A stretch of 47,584 nucleotides of DNA from an uncultured bacterium (GCA_965541585.1 CBEUCH010000020.1:1-47584), one strand, 5' to 3'. Shown: positions 1 to 47,584, counted from the stretch's first letter. The notes: generated by a model from the letters alone, not told the origin. Made by a program: numbers and translations.

Positions 1-584
1 CGCCTTTTGCCATCTCGTTCGGCCCCCGTCTGGCGGCAGGAGTCGGAAAGATAAAAGTCTTGACCAGACTGCTCAATGTTTCATCAGTCGAGGAGGCCGA
101 AACAGCCGGAGTCGATTTAACCAACCATGTCATAATTGGCGGTTTTGGTTTCGCCGGCTTCACTCTGGCCTCGGCCCTGAGAGAATGCGGGGTACCCTAT
201 CTGATCGTCGATATTAATCCCGAGAACATCCAGAAGGCAGAGGCCCTGGGGCATCCGGTATTCTTCGGCGACATCTCCAGTCCGGACGTTCTGCAGAAAC
301 TCGGAATATCATCTGCCACAGAGTTGATTCTTGTCATCAACGATCCCGGCGCCCTGGAAAAGGCGATAAAAGCTGCGCGGGAAGTTGCTCCGGGAGTTCA
401 TATAGTTGTCAGGACCCCGTATCTTCTCGATCTTGAAACTCTGACGAAGGCTGGGGCGCAGACCGTCATCCCCGCCGAAAGAGAATCAGCGGCGCAGGTG
501 GCGTCTCATGTGCTCACCAGGCACTGCGTGTCAGATGATATAATAAGCGAGAGAGTGGCCTCGATTCGAAAGATGAAAGAATAG
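1..584 (+). CDS. C-terminal part of a Kef-type cation/H+ antiporter (TrkA-N/KTN domain), 5' truncated by the window
   Basis: Frame open from the window start (PFAISFGPRLAAG...). Rossmann-like HVIIGGFGFAG, then VDINPENI, FFGDISSPDVL and IVVRT as in KefB/KefC KTN domains. Confidence 0.8.
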   Translation, partial: PFAISFGPRLAAGVGKIKVLTRLLNVSSVEEAETAGVDLTNHVIIGGFGFAGFTLASALRECGVPYLIVDINPENIQKAEALGHPVFFGDISSPDVLQKLGISSATELILVINDPGALEKAIKAAREVAPGVHIVVRTPYLLDLETLTKAGAQTVIPAERESAAQVASHVLTRHCVSDDIISERVASIRKMKE

Positions 585-753
585 CGCGAGCGTAGCAAAC
601 AGATCGCCCTCCGTCACTCGATCCCTCGACAAGAACCGCGATTTTCCGTAGCCTTTTAAGGAACAATATCTATAATCGTCGGGTTGCATATGCCGTCGGT
701 GTTGTTTATGTTAATGGGAAGCAATATCGATTAGAAGATCACAGATAAAGCAG

Positions 754-789
754 GTCGGGTTCCGCGTGAAGCGAAACAAGAACCCCGAC
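754..789. repeat. Intergenic stem-loop, possibly REP-like
   Basis: GTCGGGTTC (754-762) pairs with GAACCCCGAC (780-789), just upstream of the sod RBS. Confidence 0.4.
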
Positions 790-817
790 AAAAGGCAAAA
801 AATAAGGGAGAGCAAAG

Positions 818-1444
818 ATGGCTTACGAGTGGAAGTTCAATCCCCGTCCATATTCGGATGATGAGGCGAAGAAGCTGTTGAAGGACGTAGTTTCTGCGGA
901 GACTACCGACTGGCATTACAACAAGCATCACAAGGGCTACGTGGCGGCGCTCAACACAATTGAGAAAGGTCTTGAGAAGGCCGATCCCGCCGATGCCAAC
1001 GGCAACTACTCCGAGATCGGCGAGCTGAAACGCCAGCGCAACTGGAATCATGCCGGCGCGCTTCTGCATGATGTTTACTGGGATGTGCTGGGCGGCGACG
1101 GCGATCCCTCTAAAGGCCCGGACGTCCTCAAGGCTCTTGAGAAGGAGTTCGGCAGTTTCGATAAGTGGAAAGAAGATTTCAAAGCGACCGCCTTTGCGGC
1201 CAAGCTTTCCGGCTGGGGTATCCTGGTATTCGACAAGCTCTACAGCGGGCGGCTCATCAATGTCCTGGTGGATCACCATCATCACGGCGCCATGTGGGGC
1301 GGCATTCCGCTTATCTCCTGCGACGTCTTCGAGCATGCTTACTACCACAAGGACGGCCCCGGCAGGGCGGCCTATATCGACAATTTCATAAGCAATCTCC
1401 ACTGGGGCCGGATAAACGAGCGGTACAAAAAGTTAGTTGCGTAG
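818..1444 (+). CDS. sod: Fe/Mn superoxide dismutase
   Basis: Metal-ligand motifs HYNKHH, LHDVYW and DVFEHAYY; FGSFDKWK and SGWG; RBS AAGGGAG upstream. Confidence 0.92.
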   Translation: MAYEWKFNPRPYSDDEAKKLLKDVVSAETTDWHYNKHHKGYVAALNTIEKGLEKADPADANGNYSEIGELKRQRNWNHAGALLHDVYWDVLGGDGDPSKGPDVLKALEKEFGSFDKWKEDFKATAFAAKLSGWGILVFDKLYSGRLINVLVDHHHHGAMWGGIPLISCDVFEHAYYHKDGPGRAAYIDNFISNLHWGRINERYKKLVA

Positions 1445-1471
1445 GGAAGGGGAATGCCTGACTAACGCTGT

Positions 1472-1519
1472 GGCGTCACGTCTCTCTACGAGCCGTAGGC
1501 CGCACGTGGCGCCTTTTTT
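1472..1519 (+). terminator. Probable intrinsic terminator after sod
   Basis: GGCGTCACGT (1472-1481) pairs with ACGTGGCGCC (1504-1513), followed by TTTTTT. Confidence 0.55.
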
Positions 1520-1527
1520 CTTTATGC

Positions 1528-1664
1528 TCCGTAGGGGCGAGGTCACCTCGCCCCTACAATATCAAATTCCCATGTCCTGTAGGGGCAAGGTCTCCTTGCC
1601 CGCAGGGAGCGAAGTAATCTCACGACGGGCGAGGGGTGTGGCAATCCCAAACTTGTTTGGGATT
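1528..1664 (+). repeat. Composite REP-like element, copy 1
   Basis: Contains the GTAGGGGCGAGG-TCA-CCTCGCCCCTAC palindrome, a second GTAGGGGCAAGG..CCTTGCCC hairpin and an AATCCCAAAC..GTTTGGGATT hairpin. Near-identical to 2801-2936. Confidence 0.9.
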
Positions 1665-1830
1665 GATTACAATGTTCCGTCAGCTCGCAGCGAAAAGTGA
1701 CCTGAGGGTTTAATTCTCAAAGGCCATGGTGTGACGGCACAAGGCGGTTCAATAAATAATATGGTTGCTTTTCATGTATATGTGGTATAAGTTGGACGTA
1801 GATTTTGAGAATCTGTCAGATCTGTTAGTT

Positions 1831-2730
1831 ATGGATATGGATACGAAAATACCGCCGATGCCCCCGGCCTATAAGAAACGCCATATCCTAGTGACTGTTA
1901 TCTTGACTGTTCTAGGTTTTGGTCTCCCTCTTATATATTGCGGCTATCTGAAAGCGGGACTGCTCATTGAAGTTGGGACCATGATTTTCATCTTCATGCT
2001 ATTCGTTCTCGAAGGGGTTGTCCCGACTCTACCTACAACGATTTTGCTATTCTCTGCATTCATTTTGCTTTTTGTATCATTGCTAATTATTAACATTCGT
2101 TTTACTCTTATTTCAAATCGCCTTCAAAAACCTCGGTTGAGATATGCGTGGCTATGGATCGTGGGAGTCATCATGGTAACCGGGACAGTAGATTACGTCG
2201 GTGTTTCAATTATCGAATCTAATGTTGTTGAAGCATATAAGATCCCGGCGTCAAGTATGGAACCGACCATGCTTGTCGGCGACTATCTTATGGCGACCAA
2301 AGGAATAGATCCCGAAGAACTCCAGTATGGCGATATCATAATTTTCAAATATCCCTTTAATCAGAATCAAAACTATATAAAGAGACTGATTGCCAAGGAG
2401 GGCGATACTATAGACATAATAGATAAAGAAATATATAGAAACGGAGAAAAGCTCATCGAGCCTTATACGAAGCACATGGACTCTGTTATCATTCCTTATT
2501 ATGATAACGGCCGCTGGGGTCAGTATCGTCGCGACAACATGCCGGAGATAGAAATACCGCCGGGCAGGTTGTTCGTCCTCGGCGATAACCGAGACAACTC
2601 TGCCGATTCCCGCTTCTGGGGCTTTCTGGACGAGGATCTGGTAATCGGCAGAGCCCGTTTCATAGATTTCTCCTGGGATTCAGAAAATAATCGGATCCGC
2701 TGGGAGAGAATGGGAAAGAGATTGGATTAG
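1831..2730 (+). CDS. lepB: Signal peptidase I with a multi-TM N-terminal extension
   Basis: Ser motif IPASSMEPTMLVGD, Lys motif YIKRLIA, and GDNRDNSADSRFWG. Start uncertain (ATG 1831 or 1837 preferred over TTG 1765). Confidence 0.9.
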   Translation: MDMDTKIPPMPPAYKKRHILVTVILTVLGFGLPLIYCGYLKAGLLIEVGTMIFIFMLFVLEGVVPTLPTTILLFSAFILLFVSLLIINIRFTLISNRLQKPRLRYAWLWIVGVIMVTGTVDYVGVSIIESNVVEAYKIPASSMEPTMLVGDYLMATKGIDPEELQYGDIIIFKYPFNQNQNYIKRLIAKEGDTIDIIDKEIYRNGEKLIEPYTKHMDSVIIPYYDNGRWGQYRRDNMPEIEIPPGRLFVLGDNRDNSADSRFWGFLDEDLVIGRARFIDFSWDSENNRIRWERMGKRLD

Positions 2731-2748
2731 AGAAAACTACGCGTTTGC

Positions 2749-2780
2749 GTGGTTGGCAGACGGGGACGTCTACCAACCAC
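2749..2780. repeat. Stem-loop downstream of lepB
   Basis: GTGGTTGGCAGACG-GGGA-CGTCTACCAACCAC, a 14-position stem with one mismatch. Confidence 0.6.
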
Positions 2781-2800
2781 AGAAACATATTTAATCACAT

Positions 2801-2936
2801 TCCGTAGGGGCGAGGTGACCTCGCCCCTACAATATCAAATTCCCATGTCCTGTAGGGGCAAGGTCTCCTTGCCCGCAGGGAGCGAAGCAATCTCCGATGG
2901 GCGAGGGGTGTGGCAATCCCCAACTTGTTTGGGATT
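2801..2936 (+). repeat. Composite REP-like element, copy 2
   Basis: Direct repeat of 1528-1664 with only a few differences. Confidence 0.9.
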
Positions 2937-3035
2937 TATCCATGATCCTTATTACCTTGTAAAATCCTCCATTTTCCCTTATCTTTCCTCCGGTTGGCTA
3001 AATAAGTCCCGATCTCTTCGTGAAGGGAAAAGAAG

Positions 3036-5609
3036 ATGAATTTGAAAAACGGTATATACAGGATTCTCGCGTTGGCTGCGGCCTCGGCAGTCTTGCTTTT
3101 TGCGGTTTTAATCACCAGTGAGGATAAAACCATCACACCCGAAAAATTCAAAGAATATAAACTCGCCAAACGTGGCGGCGACACCTCCAGGAAACCGTCG
3201 GAATGGTTCACGCTTCAGCGTGCATACCCGAACGAGAATATACCTTTCACCGCCTATAAAAGAGCCTTGAGTCGCGCCGAGAGATTGCGCAATAACGATC
3301 TGGGTTTGCAGATCGGGACCTGGATAGCCGCCGGGCCGTCCAACGTGGGAGGGAGAATCACCGATGTCGCCGTCCACCCCGATTACCCGGAATTAATCTA
3401 TGCCGGGGCCGCATTGGGTGGTGTCTTAAAGTCGACCGATAGCGGTACCAGTTGGACCGCTATTTCCGATGCCGTTCCCTCGCTTTCGGTCGGCGATATA
3501 GAGGTCGATCCCTGGGACCCCGATATACTTTATCTTGGCACCGGCGAATCAAACTCCAGCGGCGACTCGTATGCCGGTACCGGGATGTATAAGACGACCG
3601 ACGGCGGGACGACGTGGGATTTCATCGGGCTGCCCGATTCCCGTCATATCGGCCGGATAGTAATCGATCCCTTCAACTCACAAAGAATTTTCGTGGCCGC
3701 CATGGGTACGCTTTTCGGCACCAATCCCGAACGCGGCGTATATCGCAGCCTCGACGGCGGCGATTCATGGGAGCAGGTTTTGTTCATCACCGATTCCACC
3801 GGCGCAGCGGACCTGGCTATCAATCCTCAGAATCCGGATATAATCTACGCTGCTATGTGGGAGCGTATCAGAAGCCCCAGCCGCCGAAACGTGGGAGGTC
3901 TTACCAGCGGCATCTGGCGCTCTACCGACGGGGGCGACAGCTGGGAGCATCTCACCATCGGCCTCCCGGCGCCGTCGACAACCAACGGACGGATCGGCCT
4001 GGCGATCTCTCCCGCCGATCCCGATTACGTTTACGCCAGTATGGTCGACCATCCCGGCCGCGTGATGGGAATGTGGCGCAGCACTAACGGCGGTAATAGC
4101 TGGCAATCGCGGCTAAACTCGCCCGATCCCTGGAGTTTTTCCGGTTTCGGATGGTATTTCGGGCGCATCTGGGCGCACCCCACCAACAGGGATATCGTCT
4201 ATTTCGGCGACGTGGGACTATGGCAGAGTTCCGATGGCGCCGCCAACTGGTACAACATAATAGGCTCTATCATGCATGTCGATATGCACGCGCTTTATCA
4301 GGACCCGGGAAATCCGGACTATATGGTGGTCGGCAACGACGGCGGTATATTCATCTCACGGAACGGCGGGAATTCATGGACGAAATCTTATGATCTGCCA
4401 ATCACGCAATTCTATGGCATAACCATCGACTATCTGCAACCGCATCGCCTCTACGGCGGCACCCAGGATAACAGCACGCCCAGGACCCTCGACGGCCAGC
4501 ATGATAACTGGGATGTCATTTTCTATGGAGACGGTTTCTATTGCAATGTCGATTTTACCAATTCGAATGTAATTTACGCTGAAGCCCAGTACGGTTATCT
4601 CGGCAGATCGACCAATCTCGGCCAGAGCTGGAGCATCATCACCGATGGTATTAACGGCAATGAGCGAACCAACTGGAGTACGCCGGTCGTCATGAGCCCG
4701 CATGACAATAACGTACTTTTCTATGGCGCCGAGCGACTTTATAAAACGATAAACCGTGGGGACTGGTGGAACGCCATCAGCCCTGATCTCACCGGCGGCT
4801 ATGATCCCGGCAATCTCGTTTACGGCACTATTACGACCATTGGAGTCTCGCCGGTCTCGGAGGATGTGATCTGGGCCGGCACCGACGACAGCAGAGTCTG
4901 GGTGACAACGAACGGCGGAGGAAACTGGAACCGGGTCTCCGATGAATTGCCTAATCGCTGGTGCACGAGAGTGACTCCCGATGTTTTCGATCAGGCTGCA
5001 GCCTATGCGACATTCTCCGGTTATAAAAACGATCAGCTTCTGCCGCATATATTTAAAACTACTGATTATGGTGTCAACTGGATAGACATAAGCGGTGATC
5101 TTGTCGATATCCCCATCAACGATATCCTGCCCGATCCTTTGCATTCCGGATGGCTTTATGCCGGTACGGATTTTGGAGTGTTCTATACGACCGATGGCGG
5201 CGATCAGTGGCGCGTTTTGGGGGATGGTCATCCAATCTGTTCGGTCTTCGATATAGCCCTCCATAGCCAGGAGCGAAAGCTCGTCTCGGGCACACATGGC
5301 CGCTCGATGTATACCTACGATCTGACTCAACTCGAGGGACCCGATTGCCAGTATATTCCCGGCGACGTCGACCATAACGGTATCTCATTAGAGCTTAGCG
5401 ATGTTATCTCTATGATAGCCGGTTATCGAGGCATGGCCGAACCGAATTATACATGCGATTGTCCACCGCATGGCAGCGATTTTGCCCCGGCGCACGATCC
5501 CGATGGCAACTGTATAGCCTTCGAGCTAAATGACGTCGTCCATATGATTTCCGTCTATAGAGGACAGGCAACAGCAACAGGCTGCGAGGATTGCCCGGGC
5601 CAGCGCTGA
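3036..5609 (+). CDS. Secreted BNR/Asp-box (VPS10/GH74-like) beta-propeller protein with a C-terminal Cys-rich dockerin-like module
   Basis: N-terminal hydrophobic signal or anchor; many S/T-x-D/N-G-G-x-S/T-W Asp boxes; GPSNVGGRITD, YGGTQDNS and GTHGRS motifs; C-terminal GDVDHNG..ELSD..YRG duplicated. Confidence 0.85.
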   Translation: MNLKNGIYRILALAAASAVLLFAVLITSEDKTITPEKFKEYKLAKRGGDTSRKPSEWFTLQRAYPNENIPFTAYKRALSRAERLRNNDLGLQIGTWIAAGPSNVGGRITDVAVHPDYPELIYAGAALGGVLKSTDSGTSWTAISDAVPSLSVGDIEVDPWDPDILYLGTGESNSSGDSYAGTGMYKTTDGGTTWDFIGLPDSRHIGRIVIDPFNSQRIFVAAMGTLFGTNPERGVYRSLDGGDSWEQVLFITDSTGAADLAINPQNPDIIYAAMWERIRSPSRRNVGGLTSGIWRSTDGGDSWEHLTIGLPAPSTTNGRIGLAISPADPDYVYASMVDHPGRVMGMWRSTNGGNSWQSRLNSPDPWSFSGFGWYFGRIWAHPTNRDIVYFGDVGLWQSSDGAANWYNIIGSIMHVDMHALYQDPGNPDYMVVGNDGGIFISRNGGNSWTKSYDLPITQFYGITIDYLQPHRLYGGTQDNSTPRTLDGQHDNWDVIFYGDGFYCNVDFTNSNVIYAEAQYGYLGRSTNLGQSWSIITDGINGNERTNWSTPVVMSPHDNNVLFYGAERLYKTINRGDWWNAISPDLTGGYDPGNLVYGTITTIGVSPVSEDVIWAGTDDSRVWVTTNGGGNWNRVSDELPNRWCTRVTPDVFDQAAAYATFSGYKNDQLLPHIFKTTDYGVNWIDISGDLVDIPINDILPDPLHSGWLYAGTDFGVFYTTDGGDQWRVLGDGHPICSVFDIALHSQERKLVSGTHGRSMYTYDLTQLEGPDCQYIPGDVDHNGISLELSDVISMIAGYRGMAEPNYTCDCPPHGSDFAPAHDPDGNCIAFELNDVVHMISVYRGQATATGCEDCPGQR

Positions 5610-5829
5610 TCGCCAAGTTTTCGCCCGAGAATGACAATTATAGATACCTACCCAGTCTGTATCTAGTCAGTGTCAAAAGACTGAAAAAAGGCTTGACAAA
5701 AAATGGGCAATCTATGATATTTCAACAAGATTATGGTGCGATATTCCATTTTTGTGGAATAGAGCTGTGGCTTCGTTTGGCACTTATTCAAAACCAGCAT
5801 AAGTGACCTTTACCCAAGGGGAGGTTCGG

Positions 5830-7836
5830 ATGTTTCGTTGCGCAGGATTTTTTCTGGTATTGGCATCCCTGTTTTTCACCCAGCAGGTTCTGGGAGATCC
5901 TCTTGATGCTTATGGATATATTCAAGGTGTGGTCAAAGACACGGATGGAGATCCGCTTCATCGCGTCGCCATGGAAACCGTTGCCCATGATACTATTGTT
6001 GTTAACGATCAGACTGATGAAAGGGGACGGTATTCATTGGCTGTTCCGCTTTTCGTTGAAGATTCGATTGAAGTTAACGTAAAATCTTCTAAGTTTAAAT
6101 ATATCCCGGATAGCACAAATGTATGGGCCGTATTCGGACGAATGACCCTCCTGAATTTTGAATTAGCGTGTGCGGCAGGGCCAATTCGTGGCACCATTAC
6201 TGATACGCAGTTCGGGGAGCCTATAGAAAGCGTATTTGTCTATGTCGCACCAGACACTGCGAAATCCACCTATTCGGATGCTTTGGGTGACTATAATCTT
6301 CGCATATATGATCCGAACGATTATACAATTTGCTTTACTCATCGTGATTTCATCCCGGATACCAGTGATACGGAGGCAGTCTGCTATGAAGACTATCAAA
6401 TCAATAGTGTTTTGGAGCGGGTTATCTGGCATGTCGCCGAGGTTGCCGACGATGATACGCTCCGGGGAAGCAGGAAATATCCATTCGATAGAATCCAGGA
6501 CGCGATCAATTTGGCGACTACGGATGATACGGTTCTGGTGGGGCCGGGTACGTACCTCGGAACAGAAGGTAATAATGACATTACTTTGAACGGCTCGAAT
6601 GGCCCACGTATAGCTGTCATTTCTGAAATGGGCCCTGAATCGACAATAATAGATTGTGAAGCGAATCAGGAATATCAGCACCGAGGTTTCATATTAGACG
6701 ATGATCCGGGATCGACGGTCGCTGGTTTCACAATCACCAACGCATATCATACAGATGGCGCCGGAATGTGGATTAAAACGGGAAGCACTTCAATCATCGA
6801 TAGGTGTATTTTCACAGGGAACATAGCCACTCAATCGGGCGCTGCCATTGCCGTTGAGCGCAGTTCACCAACTGTGAAAAACTGCATAATCAGCGATAAT
6901 ATCGCCGAGTTATCGGGTGGTGGAATCTATATTTACCGTCAAAGCGATTTACAGACGCAGATCGAAAACTGCACTATCGTTCGAAATTTGTCAGCTGAGG
7001 GAGGCGGAGCTTTCTGCGAGAGCACCGAACCTCATCCTATTATTAACAGATGCATCTTCTGGGGTAATATAGACGATCTACCGGGAGAATCGTCAGATCA
7101 GATAGGCACTTTAAACTCTGAGCCCATTGTAACCTATTGCAACGTGCAGGGTGAGCCTGTATGGCCCGGTCTGGAGAATATGAACTATCATCCCCTCTTT
7201 TGTGATTATAAAGAGGGTGACTTTTCCCTGGGGCTAAACTCCCCCTGCGCTGATTGGCCCATTGGGTCAGGATATATCGGCGCCCTGGGGAAAGCTTGCG
7301 ATTCGGTCAGCGTCATCTATGGATGGGTCACAGACTTGGTGAGTTTGGATTCTATACCCGATGTCATCGTGGAAGCCGTCTGCGACCTTAGCCCCACGGA
7401 AACCGACACCACCGATCAATACGGATATTATGAACTGGTCATCATCACCGGAGGAACAGATACGGCGGATGTTACATTCTCCCATCTCTCTTATGGTGAT
7501 TCTACGGTTGTTGACACTCAATTTACTATCGGATATTCAACGCGGCTGGATATGGTGTGGGAGACGTCCGATGAATGCTTATATGTCGCCGGCGATAGCG
7601 ATGAAAACGGCGTCGCGCGTGAGCTTACGGACGTTGTCAAGATGATTGCGTACTATAGAGGCTTTGATGAACCCGGCTACGTCTGCTTTTGCACGCCGGA
7701 GAATCCTGAGTACCAACCCGCCGCCGATCCGGACGGAAACTGCACTCCATATGAGCTTACCGACGTGGTCAAATCGATCGCCGCCTACAGAGGCCCCGAA
7801 CCGCTCTCCGGGTGTGTGGATTGCCCGGGTTCATGA
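5830..7836 (+). CDS. Secreted multidomain protein: carboxypeptidase-regulatory-like Ig domains, right-handed beta-helix, Cys-rich dockerin-like module
   Basis: RBS GGAGG before ATG 5830; signal peptide; IxGxVxD...TDxxGxYxL repeats; PFDRIQDAI..DTVLVGPGTY followed by GGG(I/A)..NC(I/T)IxxN beta-helix repeats. Confidence 0.8.
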   Translation: MFRCAGFFLVLASLFFTQQVLGDPLDAYGYIQGVVKDTDGDPLHRVAMETVAHDTIVVNDQTDERGRYSLAVPLFVEDSIEVNVKSSKFKYIPDSTNVWAVFGRMTLLNFELACAAGPIRGTITDTQFGEPIESVFVYVAPDTAKSTYSDALGDYNLRIYDPNDYTICFTHRDFIPDTSDTEAVCYEDYQINSVLERVIWHVAEVADDDTLRGSRKYPFDRIQDAINLATTDDTVLVGPGTYLGTEGNNDITLNGSNGPRIAVISEMGPESTIIDCEANQEYQHRGFILDDDPGSTVAGFTITNAYHTDGAGMWIKTGSTSIIDRCIFTGNIATQSGAAIAVERSSPTVKNCIISDNIAELSGGGIYIYRQSDLQTQIENCTIVRNLSAEGGGAFCESTEPHPIINRCIFWGNIDDLPGESSDQIGTLNSEPIVTYCNVQGEPVWPGLENMNYHPLFCDYKEGDFSLGLNSPCADWPIGSGYIGALGKACDSVSVIYGWVTDLVSLDSIPDVIVEAVCDLSPTETDTTDQYGYYELVIITGGTDTADVTFSHLSYGDSTVVDTQFTIGYSTRLDMVWETSDECLYVAGDSDENGVARELTDVVKMIAYYRGFDEPGYVCFCTPENPEYQPAADPDGNCTPYELTDVVKSIAAYRGPEPLSGCVDCPGS

Positions 7837-7867
7837 TAAAATACGTAGCTTATTGAACAGGGAAGAA

Positions 7868-7902
7868 AGCCCTTGACATTAAGGGCTATTTATGCTTATT
7901 AA
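7868..7902 (+). promoter_or_regulatory. Putative sigma70 promoter with an inverted repeat over the -35 box
   Basis: AGCCCTT-GACATT-AAGGGCT inverted repeat contains TTGACA (7873-7878); TATTAA follows after 18 bp. Confidence 0.35.
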
Positions 7903-7990
7903 TTTATCAGAATAGGGTTATCAGACATCTCGGACGGGCAGCAGCGGGGTAATTATATAGAATAGCAACTCGTAGAAAAGGGGAATTGTC

Positions 7991-10096
7991 ATGGAAAAAG
8001 CGAAAGTTATTTTGGGGCGATCCATAATGGTAATGCTTGCCATCTACTTTTTGGGGGCTGGCGCTGTTTTAGCGCAGAATATCGAATATATCGGTTCCAC
8101 GCTCTGGAGCAAGGTCGGTCACGTTGAAGTCCGTGGCGATTATGCTTATTGTGCTTTTACCAATGGACTGGTAATTCTCGATGTTTCCAATCCCGTTTCT
8201 CCATCATTCGTCAGTCAATTTTATCAACCAGGAGGAGCTGGCCAGTCAGCCGTTTCAGGCAATTATGTCTATAGCACCGGTGGTCCTTATGGTCTGTTCA
8301 TACTCGACATTACCGATCCCTCGAATCCACTGTTGGTAACCAAATACGAAACGACAGGGAGTATATGGGGAGTCTTTCTGGAGGGTAACCACATTTTTGT
8401 TGCTGACGGCGATCTTCAAATAGTGGATATTACAGATCCTGAGGCTCCTGATCTTGTGGGAACCTATACCAATTCTGCCTACCTGAACAGGGTTTTTGTT
8501 GTAGGCAACTACGCATATACTAACAGCTATGATTATGGCCTTGAGGTAATAGACATCTCCGACCCGGCTTTTCCTGTACAGGTAGCACACTACGACCCGC
8601 CAAGCGACACCAAGGAGGTTTACGTTGAGGGCAATTATCTCTACCTGTTAGGAGCCGAGGATCTGCTGATATTTGATATCACTCTTCCGGATAGCCCTGT
8701 ACTAACGGGAACCTACGACTCTCAGTACTGTGGTGTTGATATGGTCGTGGCCGGCGATTATGCTTATCTGGCTGGTAACCGTTATTTCCAGATTTTTGAC
8801 GTGTCTGATCCTGAATCACCGGTGGTTATGGGCGTCTTTGAAACGCCCGGATCCGCCGAAGGCATATGCGTGATCGACAATTATGCTTATATCGCGGATG
8901 GTTTAAGAGGCGGTTTGCAGATATATGATATTGCAGATCGGGAAAGCCCCTCGATAATTGGAAGTTTCGATACGCCGGATCTTGTGTTCGATATATCTGT
9001 AGACGGCAATTACGCTTATGCTGCCACGACCCATTCTGGCCTGGTCGTAGTTGATATCGCCGATCCTTTTAATCCAAGGCCTGTAGGATATAGCGATACG
9101 CCGGAAAAGGCAGTGGCGGTTTCCGTTTCAGGCAATTATGCCTATATTGCTGATGAAGGGCGGGGCTTGCAGATATTCAATGTCGAGAATCCCGGTAATC
9201 CCGAATTGGTTGCCAACTTCGATACCACAATTAATGAAACCGTGGATGTTATGGTGGTGGGAAATTACGCCTACGTGGCGGATTATTATTATGGCTTGTT
9301 TATTGTCGATATTACCGACCCTCTCACACCAACTCTCATTGGAAACTATTTTGTCGAGGATAGAATAGAGGCAGTATTCGTAGACGGAAATTACGCATAC
9401 TTATCTGATCAGGACATCGGGATGCACATAATTGACATTACAGACCCGACCAATCCTTCTCTGGCGACAATCTATGTGACGGCAACAAACAGGATTTCGG
9501 ACATTTACGTAGCCGATAATTACGCTTATCTGGCTCTGGGCACTTCTGCCCTCCATATAGTTGATGTAGCCGATCCGGCTAATCCCGCACTTGTCGGCGT
9601 TTGCCCGCTGCCTATGTCCGGCAACGGTGTATTTGTGGTTGGCAATCGCGCTTACGTCGCCGCTTACGATTCCGGTCTGCAGGTAGTCGATGTCACGAAT
9701 CCTCTCGATCCCGTTTTGGTGGGAAGCTACGATACCCCGGGTGATAGCAGGCGAGTGCTTGTATGGAATAATTACGCCTTCCTGTCTGATCGATATTCAT
9801 TTCAGATCTTGAGGTTTTCCCCCGGTGGTTCTGATTGCCAATATATTTCCGGCGACGCCAACCACAACGGTGTCAATTACGAACTCGCCGATGCCATTGC
9901 AATGATCGACGGTTATAGAGGAACATCGGCTCCCGACTACACATGCAATTGCCCGCTCCGCGGCAATGATTTCGCCCCCGAATTCGATGTTGACGGCAAC
10001 TGCGTTGCGCTGGAACTCAGCGATGTTGTCCGCATTATTGCCGCCTACCGGGGCACGGCTACGGTATCGAGTTGTATTGATTGTCCGGGTTCATGA
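7991..10096 (+). CDS. Secreted LVIVD-repeat protein with a C-terminal Cys-rich dockerin-like module
   Basis: Signal peptide (..AVLA/Q); over a dozen V-x-G-N-Y-A-Y..G-L-x-I-V-D-I-x-D-P repeats; same C-terminal module as the two upstream genes. Confidence 0.88.
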   Translation: MEKAKVILGRSIMVMLAIYFLGAGAVLAQNIEYIGSTLWSKVGHVEVRGDYAYCAFTNGLVILDVSNPVSPSFVSQFYQPGGAGQSAVSGNYVYSTGGPYGLFILDITDPSNPLLVTKYETTGSIWGVFLEGNHIFVADGDLQIVDITDPEAPDLVGTYTNSAYLNRVFVVGNYAYTNSYDYGLEVIDISDPAFPVQVAHYDPPSDTKEVYVEGNYLYLLGAEDLLIFDITLPDSPVLTGTYDSQYCGVDMVVAGDYAYLAGNRYFQIFDVSDPESPVVMGVFETPGSAEGICVIDNYAYIADGLRGGLQIYDIADRESPSIIGSFDTPDLVFDISVDGNYAYAATTHSGLVVVDIADPFNPRPVGYSDTPEKAVAVSVSGNYAYIADEGRGLQIFNVENPGNPELVANFDTTINETVDVMVVGNYAYVADYYYGLFIVDITDPLTPTLIGNYFVEDRIEAVFVDGNYAYLSDQDIGMHIIDITDPTNPSLATIYVTATNRISDIYVADNYAYLALGTSALHIVDVADPANPALVGVCPLPMSGNGVFVVGNRAYVAAYDSGLQVVDVTNPLDPVLVGSYDTPGDSRRVLVWNNYAFLSDRYSFQILRFSPGGSDCQYISGDANHNGVNYELADAIAMIDGYRGTSAPDYTCNCPLRGNDFAPEFDVDGNCVALELSDVVRIIAAYRGTATVSSCIDCPGS

Positions 10097-10201
10097 TGAC
10101 TGCTACGCCAGGATGAAAACTCTCCTTTGTGTGATGACAGGCTTAAAGGCTAAAGCTGCAAGATAAATCGGGTCTGTTTCGCATTAAATAGTCAAGAAAA
10201 A

Positions 10202-10507
10202 CTACCAGATTCCTAACACGTCCTTGGCATATTCCGATGCCATCTCTATGGGATTCCAGGGCGGATCCCAGACAAGCTCAACGTCGACTTTTTCAACTCC
10301 ATCCAGGTCCAGGACAGCGTTCTTCACGGCGCCTATTAATTGCGGTCCGTAAGGACAACCGGGCGTGGTAAGCGTCATCGATATATTCACAGTACTATCA
10401 TCGGGAAAGGCAACATCGTAAATCAGTCCCAGATCGACAATACCGACTCTCATTTCGGGATCCTGGACCGGCGCAATCTTTCCCAGAATTTCTTCTTTGG
10501 TTGGCAT
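10202..10507 (-). CDS. DUF59/SufT-like Fe-S cluster assembly factor
   Basis: VQDPEMRVGIVDLGLIY, MTLTTPGCP and VWDPPW; start set at MPTKEE. Confidence 0.9.
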   Translation of the reverse strand: MPTKEEILGKIAPVQDPEMRVGIVDLGLIYDVAFPDDSTVNISMTLTTPGCPYGPQLIGAVKNAVLDLDGVEKVDVELVWDPPWNPIEMASEYAKDVLGIW

Positions 10508-10509
10508 AG

Positions 10510-10974
10510 CTACTCCGTAGATGTAACAGCGACCTGCTTTTGATTCTCCCAGGCCTCTAATCCGTCGACAAGAGTTGACCACGATAATAAAGCGCACTTG
10601 ATCCGCACCGGAAATCTATTGACGCCCTCGAGAGCGTCCAGGTCGCCCAATTCTATTTCATCATCGGGCTCTTCACCCTTTAGAATAGCCCTGACCGCCC
10701 TGGCTATCTTTTTTACCTCGTCAATCGATTTTCCTTTTATGGTCTCAGCCAGCATGGAGCCTGAAGCCACCGATATGGCGCATCCCATACACTGCACCGA
10801 GATATCGTAAACTCGTCCGCCCTCCACCTTCATGGAAACTTCGATCTCATCGCCACAGACCGGATTCTTACCCTCGTTTACAAAATCGGCGTCTTGTATA
10901 TCCTTCTTGCCGCGAGGGGATTTATAGTGATCCATAATAATATCGCGGTAGAGATCGTCGAGATTATCGTTCAT
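10510..10974 (-). CDS. sufU: SufU Fe-S assembly sulfur-transfer protein
   Basis: LYRDIIMDHYKSPR, NPVCGD, GCAISVASGS and RIKCALL. Confidence 0.92.
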   Translation of the reverse strand: MNDNLDDLYRDIIMDHYKSPRGKKDIQDADFVNEGKNPVCGDEIEVSMKVEGGRVYDISVQCMGCAISVASGSMLAETIKGKSIDEVKKIARAVRAILKGEEPDDEIELGDLDALEGVNRFPVRIKCALLSWSTLVDGLEAWENQKQVAVTSTE

Positions 10975-12262
10975 GACTAAAATACCTCCGGGCGGCGATA
11001 AGGGCATCTATAAGTTTATCTATGTCATCTTCGGTGTTATATATGTAAATGCTGGCGCGAGCGGCTGCAACCACCCCCAGGCGTCGCATCAACGGTTGGG
11101 CGCAAAGGTGCCCGGCACGAATCGCTACTCCGTGAGAATCGAGAAATGTTGCCAGGTCATGAGGGTGTATTAAATCATCGACAAATGATATCGCTCCCCC
11201 TCGATTTTCGATGTCGCGCGGGCCAAAAATCTTTATGTGATCCAGCTCTGACAATTTATCAAGGGCATAGGAGGTTAACTCCATTTCATGCCGGCGAACT
11301 CGATCCATGCCGATTCCACTTAGATAATCCAAAGCGGGAGAGAAGCCGATTGCTCCCGCTATATTCGGCGTGCCGGCCTCGAATTTCCAGGGAAGCGTGG
11401 TCCAGTCGGCATAGTCGTAGCGAACTTCATTTATCATCTCACCGCCATATAAAAACGGCTCCATATCATTTAGCAAAGATTCCTTGCCATAGAGCACGCC
11501 GATTCCCGTGGGACCGAGCATCTTGTGAGCCGAGAAAACAAAAAAATCGGCGTCAATCGTCTTCACATTAACCGGTAAATGGGGAGCGCTCTGGGCGCCA
11601 TCCACCAAAACCAGCGAACCGTTAGCATGTGCGATACGTGCTATTTCATCTACAGGATTTATGGTTGCGAGAACGTTGGACATTTGCGTTATAGCAACGA
11701 TCTTCGTATTCGGGGAGACTATCTTATCGAGATCAGCCAGATCGAGCATTCCGCTATCGTCAATCGGTATATATTTTAATTCAGCTCCCGTCTCTTTCGA
11801 CAGGGCGATCCAGGGAACGAGATTGGCATGATGCTCCATCTCCGTGAGGATTATCCTGTCGCCTTTTTTGATATTTCGACGTCCCCAGCTATGGGCAACC
11901 AGATTGATCGCCTCCGTGGCGTTACGAGTATAGACTACCTCCTCGGTCTTGACACCTCCAATAAAGTCGGCTATTTTTTTGCGTGTCTCTTCGAAAGCTG
12001 TTGTTGCCTCTTCGGCCAGCGTGTGAAGACCGCGATGGACATTCGCATTGGTGTTACTATAGTAGTTCTCCAGGGCCGCTATAACGCTCCGAGGCTTCTG
12101 GGTCGTGGCAGCGTTATCGAGATAGACGAGCCTGTTTGAACCGATTCTCCGGTCGAGGATAGGAAAATCCCGGATAATCCTTCCGGGATCAAAGGCCTTG
12201 CCTAACGATTTCTTATCGGCCAATGGTGTTTCTATTATTTTATCCTGATCCAAATCAGACAC
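10964..12262 (-). CDS. sufS: Cysteine desulfurase SufS
   Basis: YLDNAATTQKP, PLP lysine motif FSAHKMLGPTG, catalytic RAGHLCAQP. Confidence 0.95.
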   Translation of the reverse strand: MSDLDQDKIIETPLADKKSLGKAFDPGRIIRDFPILDRRIGSNRLVYLDNAATTQKPRSVIAALENYYSNTNANVHRGLHTLAEEATTAFEETRKKIADFIGGVKTEEVVYTRNATEAINLVAHSWGRRNIKKGDRIILTEMEHHANLVPWIALSKETGAELKYIPIDDSGMLDLADLDKIVSPNTKIVAITQMSNVLATINPVDEIARIAHANGSLVLVDGAQSAPHLPVNVKTIDADFFVFSAHKMLGPTGIGVLYGKESLLNDMEPFLYGGEMINEVRYDYADWTTLPWKFEAGTPNIAGAIGFSPALDYLSGIGMDRVRRHEMELTSYALDKLSELDHIKIFGPRDIENRGGAISFVDDLIHPHDLATFLDSHGVAIRAGHLCAQPLMRRLGVVAAARASIYIYNTEDDIDKLIDALIAARRYFSHER

Positions 12263-12265
12263 TCC

Positions 12266-12583
12266 TCATTCGTCTAAGGCCACCAGGATATCGCCGTTCT
12301 CGATCTTTACCCGGTAGGTTCCCACTCCGATAACCGCCGGCATCTGGGTGGCGTTTCCCGTTTTGAGATCGAATCGGGCGCCATGCCGGGGACACTGGAT
12401 CTGACCATCGACAATATCGCCGGCCCCGAGATCCCCACCGTCATGAGTGCAGATATCATCCACGGCGTATACGATGCCGTCATATCGAGCGACTGCAATC
12501 GCCTTATCTTCTATCCTGAAGGTCTTAACCGTACCTTCGGTAATTTCATTATCGCCGCATATCCGCTTGAATTCGTCTGTCAT
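12266..12583 (-). CDS. Rieske [2Fe-2S] ferredoxin
   Basis: CTH...CPRHGARFD Rieske motifs; usual position in a SUF operon. Confidence 0.92.
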   Translation of the reverse strand: MTDEFKRICGDNEITEGTVKTFRIEDKAIAVARYDGIVYAVDDICTHDGGDLGAGDIVDGQIQCPRHGARFDLKTGNATQMPAVIGVGTYRVKIENGDILVALDE

Positions 12584-12584
12584 C

Positions 12585-13880
12585 TTAAACCACTTCTAGC
12601 TTTTCGGATACCATGTTCTGGATAATCTGAACCGCTTCCCCCGGAACCTCGCCCAGAGTGGAAGCCACGAATCCTTCAACAATGGCTTTTATGGCATCGT
12701 TGTCTGAAAAACCTCTGCTCCTGAGATAAAACACCATCTCGCGATCGATCGGCCCCATGGTAGCCCCGTGGGTGCACCGGACCTGGTCGGTCATTATTTC
12801 AAGCTCCGGGATCGATTCGACCCTGGTGCCATTGTTCAACAACAGGTTTCTATTTTCCTGATAGGCCTCACAGTTGGCTGTATCCTTCTCGATCCTGATA
12901 AGCCCGGTATAGGCGGAGTCCGCTTTATCTTTCAAGATAACCTTGAAGTCGAGATCGGAGAATGATTCTCCGGCCGTATGATGGTGTCGGGTATGGTAAT
13001 CGAAATGCTGTTTTCCGTCGCCGAAAATTATCCCTGCCATCCTGCTATTAGCGCCTCTGCCTGTCAACTTCGCACCGGCATTTATCTTCGTAACTGCGCT
13101 TCCGAAGCCGCCAAATAGAGAATAAAGATTAGTGTTTTGTTTTACCTCTGATCGGATGGTCATATACGTGACGTTGTCGTCGGCCAGGCGCTGCATATTA
13201 ATATATTTCATATTAGCCGAATCACCGGCGTACAGCTCGACAGCGCTATTGGCGATGGCGCCATCGTGACGACAGTGACACGAGTAATCATCCAGGATGG
13301 TAGCCTGGGAATTGTCGCCCGCCACAATCAGAAGTCGCTGAAATGTAAATCTACCGGTTGGATGACGATGCAGGTAGATCGGCTTTTCAATTACGATGTT
13401 GTCGGGGATATGAATGAACAGTCCGGTGTTCCAGAGAGCCATATTCAGCGCTTCGAATTTGCCGAATTCGGGATCAATCAATCCGCCCAGGTGCTTTTCA
13501 ACCAGATCTCCGTTCTCCCTTATTGCGGCGAAAAGATCCTTGAAGATTATGCCTTCGTTTGCAAGCTCAGGGCTTATCTGCGCGAAAGTGAATAGATCGC
13601 TTCTATTGTAGCCGAAAGCTGCATGCTCAGGATTCATCTGCCGAATATCCCGGGGCAAGTCATCGGGCTTAACCGGCAGGATGTTCTGCAATTCCTCCGG
13701 TTTCTCTATTACAAATTGTGCGGGATCGGTATAGCGCCAGAGATGTTTGGTTCGTTCCGGCAGGGGACTTTTGTTGTAATGCTCCCAGCCGTCTTTGCGA
13801 AGTTCATATAACCACTTCGGCTCACCATCGTCCATTTGCCTGAATTCGACCACATTCTTGACTATGACATCGATATCCAT
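12585..13880 (-). CDS. sufD: Fe-S cluster assembly protein SufD
   Basis: WRYTD, PELEIMTDQVRCTHGATMG and FYLRSRG; start MDIDV after RBS AAGGG. Confidence 0.9.
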   Translation of the reverse strand: MDIDVIVKNVVEFRQMDDGEPKWLYELRKDGWEHYNKSPLPERTKHLWRYTDPAQFVIEKPEELQNILPVKPDDLPRDIRQMNPEHAAFGYNRSDLFTFAQISPELANEGIIFKDLFAAIRENGDLVEKHLGGLIDPEFGKFEALNMALWNTGLFIHIPDNIVIEKPIYLHRHPTGRFTFQRLLIVAGDNSQATILDDYSCHCRHDGAIANSAVELYAGDSANMKYINMQRLADDNVTYMTIRSEVKQNTNLYSLFGGFGSAVTKINAGAKLTGRGANSRMAGIIFGDGKQHFDYHTRHHHTAGESFSDLDFKVILKDKADSAYTGLIRIEKDTANCEAYQENRNLLLNNGTRVESIPELEIMTDQVRCTHGATMGPIDREMVFYLRSRGFSDNDAIKAIVEGFVASTLGEVPGEAVQIIQNMVSEKLEVV

Positions 13881-13890
13881 TTCAATTCCC

Positions 13891-15321
13891 TTAGCCAACT
13901 GACCCCTCCATTTCAAGTTCGATGAGGCGGTTCAACTCAACGGCATACTCCATCGGTAGCTCCTTGGTGAACGGCTCGATGAAACCGTTTATTATCAGAA
14001 GGCGGGCTTCGTCCTCGGTGAGGCCCCGGCTGGTAAGGTAGAAGAGCTGTTCCTCGGCGACCTTGCTGACCCGGGCCTCATGCTCGATGCGAACCTCGTC
14101 GGCGTCAATCTCCATCGTCGGATAAGTATCTGAACGGGAGGCCTCGTCAAGCAGGAGAGCATCGCACTCCACTGAAACCTTGCTGTTTACGGCGTTAGGG
14201 TAGACTTTCACCATCCCGCGATAAGACGAACGCCCCGCGCCTTTTGAGATTGATTTCGATGTTATCCGGGAGCTGGTATTGGGCGCCGCATGGATGACCT
14301 TGGCCCCGGCATCCTGATGCTGGCCATCGCCGGCAAAAGCAATTGAGAGGATCTCGCCTTTGGCCCCTTCGCCTACCAGATAAACACATGGATATTTCAT
14401 GGTCAGTTTCGATCCCAGATTACCATCGACCCACTCCACCGTGGCGTTCTTATGAGCCATGGCCCGCTTGGTTACCAGGTTGAAGATGTTGCGAGACCAG
14501 TTCTGGATCGTCGTATATCTGATATAAGCGTCTTCGAGAGCAATTAATTCGACAACTGCGGAATGCAGGGAATCAGTGCTATAGGTCGGCGCGGTGCAAC
14601 CTTCGATATAGTGAACTCTCGAGCCCTTATCTGCGATGATCAGCGTCCTTTCGAATTGACCCATGTTCTCGGCGTTGATTCTGAAATACGCCTGAAGCGG
14701 GATCTTGACATCGATTCCCGGTGGCACATAGATGAATGATCCGCCCGACCAGACGGCCGAATTGAGCGCCGCAAACTTATTATCGTTTGGCGGAATCACC
14801 GTGCTGAAGTATTTTTTGACAATGTCGGGATACTCTTGCAGGCCGCTGTCCATGTCCAGGAAAACGACTCCCTGTTTCTCCAGATCCTCTTTGAGAGAAT
14901 GGTAAACAACCTCCGATTCGTATTGCACTGAAACGCCCGCAAGGAACTTTTTCTCAGCTTCGGGTATACCCAGCTTTTCGAACGTATTCTTGATGTTCTC
15001 GGGGATATCATCCCAGCTTTTGCCCTGCATCTCGATAGGCTTTATGTAGTAGTAGATATTTTCGAAATCGATCGAGTTTAAAAGTTCTGTATCACCCCAG
15101 CGGGGCATCGGTTTGGAGAGAAAAATGTCCAGGGCCTTATGTCTGAATTCTTTCATCCAGTCCGGCTCTTTTTTCATCCTGGACATCATTTCGATCAAGT
15201 CGTGATCGAGCCCCTTAGCGCCTTTGTGGAAATATTCTTCGGGATCTCTGAAACCATATCTGGTTTCGTAATCGCTCCCGATATCCTCCAGGTTTTTATT
15301 TCTATCAAGAATCTCAGCCAT
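13891..15321 (-). CDS. sufB: Fe-S cluster assembly protein SufB
   Basis: [31 protein letters not shown] and C-terminal EMEGSVG. Confidence 0.97.
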
Positions 15322-15322
15322 A

Positions 15323-16096
15323 TCAAGCCTCTATCTTTTCCGGTATCTGATTTTTCATTCGATCATAACCCTGCTCCTCAAGCTGATGAGCCAGCTCAGG
15401 GCCGCCGGATTTGACAATTCTGCCGTCGATCATCACGTGAACCCGATCGGGTTTAACGTAATTTAGAATTCTCTGGTAATGGGTTACCAGAAGAACTCCG
15501 TCATTCGAGGTGGAAAAAGTGTTGATACCTTTCGAGACGATCTTCAAAGCATCGATATCAAGGCCCGAATCGGTCTCATCCAGTATGGCGATCCGCGGTT
15601 TGAGCATCGCCATCTGCAGGATCTCCAGCCGCTTCTTCTCACCGCCGGAGAAGCCATCGTTAACATAGCGGGTGGCGAAAGATTTGTTGATTTTCAGGAG
15701 ATGGAATTTTTCCATCAACTCTTTGCGGAAGTTTCTCATTCTGGAATCATCGTTGCCGGATCTGGCCTTAATAGCGGTGCGCAGGAAGTTTGCTACCGTG
15801 ACACCCGGGATGGCCAGGGGGTACTGAAAAGCCAGAAATAATCCTGCCAGCGATCGCTCGGTGGCATCCATCTCCAGGAGATTCTGTCCATCAATAAAAG
15901 CTTCTCCCGATGTGATCTCGTAACTGGGATGCCCGGCCAGGGCATTCGCCAGACTCGATTTACCGGAGCCGTTGGGTCCCATCAAGGCGTGCTTCTCGCC
16001 GCGCCTGATATCCAGAGAGACCCCTTTTACGATTTCTTTGCCATCGATCCTGACTTTAATATCTCTAATCGAAAAAATTATCTTCTTATCAGCCAT
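15323..16096 (-). CDS. sufC: Fe-S cluster assembly ATPase SufC
   Basis: Walker [17 protein letters not shown] and [13 protein letters not shown]. Confidence 0.97.
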
Positions 16097-16152
16097 TTTG
16101 CCCTCATTCTAAACTCTCTATTTGTTCAAAACGTAAACTACTTCCCTTTGAT

Positions 16153-16629
16153 TTAAGTTTCAGCCTGTGTTCGATTTTGGAGAACAGGAGCCTCCATTGC
16201 TTTTGAAAGATCTACATCTCCGGCCGCCACATCCGCCAGACTAACCCGGGAGAGCATACTCCCGATGAAGCCGTCGAAACTCTTCCAGATGTGGCGCACT
16301 GTGCAATCAGCGTTGTGAACGCAGTCATCGTTTTCACCGGCGAACCTGTCGCAATAACCGTCGAAAAAAACTCGATCTCCAAGAGCATCGAAAATCTCTT
16401 TGAGCCGGATATCTTCGGGCTCTTTAGTCAATGCATAGCCGCCGTTTCTCCCGCGGACCGCCCTGACCAAACCGGCCTTCTTGAGAATCATCAAGAGCTT
16501 TCCAGCGTAAGGAACCGATACTCTCTCACTTTCAGCGAAAACCGGCAGGGTCAGCGAAACCTCCTGCCCGCTGCGTGCCAAAAGCAACATGCAGCGAAAT
16601 CCGTATTCTTCTAAAGCCGTAATTCTCAT
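16153..16629 (-). CDS. Rrf2-family transcriptional regulator with three Cys (IscR-like)
   Basis: LKKAGLVRAVRGRNGGYAL winged HTH; C-x9-C-x5-C; first gene of the suf operon. Confidence 0.9.
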   Translation of the reverse strand: MRITALEEYGFRCMLLLARSGQEVSLTLPVFAESERVSVPYAGKLLMILKKAGLVRAVRGRNGGYALTKEPEDIRLKEIFDALGDRVFFDGYCDRFAGENDDCVHNADCTVRHIWKSFDGFIGSMLSRVSLADVAAGDVDLSKAMEAPVLQNRTQAET

Positions 16630-16850
16630 TTACTATCTTCCTACTCGGTTGAATAATAGTAAATCTATACAAAAAAGTAAAGTATTATTTGAAAATAATC
16701 ATAAGCCTTTATATTTCAACAGGATAAGCTCCTCCCCAACATGAATTCTCCGTCCATTTTTCCTGGAATTCATATACAACCTCAAACTCATATTGTCATG
16801 ACGCACGTTCCAAATCAGGCGGATTCGGCCTTAGCCCCGTTTATTATTGC

Positions 16851-16880
16851 TTGACTGGAACTACTTATCCCTGCCACAAT
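16851..16880 (+). promoter_or_regulatory. Putative sigma70 promoter for rubrerythrin
   Basis: TTGACT-N18-CACAAT with TG immediately before the -10 spacer base (extended -10). Confidence 0.4.
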
Positions 16881-16917
16881 GTTTTTTCTTTGGAAAATAT
16901 GGAAACCGGGAGGAGTT

Positions 16918-17409
16918 TTGAAGACTGATGATAATCTGAAGGCAGCCTTCGAGGGCGAATGCAAAGCCTATATGAAATATATGGCTTATGCCGCGGCTGC
17001 CGAAAAAGAGGGGCAGAGACAGATCGCAAAGCTATTCAGAGCCTTAGCCGGGGCGGAGAGGATCCATGCCTTAAACCACTTTGCAGTAATGGGAGAATCC
17101 GGCAGCGTGGAACAGAATACTTCTTCTGCCATCGATGCGGAGACGTATGAATTCACACAGATGTATCCGGCATTTATTCGGCAGGCGGATCAGGACTCCC
17201 AGGCCAGGGCAGCCGCTTCATTCAAGGGAGCCTCGGCGGTTGAGAAGATTCATAGCAGCCTGTTAAGCCATGCCTTGCGATCTCTTGGCCGCAGCAAGGA
17301 AGAGGACTACTATGTCTGCAATGTCTGCGGAAATACTGTTCGGGGTAGTCTACCGGATAGATGTGCGGTTTGCAGCGCTGGCAGCGAAAAGTTCAACTTC
17401 GTGGAATAG
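16918..17409 (+). CDS. rbr: Rubrerythrin
   Basis: NLKAAFEGE, AERIHA and VEKIH diiron motifs; C-terminal CxxC..CxxC. TTG start after AGGAG preferred. Confidence 0.9.
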   Translation: MKTDDNLKAAFEGECKAYMKYMAYAAAAEKEGQRQIAKLFRALAGAERIHALNHFAVMGESGSVEQNTSSAIDAETYEFTQMYPAFIRQADQDSQARAAASFKGASAVEKIHSSLLSHALRSLGRSKEEDYYVCNVCGNTVRGSLPDRCAVCSAGSEKFNFVE

Positions 17410-17507
17410 CTCGCCGGAGCTGTGTAAGAGACTTTTGGTTGGCCGTGATTACCAAGAACATTGCTACCGGAATCCAGGGCCGTGCTTAGCCGAATAGGAG
17501 GTATCAA

Positions 17508-18962
17508 TTGAATTGCAGAATTATGAGGGGGAAAATTGAGGGATATTCCGGCGACGCTTTAATTGCGTTGCTTTATCAGCGTGATAACTATCATAAGGAG
17601 CCCCTTGCAGGGCTGATAAATAAGGCTTTTAAAAAAGCGCATTTCAGGGCTGATGAGGGAGAGCTCTTTCAGATATATCCATGCGATGGTGTAACAGCCG
17701 GGCGGTTGATTCTGGTGGGGCTCGGAAAAAAAGAAACGGCCGATCTCAATACGCTGCGCAGAGCGGCGGCAACGGCTATCAAAACTGTTTATAACCTGAA
17801 GAACGTCGCCTTTCTGCCCGTGGGAAAGCCGGGAGAAACTCTGGCTCCTCTGGTTGAAGGTGTGCTTCTGGGCAGTTATAGATTCGATAAGCTGAAAAGC
17901 GAAAAAAAGAGAATAAGGCTCTCCGAGATCTCATTTTTTGCCGGAGCCTCGAGAATAGATCAATCTGTGATAACCCGCGCGCATGTAATTACCGAGGGCA
18001 CGATTCTGGCCCGCGACCTGACTAACCTGCCGGCTAATCTATTAACTCCGAAGAAACTGGCCGACGAGGCCAGCAGGCTTGGTGAAAAACATGGGATACC
18101 TGTCGAGGTACTATCTGAAAACGATCTTAAAAAACTAAAGATGGGTGCCTTGCTGTCGGTCGGCAAGGGCTCCGAGAATCGCCCCAGGATGGTTGTCTGG
18201 AACTACAAAGGCACCAGGGCCAAAGATGCCCCTATCGTCCTGGTTGGTAAGGGAGTTACTTTCGATACCGGTGGCATTTCCCTTAAGCCATCCGAGAAAA
18301 TGGGAGCCATGAAGGGTGATATGGGAGCAGCGGGAGCGGTCATCTCGCTAATCCCTGTATTGGGTCAGTTGAAACCGAGGATAAATGTAGTCGGCATTAC
18401 CCCGCTGGTTGAGAATATGCCATCGGGCTCGGCCTATCGGCCCGGCGATGTACTCACGGCGTCTAACGGAAAAACCATCGAAGTTATTTCCACGGATGCA
18501 GAGGGACGACTCATCTTAGCCGATGCCCTGGTGTACGCTGGCAGATTCAAGCCAAAATATGTCGTGGATATTGCTACACTAACCGGCGCCTGCATGGTAG
18601 CTCTCGGTCTTCATATTTGCGCGGGCATAATGGGTACTGACCAACCATTAATAGAACGTCTCATAAAGGCAGGCGCGCAATCCGGCGAACGTCTCTGGCA
18701 ACTACCGCTGTGGGGTGAATACAAAAATCTTATAAGAAGTCCGGTTGCAGATATGAAGAACAGCGGCGGCAGGTGGGGTGGGGCGATTACCGCCGGCTCT
18801 ATCCTCTCTAACTTCGCAGAGGGTTACCGTTGGGCGCATGTCGATATGGCGGGCATGGATAACGAGGAAAAGATACACCCATATCGCTCAAAAGGCGCTA
18901 CCGGCTGGGGCGTTCAGCTCCTATCCCGGTTCATCTTGACCGAAGCCCGTTATAAGAGGTAG
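17508..18962 (+). CDS. pepA: Leucyl aminopeptidase (M17)
   Basis: VGKGVTFDTGG, MKGDMG, TDAEGRLILADAL and DIATLTGA; RBS AGGAGG. Confidence 0.95.
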   Translation: MNCRIMRGKIEGYSGDALIALLYQRDNYHKEPLAGLINKAFKKAHFRADEGELFQIYPCDGVTAGRLILVGLGKKETADLNTLRRAAATAIKTVYNLKNVAFLPVGKPGETLAPLVEGVLLGSYRFDKLKSEKKRIRLSEISFFAGASRIDQSVITRAHVITEGTILARDLTNLPANLLTPKKLADEASRLGEKHGIPVEVLSENDLKKLKMGALLSVGKGSENRPRMVVWNYKGTRAKDAPIVLVGKGVTFDTGGISLKPSEKMGAMKGDMGAAGAVISLIPVLGQLKPRINVVGITPLVENMPSGSAYRPGDVLTASNGKTIEVISTDAEGRLILADALVYAGRFKPKYVVDIATLTGACMVALGLHICAGIMGTDQPLIERLIKAGAQSGERLWQLPLWGEYKNLIRSPVADMKNSGGRWGGAITAGSILSNFAEGYRWAHVDMAGMDNEEKIHPYRSKGATGWGVQLLSRFILTEARYKR

Positions 18963-18990
18963 GGCAAACTCTCTCAAGGCTTGACAGTTA

Positions 18991-19731
18991 TTGCAGCCTG
19001 CACAAAGCAAATTGCGTTTGATCAAATTCCCGCCGTTGACAGAGGCCATCTTCGTAAAACGGCTCAACCGTTTCACGGTTAGAGTAATCATCGATGACAA
19101 AACGGAAATAGCCCATCTGCATGATCCCGGCCGCCTGCAGGAACTCTTGATTCAAGGAGCAACGCTTTATCTCAGGAGAGCAAACGGCAAAAATAGAAAA
19201 ACCAACTGGGATGTGATTCTTGTCAAGAAGGGCCGTCAACTGGTAGCCATATACTCCACGTTGGCAAACCGGCTGCTCGCCCATCTATTGAGAGAGCGTC
19301 AGCTTCCCGGGCTTAAAGAGTGGAGGTTTGCCAGGAGCGAACCCCGATTCGGAAGGGGGAGATTCGATTTTGAACTAGCCAGAGGAAAACGACGAAAGTT
19401 TGTGGAGGTAAAATCGGTATCACTGGTGGAGAACGGCATTGCAAAGTTCCCCGATGCTCCCACTGAGCGGGGCAGGCGGCATCTAAGGGAGTTGGCGGAT
19501 GCTGTTAAGATGGGTTACAAGGCTATAATTCTGTTTGTCGTCACGCGTCATGATGCCGAATCTCTGCGGCCGAACTGGCAGCGAGATCCAGAATTTGCCA
19601 AAGCACTTGATCATGCTATAAGACAAGGTGTTAAGGCTATAGCATTCAAGTGTAAGATCAAGAGAAAATCGATGGTTCTTGATTGTCAAATCCCAATTTA
19701 CCCCGGGGAACGGAATCGAAAATGCCCATAA
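18991..19731 (+). CDS. sfsA: SfsA-family nuclease (sugar fermentation stimulation protein)
   Basis: KRLNRF, HDPGRLQEL, RFDF..VEVKSVSL and FPDAPTERGRRHL. Confidence 0.93.
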   Translation: MQPAQSKLRLIKFPPLTEAIFVKRLNRFTVRVIIDDKTEIAHLHDPGRLQELLIQGATLYLRRANGKNRKTNWDVILVKKGRQLVAIYSTLANRLLAHLLRERQLPGLKEWRFARSEPRFGRGRFDFELARGKRRKFVEVKSVSLVENGIAKFPDAPTERGRRHLRELADAVKMGYKAIILFVVTRHDAESLRPNWQRDPEFAKALDHAIRQGVKAIAFKCKIKRKSMVLDCQIPIYPGERNRKCP

Positions 19732-19912
19732 GAGATTCGGAAATCCTCACAATATCCTATCGAACTTTTAAGACCTGATTGATCTGAGTTTGTTGGCAGG
19801 TTGACAAAAATCTTGGCTTTAATCCGGATAAATCATCTTTAGTCATAGCAAAATCGAACATCTTTCGAATCTTACATCTTGTGAAATAAGTAACAAAGTG
19901 CCCAAATATGAG

Positions 19913-19941
19913 TTGACAGCAACAAAGGCCAAACTTATGTT
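19913..19941 (+). promoter_or_regulatory. Putative sigma70 promoter of the dcd locus
   Basis: TTGACA-N17-TATGTT, about 50 bp upstream of ATG 19991. Confidence 0.5.
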
Positions 19942-19990
19942 CTACCAAATGGAAACTGCTCGAAGGCGTAGCTGAAGAAGATGGAGAATA

Positions 19991-20161
19991 ATGGCAATCA
20001 AGCCAGATAGCTGGATCAGGAAAATGGCGCTGGAACAGAGGATGATCGAGCCGTTTGCCGAAAGCCAGGTGCGAAACGGGATCATCTCCTATGGAGTCTC
20101 ATCCTACGGCTACGATATCAGGATATTAAGCAAAAAATATTTCATAGGATTGGTATTATAA
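19991..20161 (+). pseudogene. dcd: 5' fragment of a canonical dCTP deaminase gene
   Basis: Hand translation [45 protein letters not shown] matches the usual Dcd N-terminus. After 20125 it reads into AT-rich sequence and stops at TAA 20159-20161. RBS GGAG upstream. Not in the ORF track. Confidence 0.88.
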
Positions 20162-20183
20162 TTATTCGATAAAGGAGGTTACG

Positions 20184-21188
20184 GTGTCGATATTGGCGGC
20201 TGATAAAATAGAAGAGCGACTCAATGAAATTTTCATAGACGGAACATATGATGTAAGCAATATTGCGGAGGCAACATACTGCTTAAGATTATCCAACAAA
20301 TACCTGTACGTCAACGAGACGTGGTATGACGATGACGAACCGGTTTTCGAGAAGATTACTATTAAAAGAGGCGATATAGTATGTCTTTCGACCATCGAAG
20401 AATTCAAGATGCCGAATAACCTTGTTGGCCATTATGATCTCAAGTTTAAGAAGGCCATCCGTGGATTAGTGCTTTTGAATGGTGGTAGGGTTGACCCTGG
20501 ATATGGGGCAAAAGTCGAGGGCAAACCAGACAATACGGGCCAAAAATTGTTCGTATTTGTAATGAATATGGGGCCCGATGTGGATATCGATGTGGGAGAA
20601 CAGATTCTTATTGTTGAATTTCACGTAATAACAGGAGAAGCAAAAGTTAACGAAAAAGTTAGGCAAGATAACCACATATATGTAAGAAGATTTATTGAGG
20701 ATGTAGAAAGTAGGGAGAAATACGGTTTCCTTCCTGACTATACAAAACGTGTCAAAAAGGTCGAGAGCAAAATTGATCGATTTGCGAAATATCAGAATTT
20801 CTTGCTTCTTGGTATTGGTGCTATATTATTAATAACTTTACTCGGCGTTAGCGCTAGCTTTCTTTTAGCGTATACCTCATGGAGTAGTGACAGGCAAGAA
20901 ACATATCCTCAAAAGTATGAAGAATCACATAAACCGTTCAAATCTATTTGGCACGTTAAGGATACAGTTTCAGTTGATGATAGCTTATTTGTTCTTTTCA
21001 ATTCTGCTGTAAATCCAAAAGTTGGCGAATATTTACAGATTGTTAAAAAGACTAAAGTAAAGGCTGGCGACAATTACGAAGATGTTGGAGTCGCAAAGGT
21101 AGTCCGGAATGTAAATGGGGAAGTTAAGGCAGTAGTATTAGATCAAAACGAGATATTTAAGGGAGATTATTTTCTTGTCAAAAAATAG
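20184..21188 (+). CDS. Degenerate dCTP-deaminase/dUTPase-fold domain, single TM helix, C-terminal beta-rich domain
   Basis: RBS AAAGGAGG; MSILAADKI..ATYCLRLS, LSTIEEFKMP and GGRVDPGYG match the Dcd fold; hydrophobic run FLLLGIGAILLITLLGVSASFLLAY; AT-rich. Confidence 0.75.
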   Translation: MSILAADKIEERLNEIFIDGTYDVSNIAEATYCLRLSNKYLYVNETWYDDDEPVFEKITIKRGDIVCLSTIEEFKMPNNLVGHYDLKFKKAIRGLVLLNGGRVDPGYGAKVEGKPDNTGQKLFVFVMNMGPDVDIDVGEQILIVEFHVITGEAKVNEKVRQDNHIYVRRFIEDVESREKYGFLPDYTKRVKKVESKIDRFAKYQNFLLLGIGAILLITLLGVSASFLLAYTSWSSDRQETYPQKYEESHKPFKSIWHVKDTVSVDDSLFVLFNSAVNPKVGEYLQIVKKTKVKAGDNYEDVGVAKVVRNVNGEVKAVVLDQNEIFKGDYFLVKK

Positions 21189-22344
21189 AAAACAGATCGC
21201 GGATCTAGGAATAGCCGTTTCGGATAGTGGCATTCTAACCGATTCAATATTAAAGCGTGCCTCAGAGCTAGGGATCTTACAAAGCGACGAGCCTATTGAA
21301 CAGGGGCAATATCAACCTGCAAGCCTTGACCTACGGATAGGGAAGAAGGCATTTATTCTGAGATGTAGTTTTCATCCGTTTCGAGGCGTTACTAGGTTAT
21401 TGGATGATGCTTTTGAGAAACTAGTTATAGACACCATTGATTTGACCGATGATAATGGAGCTTTATTGTATCCTGGTAAAGTATACTTGATTCCTTTAAT
21501 GGAAAGTATCTGCTTACCGTCATTTTTATATGCCAAGGCGAATCCGAGAAGCACAACCGGTAGATTAGATATATTCTCTCGTGTACTAGGGGAGACTACA
21601 GATAATTTTGATTATTTCCCCCCGGGAACTGATTCAAAGTTGTTTATTGAAGTTATACCTCGTTCTTTTCCAATACGAATTAGAAAAGGTTGTTCGCTTG
21701 CTCAATTACGCATGATTCATAAAACGGAAAAAGTTAAGCAGCAAGATCTTGAATACGCTCATAAAAAACATGGATTAATCCTCGACAAATATGGCAACAA
21801 ATTAAATTGGCGTGATAGGTTTGAAAATGGCGGTATTTATCTCAGCCTTAATCTATCGGGCCTTCACAAAAATGGTATCGTAGGCTATAAAGCGAAAAAA
21901 TATACGCAGGCTATAGAATTTTTCCGTAACAATTATTACGATCCTATCCATTATTGGGACCCGATTTATCCTTCTGAAACATCTTCGATTATCCTTGAGC
22001 CAGAGGAATTCTGTATTTTGTCTTCCAATGAGAGAATTATCGTTCCTCCAAATATGGCTGCCGAGGTAGCCCCTTATGATGTCTCTGTTGGAGAGATTAG
22101 AACTCATTACGCGGGTTTCTTTGATCCGGGATTCGGCTATAGTATTAATGAAAATATTGGATCACATATAGTGTTGGAAGTTCGTGCCAGAGAAACACCT
22201 TTCTTGGTAGTTGATTCACAGATATTTTTTAAAGTACACCTAGAAAAACTAATAGGTAAACCGGAGGAATTATATGGCAAGCATCGGGGATCCTCATATC
22301 AATACCAGGGTCTGAAGCTTGCAAAGCAATTCAAGAATAATTAG
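21175..22344 (+). CDS. dcd: Long two-domain dCTP deaminase (2'-deoxycytidine 5'-triphosphate deaminase family)
   Basis: QPASLDLR, ANPRSTTGRLDIF, LFIEVIPRSF, RTHYAGFFDPGFG and C-terminal SYQYQGLKLAKQF; overlaps the upstream gene by 14 nt; AT-rich. Confidence 0.88.
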   Translation: MSKNRKQIADLGIAVSDSGILTDSILKRASELGILQSDEPIEQGQYQPASLDLRIGKKAFILRCSFHPFRGVTRLLDDAFEKLVIDTIDLTDDNGALLYPGKVYLIPLMESICLPSFLYAKANPRSTTGRLDIFSRVLGETTDNFDYFPPGTDSKLFIEVIPRSFPIRIRKGCSLAQLRMIHKTEKVKQQDLEYAHKKHGLILDKYGNKLNWRDRFENGGIYLSLNLSGLHKNGIVGYKAKKYTQAIEFFRNNYYDPIHYWDPIYPSETSSIILEPEEFCILSSNERIIVPPNMAAEVAPYDVSVGEIRTHYAGFFDPGFGYSINENIGSHIVLEVRARETPFLVVDSQIFFKVHLEKLIGKPEELYGKHRGSSYQYQGLKLAKQFKNN

Positions 22345-22407
22345 ACGTCATGTTTTAGTTTCGGCTATTTATTATTCTCAAATGAAGAACGCGAAAAAGG
22401 GATTTAA

Positions 22408-22458
22408 GGCAAATATCAAAAACAGGTGGATATCACTTATCCCAGGATCGACGGATGA
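22408..22458 (+). pseudogene. dcd: 3' fragment of the canonical dCTP deaminase gene
   Basis: Hand translation GKYQKQVDITYPRIDG-stop resembles the Dcd C-terminal GKYQxQxxITxPxI motif; an in-frame TAA precedes it. Short, so less certain. Confidence 0.68.
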
Positions 22459-22562
22459 ATCCCATCGTCAAAATAGTGGATTAAGTCGATTAAGGGAAGG
22501 TCGAAATAGGGAACGAAGGCGTTGACGGGGTAGTTGCTCTGTGGTGATAGAAGGAGGATAGT

Positions 22563-23114
22563 TTGAAGGAGATTCGCCTGCACGGAAGGGGAGGACAGGG
22601 TGTGGTTACGGCAGCCGAGTTGATCGCGCATGCCGCATTTGCCGATGGCCGGTATGCCCAGGCGTTTCCGGCTTTCGGATCGGAGAGGATGGGCGCTCCC
22701 GTGCAATCCTTCGTTCGAATCTCTGATAAACCGATCAGGGCAAGAAATCAGATTCACAATCCCGATTATCTCATAATCCAGGATTCAACCCTGTTAGGCA
22801 CGGTGGATGTTATAAAGGGGCTAAAGCCCGGCGGCCTGATGATAGTCGACAGCGAGAAAAATCCTGAAGATCTCAATGTCAGGATCGATGGGAGGATCCT
22901 CACCATACCGGCTTCCAGGATAGCGCTTGAAACAATAGGCAGGCCGATTCAAAACACAACGTTGCTGGGATACTTCGCGGCCACAACCGGTTTAATATCA
23001 TTTGATGCTGTTAAGAAAGCGATTGAGGAACGATTCCCGGGTATGATCGGCAAAAAGAACGTGGCTTCGGCACGGAAGGCCTTTGAGATGATAGAAGAGG
23101 GCGCCAATGTCTAA
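22563..23114 (+). CDS. porC: Pyruvate/2-oxoacid:ferredoxin oxidoreductase gamma subunit
   Basis: EIRLHGRGGQGVVT and FGSERMGAPV; RBS AGGAGG. Confidence 0.93.
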   Translation: MKEIRLHGRGGQGVVTAAELIAHAAFADGRYAQAFPAFGSERMGAPVQSFVRISDKPIRARNQIHNPDYLIIQDSTLLGTVDVIKGLKPGGLMIVDSEKNPEDLNVRIDGRILTIPASRIALETIGRPIQNTTLLGYFAATTGLISFDAVKKAIEERFPGMIGKKNVASARKAFEMIEEGANV

Positions 23115-23364
23115 ACCGATACAGGTTTCGGTTTCGCCCGGGACATCGAAAGTCAATAAGACCGGGTCCTGGCGCACCATGCGGCCCGTATTCAAGCACG
23201 ATACCTGCAATGATTGCCGGATCTGTGTTCTGGTCTGTCCGGATGCCTGTGTCACGGGCGCTGACAATGTTTATGATGCCGACCTGGATTATTGCAAGGG
23301 TTGTGGAATCTGTGCTTATGAATGCCCTGTGGATGATATCGATATGGTGTTAGAGGTGAAGTGA
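23107..23364 (+). CDS. porD: 2-oxoacid:ferredoxin oxidoreductase delta subunit, 2x[4Fe-4S]
   Basis: KTGSWR..RP, two CxxCxxCxxxCP motifs, DYCKGCGIC. Confidence 0.93.
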   Translation: MSKPIQVSVSPGTSKVNKTGSWRTMRPVFKHDTCNDCRICVLVCPDACVTGADNVYDADLDYCKGCGICAYECPVDDIDMVLEVK

Positions 23365-24563
23365 TGATAAATATGATCCAGGGCTCTACGGCGGTGGCGG
23401 AGATGGTAAAACTATGCCGTCCGCACGTGGTGGCCGCTTATCCTATTACGCCTCAGACCAAAATAGTAGAGAGCCTCTCAAAATTCGTGGCCGATGGCGA
23501 ACTGAAGGCGGAATTTCTAAATGTCGAATCGGAATTCGGCGCGGCATCGGTAATCCTGGGTGCATCCGTGACAGGGGCGAGGGCATATTCCACTACGACA
23601 TCCCAGGGCCTGCTTTTGATGGGCGAGGTTTTGTTCAATATCGCAGGACTGAGATTGCCCGTGGTGATAACATGCGCCAACCGGGCCGTATCGGCGCCTA
23701 TCAATATCTGGAACGATCATTCCGATGCCATGGCGGTACGCGATGCCGGTTGGATCATGCTTTTCGCAGAGGATAACCAGGAGGCGGCGGATATGCATCC
23801 GCAGGCATATAAGATCGGAGAAAACCCGGATATCTGTCTGCCGGTTCTGATCAATATGGACGGCTTCATCCTGACCCATGCATTCGAACCGGTGGATATG
23901 CCCGAGCAGCAGGAGGTTGATGATTTCCTGCCGCCTTATCGCCCGGCGGAATATATGACGGTCAAAGATCCGAGGACATTCGGTCTTCTGGCGGAACCTC
24001 AATGGTATATGGAGACGAGATACAAACTGCAGGAGACCCAAGAGGATGTCAAACCGATCATAGAACAGGTTGCGGATGAATTCAAAGCGAAATTCGACCG
24101 GTATAGCGGCGGACTGATTGATACATATCGGATGGATGATGCCCGGCGAGTCTTCGTCGCCATGGGATCGCTGGTCGGCACAGTTAAAGAAGTAGTGGAT
24201 GATCTTCGTGCCAAGGGCGAAAAGGCGGGTTTGCTGAAGATCAGATCGTACCGGCCGTTTCCAAAGGAAGAGATCGTCGAGGTATGCAAGGATGTTGAAG
24301 AGCTTATGGTTCTGGAAAAAGCGATATCATTCGGCTCGGGGGGGATGCTGCAGGAGGAGATGAAAGCCGCATTCTACAAGCAGAAAAACCAACCGTCAAT
24401 ATCGGGATTCGTGGTGGGATTGGGAGGACGCGATATCCCGCCTTCATCGTTGATCGATATCTACAAGGCCTATAAGGGCAGGGTCGTTTCCAACAAATTT
24501 ATCGATCTCCGTCCCGAAGTCGCCCCTGCTGATAATCCTCAATCAGCGCCGGTTGACGGATGA
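23361..24563 (+). CDS. porA: 2-oxoacid:ferredoxin oxidoreductase alpha subunit
   Basis: AYPITPQT, VESE, TSQGLLLM, NRAVSAPINIWNDHSD and GLGGRD. Confidence 0.95.
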   Translation: MMINMIQGSTAVAEMVKLCRPHVVAAYPITPQTKIVESLSKFVADGELKAEFLNVESEFGAASVILGASVTGARAYSTTTSQGLLLMGEVLFNIAGLRLPVVITCANRAVSAPINIWNDHSDAMAVRDAGWIMLFAEDNQEAADMHPQAYKIGENPDICLPVLINMDGFILTHAFEPVDMPEQQEVDDFLPPYRPAEYMTVKDPRTFGLLAEPQWYMETRYKLQETQEDVKPIIEQVADEFKAKFDRYSGGLIDTYRMDDARRVFVAMGSLVGTVKEVVDDLRAKGEKAGLLKIRSYRPFPKEEIVEVCKDVEELMVLEKAISFGSGGMLQEEMKAAFYKQKNQPSISGFVVGLGGRDIPPSSLIDIYKAYKGRVVSNKFIDLRPEVAPADNPQSAPVDG

Positions 24564-25492
24564 TTGGAAGATATATGACTGAAGCTGCAACAAACAAAAA
24601 AGCAAAACCGCCGGTAACCGAATCGCTCCTTACCAGTGGTCACAGGGCCTGCTCCGGATGCGGGGAATCGCTGGGCGCAAAACTGGTGATGGACGCTGCC
24701 GGCCCGAACAATATGGTCACCTGCGCTACCGGATGCCTGGAGGTTTTCTCTACGCCTTATCCGGAGAGCGCCTGGCGGATGCCGTGGATTCATTCGCTGT
24801 TCGAAAACTCTGCAGCAGTCGCTGCCGGAATTGAATCGGCGCTCAAGGCCTTAGGCAGGGAGGACGAAGCAGGCGTTATCGCGCAGGGCGGCGATGGCGG
24901 GACCGCGGATATCGGCATCGGCTGTCTATCCGGGATGCTGGAGAGAGGGCATAACATTCTCTACGTCTGCTACGATAACGAAGCTTATATGAATACCGGA
25001 GTCCAGCGCTCGAGCCTGACGCCTTACGATGCCAGAACATCGACGTCCCCGCCCGGCACGCAGAGTTGGGGCAACCAGCATCAGAAGAAAAATATGCTGG
25101 AGATCTGCGCGGCGCATAATATACCGTTCGCAGCTACGGCCACCGTGGGATACCCCCAGGATCTCATAAGCAAGGTCAAAAGGGCGATGAAGATCAAGGG
25201 GCCGAAATTCCTGATGGTTCACGTCCCCTGCCCGCTGGGATGGATCTATAAAACCGAACTCACTATCGAGGTGGCCAGGACGGCGGTCTTAACCGGTTTA
25301 TTCCCCGTAGTTGAAATGGAATACGAAAAAATCAAACGGGTGCGCAAGATCGGCAAGAACCGCAAGCCGGTGGAAGATTATCTGAGATTGCAGGGACGGT
25401 TCAAACATCTGTTTGCCGAGGCCGGCAAAGAGGAGCTGGAGAAGATACGCCAGATCGCCCAGGCGAATATTGATAGATACGGTCTGGAATAG
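24560..25492 (+). CDS. porB: 2-oxoacid:ferredoxin oxidoreductase beta subunit (TPP-binding)
   Basis: GHRACSGCG, ATGCLEV, GGDGG..DNEAYMNTG and PCPLGW. Start may be ATG 24575. Confidence 0.95.
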   Translation: MIGRYMTEAATNKKAKPPVTESLLTSGHRACSGCGESLGAKLVMDAAGPNNMVTCATGCLEVFSTPYPESAWRMPWIHSLFENSAAVAAGIESALKALGREDEAGVIAQGGDGGTADIGIGCLSGMLERGHNILYVCYDNEAYMNTGVQRSSLTPYDARTSTSPPGTQSWGNQHQKKNMLEICAAHNIPFAATATVGYPQDLISKVKRAMKIKGPKFLMVHVPCPLGWIYKTELTIEVARTAVLTGLFPVVEMEYEKIKRVRKIGKNRKPVEDYLRLQGRFKHLFAEAGKEELEKIRQIAQANIDRYGLE

Positions 25493-25513
25493 AGAAAAAG
25501 GTAGAATCAATCC

Positions 25514-25690
25514 GTAGGGGCTGATCTCGGATCAGCCCTTTTTTTCGTAGGGGCGTATTGCAATACGCCCTCATTGCGGGTGTAGACGGGCGAATGTCAA
25601 TTTCCTATGGATCTGTAAGACGCCCCTACCCGGCATTCCCGTGAAAATCCTACGGCCATACGGCCCGTAGGGATCTGTAGGACGGGAATC
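25514..25690. repeat. Cluster of GTAG-type REP-like hairpins; the first also fits the por operon terminator
   Basis: GTAG-GGGCTGATC-TCG-GATCAGCCC followed by seven T; GTAG-GGGCGTATTGCAATACGCCC perfect palindrome; an inverted end CGCCCCTAC at 25621-25629; nested ATTCCCGT/ACGGGAAT and CCTACGG/CCGTAGG stems. Confidence 0.75.
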
Positions 25691-25858
25691 CAGTTTTTTG
25701 TCGGGTTTCTCATTCCTCTTTGCTCCATTCGGAACTGACCTACAGGATTTTAGGAATATCCATTGTCACCTTACCGCTTGAACCGTATGGAACCGTATTA
25801 TATATTCTGATGTTAAGAATTTTGGATTTAGGTGAATGCAGAGAATTGGGGAGCAGTA

Positions 25859-26404
25859 ATGGCAGAAAAGTCCGAAGAAAAAGGGCTGGTAATAGTCTAC
25901 ACCGGCGACGGCAAGGGTAAAACCACCGCCGCGCTGGGCCTTTGCATAAGGGCCGTGGGGTATGACGAAAAGATCTGCATAATCCAGTTTATCAAGGGAA
26001 GCTGGAAATACGGCGAGCTGGATGGTATCAAGAAGCTGGCACCCAACGTGGAATTGCATCAGAAAGGGCTTGGTTTCGTCGGCATAATCGACGATAAACT
26101 TGATAAAACCGAGCACATAAAAGCCGCCGGCAAGGCGCTGTCGTTCGCGGGGGAAAAGATGCAATCGGGGAAATATGACATAATCATACTCGATGAAATA
26201 AACGTGGCTGTTAACCTCGGCCTGATAAAAGTCGAGGATGTATTAGAGTTGATCGAAAACAAGCCGGAGCTTATGGACCTGGTTCTAACAGGCAGGAACG
26301 CCAAACAGGAAATTATTGACAGGGCCGATCTGGTAACGGAGATGCGTGAGATAAAACATCCCTTCAAAAAAGGGATAAAGGCCCAAAAGGGGATAGATTT
26401 TTAG
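25859..26404 (+). CDS. cobO: Cob(I)yrinic acid a,c-diamide adenosyltransferase (CobO/BtuR)
   Basis: YTGDGKGKTTAALG, QFIKG, ILDEI, LTGR and KHPF..GIDF. Confidence 0.95.
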   Translation: MAEKSEEKGLVIVYTGDGKGKTTAALGLCIRAVGYDEKICIIQFIKGSWKYGELDGIKKLAPNVELHQKGLGFVGIIDDKLDKTEHIKAAGKALSFAGEKMQSGKYDIIILDEINVAVNLGLIKVEDVLELIENKPELMDLVLTGRNAKQEIIDRADLVTEMREIKHPFKKGIKAQKGIDF

Positions 26405-26416
26405 GAGATTGTAAGG

Positions 26417-27337
26417 ATGCAGGATTGGGACATAGTGATAGTCGGTGGAGGACCCGGCGGTCTTTGTGCGGGATTATATGCCGCCAGGGCCAAAAGGAAG
26501 ACTGTGAGTTTGGAGAAGCTCTTGCCCGGAGGCGAAATCATCAATACAGAATGGGTTGAGGATTATCCGGGTTTTGAAATGATAGGCGGCGCGGAGCTGG
26601 CGATGAAATTCGAGCAGCACGCGCGGAAATTCGGCCTGGAGATTATCACAGACAACGTGACGGAAATCTATAGCGACGGCCGCTATAAGATCGTGAAGGC
26701 GGATGACGACGAATATCGAGCTAAGGCGGTAATCGTGGCCACCGGTGGCAATCCGCGCCATATCGGAGTTCCGGGCGAGGAAGAACTGGCCGGCAAGGGT
26801 GTCTCCTATTGCGCTCTCTGTGACGGCGCCTTCTTCAAAGACGATATCATTGCCGTCGTCGGGGGCGGCGACGCTGCCGTAGAGGAGGCCGGGTTTCTCA
26901 CCAAGTACGGGAAAAAGGTTTATATCATTCATCGGCGTGACAAGCTCAGAGCCCAGAAGATCATCCAGGACAGGGCTTTCAAAAATGAGAAGATCGAGTT
27001 CGTATGGGATTCTGTGGTCGAGAAGATTGACGGCAGCGACAAAGTTGAATCTGTCACGATCAAAAACGTAAAAACCGGAGAGGTTAAAGATCTTGCAGTC
27101 GGTGCGGTTTTTCCGTTCCTTGGTTTTGTGCCCAATTCAAATATCTTTCGCGAGGAGATCAAGAAAGACGATGCCGGTTATATCATCACCGACGAATATA
27201 TGGAAACGTCGATAAAAGGAATCTGGGCCATCGGCGACGTTCGTAAACAGCTTTGCAAGCAGATAACCAATGCCGTTGGCGACGGCACCACTGCGGCGGT
27301 GGCCGCGGACAAATATATCGAGGCCTGGGATGACTGA
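26417..27337 (+). CDS. trxB: Thioredoxin-disulfide reductase
   Basis: GGGPGG, GVSYCALCDG, GGGDAAVEEA and IHRRDKLRA. Confidence 0.95.
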   Translation: MQDWDIVIVGGGPGGLCAGLYAARAKRKTVSLEKLLPGGEIINTEWVEDYPGFEMIGGAELAMKFEQHARKFGLEIITDNVTEIYSDGRYKIVKADDDEYRAKAVIVATGGNPRHIGVPGEEELAGKGVSYCALCDGAFFKDDIIAVVGGGDAAVEEAGFLTKYGKKVYIIHRRDKLRAQKIIQDRAFKNEKIEFVWDSVVEKIDGSDKVESVTIKNVKTGEVKDLAVGAVFPFLGFVPNSNIFREEIKKDDAGYIITDEYMETSIKGIWAIGDVRKQLCKQITNAVGDGTTAAVAADKYIEAWDD

Positions 27338-27358
27338 TGGTAGCGCGTGAGATTTCCG

Positions 27359-28243
27359 ATGCAGGTAGCTGATAAAAAAGCGCTCTCCAAACCAAGCTGG
27401 CTCAAGATAAGGCCTCAGTTCGGAGAGACGTATCGCGAGGTCAAAAATCTTATAGGTGAAATGGATCTCCATACCGTCTGCCAGGAGGCCACCTGCCCCA
27501 ATATGGGAGAATGCTTTTCCGCCAGAACCGCCACCTTCATAATCTTAGGCGATATCTGCACGCGTGGCTGCCGTTTCTGCAATGTTAAGAAGGGGAAGCC
27601 GGTCGATTACGACCTGAGCGAGCCGATAAGGGTGGCCGAAGCCTGCGCAAAATTGAATATGCGATTTGCGGTGATAACATCGGTTACGCGTGATGATCTA
27701 TCTGATGGCGGCGCAGCCATCTTCGCCGAAACCACCCGATTGCTAAGATCCCAAAATCCTGCCTGCGGAGTGGAGCTTCTGATACCCGATTTGATGGGAA
27801 ACACAGATGCTCTGGAAACGATACTCGATGCCGGGCCGGACGTGCTGGCTCATAACCTGGAAACTGTGCCGAGACTCTATCGCAAAGTGCGGCCGAAAGC
27901 AAAATATCAACGATCCCTGGACATCCTGAAGGCTTCGTCGGAATATGGAAACGGGATCGTTGTGAAATCCGGTATGATGGTCGGGTTCGGCGAAACCGAG
28001 GAAGAGATTCTGGATGTCGTAGCCGATGCTGCCGAACATGGTTGCCAGATTATGACTATCGGGCAGTATCTCAGGCCCTCCGAATGGCATCTGCCGGTTA
28101 CCGAATATTATTCTCCCGACAGGTTCCGGAAACTTAAGGAGAGGGGAGAAGCCCTGGGTTTGAAATATATAGAAGCCGGTCCACTTGTAAGAAGCTCATA
28201 TATGGCTCACCGCCAGATAGCTTCTTTTCGCCTTAAGCTGTAA
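27359..28243 (+). CDS. lipA: Lipoyl synthase
   Basis: CQEATCPNMGEC (CX4CX5C), CTRGCRFC radical SAM motif and RSSY. Start 27347 or 27359. Confidence 0.96.
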   Translation: MQVADKKALSKPSWLKIRPQFGETYREVKNLIGEMDLHTVCQEATCPNMGECFSARTATFIILGDICTRGCRFCNVKKGKPVDYDLSEPIRVAEACAKLNMRFAVITSVTRDDLSDGGAAIFAETTRLLRSQNPACGVELLIPDLMGNTDALETILDAGPDVLAHNLETVPRLYRKVRPKAKYQRSLDILKASSEYGNGIVVKSGMMVGFGETEEEILDVVADAAEHGCQIMTIGQYLRPSEWHLPVTEYYSPDRFRKLKERGEALGLKYIEAGPLVRSSYMAHRQIASFRLKL

Positions 28244-28463
28244 ACTGCATTTCACGAAAAAAACGATTTCGTATTTATGCGGATAATAAATGAATAATAT
28301 TTGCAAAAAGCTGCGCCCACTGCTGCAACAATGCATATTGCATTGATAAATAACGAAACGATTCGTTCACTTTTTGTTTAGATTCGCATCCACTGAACGA
28401 TTTTAAGATGTAAATTTTATAGTCCATTTATCAGGAATACCCCGGTCAACCGATATCTTAGAC

Positions 28464-29978
28464 ATGGGAAAGGCGGAAAATATCTTGATTCCCGAGGCAA
28501 TAAAAGAAACGACAACGGCTGAAGCGTGCAATGTGCTCGTCGTCGATGATGAGCCCAATGTATTAGCTATTATACAGGAGATGCTCGAGGATGAAGACTA
28601 TAAGCTGATCTCCGCTTATTCGGTTGCCGAAGCCCGCAGCATTCTTCGTCGTCAAAACATAAATATCATCCTGGCGGATATTTTTCTGGGCGATGGCTCG
28701 GGCGACGAAATAATGGCCGCCTCCAGGAAGGTTCATCCGGAATCTCTGACAATTATTATGACCGGCCGTCCTACTATACAGAACGCTATAAAGATGATGA
28801 AAGAAGGGGCCTACGATTATCTGGCCAAACCGTTTACGCTGGAGGCCCTCAAATTGGCCCTGAAGAGGGCTAATGAGAAGATCAGGCTCGAGCGGGAAAA
28901 TATCAATCTTAAGGAGATGATGTCTTTTTATAAGATCTCCGAGGCGATGGGGTCGACAATTGAGCTGGACGCGCTTTTAAAACTGATACTCGATTCTACC
29001 GTGAAGGAATTCGAGGCGGACGTGGCATCGCTATATTTCGTTCGAAAGAACGGTGGTGACCTTGATCTGAAGGCCACGGTCGGGATCAAGGATGAAGCAA
29101 TTCAAGAATTGGTCTCGGATCATTGCTATTCCTGCAGCCAGAGGACGGTTGAAACGAAATGCCCGATGATCTACAATGATCCGGATCCAGATTACGCAAG
29201 CGAGGACCGTGGCATAAAATCATCGCTCTGCCAGCCACTGATGGCCAGAGGGAAAATACTGGGAGCGCTGGTGGTGGTCAGGACTAAGAATTCGCATCCG
29301 TTCTCGCAAGGGCAATTGACGGGCCTCGGCCTCCTGGCATCGAAGGCAGCCGCGGCGATCGAGAGTTCCAATCTCTATGCAGATCTGAAAGAAACATATA
29401 TCGCGACGGTGGAGGCTCTGGCAAACGCCATAGAGGCCCGGGATACATATACTCGCGGACATACCGAACGCGTCTACATCTTATCGAAAATATTGGCAGA
29501 AGAGCTCGAATGGACTGAAGCCGAGTTGGGGGATCTCAAGATCGGCGGGATACTGCATGATATCGGCAAGATAGGCGTTCCCGATTCGATATTGAATAAA
29601 CCCGGGAGGTTAACTCATGAAGAAATTGAAATAATGAAAACACATCCTGAGAAAGGCGCCCGCATGGTGGAATCGATCCCCTTTCTCAGGCCGGCTCTGC
29701 CGTATATAAAATATCACCACGAGAGGCACGACGGTAACGGTTATCCTTACGGCCTCAAGGGCGATGAGATTCCTCTGCCCGGTAGACTGCTGGCAGTGGT
29801 CGATACGATTGATGCCGTTACATCTGACCGCCCCTACAGAAAAGGCCGGCCGCTGGCAGAGGCAATCGAGGAAATAAAAAATCACTCCGGCACACAGTTC
29901 AATCCGGAGGTTGTGGAAGCCTGCCTGAAAGCCTATTCCAAGGGGAAGCTCGATTTCCTCTTCCAGGAAGATACCTGA
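28464..29978 (+). CDS. Response regulator with receiver, GAF and HD-GYP phosphodiesterase domains
   Basis: VLVVDDE..LADI..MTG..AKPF receiver; GAF-like middle; LHDIGKIG, HHERHDGNGYP, RPYRK and GTQFNP. Confidence 0.92.
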   Translation: MGKAENILIPEAIKETTTAEACNVLVVDDEPNVLAIIQEMLEDEDYKLISAYSVAEARSILRRQNINIILADIFLGDGSGDEIMAASRKVHPESLTIIMTGRPTIQNAIKMMKEGAYDYLAKPFTLEALKLALKRANEKIRLERENINLKEMMSFYKISEAMGSTIELDALLKLILDSTVKEFEADVASLYFVRKNGGDLDLKATVGIKDEAIQELVSDHCYSCSQRTVETKCPMIYNDPDPDYASEDRGIKSSLCQPLMARGKILGALVVVRTKNSHPFSQGQLTGLGLLASKAAAAIESSNLYADLKETYIATVEALANAIEARDTYTRGHTERVYILSKILAEELEWTEAELGDLKIGGILHDIGKIGVPDSILNKPGRLTHEEIEIMKTHPEKGARMVESIPFLRPALPYIKYHHERHDGNGYPYGLKGDEIPLPGRLLAVVDTIDAVTSDRPYRKGRPLAEAIEEIKNHSGTQFNPEVVEACLKAYSKGKLDFLFQEDT

Positions 29979-29980
29979 TA

Positions 29981-30012
29981 AAAAATAAGCCCCGGAGTTG
30001 CCGGGGCTTTTC
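29981..30012. terminator. Bidirectional intrinsic terminator between convergent genes
   Basis: AAGCCCCGG-AGTTG-CCGGGGCTT flanked by an A-tract and a T-tract. Confidence 0.75.
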
Positions 30013-30029
30013 ATAGCTCTGCAAGACTC

Positions 30030-32351
30030 TTATTTCAGCAGAGTCATCCGGTTTGTTTCAGAGTGATCTCCAGCCTTCAGACGATAATAGTATATACCTG
30101 ATGCCACAGTTCTCCCGCTGGAATCGCGACCGTCCCAGACAACATCATGGCTGCCCGCCCGGCGGTAGCCGTCCGCCAGAACCGTTACCTTCTGGCCGAC
30201 AATGTTGAATACCTCCAATGTAACATCGGCAGGCTCCACGAGTGCAAATGAGATCACCGTCTGAGCATTGAACGGATTGGGATAATTCTGGCTCAAAGTA
30301 TTTCTGGTTGGAAGTAATCCGGCATCTTCATCAAGGTCGGTGGGGGAGAGGGTTATATCGGCGCCGGAAAGATCATCGAATGTAACATCAGCCGGGTACC
30401 CGAGCTCACCCTCGCCAAAGATTGAGAAGGCCGAAATTTCATAGGTGCCTATTTCGAGATCGTTCAAGCTGTAATAGCCGTCCGGATCGGCAATCGCCGT
30501 ATAGACGATTTCATCATCGATTGTTGCATATACAATGCTCTCGACCCCGGGTTCGCCATCGAGAGTGATGCTGCCGGCGATATTTCTTATACCCAAAATC
30601 TGCGGGGCAAGTGCGAAATCTATGTTCTCGGCATCCGGGATTACCGGTGTGGCTTCATGAAAGGTCTGAACGTTATCGTAAAACTCTCCAACATGTTCGG
30701 GAGCCTGCGAGAATAACTTAAACGGTATCTCGGGCAAATACTGGAATGCATAGGAACCATCATCGGAGGTGAAGGTGCGTCGCACCACCCAGCGATCATG
30801 CCAGGGGCGGTCATCAAATCCAAAAGCAACAATGATGGCGTTTATAGGCTCGCCGGAGACATCATCGGTGACGGTGCCGGAGATAAAGCCATCAAATGGA
30901 GGCGTAAAGGTTTCCAGGACGATATCGATTCCGGTAACATCCTGTCCATCCTCCACCACGACCGTTTCCGGATACATCCCCGGACTAAATCCCCGCTTAA
31001 ATGCCCGCACGCGGTATTGGCCGGGAATCACCTCGTTGAAAATATAGTCACCGTTTTCATCGGTTCTGATATGGCGCTGGAAAAATCCGTCCAGCCTTCT
31101 GGCTGCAACAACCGCCATCGGGATGGGATTCCCCTCGGTATCGGTTACCGTGCCTGCGATGGAACCAAACTCTATGGCTGTCAGGACGAAATCTATGTTT
31201 TCCGTGAATCCATCCTCTCCCACGAACACGTGCTCCGGGTAGTCCTCGGGGAGATAGCCATGGTGAACGGCCCGCACCGAATATTCGCCGGGAGGGACCA
31301 CGAGCAGATAAGAACCGCCATCGCCCGTCTCCGCCCGACCATGAATCCGATGATGATCAACGTTAACGGCGATGATATAGGCTCCCCCGATCGGTTCTCC
31401 ATCCGAGGCATCGGTTACAGTGCCGGAAAATCCGGTTTCGACCATCGGCGAAAGCGCAATGTCAATTCCCGCAATATCTTCGTCATTTACAACGACGCCC
31501 TCGGGATACTCGTTGGGAAAATAACCTTCTTTATGGGCGACAACATGATAGGTATCCGGTGGCAGACCTTCGATGCTGTAGCCGCCGTTATCCCCACTCC
31601 AGGCTATATGCCTATTCCAATGATCAGAACCCCGGGCGACGACCATCGCTCCCCCGATCACCTCATCCGATTCAGAATCGGTGATTTGGCCGGAGATCGA
31701 GCCGTGCCCGCCGTCGAGACGTTCCAGATGAATGTTGATATGTTCAAAGACGTTGCCATCGACTGGCAGAGTCTCCGGGTAGATACCTTCGCTCCAACCG
31801 GCCTTGGTTGCGGAGACAACATAATCTCCGGGTGGAAGCTGTGGAATGATATAAGAACCGTTCCATAAGGAGAGCACTGTTCGTTCGAATGGATCATCGC
31901 CAATCCTGGCTGCGGTTACATGGGCCATGGGAATGCCATGATCCGTTCCTTCCTCGATAATCCGTCCCGAGATTACGCCACCCTGCTGGAAACCTGCCAG
32001 TATGAAATTGATATCTCCGGCATTGTGGTCTTCCGTGACCGGTACCGGGGCAGCCTCTCCGCGGTGCCTGACATCATCGTACCATTCGGGAATGAAATGT
32101 TCCGCACCTGCTCTTACGTGATAGTCGCCGAAGGGAATTTCAATCGTATAGACCCCTTCCTCATTAGTAATGGCCGAACCGGCAGGATGGCCTGAATCAG
32201 CCGGGAATGCAACCACCATTGCGGATGGAAGAGGTATGTTGCCGTCGTCGCTTTCGGCCAGAATTGTCCCCGATATGGTCCCGTGGTTCTGTCCCCATGC
32301 GGCCGTCGCTGCCAGCAAGACCGCCATAGCCAGTAAAAGATATTTCCTCAT
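30030..32351 (-). CDS. Secreted protein with about seven carboxypeptidase-regulatory-like repeats and a C-terminal T9SS-type-A-like/FlgD-Ig domain
   Basis: Signal peptide (..AWG/Q); repeated G-x-I-S-G-x-V/I-T-D...G-x-Y..G-x-Y-x-V-x-A units; LSQNYPNPFN..VFNIVGQKV..WDGRD..ASGIYYYRL..MTLLK. Confidence 0.85.
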   Translation of the reverse strand: MRKYLLLAMAVLLAATAAWGQNHGTISGTILAESDDGNIPLPSAMVVAFPADSGHPAGSAITNEEGVYTIEIPFGDYHVRAGAEHFIPEWYDDVRHRGEAAPVPVTEDHNAGDINFILAGFQQGGVISGRIIEEGTDHGIPMAHVTAARIGDDPFERTVLSLWNGSYIIPQLPPGDYVVSATKAGWSEGIYPETLPVDGNVFEHINIHLERLDGGHGSISGQITDSESDEVIGGAMVVARGSDHWNRHIAWSGDNGGYSIEGLPPDTYHVVAHKEGYFPNEYPEGVVVNDEDIAGIDIALSPMVETGFSGTVTDASDGEPIGGAYIIAVNVDHHRIHGRAETGDGGSYLLVVPPGEYSVRAVHHGYLPEDYPEHVFVGEDGFTENIDFVLTAIEFGSIAGTVTDTEGNPIPMAVVAARRLDGFFQRHIRTDENGDYIFNEVIPGQYRVRAFKRGFSPGMYPETVVVEDGQDVTGIDIVLETFTPPFDGFISGTVTDDVSGEPINAIIVAFGFDDRPWHDRWVVRRTFTSDDGSYAFQYLPEIPFKLFSQAPEHVGEFYDNVQTFHEATPVIPDAENIDFALAPQILGIRNIAGSITLDGEPGVESIVYATIDDEIVYTAIADPDGYYSLNDLEIGTYEISAFSIFGEGELGYPADVTFDDLSGADITLSPTDLDEDAGLLPTRNTLSQNYPNPFNAQTVISFALVEPADVTLEVFNIVGQKVTVLADGYRRAGSHDVVWDGRDSSGRTVASGIYYYRLKAGDHSETNRMTLLK

Positions 32352-32660
32352 CTCATGACCTCCTCTAACCCATTATCAATTAGCAGATCAATCTCTTTCG
32401 ATTCTTTCGACACTGGAATGATATGAAAGTTTAATTGCAATCGCAAATAATATATTGCGTTTGTTGTCATCTGATGAGCGGTACGGCCGGAATAGATCAT
32501 CCCATTCAGAAGGCGCTTCGCGGCCAGAGTTTCAGAATGCAACTTTCTCATAAGCATAAGAGTAATCCCCACCTATGTGAAATTGCCACTTGAATCTTGT
32601 TCGCTATTACATGAGTTGGCGTATCTCCTGAAACGAGGCGCTAATCTGTCGATATTCTAA

Positions 32661-34421
32661 ATGACAATTATGGCTACAAGAATATTTAAAAAACGTATCG
32701 GTGAGCTCCTCCTGGAGGGCGGCGCCATAACCCGGGACCAGCTGGATATTGCCCTGCAGCGCCAGAAGAAAACCGGCCAGAGGATTGGCAGCGTCCTGAT
32801 TTCACTGGGGTTGTTAACTGAAGAAAAATTGATGCTGGCCATCGCCAAGAAGCTCGATATCCCGCATGTTAACTTGAGGGATATGGTTATCGATCGGGAT
32901 ATCGCAGGAGTTATATCCGCCGATCTTGCACGAAAGCATCTTCTTATACCGATCTTCAAAATTAATAAGGTCCTGACCGTGGCCATGTACGATCCACTGG
33001 ACTTCATTGCCCTCGATGAATTGGCCTATCAAACGAAACTGGAGATCAAACGTGTTGTCGCTGCAAAATCGCAGATCGAATCCGCTATAGAGAGCAGCTA
33101 TTCCATAGACGAAGCAGTTGGCCGGGCGGTCGAAGATATTAGGACCGATAATGTCGCGATAACCGTCGATGACGTAGACTCGGATCTTCAGGGAGATATC
33201 TCCAGCGATATGCCCGTGGTCAAACTGGTGAATGTAATAGTTGCTCGAGCCATCATCATGAGAGCCTCAGATATACATCTGGATCCGGATGAAAACGGAC
33301 TGAGAGTTCGGTTCAGAATTGACGGTCTGATGAAAGACGTCTCCTTGCTGCCAAGGGCATTGATTGCAGGCGTGGTTTCTAGAATAAAAGTGATGTCGAA
33401 TATGGATGTCTCGGAGAAACGGCTTCCTCAGGATGGCAGGTTTCAGGCCAGATTTAAGAAGTCACTGGTCGATTTCAGAATATCGTCGCTTCCCACTGCT
33501 TTCGGCGAAAAAATTGCGGTCCGTATCCTGGATAAAACGGGGCTTATAATCGATCTGCATAAGATGGGATTTCCAGACGAAAACCTCAAGATGTGGATGG
33601 AATTGATCTCTCGCCCTGAGGGTTTGTTATTGATCACCGGCCCCACGGGATCCGGGAAAACCACTACTCTCTATGCCACCCTATCTAAAATAAGTACCCC
33701 GGAGAAAAGCATCGTTACAGTTGAAGATCCTATAGAGTATAATCTTCCGGCTATAACTCAGATTCAGCTTAACGAGAAGGCAGGATTGACCTTCGCAACG
33801 TCCTTAAGGTCTATTGTCAGGCAAAATCCGGATATATTGATGGTAGGAGAAGTAAGGGATCTGGCAACCGCCGAGATAGCCATCAGGGCGTCCATGACAG
33901 GCCATCTGGTGCTCTCAACTCTGCATACTTCGGACGCTCCCGTTGCCCTGAATAGATTGATCGATATGGGTATCGAGCCATATCTCGTTTCAAGCGCCGT
34001 TTCGTGTGTATTGGCTCAAAGGCTGGTCAGGACTCTGTGCGCCGATTGCAAGACGGAGGTGAAGGATATCGATTCTGCCACCGGTAGGCTTTTGGAGAAA
34101 CATGGCCTTCCGCAGAAAATCTTCCAGGCAAATGGTTGCCCCAATTGTATCTTCCAGGGTTATGCAGGCAGGACTTCCATTAATGAACTTCTGATTATGG
34201 GGCCTGAGCTGAAAAATATGGTTAATCTAAAAATGCCCCATGCGAGACTAAGACAGAAAGCTCTGAAGCTCGGTATGAGATCATTGAGGGCTCATGGCCT
34301 GGCTAAAGTAGTCAATGGGGTAACAACCATCGAAGAGGTCATGAGAGTAACCCATGACGATGATCTTTTGCAGGCCAGCGTAGCCGAAAAAGAGGAATCT
34401 CTGAGTGACCACCAGGTATAA
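32661..34421 (+). CDS. pilB: PilB/GspE/MshE assembly ATPase with an N-terminal MshEN domain
   Basis: ASDIH, RLPQDG, GPTGSGKTT, TVEDPIE, VGEVRD, TGHLVLSTLH and the tetra-Cys motif; N-terminal RIGELL..G..QLDIALQRQ..RIG repeat. Confidence 0.93.
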   Translation: MTIMATRIFKKRIGELLLEGGAITRDQLDIALQRQKKTGQRIGSVLISLGLLTEEKLMLAIAKKLDIPHVNLRDMVIDRDIAGVISADLARKHLLIPIFKINKVLTVAMYDPLDFIALDELAYQTKLEIKRVVAAKSQIESAIESSYSIDEAVGRAVEDIRTDNVAITVDDVDSDLQGDISSDMPVVKLVNVIVARAIIMRASDIHLDPDENGLRVRFRIDGLMKDVSLLPRALIAGVVSRIKVMSNMDVSEKRLPQDGRFQARFKKSLVDFRISSLPTAFGEKIAVRILDKTGLIIDLHKMGFPDENLKMWMELISRPEGLLLITGPTGSGKTTTLYATLSKISTPEKSIVTVEDPIEYNLPAITQIQLNEKAGLTFATSLRSIVRQNPDILMVGEVRDLATAEIAIRASMTGHLVLSTLHTSDAPVALNRLIDMGIEPYLVSSAVSCVLAQRLVRTLCADCKTEVKDIDSATGRLLEKHGLPQKIFQANGCPNCIFQGYAGRTSINELLIMGPELKNMVNLKMPHARLRQKALKLGMRSLRAHGLAKVVNGVTTIEEVMRVTHDDDLLQASVAEKEESLSDHQV

Positions 34422-35619
34422 ATATGTAGCCATATCGCCGGATGGCAAGAAATCGAGAGGTATCATCGAGGCCGATAGCGGCCAAACGGCAAAGTCAATA
34501 GTTGATTCGCGGGGATTGTTGCCGGTTTCGGTTCAGAAGCTGGGCGGTAGAGGCAGTGATCTTCGTTTATTATTCAGATCCTCGGTGAAACATGAAGATC
34601 TGATAATCTTTACCAGAAAACTCCTGACGCTGAATCGCGCCGGTATCCCCCTTTTGCGTTCTCTCGGCATTATCGCAGCCGATATGGACAATCTAAAATT
34701 ATCAGACGTAGTCCAGAGCGTCAGGAAATCCATCGAGGGTGGAGCCAGCTTCTCTCAAGCTCTGGAGAGTCATGCCGGATACTTCCCGGGGCTTTATATA
34801 AGCACCATAAAGGCTGGCGAGGAATCCGGAACCATGGACATCATGCTGGCGAGGGCCCTGGAATTGATGGAGAGGGAGGAAAAAATCAAGCAGGGTGTCA
34901 GGGAAGCTGTCCGTTACCCCATATTCGTGATGTTTGCGATGGCGTTGGCATTTATTGTCGTCATCACCTTCGTCATTCCGAAATTTGCGGGGATGTATTC
35001 CTCTTACGGTGCAGATCTTCCCTGGGCAACCAGGCTTTTGATCACTGTCAATTATATATTCTCTAATTACTGGCCTTTCCTGATAATCGTTTTACCGGCG
35101 CTGGTTACCATAATCTGGAGAATGCGCCTAACCCCGTGGGGGAAGAAAGGTTTCGATTATGCAATACTCTCGATCCCGCTGATGGGTGCGGTGATTATCA
35201 AGACTATTCTTTCCAGATTTTGTAATATTCTATCCACCTTACTCTCCGCAGGAATTCCTCTGTCACAGGCCATGGGGATTTTGCGGACCTCCATTGACAA
35301 CCACCATTTTTCTAAGGTCATAGAGCAGATGGCCGACAATCTATTGGGAGGACGTGATTTGGTGCAACCAATGCGGGATTCGAAATACTTCGGTTCCATG
35401 GTTGTCCAGATGTTCTCTATAGGGCTTGAATCAGGGTCGCTGGAAACCCTACTCTCCGAGACGGCCCGGCATTATGACGCTGAGATCGAGCATGATACGA
35501 AAAAGCTTACCGGTCGGATAGAACCGATCCTGACCGTCCTGATCGCGGCGGCCGTATTGATCCTGGCGCTGGCGATATTTATGCCGATGTGGAATTTGAT
35601 AAGTGTATTTAAAAAATAA
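34405..35619 (+). CDS. pilC: PilC/GspF inner-membrane platform protein
   Basis: AGIPL, AGEESG, YP followed by a TM helix, IEP..AIFMPM. Confidence 0.93.
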   Translation: MTTRYKYVAISPDGKKSRGIIEADSGQTAKSIVDSRGLLPVSVQKLGGRGSDLRLLFRSSVKHEDLIIFTRKLLTLNRAGIPLLRSLGIIAADMDNLKLSDVVQSVRKSIEGGASFSQALESHAGYFPGLYISTIKAGEESGTMDIMLARALELMEREEKIKQGVREAVRYPIFVMFAMALAFIVVITFVIPKFAGMYSSYGADLPWATRLLITVNYIFSNYWPFLIIVLPALVTIIWRMRLTPWGKKGFDYAILSIPLMGAVIIKTILSRFCNILSTLLSAGIPLSQAMGILRTSIDNHHFSKVIEQMADNLLGGRDLVQPMRDSKYFGSMVVQMFSIGLESGSLETLLSETARHYDAEIEHDTKKLTGRIEPILTVLIAAAVLILALAIFMPMWNLISVFKK

Positions 35620-35646
35620 ACTGGCCAATAATTCAGGGGGAAAACC

Positions 35647-36072
35647 ATGAGAATGTTTAGTAAAGAAAAGGGATTCACGCTTATCGAACTGGTGATCATA
35701 ATCGTGGTCCTCGGAATTCTTGCCTCGGTGGCTATACCGAAATACAAAAGTATAGTAGCAGAGGCCAAAGAAGCCGCCGCAAAGGGCTCACTGGGCAGCC
35801 TGAGGTCGGGTATCAGCATCTACTATGCCAATGAAGCGGTCACCACAGGTACGGCAACCTGGCCGCCTATAGATAGCCTGAGAACGATCGGCGTGGTCAT
35901 GGAGCACGCTCTGCCCTCTAATCCCTATCAGTTGCCGGCAAATGCACCCGATTCCGTAGTTACGGGAGTTACCAAGGGTACTATTGTAGGCACCCGCGGC
36001 GGTTGGGCTTATCTGGAATCGACCGGCGAGACTTGGCCGAATACCAATACCGTCGGCGAAAACAACTGGTAG
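35647..36072 (+). CDS. Type IV pilin (likely major pilin)
   Basis: Class III signal KG/FTLIELVIIIVVLGILASVAIPKY. Confidence 0.88.
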   Translation: MRMFSKEKGFTLIELVIIIVVLGILASVAIPKYKSIVAEAKEAAAKGSLGSLRSGISIYYANEAVTTGTATWPPIDSLRTIGVVMEHALPSNPYQLPANAPDSVVTGVTKGTIVGTRGGWAYLESTGETWPNTNTVGENNW

Positions 36073-36081
36073 AATTAAGCT

Positions 36082-36528
36082 ATGAAGACTTTCTTGAAGC
36101 CCGGGATCACGGATGATTCCGGGTTTACTCTTATCGAGCTGGTAATAGTGATCGTCATACTGGGAGTTTTGGCATCGGTGGGCATACCTGTAATCGGAAG
36201 CATGATTGGCTCTTCAAGAGAAAACGCCACCAAAGGGGAGCTCCTGCTGTTGAAGACTGCCATCGTCGGCCGGACGGGAGCAGCCGAACTCAGGGGATAC
36301 GAAAACGATGTTAGATCGTTGCCCCCGGATTTGACCGGTTTGGTTTCAAAACCTGCAGGTGTTGCAAACTGGGACAGGTTTACTCAGACAGGCTGGAATG
36401 GCCCGTATATTAGCTCAAATAATAATGACTATCTCACGGACGCCTGGGGAACGGGCTACATCTATGACGTCGGCGCAAGAACCATTAGAAGCGTCGGAGG
36501 GCAGGATACGATTACTGTCGCTTTTTGA
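36082..36528 (+). CDS. GspG-like pseudopilin
   Basis: SG/FTLIEL; L..LV..P..WNGPYI..DAWG..Y GspG-type motif. Confidence 0.85.
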   Translation: MKTFLKPGITDDSGFTLIELVIVIVILGVLASVGIPVIGSMIGSSRENATKGELLLLKTAIVGRTGAAELRGYENDVRSLPPDLTGLVSKPAGVANWDRFTQTGWNGPYISSNNNDYLTDAWGTGYIYDVGARTIRSVGGQDTITVAF

Positions 36529-36529
36529 T

Positions 36530-37651
36530 ATGGAAAACAGGGGGTACACATTAATTGAACTCATCCTTGTAATCGTCATCATCGGGATTCTCGCCAGCAT
36601 CGCCGTGCAATCGTTGAAAAGCTCCGATGAAAACCAGCGGTTCAAACGAACGGTGGACGAGATGGAGATGCTGGCCAGGGCCGTCGTCGGCGACGACAGG
36701 CTGGTTTCAGGGGGTATCAGAACCGATTTCGGCTATATGGGCGATGTTGGCTCGCTGCCGCCGAATCTCGATGCCCTGGTGGCCAATCCGGGAGGGTATG
36801 CCACCTGGAACGGCCCTTATATTCGCAGCGATTTCATTGAAAACTCCGAGGATTACAAGAGGGATGCCTGGAACGATCCATATACATACGGCGGTTTAAC
36901 GATATCCTCCACCGGCGGGGGAAGTTCCATAACGAAACAGCTTGCCAATTCCAACTCGAGCCTGATATCCAATACTATTTACGGGATCGTCCGTGACCAG
37001 ACCGGTTGCCCTCCCTGGGATAGTGCATCCAATGTGACCATTACTATATACTATCCGGATGGAAGCGGCTCCAATACCAGCTCCACGACCTCGCCCGCAA
37101 GTTCGGGCGAATTCTCCTTTATGAATTCCATCCCGATGGGATTGCATTTAATACGTGGGGTGGTGGCCGGAGTCAATGACACAGCAGCCAAATATATTGC
37201 CGTTAATCCGGCTTCAACGGCATATACCGAATTGCGGTTTCCAGCTTTCCTCTGGGGAACATCGGGTAGCGGCCGTATCGAATATGTCCCCGGATCGGCC
37301 AATACGTCTCCCACCGGCGATCAGGTGGATTTCCAGGTTCGGAATACCGGATCATCCCCGGTTACGGTAACATCGATGATTATCGAATACAGCAGTTCAC
37401 CAACAGCCTATTATCGACAGATAAAATGGAATGGAAGTAACGTCTGGAACCGCCAGAATCCGCGTAACGGGAGCGGAGATGTGGCAACCCTCATAGTCTC
37501 GAAGATCCTGAATCCTTCTGAAACGGTGCAGATTGAAATTGATGCCTGGAAAGAATGTCCGTCGGGTAATTGCGCCGATTATGATATTCACGGAACCGCT
37601 TTTACAATTACGTTTTCAAACGGTGATATTATTACTTTTTCAGCGCCGTAA
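36530..37651 (+). CDS. Large GspG-like minor pilin with extra C-terminal beta domains
   Basis: Start MENRG/YTLIEL at 36530 (the ORF-track extension is rejected); WNGPYI..DAWNDPY; paralog of the next gene plus about 125 extra residues with a Cys pair. Confidence 0.82.
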   Translation: MENRGYTLIELILVIVIIGILASIAVQSLKSSDENQRFKRTVDEMEMLARAVVGDDRLVSGGIRTDFGYMGDVGSLPPNLDALVANPGGYATWNGPYIRSDFIENSEDYKRDAWNDPYTYGGLTISSTGGGSSITKQLANSNSSLISNTIYGIVRDQTGCPPWDSASNVTITIYYPDGSGSNTSSTTSPASSGEFSFMNSIPMGLHLIRGVVAGVNDTAAKYIAVNPASTAYTELRFPAFLWGTSGSGRIEYVPGSANTSPTGDQVDFQVRNTGSSPVTVTSMIIEYSSSPTAYYRQIKWNGSNVWNRQNPRNGSGDVATLIVSKILNPSETVQIEIDAWKECPSGNCADYDIHGTAFTITFSNGDIITFSAP

Positions 37652-37654
37652 CTT

Positions 37655-38410
37655 ATGATGAGTAAACATAAAGAAAAAGCCTTCACTCTTATCGAAATGG
37701 TGCTGATTATCGTGATAATAGGCATTATGGCTACAGTTGCGCTAAAATCGATGCAACCTGCCATCGACAAATCAAGGTTCGAAGCAACTACTCAGGAGAT
37801 GGAATTGCTGGCACAGGCAATCGTAGGGGATCCGAATCAGGTCCAGGATGGCTTTCGCGCTGATTTCGGCTATGCGGGCGACATCGGGGCGCTCCCACCG
37901 AATCTGGATGCGCTGGTGACGAATCCGGGGGGATATTCGACCTGGAAAGGTCCATATATTCAAAGCGGTTTTGTGGAAGACGCTGATGGTTACAAGAAAG
38001 ACGCCTGGGGAGATTCATATACATACAGCGGTGGAGTCACGATATCCTCCAATGCCGGCGGTTCGCCGATAACCAAACAGTTCGCTCAAAATGTATCCGA
38101 TTTAACATCCAATACTCTTAGCGGCAATGTTTATGACGGGCTTGGATACTCGCCGGGAGATAGCGCCTCAAGCGTTACGGTTACAATCTATTACCCTGAC
38201 GGCAGCGGGAGCACCACTTCGTCGTCCATGAATCCGTCCTCAGCAGGTGTTTTTTCATTTTCCGGTTTGGTTCCCGTGGGAAATCATCTGGTCAGGGCGG
38301 TCTATTCCGCCACCAGCGATTCCACCTCGAGATATATATCCGTCACCCCGGGAACCGATGCCTACTGCGAACTTCGTTTTGCCGGAGGGGTCTGGGCTCC
38401 GGGCAGTTGA
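37655..38410 (+). CDS. GspG-like minor pilin, paralog of the upstream gene
   Basis: KA/FTLIEM; DFGYAGDIGALPPNLDALVTNPGGYSTWKGPYI closely matches the upstream gene. Confidence 0.82.
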   Translation: MMSKHKEKAFTLIEMVLIIVIIGIMATVALKSMQPAIDKSRFEATTQEMELLAQAIVGDPNQVQDGFRADFGYAGDIGALPPNLDALVTNPGGYSTWKGPYIQSGFVEDADGYKKDAWGDSYTYSGGVTISSNAGGSPITKQFAQNVSDLTSNTLSGNVYDGLGYSPGDSASSVTVTIYYPDGSGSTTSSSMNPSSAGVFSFSGLVPVGNHLVRAVYSATSDSTSRYISVTPGTDAYCELRFAGGVWAPGS

Positions 38411-38753
38411 GGCTCTACGATTCCTATACAGCCTAATATTTTATGACATATATTGGTCTATTTCGTTTCTGAGGCCAAAACTAAAAATATTTCCCCGGAT
38501 ACCGTTATTACCGTGAATTCTGGGCTGCATTCTATTTTTCGGCATAAGTCGATGCAATAAATGGCTTTCAACCATTTGATTGTTGTCCAGATGTGACGAT
38601 AAAATAATGTAAAACACTTATATCTGATCGACGAATTTACTGTGTACCTTTGGTGAACCTGGCTGTTCAGGTATAATGGTGTGGGGATCGGCCCATCTGG
38701 TTTAATTGCGTCATTGTATCGGGGATTTTTCGGTCAGGCAGAAATCGAAAAAA

Positions 38754-40331
38754 ATGAAAGCCCTAAAAGAAAATAATCCTGAGTCAGCCCGGATTTCCAG
38801 GGTTCCGCAAATCTCGATAGGAAGCCACAAGTCGAGGCATGCGGAAAATTGGCTACAGGCACTCTATAAGGGAATGGTCTCGGAAAAACAGACGCTGGCC
38901 ACCAGCGTTACCTCAGATGTTTTCAGATATGCGCTCTTTTCCCGGAAAGGAAACTCGATCGGTATTGAGTCCTTTGGTGAATTAACGGGATCTGAGCTCC
39001 TATTAGAGTCAAACGATCCGCTTGAACTGCATCGCGCCGGCATGAAATGGATAGAAGAGAATACAGATCTTACTTACAGCGATGTCCTGGTCGTCTCGTC
39101 GGATATCGATTTCTTTGTGAGAAAGCTGGAGCTTCCTCCTCTCAAAAAAAATGAGATCATGGAGGCGGCGGCGTGGGAGGTTGATAAGCAGATCCCCATA
39201 TCCATCGACGATTCCTATCTTTTCATAAAGAGAGATAAGAAGCAGGTTGGAAAATCGGCGGTCACAGTGGGCGCCGTTCCGCGCCTGCAGATAGACCGCT
39301 GGGAATACATCGGCGACCGTCTGGCAGGTGTTATTCCAACTGCTGCCTCGCTCGTACCGCTCGGCCCCGGAGCACCATCCTTTGATACGGTATACTGCTA
39401 CGTGTATCGAACTGATTCCGAGATAAATATAGGCTTCTATAACTCAGAAGGCCTGCAGTATTCTCACAATGTACCGGCGATTCTTGCCGGATATGAAATA
39501 GGCATGCCGCAAAGCGGAACTCTATCGGCGCGAATAGTCGAAGAGTTGACCACCAGCATCGAGGTTCTCTATGGCCATTTTCCGAGTATGAAAATCAAGG
39601 GTATTGTATTGCTCGTACCGCCCGACGAGGTTCCCGAGTTATGGGAAGCAATAACCGATCAGGTGGAAATTAAAATAATCCCCGTGGACCCTTATTTGAG
39701 TATATGCCAGGATAGCCAGGAACTGTGGAAAGAGGCTGGCTCGGAATTTTTACCGCTTCTGGGTGCAGTATTGACCGGCGAAGAAGATTTTAGATATTTT
39801 CCACAATCCGTAAAACTGAGGATCAAGGAAAAAAGAATAAATAAGATTTTAAGATACGTTCTGTTTTTTGGCATCTTCGCAGAGATCATCGCGGCGTCGT
39901 TCTGGATTATCGATATATCGGGGACGAGATCGGAGTTGGCTCGCCTTCAGACATTGAAGGAAAAGATGGAAAGCTCTGACACTTACCTGCAGAGCGTTGA
40001 ATTACAGGCCAGGGCACGATTTCTGACAGCCATGAGTGATCAATTTTCATCGCGAAACGACAATTATTCCAGGCTGCTGAAGATCTTCAGCAATATAACT
40101 CCGAATGATATTTACCTCGAAAATGTATTGGCCGTAAGAAGAGAGGGTAAAATCCATCTGCATATAGGGGGCTATTACGACGGGGATCTATCGAGAACAG
40201 ACGTCGCCATGATGAACTTCATGGAAAGCCTGAAATCAAAAGGAATAGAACAACTTAAATTGCAAAGACTGGGAATGAAACTATCGGGCAATAGGAAAAT
40301 AGAAAGTTTTGTCCTGGTGGGAAAGTGGTAG
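38754..40331 (+). CDS. Probable PilM-PilN-like (GspL-like) alignment-complex protein
   Basis: RKLELPPLKKNEIMEAAAWEVDKQIP is PilM-like; one TM helix followed by a coiled coil and FSNITPNDIYL is PilN-like; gene order fits. Start uncertain. Confidence 0.65.
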   Translation: MKALKENNPESARISRVPQISIGSHKSRHAENWLQALYKGMVSEKQTLATSVTSDVFRYALFSRKGNSIGIESFGELTGSELLLESNDPLELHRAGMKWIEENTDLTYSDVLVVSSDIDFFVRKLELPPLKKNEIMEAAAWEVDKQIPISIDDSYLFIKRDKKQVGKSAVTVGAVPRLQIDRWEYIGDRLAGVIPTAASLVPLGPGAPSFDTVYCYVYRTDSEINIGFYNSEGLQYSHNVPAILAGYEIGMPQSGTLSARIVEELTTSIEVLYGHFPSMKIKGIVLLVPPDEVPELWEAITDQVEIKIIPVDPYLSICQDSQELWKEAGSEFLPLLGAVLTGEEDFRYFPQSVKLRIKEKRINKILRYVLFFGIFAEIIAASFWIIDISGTRSELARLQTLKEKMESSDTYLQSVELQARARFLTAMSDQFSSRNDNYSRLLKIFSNITPNDIYLENVLAVRREGKIHLHIGGYYDGDLSRTDVAMMNFMESLKSKGIEQLKLQRLGMKLSGNRKIESFVLVGKW

Positions 40332-40335
40332 CGCT

Positions 40336-40914
40336 ATGAATTGGATTCGAAATCAGCTGAGATCGGGATGGCCGATTTTGATAATCTTCTCCTTTGGCCT
40401 GATGGGATATTTCATGTATACGAATTACCTGCATGAAACGTTGAATCAGATTTACGGGGCCGTAAACTCTATAGAAAGCGCCCGGGTCCAGTTACAGAAC
40501 ATCCAGGAATATGTAGATGATTTCAATGCTTCCCGTTCGAAAATATCGAATTTTCTGCCGATGCTTTTCCAGGTGGATGAGCCGCAAGCGCTTATCGACG
40601 ATTTGAAAAGCAAAGCGGTGAATAGGGGCGGCCGTCTCGCAGATGTTCAACTCGACGTTCCCAAGTTCATAGAGGTAAGAAAAAATACCGATCCTGTCTC
40701 AATAGTGCCGTTTAAAGCGTCGTTTCATGGAGATTTCATCTCCCTGGGAAAACTTCTGGTCGATCTCGAAGAGGCTCCTTACGTCCAGACAATCTCTGAA
40801 GTAAATTTGACAAACCGGGATGATTCCGGAACCAGGCTTCTTATGTCAATAAAGGGAGCCTTGAGATTTTTCGATAATGATCTGATAGACAGGCAAGTGA
40901 ACAATGCAACCTAG
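40336..40914 (+). CDS. PilO/GspM-like protein
   Basis: N-terminal TM, coiled coil, FHGDFISLGKLLVDLE motif; position in the cluster. Confidence 0.65.
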   Translation: MNWIRNQLRSGWPILIIFSFGLMGYFMYTNYLHETLNQIYGAVNSIESARVQLQNIQEYVDDFNASRSKISNFLPMLFQVDEPQALIDDLKSKAVNRGGRLADVQLDVPKFIEVRKNTDPVSIVPFKASFHGDFISLGKLLVDLEEAPYVQTISEVNLTNRDDSGTRLLMSIKGALRFFDNDLIDRQVNNAT

Positions 40915-41383
40915 AACGATGATAATTTATTCAATATTTGTCGTGACCATTATTTACGGCGCGTATTTCCATTTCGTTTCAGGCGATGGGAATAAGGACA
41001 GGGTTTCGCTTGATTCATCCCGGGTGGACGTTCCCGATCCGATCATGACAGCGACGGTTACAGATCTTCCGATTCAATCATCTGCCCGGCAGGGAGAAGG
41101 CAGGAGCACCGAGGAAGAGTGGCTCGGCGATCCCTTCAGAAATGATCGCAAATCTAACAGATCGGCTGCTCCAAAACCGGTGAAGAAGAGAAGTCAAGTC
41201 CGGAAACCTCAATTATCGGCCATATCGGTGTCTGAAGGGGGCGCTATGGCAGTAGTCGACGGAAGGATCGTGGCAGTGGGGGAGAAGATCGGCTCCTGGC
41301 GTCTGATTAAAGTAACCGATGACGCCGCGCTGTTCAAGGGTCCGGAGAGTTCTATATGGGTAAGGATTGGAGGGTCAAAATGA
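40904..41383 (+). CDS. PilP/GspC/MshK-like protein
   Basis: N-terminal TM, disordered linker with DPF, then LSAI..AVVDGRIVAVGEKI beta domain; directly before the secretin. Confidence 0.55.
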   Translation: MQPRTMIIYSIFVVTIIYGAYFHFVSGDGNKDRVSLDSSRVDVPDPIMTATVTDLPIQSSARQGEGRSTEEEWLGDPFRNDRKSNRSAAPKPVKKRSQVRKPQLSAISVSEGGAMAVVDGRIVAVGEKIGSWRLIKVTDDAALFKGPESSIWVRIGGSK

Positions 41384-43017
41384 TGACAAAGAGTCTAATA
41401 ATATTTGCTTTCGTCGGGGCATTGGCAGGCGATGCCGGCGCCTCAGAGCAGTTTACGATCCAGAGCATTCTCTGCTCCGCACATCCCGACTCGGTTATAA
41501 TGACCATCTCAGGTGAGGGCGATCCGGCATTCAGAGTCTATGATATGAATGACCCATATAGAGTAATCGTCGAAATAGAAAACGGAAAGCTCCCACCCGG
41601 CTCCGTAAAGAAATCCTATACCGATCCGGTATCCAGGCTCGAAATCCAGCCCGGTTACACCACCCATCCAGTCATGAGAGTAATCTGCGAGCTTGGAGAA
41701 GATATCGGTTTCTATAGCCGCAAGGCCGATGGAAAGATAATTGTCGTCTTTGAGAACTACAAGCATCCGAAGTTGGAAATCGAATATGAGTCGCCTGATT
41801 CGCCAGCATGGATGGATAAGAAGATAGATGTGGATTTTGGGAAAACTCCGCTTGGATCCGCCCTGGCCTTACTGGCTCGTCAGAACGGTTTCGACATTGT
41901 TTCACCTCAGTTCGACGATACCGAGGTCTCGGCGCACTTGACCCAGGTGACGATAAAAGATGCTCTCGATGCCATACTCAGCGTCTCCGGTTTCGTCTAC
42001 TACACCGTCGGTGATATCGTTGTCGTTAAGCCGCTTGCTGATGAGACCCCCGGCGAACTGGAAACCAGGATTTTCAAGCTGGAATACCTAGACGCCCGCC
42101 AGATAAAGCAGCAGGTGCAGAATATGCTCTCATTGCGCGGGAAGGTTCAAGCCATTTCCACAGGTCATTCAAGCAGCGGGTCTGATGATGGAAAATATCC
42201 TGCAAAAATATTAGCTGTAACCGATCTGGCGAATGTGATTCCGATCATAGCTGAGTTCATAAGCAAAATAGATACAAGACCCAGGCAGGTGGCCATTGAT
42301 GTGAAACTGGTGGAAACCGGCCTTACGGAGGATCAATCTTTCGGACTGGACTGGCGCACGAACATAACGGCAAAGATAACCGGCGCCGAAGGGCAGACGC
42401 AGACAACGGAGAGTTTAACCGAACGCCTTAGCCTTTTCTCTACCATACCTTTCGAGGCGGGATCGTTCACCTATGGCACCATGGACGTCTCGGAGGTATC
42501 GTTGCTTCTGGAATATCTAAAATCGACTGGCAATTCGAAGCTGCTGTCAAACCCATCGGTAACCACATCCGACGGCAAACCGGCAACAATCGACGTGGTG
42601 ACCACCATTCCGATCCCCACGATCAGCCGCTTTTCAGAGGGAGCGGTCATTCAGGATATCGTTACCTACCAATTTAAAGACGTAGGGATAACGCTTGAAG
42701 TTACGCCGCTGGTTAACGACGATGGCTATATTACCTTAAGTTGCAGGCCGACGGTTGAAGAAATCACTGGCTGGGTCGGCCCCACCGACAATCAGCAACC
42801 TATAACATCAAAGCGCTCGGTTCACACAGACGTCGTAGTCAAGAATGGCGAGACCCTTGTAATCGGAGGTCTCATGAAAGAAAATACCATAACAAGCGTC
42901 GACGGTGTATGGCTCCTTTCCGATATACCGTTTATAGGTGAATTATTCAAGCACCGGACCGAACAGAGCACAAAAACCGACCTGATGATACTTATTACGC
43001 CATCGATTCTCCCATAG
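41380..43017 (+). CDS. pilQ: Secretin (PilQ/GspD family) with an N-terminal AMIN-like domain
   Basis: RQVAIDVKLVE, LLSNPSVTT, DVGITLEVTP, GETLVIGGL and DIPFIGELFK..ILITP. Confidence 0.92.
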   Translation: MMTKSLIIFAFVGALAGDAGASEQFTIQSILCSAHPDSVIMTISGEGDPAFRVYDMNDPYRVIVEIENGKLPPGSVKKSYTDPVSRLEIQPGYTTHPVMRVICELGEDIGFYSRKADGKIIVVFENYKHPKLEIEYESPDSPAWMDKKIDVDFGKTPLGSALALLARQNGFDIVSPQFDDTEVSAHLTQVTIKDALDAILSVSGFVYYTVGDIVVVKPLADETPGELETRIFKLEYLDARQIKQQVQNMLSLRGKVQAISTGHSSSGSDDGKYPAKILAVTDLANVIPIIAEFISKIDTRPRQVAIDVKLVETGLTEDQSFGLDWRTNITAKITGAEGQTQTTESLTERLSLFSTIPFEAGSFTYGTMDVSEVSLLLEYLKSTGNSKLLSNPSVTTSDGKPATIDVVTTIPIPTISRFSEGAVIQDIVTYQFKDVGITLEVTPLVNDDGYITLSCRPTVEEITGWVGPTDNQQPITSKRSVHTDVVVKNGETLVIGGLMKENTITSVDGVWLLSDIPFIGELFKHRTEQSTKTDLMILITPSILP

Positions 43018-43446
43018 AACCGTAGAACCGTGCTTCTATACGGACGCTTAAAAAAAGCGATATATTTTCTGATCAGGTGTAGACTCGCTCTCAGCAGATT
43101 TATTCTAACCTTAATTTTCACATATCTTTTGTGATATCCTCCGGCTTCAGAACGCAATATCAAATTTAGGCAGGACTGACATCCGCGCCAGAAAAATCAT
43201 TAACCTCGATAACCATATTTAAACCTCTCATACTAATGGAGCAGGGAAAATCCTTCGTTGATTTCCGATTTGAAGGTTTCAGATTGAAGCCTGAAATCCG
43301 CTGTCGTATTAAGTTGAAACGAAGAGAAAAAGCATGAAATAATGAAACTACCTCGCTTGCCGAACAGTTTAATAAAAATCGGCCGGAGAAGGCGAATCTG
43401 GCCTTTTGGGGACACGGATTACAACGTGAGGCAACCGTTTTAATCA

Positions 43447-44130
43447 GTGAATTGTATGGCGATGAGCGTAGGGCATTTTCAAATAAGAGACTGTGCCCTG
43501 GTGGTCAAGATGGCGGATGTCCGGCCCGCCTACAACCTCCGGGAACTCTATGACAGGATCAGGTCCTGTTCGCCCGATTCAATATATCATCACTTTTGCG
43601 AGACACCGCTAAGAGCTACATTTGACGATCCGGCCTTTCGCAATGATTTCGCCGTCTGGTCGCACCGCGCCCTCAATGATGAGATTCTGGCCGAGAGACT
43701 GGGTGTATTGGATCCCTATGATTTTGAGGACACGGAGGAATTAAGGCGAATCGTATTAGACATCATTGACGATAGGCTTTCGGAAATTACACACGTTCCC
43801 TGGGCCAAGTCCGGTCAGGAGTTTCATTTCCTGCAAGCGCTCACGGTTGTCTTCGATACGGGACGCTGGATTGAGGATCCCGTGGAATTGCCCCGGGCAA
43901 TATCCCGCATGACCACCAGTAGCCTCTATTATCATTTCCTTGAGGCCCGTCGGCGGGTTGAAGGGAGATACGATGATTTCACAGCGTGGCTTAAGGACTG
44001 GAATGACAGAAGCGAGCCTTTGATCGAGTCTTTCTCGGTGGTGGATTTCTATTTTCTTTCATTGAGAGAACTGCAGATTGAGCTTTCGCATGGGGCCGAC
44101 CGGGTCTTGAACGGGGTGCTGACGTCTTGA
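43447..44130 (+). CDS. DUF5752-like protein associated with TreT
   Basis: Duplicated S(I/L)Y(H/Y)HF..(N/D)DFxxW motif; overlaps the treT start. Family name is from recall. Confidence 0.65.
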   Translation: MNCMAMSVGHFQIRDCALVVKMADVRPAYNLRELYDRIRSCSPDSIYHHFCETPLRATFDDPAFRNDFAVWSHRALNDEILAERLGVLDPYDFEDTEELRRIVLDIIDDRLSEITHVPWAKSGQEFHFLQALTVVFDTGRWIEDPVELPRAISRMTTSSLYYHFLEARRRVEGRYDDFTAWLKDWNDRSEPLIESFSVVDFYFLSLRELQIELSHGADRVLNGVLTS

Positions 44131-45365
44131 ATCGAAAACTTGTAGATTATGAGCCGGTGGTCGGCAGAGCGGTGCTGGATCAATTACATCAATTGGCATC
44201 AGGCCTGACCGGAATGAAGGTTGTGCATGTTAATTCGACCAGAGTCGGCGGGGGCGTCGCTGAGATTCTCTTCTGGATGGTCTCCCTTATGCGGGAACTT
44301 GGAATTGACGCATCGTGGGAGGTAATCGAAGGAGACAATGATTTTTTCAAAACCACCAAGATGCTCCATAATGGATTGCAAGGAAATCCGGTCAATCTGA
44401 CGCCCGCGGCCATGAGAGCTTATGAGAGCACCAATGAAAAAAACAGCGAGCGGCTGAGGCCTATTCTTGAGAAAGCAGAAGCCGTTTTCATTCACGACCA
44501 ACAACCCGCGGCGCTTCTCAATCTCTGTCCCGATAGAAGGGGAAAGTGGATCTGGCGCTGCCATATCGACGTCAGCCACCCAAACAGGCAGGTCTGGAAA
44601 TATCTCAGGGGATTCTTGCAGGACTACGACGCCAGCATTTTCTCAATGCCAGGCTTTACCCGTCACCTCGAATACCCTCAGTTTCTCATAGCTCCCAGCA
44701 TAGATCCTTTGAGCGACAAGAATTGCGAATTGACGGATCTTGAGCTGAGTGAGACTTATTCCCGCTTTAATCTGGATAAAAGCCGGCCGATCTTATTGCA
44801 AGTTTCCCGTTTCGATAGATTCAAAGATCCGGTGGGAGTGATAAGGGCATTCCGGCTTGTTCAGGAATTTGCTCCGGCCCAACTTGTGCTGGCGGGGGGC
44901 GGCGCCACAGACGATCCCGAAGGGGAGGCCGTTCTTGACGAAGTGCGGGAAGAAGCCGGCGACGAAAGCGACATACACATTCTAATGCTTCCAGGGGACG
45001 CTCACAAAACGATAAACGCCCTGCAGAGAATCGCGGATATTATTATCCAGAAATCGACTCGCGAAGGTTTCGGCCTGACCGTTACCGAGGGGCTGTGGAA
45101 GAGCAAGCCGGTCATTGGTGGCAACGTCGGCGGGATAGTCTTACAGGTAATAAACCATCATACCGGTTTTCTGGTTAATACGCCCGAAGGCACCGCGCAT
45201 CGAATAAGATACCTGCTTCAACATCGCGGCAGAATGCGATTGATGGGGGAAAAAGGGAGGGAATTTGTCAGAGAAAATTTTCTGTTGACCCGCCACCTGA
45301 GAGAATATCTAACCCTCCTGCTCGAACTCAAAAAAGGATTCACAAATAGGTTGATCGCGGCCTGA
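44127..45365 (+). CDS. treT: Glycosyl-transferring trehalose synthase (GT4)
   Basis: HVNSTRVGGGVAEIL, WRCHID, PSIDPLSDKN, QVSRFDRFKDP and QKSTREGFGLTVTE. Confidence 0.88.
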   Translation: MNRKLVDYEPVVGRAVLDQLHQLASGLTGMKVVHVNSTRVGGGVAEILFWMVSLMRELGIDASWEVIEGDNDFFKTTKMLHNGLQGNPVNLTPAAMRAYESTNEKNSERLRPILEKAEAVFIHDQQPAALLNLCPDRRGKWIWRCHIDVSHPNRQVWKYLRGFLQDYDASIFSMPGFTRHLEYPQFLIAPSIDPLSDKNCELTDLELSETYSRFNLDKSRPILLQVSRFDRFKDPVGVIRAFRLVQEFAPAQLVLAGGGATDDPEGEAVLDEVREEAGDESDIHILMLPGDAHKTINALQRIADIIIQKSTREGFGLTVTEGLWKSKPVIGGNVGGIVLQVINHHTGFLVNTPEGTAHRIRYLLQHRGRMRLMGEKGREFVRENFLLTRHLREYLTLLLELKKGFTNRLIAA

Positions 45366-45386
45366 AAAAACAGTATAATACTCCGG

Positions 45387-46175
45387 GTGCTTTTTAGCAG
45401 CAATCAGAGTCACATCTTCGAAGCGCTACGGAATGTTTCATCATCGGTTTTGATGCTGGATTACGACGGGACGTTAGCCCCCTTTCATCGAAAGAGGGAA
45501 AGAGCAGTTCCATATCCGGATGTAACGGAGATTCTCGATCGAATTGAGGGGTCGAAGAAAACGAGGTTAGTAATTATTAGCGGCCGGACGATCGCCGATC
45601 TTGTTCCTCTCCTGGGCATGAAGAATTTACCCGAGATGTGGGGATCCCATGGATGGGAACAGAGGCGCCCTGGAGGTAGTCATAACTTACTGCCTGCGAG
45701 CAAAAAACATCTCAAAGGATTGGCCGACGCCGGATTGCTGGTTGAAAAAGAAGCTTTAATCAATCGTTTGGAAGAAAAGCCGCGGAGCATTGCCTTGCAT
45801 TGGCGCGGAGCCTCGGAAAAGGAAATCTGCTTCATAAGGAGATTTGTCATAAGAGAATGGAGCCATATCGCACTCGATTATGGTTTGGAAATCAAAGACT
45901 TCGATGGCGGCATTGAATTGTGTGTTCCGGGCAGAAATAAGGGAGTGGTCGTGAAGATCATAATCGATGAATCTCCTCCCGAAAGCTTCTTTGCCTACCT
46001 TGGCGATGATCTTTCCGATGAAGACGCCTTTGAAGCTATTGAAGGGCATGGAATAGGCATTCTGGTAGGGGAGAGGAAGGGATCGACGAAGGCCAGTCTT
46101 CATCTCAGGGCGCCTGAGGAACTGCTGCAATTCCTGCACGGCTGGGACGATGCTACAAGAAAGAAAGGCGGCTGA
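45387..46175 (+). CDS. otsB: Trehalose-6-phosphate phosphatase (HAD IIB)
   Basis: LDYDGTLAP, IISGR, GSHGWE, ALHWR and NKG..GDDLSDEDAF. Confidence 0.92.
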   Translation: MLFSSNQSHIFEALRNVSSSVLMLDYDGTLAPFHRKRERAVPYPDVTEILDRIEGSKKTRLVIISGRTIADLVPLLGMKNLPEMWGSHGWEQRRPGGSHNLLPASKKHLKGLADAGLLVEKEALINRLEEKPRSIALHWRGASEKEICFIRRFVIREWSHIALDYGLEIKDFDGGIELCVPGRNKGVVVKIIIDESPPESFFAYLGDDLSDEDAFEAIEGHGIGILVGERKGSTKASLHLRAPEELLQFLHGWDDATRKKGG

Positions 46176-47584
46176 CGTCAGCAGGATAGTCATAATTTCA
46201 AATCGCGTCCCTGACGTATCCGGCCAGAAGAAGGGGCACGGCCGCGGTCGTCCGGCACGATCCTGGGGACCTGCAGGAGGATTGGTTTCCGCAATCCATC
46301 CCGCTCTGCAGGAGAAGGGGGGCATTTGGTTCGGTTGGAGCGGAAAGACCCTGCCTCGTCAGCTATCCATGATACCAAAAAGCGTCATCCAGGGGAATAT
46401 CAATTTCCTGACTTTGGATCTCTCCGAAAGCGAGGTCGAAAACTACTATACCGGATTCAGTAACCGCTCCATGTGGCCTCTTATCCACAGTTTCCCCGCC
46501 AGAGTCAGGGTCAAAGATGAGGAATTCAAAACTTATCTGAAGGTGAATCTAAAATTCGCTCGCGCTATTTACCCTTACTTGAGGGCCGGGGATCTTGTCT
46601 GGGTGCACGATTTTCATGTCATCCCCATGGGAACGAATCTGCGTCAACTCGGCTGGGATGGCCCCATAGGTTTCTTTTTGCATGAGCCGTTTCCCGCGCC
46701 AGATGTATTCTTTATATTGCCGTGGGCCAGGCGTATGTTGGAGGATTTTTTAAGCTACGACCTCATCGGCTTTCATACGGAGCGATACCGCCGTAACTTC
46801 GAAGACAGTCTGGAGATGGAGATGGCGGGGAGCCTCGACGGTCACGTTTTCAAGCACCGCTCGAGCAAGCTTAGAATAGGAGTCTATCCCGTTGGAATCG
46901 ACCGCGAATCATTCCAGGACTGGGCGAAGTCACCCAGGGCCTTAAAACAGGTTGCGACCATCAAAAAGTATATCGGCAACCGACGGCTTATTCTCGGCGT
47001 CGATAGATTGGATTACACAAAAGGCATCATAGAAAGGCTCAGAGCGTTTGAGAAGCTTTTGGATCGATTCCCATCCTGGAAGCGCAAAGTCAGCATGATC
47101 CAGATCTCGGCGCCATCCAGGACGAGGGTGCCGGAATATATCAGCCAGAAACGTCAGGTGGATCAGACAGTGGGCGAGATCAACGGAAGGCTGGCGGACG
47201 CCGACTGGGTTCCCGTAAGCTACCTTTACCGCTCATATGACCAGCAGACGCTGGCCGGGTTCTACCGGGTGGCGGACGTATGTTTCGTCTCGCCACTGAG
47301 GGACGGAATGAACCTGGTCTGCAAAGAGTATGTGGCCTCACAGTCGGATAACCCGGGGGTCCTGGTTCTGTCTCGATTCTGCGGGGCCGCCGAAGATCTG
47401 AAAGAGGCGATTATTGTGAATCCTTATGATATAGATGGTACCGCAAGAGCCCTGAAAAGAGCACTCGAGATGCCGCTCGGGGAGAGAAAAGACCGCTGGC
47501 TATCATTGATAGATAGAGTCAGCAAGAATCCCGCCAGGGCCTGGAGAAACCGCTTCCTCGGCGACCTTGCACCAAAGGAGTATG
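46150..47584 (+). CDS. otsA: Trehalose-6-phosphate synthase, 3' truncated by the window
   Basis: Not in the ORF track. Hand translation from ATG 46150 gives IVIISNRVP, AGGLVSA, WFGWSG, YYTGFSN..WPL, WVHDFH, GVDRLDYTKG and SPLRDGMNLVCKEY. Confidence 0.93.
   Translation, partial: MLQERKAADVSRIVIISNRVPDVSGQKKGHGRGRPARSWGPAGGLVSAIHPALQEKGGIWFGWSGKTLPRQLSMIPKSVIQGNINFLTLDLSESEVENYYTGFSNRSMWPLIHSFPARVRVKDEEFKTYLKVNLKFARAIYPYLRAGDLVWVHDFHVIPMGTNLRQLGWDGPIGFFLHEPFPAPDVFFILPWARRMLEDFLSYDLIGFHTERYRRNFEDSLEMEMAGSLDGHVFKHRSSKLRIGVYPVGIDRESFQDWAKSPRALKQVATIKKYIGNRRLILGVDRLDYTKGIIERLRAFEKLLDRFPSWKRKVSMIQISAPSRTRVPEYISQKRQVDQTVGEINGRLADADWVPVSYLYRSYDQQTLAGFYRVADVCFVSPLRDGMNLVCKEYVASQSDNPGVLVLSRFCGAAEDLKEAIIVNPYDIDGTARALKRALEMPLGERKDRWLSLIDRVSKNPARAWRNRFLGDLAPKEY

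Follow-up and report, generated by a model that had tools for sequence, protein, structure and literature searches.

How does a core gene lose its middle and come to have the gap filled by genes of its own protein superfamily? The question is raised by a stretch of 47,584 nt from an uncultured bacterium (GCA_965541585.1, CBEUCH010000020.1:1-47584), hereafter the window. It carries, in this order, pepA, sfsA, a 56-aa open reading frame that starts like the dCTP deaminase Dcd, two genes termed A and B, a Dcd-like end of 16 codons and the por operon. All genes, stubs and signals given below lie on the plus strand. The initial annotation had taken this arrangement for a native dcd gene hollowed out and replaced in place by foreign DNA.

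The ancestral state can be read from relatives. In two genomes of the same genus (G001 and G002) an intact dcd of 561 nt, close to the roughly 550 bp that had been expected of an alignment with close relatives, is located directly upstream of porC. In five further family genomes that were opened dcd likewise stands directly before porC. Thus porC (22563..23114), the first gene of the por operon, is found 3' of dcd in 7/7 relatives' loci opened. The gene on the other side, sfsA (18991..19731), is patchy in the family and is not at this locus in G001.

Nucleotide identity with dcd of G001 and G002 ends at position 20121 (nt 131 of dcd) and restarts at 22406 (nt 509). In the 5' stub left of native dcd (19991..20121, nt 1-131), 87% and 90% of the nucleotides are shared with G001 and G002, respectively. 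For the 3' stub (22406..22458, nt 509-561), which consists of 16 codons and the stop and has no start codon, the values are 96% and 89%, and a genome-wide nhmmer search detects it with E=3.8e-4. Between the stubs a foreign insert of 2,284 nt (20122..22405, no strand assigned) takes the place of 377 nt of dcd. Native sequence in the 5' stub covers 43 complete codons and 2 nt of the next, so that codon 44 is a chimera of both origins, and codon 45 is derived from the insert. Hence the Dcd start described for 19991-20125 is real, but it is native only to 20121 rather than over 45 codons. The last 16 codons and stop, placed at 22408-22458, are borne out by identity with the congeners, the 3' stub beginning 2 nt earlier. 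Read through the junction, the 5' stub forms a chimeric reading frame (19991..20161) with 44 Dcd residues followed by 12 residues from the insert, which matches PF22769 with E=0.014, below the cut-off. The 45-residue N-terminal piece has a match in 37 of 40 relatives, always within an open frame of at least 142 aa, compared with 61 aa here.

The missing 377 nt (nt 132-508) gave no match in the 98%-complete assembly with blastn or with tblastn and the Dcds of seven relatives (among the matches listed by each), or with an nhmmer profile of 29 dcd genes. This loss agrees with the earlier statement that the event was a replacement and not a simple insertion. The hollowed structure of dcd is therefore confirmed, with small coordinate corrections.

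In this phylum dcd behaves as a core gene. A Dcd of the native type (TIGR02274) is present in 268 of the 284 other phylum genomes, and in 195/198 high-quality ones if the stub of the window genome (G000) is counted. All other matches in the phylum reach E<=2e-43, compared with 7e-23 for the stub, and the five weakest are genes cut by contig ends. No second hollowed dcd was found among the 284 other genomes, and in the single copy seen to be hollowed the gap is occupied by Dcd-fold genes. A dcd match is lacking in three high-quality phylum genomes, among them G011, where the locus lies at a contig end, and G013, where porC is missing as well. For the same reasons we discarded three family genomes without a DCD match as a sign that dcd is dispensable, G011 ending at the locus and both G012 and G013 also lacking porC.

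The native enzymes vary at the active site. In an alignment of 29 native Dcds the catalytic Glu is missing in 7/10 family members, in 8/8 further members of the order and in 1/11 others, i.e. in 15/18 genomes of this order that were examined. The congeners differ at this position, with Glu in G001 and Gln in G002. At the water-activating position the native type has Glu instead of Asp, so that its action as a dUTPase is itself a guess.

The composition of the insert sets it apart from its surroundings. Its GC content is 37.9%, compared with 49.2% and 52.6% in the two flanks and 48.9% genome-wide, in keeping with the AT-rich segment of 2.3 kb described initially. The GC3 values of genes A and B are 0.36 and 0.33, the genome median being 0.56, and the GC and codon-usage profiles that had been suggested as a check place both genes within the lowest 1-2% of 2,073 long reading frames for GC and for GC3. 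Codon use in the 5' stub is host-like. Taken together, the congener junctions, the low GC content of the insert and the collinear flanks support a foreign replacement in situ.

None of the usual marks of an integrative or transposable element, namely an integrase or transposase, att sites or a target-site duplication, and terminal repeats, was found in the insert. It is 94% coding, contains no relic of mobile machinery and no N, and has no copy elsewhere in the assembly. As had been claimed, the reading frames scanned in the window include no integrase or transposase: none was seen within 14-30 kb (frames judged by eye, five of them scanned with profiles), and none among the 23 reading frames of at least 120 aa outside 14-29 kb (Pfam; three frames had no family). 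A direct repeat at 20114-20118 and 20122-20126 has a length of 5 nt, too little to count as evidence.

Compared with the congeners, the 5' stub shows 2-3 non-synonymous and 8-14 synonymous differences, with 3 and 10 between G001 and G002 themselves. The 3' stub shows 0-1 replacements, and neither stub contains a frameshift. Since the stubs are little changed and the insert is unameliorated, the evidence points to a recent event.

Gene A (20184..21188) encodes 334 residues. Its GTG start follows at a distance of 4 nt a Shine-Dalgarno-like run (20171..20179), read from the sequence. The protein combines a Dcd/dUTPase fold (residues 1-150) with a long helix or coiled coil (184-205), a transmembrane helix (about 206-224) and a small C-terminal domain of low confidence. 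The predicted model has a pLDDT of 80, low past residue 240, and a single long helix (184-237) that includes the hydrophobic segment; the fold is nearest to archaeal dUTPases and to dCTP deaminase-dUTPases of the bifunctional kind (DCD-DUTs). Gene A scores below the Pfam and NCBIfam cut-offs (TIGR02274, 37.7 bits vs 92.8) and has no PF00692 match. Phe88 occupies the position of the motif-2 Ser, Phe125 that of the catalytic Glu and an Ile that of the motif-4 Gln, so that score, Ser and Glu all fall short of a TIGR02274 dCTP deaminase. Of the features of trimeric dUTPases and DCD-DUTs (Ser, Asp, Gln, no blocking Arg) the Asp alone is present (Asp104), and Arg102 stands at the blocking position. 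In contrast to the bifunctional DCD-DUT structures gene A also adds the coiled coil and the membrane helix. Accordingly, the description of two Dcd-fold proteins holds for the fold of both, but only gene B looks enzymatic.

The family of gene A comprises 401 clusters (50% identity) at E<=0.001. In its best 150 rows the motif-2 Ser is found in 3 and the catalytic Glu in none, so the loss of catalysis is a family trait. Among the long members of these rows, 123/128 have a membrane-like segment past residue 150. A search of the ESM Atlas gave only Dcd-family matches below 0.9 and nothing named for the C-terminal part. We infer that the product of gene A is a trimeric Dcd-fold protein, anchored in the membrane and without catalytic activity, which arrived as cargo. 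Most likely it would come from a nucleotide-conflict cassette and serve as a sensor or anchor that binds deoxynucleotides. Two modelling runs of A (residues 1-180) with B as a heteromer each gave an ipSAE of 0.00.

Gene B (21175..22344) has a TTG start and overlaps the end of gene A by 14 nt. Its 389 residues form a tandem dCTP deaminase of the PRK07559 type with the domains DCD_N and DCD_C, a predicted bifunctional deaminase-dUTPase. It reaches 388 bits with NF005734 (curated cut-off 283), 161 bits with PF06559 and 219 bits with PF22569, matches the Agrobacterium structure 2R9Q with E=3e-88, and has a predicted model with a pLDDT of 88. Residues Ser126, Arg130, Gln177, His311, Ala313, Phe315, Asp317 and Glu335 are invariant in 46/46 aligned rows, and every catalytic residue checked is retained. 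Residue roles follow the E. coli numbering, in which we take Ser111 and Arg115 to be catalytic residues, and Glu138 was taken from the titles of mutant structures.

According to section 6 of PMC3360063, hydrolysis of dUTP requires Ser102, Asp119 and Gln148, and an aromatic residue replaces Arg126 in bifunctional enzymes. Gene B presents the counterparts Ser126, Asp317, Gln177 and Phe315, if the motifs are mapped across its two domains. In PMC5519681 the active sites lie between subunits, and Ala115 is identified at the pocket for the base; this residue corresponds to Ala313 in gene B. Presumably, the two domains build one composite site, to which the N-domain would supply Ser126, Arg130 and Gln177 and the C-domain His311, Ala313, Phe315, Asp317, Glu335 and the lid. 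Gene B shares the signature of Ser, Asp, Gln and aromatic residue with the bifunctional enzymes of M. tuberculosis (2QXX, 2QLP), M. jannaschii (1OGH) and B. halodurans (4XJC), but its motifs are divided between two fused domains. On these mapped motifs, gene B would be an active bifunctional dCTP deaminase-dUTPase.

Gene B resembles the PRK07559 enzymes in passing the cut-off and in having both domains and all invariant residues, but differs in being foreign to the host lineage, in its coupling to gene A and in its position in the family. Two metagenomic proteins with 77% and 76% identity come closest to gene B, and with them it forms a long-branch clade of three in a tree of 26 selected rows; the remaining enzymes follow at 43-48%. 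In 13 family genomes and 10 further genomes of the order no match with E<=1e-30 was found, and at the level of the class 4/284 genomes contain matches of about 31% identity. Sixteen alphaproteobacterial plasmid records match at 36-43%. With native Dcds as tblastn queries, gene B was not among the matches listed.

Genes A and B are the only genes of the Dcd/dUTPase superfamily found in the host genome, and all three PF22769 matches lie within the cassette. The host also has ThyX, a dCMP-deaminase-like gene, a cytidine deaminase, a uracil-DNA glycosylase (UDG) and MazG; searches for PF00692, PF08761, ThyA and thymidine kinase found nothing. The dCMP-deaminase-like gene, named by Pfam and motifs and below the ComEB cut-off, occurs in the host and in 22/23 relatives, so the supply of dUMP has a backup. 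A canonical dut was found in none of 24 genomes, all 12 PF00692 matches being Dcd genes. Considering this backup, the absence of dut and the loss of the Glu in so many Dcds of the order, dcd may be kept for clearance of dUTP. Hence the function that was replaced may be removal of dUTP and not deamination. The earlier statement that the foreign module restores the function it destroyed stands insofar as a core dcd is lost and the catalytic residues of gene B are intact; the restored activity, however, may differ from the one supposed. Compensation by gene B, the only candidate replacement found in the genome, is plausible from these residues.

Upstream of the 5' stub a promoter-like site (19913..19941) with a perfect -35 element, a 17-nt spacer and a 10/12 match was detected; the scan as a whole gave 8 sites compared with 8.8 in shuffled sequences. 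In G001 the -35 and the greater part of the -10 element are kept upstream of dcd. Probably this site, originally the promoter of native dcd, now drives the cassette. No terminator was found, with 2.1 expected from shuffles.

We propose that dcd was recently displaced in situ by a horizontally acquired, non-orthologous cassette, and assign to this a probability of about two thirds. Low-GC foreign DNA with A and B stands in the place of dcd nt 132-508, and both native ends are left. Lying between the stub and the por operon, the cassette would owe its transcription to the native dcd promoter. Gene B would take over the role of the native enzyme, most likely clearance of dUTP with some supply of dUMP to ThyX, and gene A would be passenger cargo. 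Loss of a nearly universal gene would be tolerated because gene B covers the native function. The foreign gene stands at the ancestral position, the ancestral gene is inactivated and the neighbours are kept, which makes the locus a well-preserved single case of non-orthologous displacement in situ. It is not a xenologous displacement in the strict sense, since the native enzyme (TIGR02274) and gene B (PRK07559) are not orthologues.

The likeliest route of landing would be recombination that needed no integrase and in which a dcd-like stretch in the donor possibly acted as a guide. In a genome of 3.5 Mb a target of 561 nt would be struck at random with odds of about 1.6e-4, and such low odds make guidance by homology attractive. 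Upstream of the 3' stub a spacer of 61 nt (22345..22405) has a weak likeness to the pre-C-terminal part of dcd and is possibly a decayed remnant. Its best local score was reached by 4/300 shuffles and by 5/210 windows of the insert, a borderline outcome in one of four tests, of which the other three parallel ones were negative. Recombination at the shared motif 1 was considered and rejected, since the 62 nt past the 5' junction resembled native dcd, A or B no more than shuffled sequences did; the scores were reached by 85, 104 and 212 of 300 shuffles, respectively. The displacement is based on one genome. A second A-B pair was found neither in metagenome contigs, GTDB genomes (two weak partial matches) and viral contigs, nor in phages searched for gene B and plasmids searched for gene A.

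A history in two steps seems possible to us, though clearly less so than direct displacement. A larger mobile element could have entered dcd or its vicinity, and later deletions could have taken away both its machinery and 377 nt of dcd, sparing the selected cargo. Such a course would account for the missing integrase and target duplications; the DNA upstream of dcd does vary among relatives, and sfsA is patchy. Against it, the densely coding insert holds no trace of such machinery and the stubs look fresh; moreover, the coincidence of DCD cargo within dcd would still be required.

A similarly tentative place belongs to addiction by substitution, and with it to the earlier idea that the module could be hard to lose. 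If the native enzyme was the sole dUTPase, at least gene B would have become indispensable upon the hollowing of dcd, and gene A would hitch-hike by tight coupling. The lack of a canonical dut, the presence of UDG in the host and the almost universal retention of native dcd, even without its catalytic Glu, are consistent with this idea. However, many prokaryotes have no known dUTPases, as part of PMC5122711 states, and the host possesses MazG and an alternative route to dUMP. The Glu in place of Asp at the water-activating position leaves the dUTPase activity of the native type a guess, and the cassette has been seen in a single genome, with no spread. In addition, gene B alone would suffice, so nothing protects gene A.

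Somewhat more doubtful is that the cassette serves nucleotide conflict, e.g. against phages, in the first place and compensates for dcd only incidentally. Either gene B would skew the dCTP/dUTP pool, or gene A would sense a phage-driven change of the pool and respond at the membrane; dCMP deaminase and MazG would have made damage to dcd tolerable. Tandem DCDs elsewhere in the phylum are indeed accessory low-GC cassettes with a GNAT gene, found at 8 unrelated loci in 284 genomes. Among the validated new defence domains of DefensePredictor, part of PMC13092281 names a 5-hmU kinase and thymidylate synthase, and among the predicted ones a dUTPase. Distant genes combining Dcd with a membrane helix share low-GC cassettes with genes for a 5-hmdU kinase helical domain, TIR and Nmad2 (Pfam), and on plasmids stand next to ImmA/IrrE, MazG and base-hypermodification genes at 2/3 loci opened. 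These relatives, however, are only about 25-30% identical and stand outside the close clade of gene A. The GNAT-linked DCDs have His in 6/6 rows at the position of the dUTPase Asp, which gene B keeps like mainstream enzymes. Gene A, gene B and the chimeric stub match none of the PADLOC 2.0 families at E<=1, and the landing in dcd would go unexplained.

More speculative still, and in our view improbable, is an extended version in which A and B together make up a selfish or defensive unit without an integrase. It would target dcd by recombination and secure itself by replacing the only dUTP-clearing enzyme of the host. Gene A would then represent an undescribed family (the 401 clusters) of Dcd-fold pseudoenzymes anchored in the membrane, where they would respond to the deoxynucleotide pools that they sense, e.g. 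during phage infection.

Integrative elements that restore their target gene include e14 in icd and SXT in prfC. Our locus is similar to them in that foreign DNA lies in a conserved gene whose function is apparently retained. In contrast to e14 and SXT, there is no integrase and no att duplication, the reading frame is not rebuilt, and the function would be provided in trans by a different enzyme. The anti-phage dCTP deaminases (NCBIfam NF041025) have a zinc-dependent fold. They are likewise horizontally acquired, dCTP-consuming enzymes, but their fold is unrelated, and neither A nor B is matched by NF041025 or PADLOC. Closest to the proposed displacement is the xenologous gene displacement in situ that is described in part of PMC1274311 with reference to Omelchenko et al. 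2003 (Genome Biol 4:R55), where a foreign gene occupies the place of the native one and the neighbours are undisturbed. Here, by contrast, the incomer is a distant two-domain paralogue accompanied by a non-catalytic membrane gene, and both ends of the displaced gene survive. In the literature searched (mostly open-access, main texts) we found no description of a hollowed dcd or of a family of Dcd-membrane pseudoenzymes; the DefensePredictor tables may contain Dcd-membrane systems.

Displacement in situ is usually inferred from trees, long after its traces have vanished. Since both ends of the displaced gene survive here and the congeners supply the ancestral allele, both junctions are resolved to single bases. 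The locus also raises questions for enzymology, namely the bifunctionality of PRK07559 enzymes, the role of native Dcd as a dUTPase in a phylum without dut, and that of the widespread Dcd-fold membrane pseudoenzymes.

Although only one assembly stands behind the genome, an artefact of assembly or binning, be it a falsely joined chimera or a single path through a strain-level bubble, is highly improbable, since neither junction has a repeat and no N is present, both flanks are collinear with single contigs of G001 and G003, the insert is not repeated in the assembly, the missing middle of dcd lies on no other contig of the bin, and such an error would give no reason for Dcd genes at exactly that spot. 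Three other public runs contain 5-7% of the words of the locus; among the contigs listed from them none bridges a junction, which is evidence in neither direction, and none covers gene A. RNA data sets containing the locus were not found among the runs listed. Pieces of gene B occur in independent runs with 98% (268 nt), 96% (265 nt) and 89% (564 nt) identity, so DNA of the B type exists independently of this assembly. In one contig 46 letters without likeness precede a match that sets in at exactly 22406, the pattern that a relative's intact allele would show. The population may be mixed and carry both intact and hollowed dcd alleles.

In 15 of 18 genomes examined from the order to which the window belongs, the native dcd (compared genes L005–L033) encodes Ser, Gly, Ala or Gln at the position of the catalytic Glu, and outside this order a native dcd lacking the residue was found in 1/11. 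A canonical dut was not found in the lineage whose native dcd has mostly lost the catalytic Glu. The native dcd of this order may be a dUTPase in action. Its upstream DNA differs among the relatives: the window carries sfsA (18991–19731) between pepA and dcd, unlike the same-genus genome G001, where no sfsA separates these two genes. Within the family, sfsA was found in 2 of 13 genomes, and in G007 it lies behind pepA.

Among 284 genomes of the phylum, a low-GC cassette of two genes, a tandem dCTP deaminase (DCD) followed by a GNAT protein with a presumably ASCH-like C-terminal part, occurs at eight unrelated loci: G002:C167 (L100), G016 (L098), G186 (L042), G191 (L045), G221 (L044), G241 (L043), G244 (L095) and G259 (L093). 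All eight genomes retain their native dcd, and the dUTPase Asp is exchanged for His in each of the six GNAT-linked tandem DCDs checked. The cassette is a candidate nucleotide-conflict system. The tandem DCD of G016 (L098; G016:C1, about 18983–20140) contains an in-frame TGA and is either broken or recoded.

About eleven genomes of the class have an accessory Dcd gene (L058, L059, L061, L062, L064–L068, L070, L071) that accompanies an unannotated protein of ~415 aa, either coupled to it or fused behind it. This protein bears an HExGH-like motif, and the one copy searched against Pfam gave no match. Genes for a Dcd with a membrane helix adjoin 5-hmdU kinase helical-domain genes at four loci (L054, L057, L072, L073). 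The neighbourhood of L057 additionally contains a ThsB-type TIR gene and Nmad2, and the neighbours of L072 and L073 appear thymidylate-synthase-like by eye.
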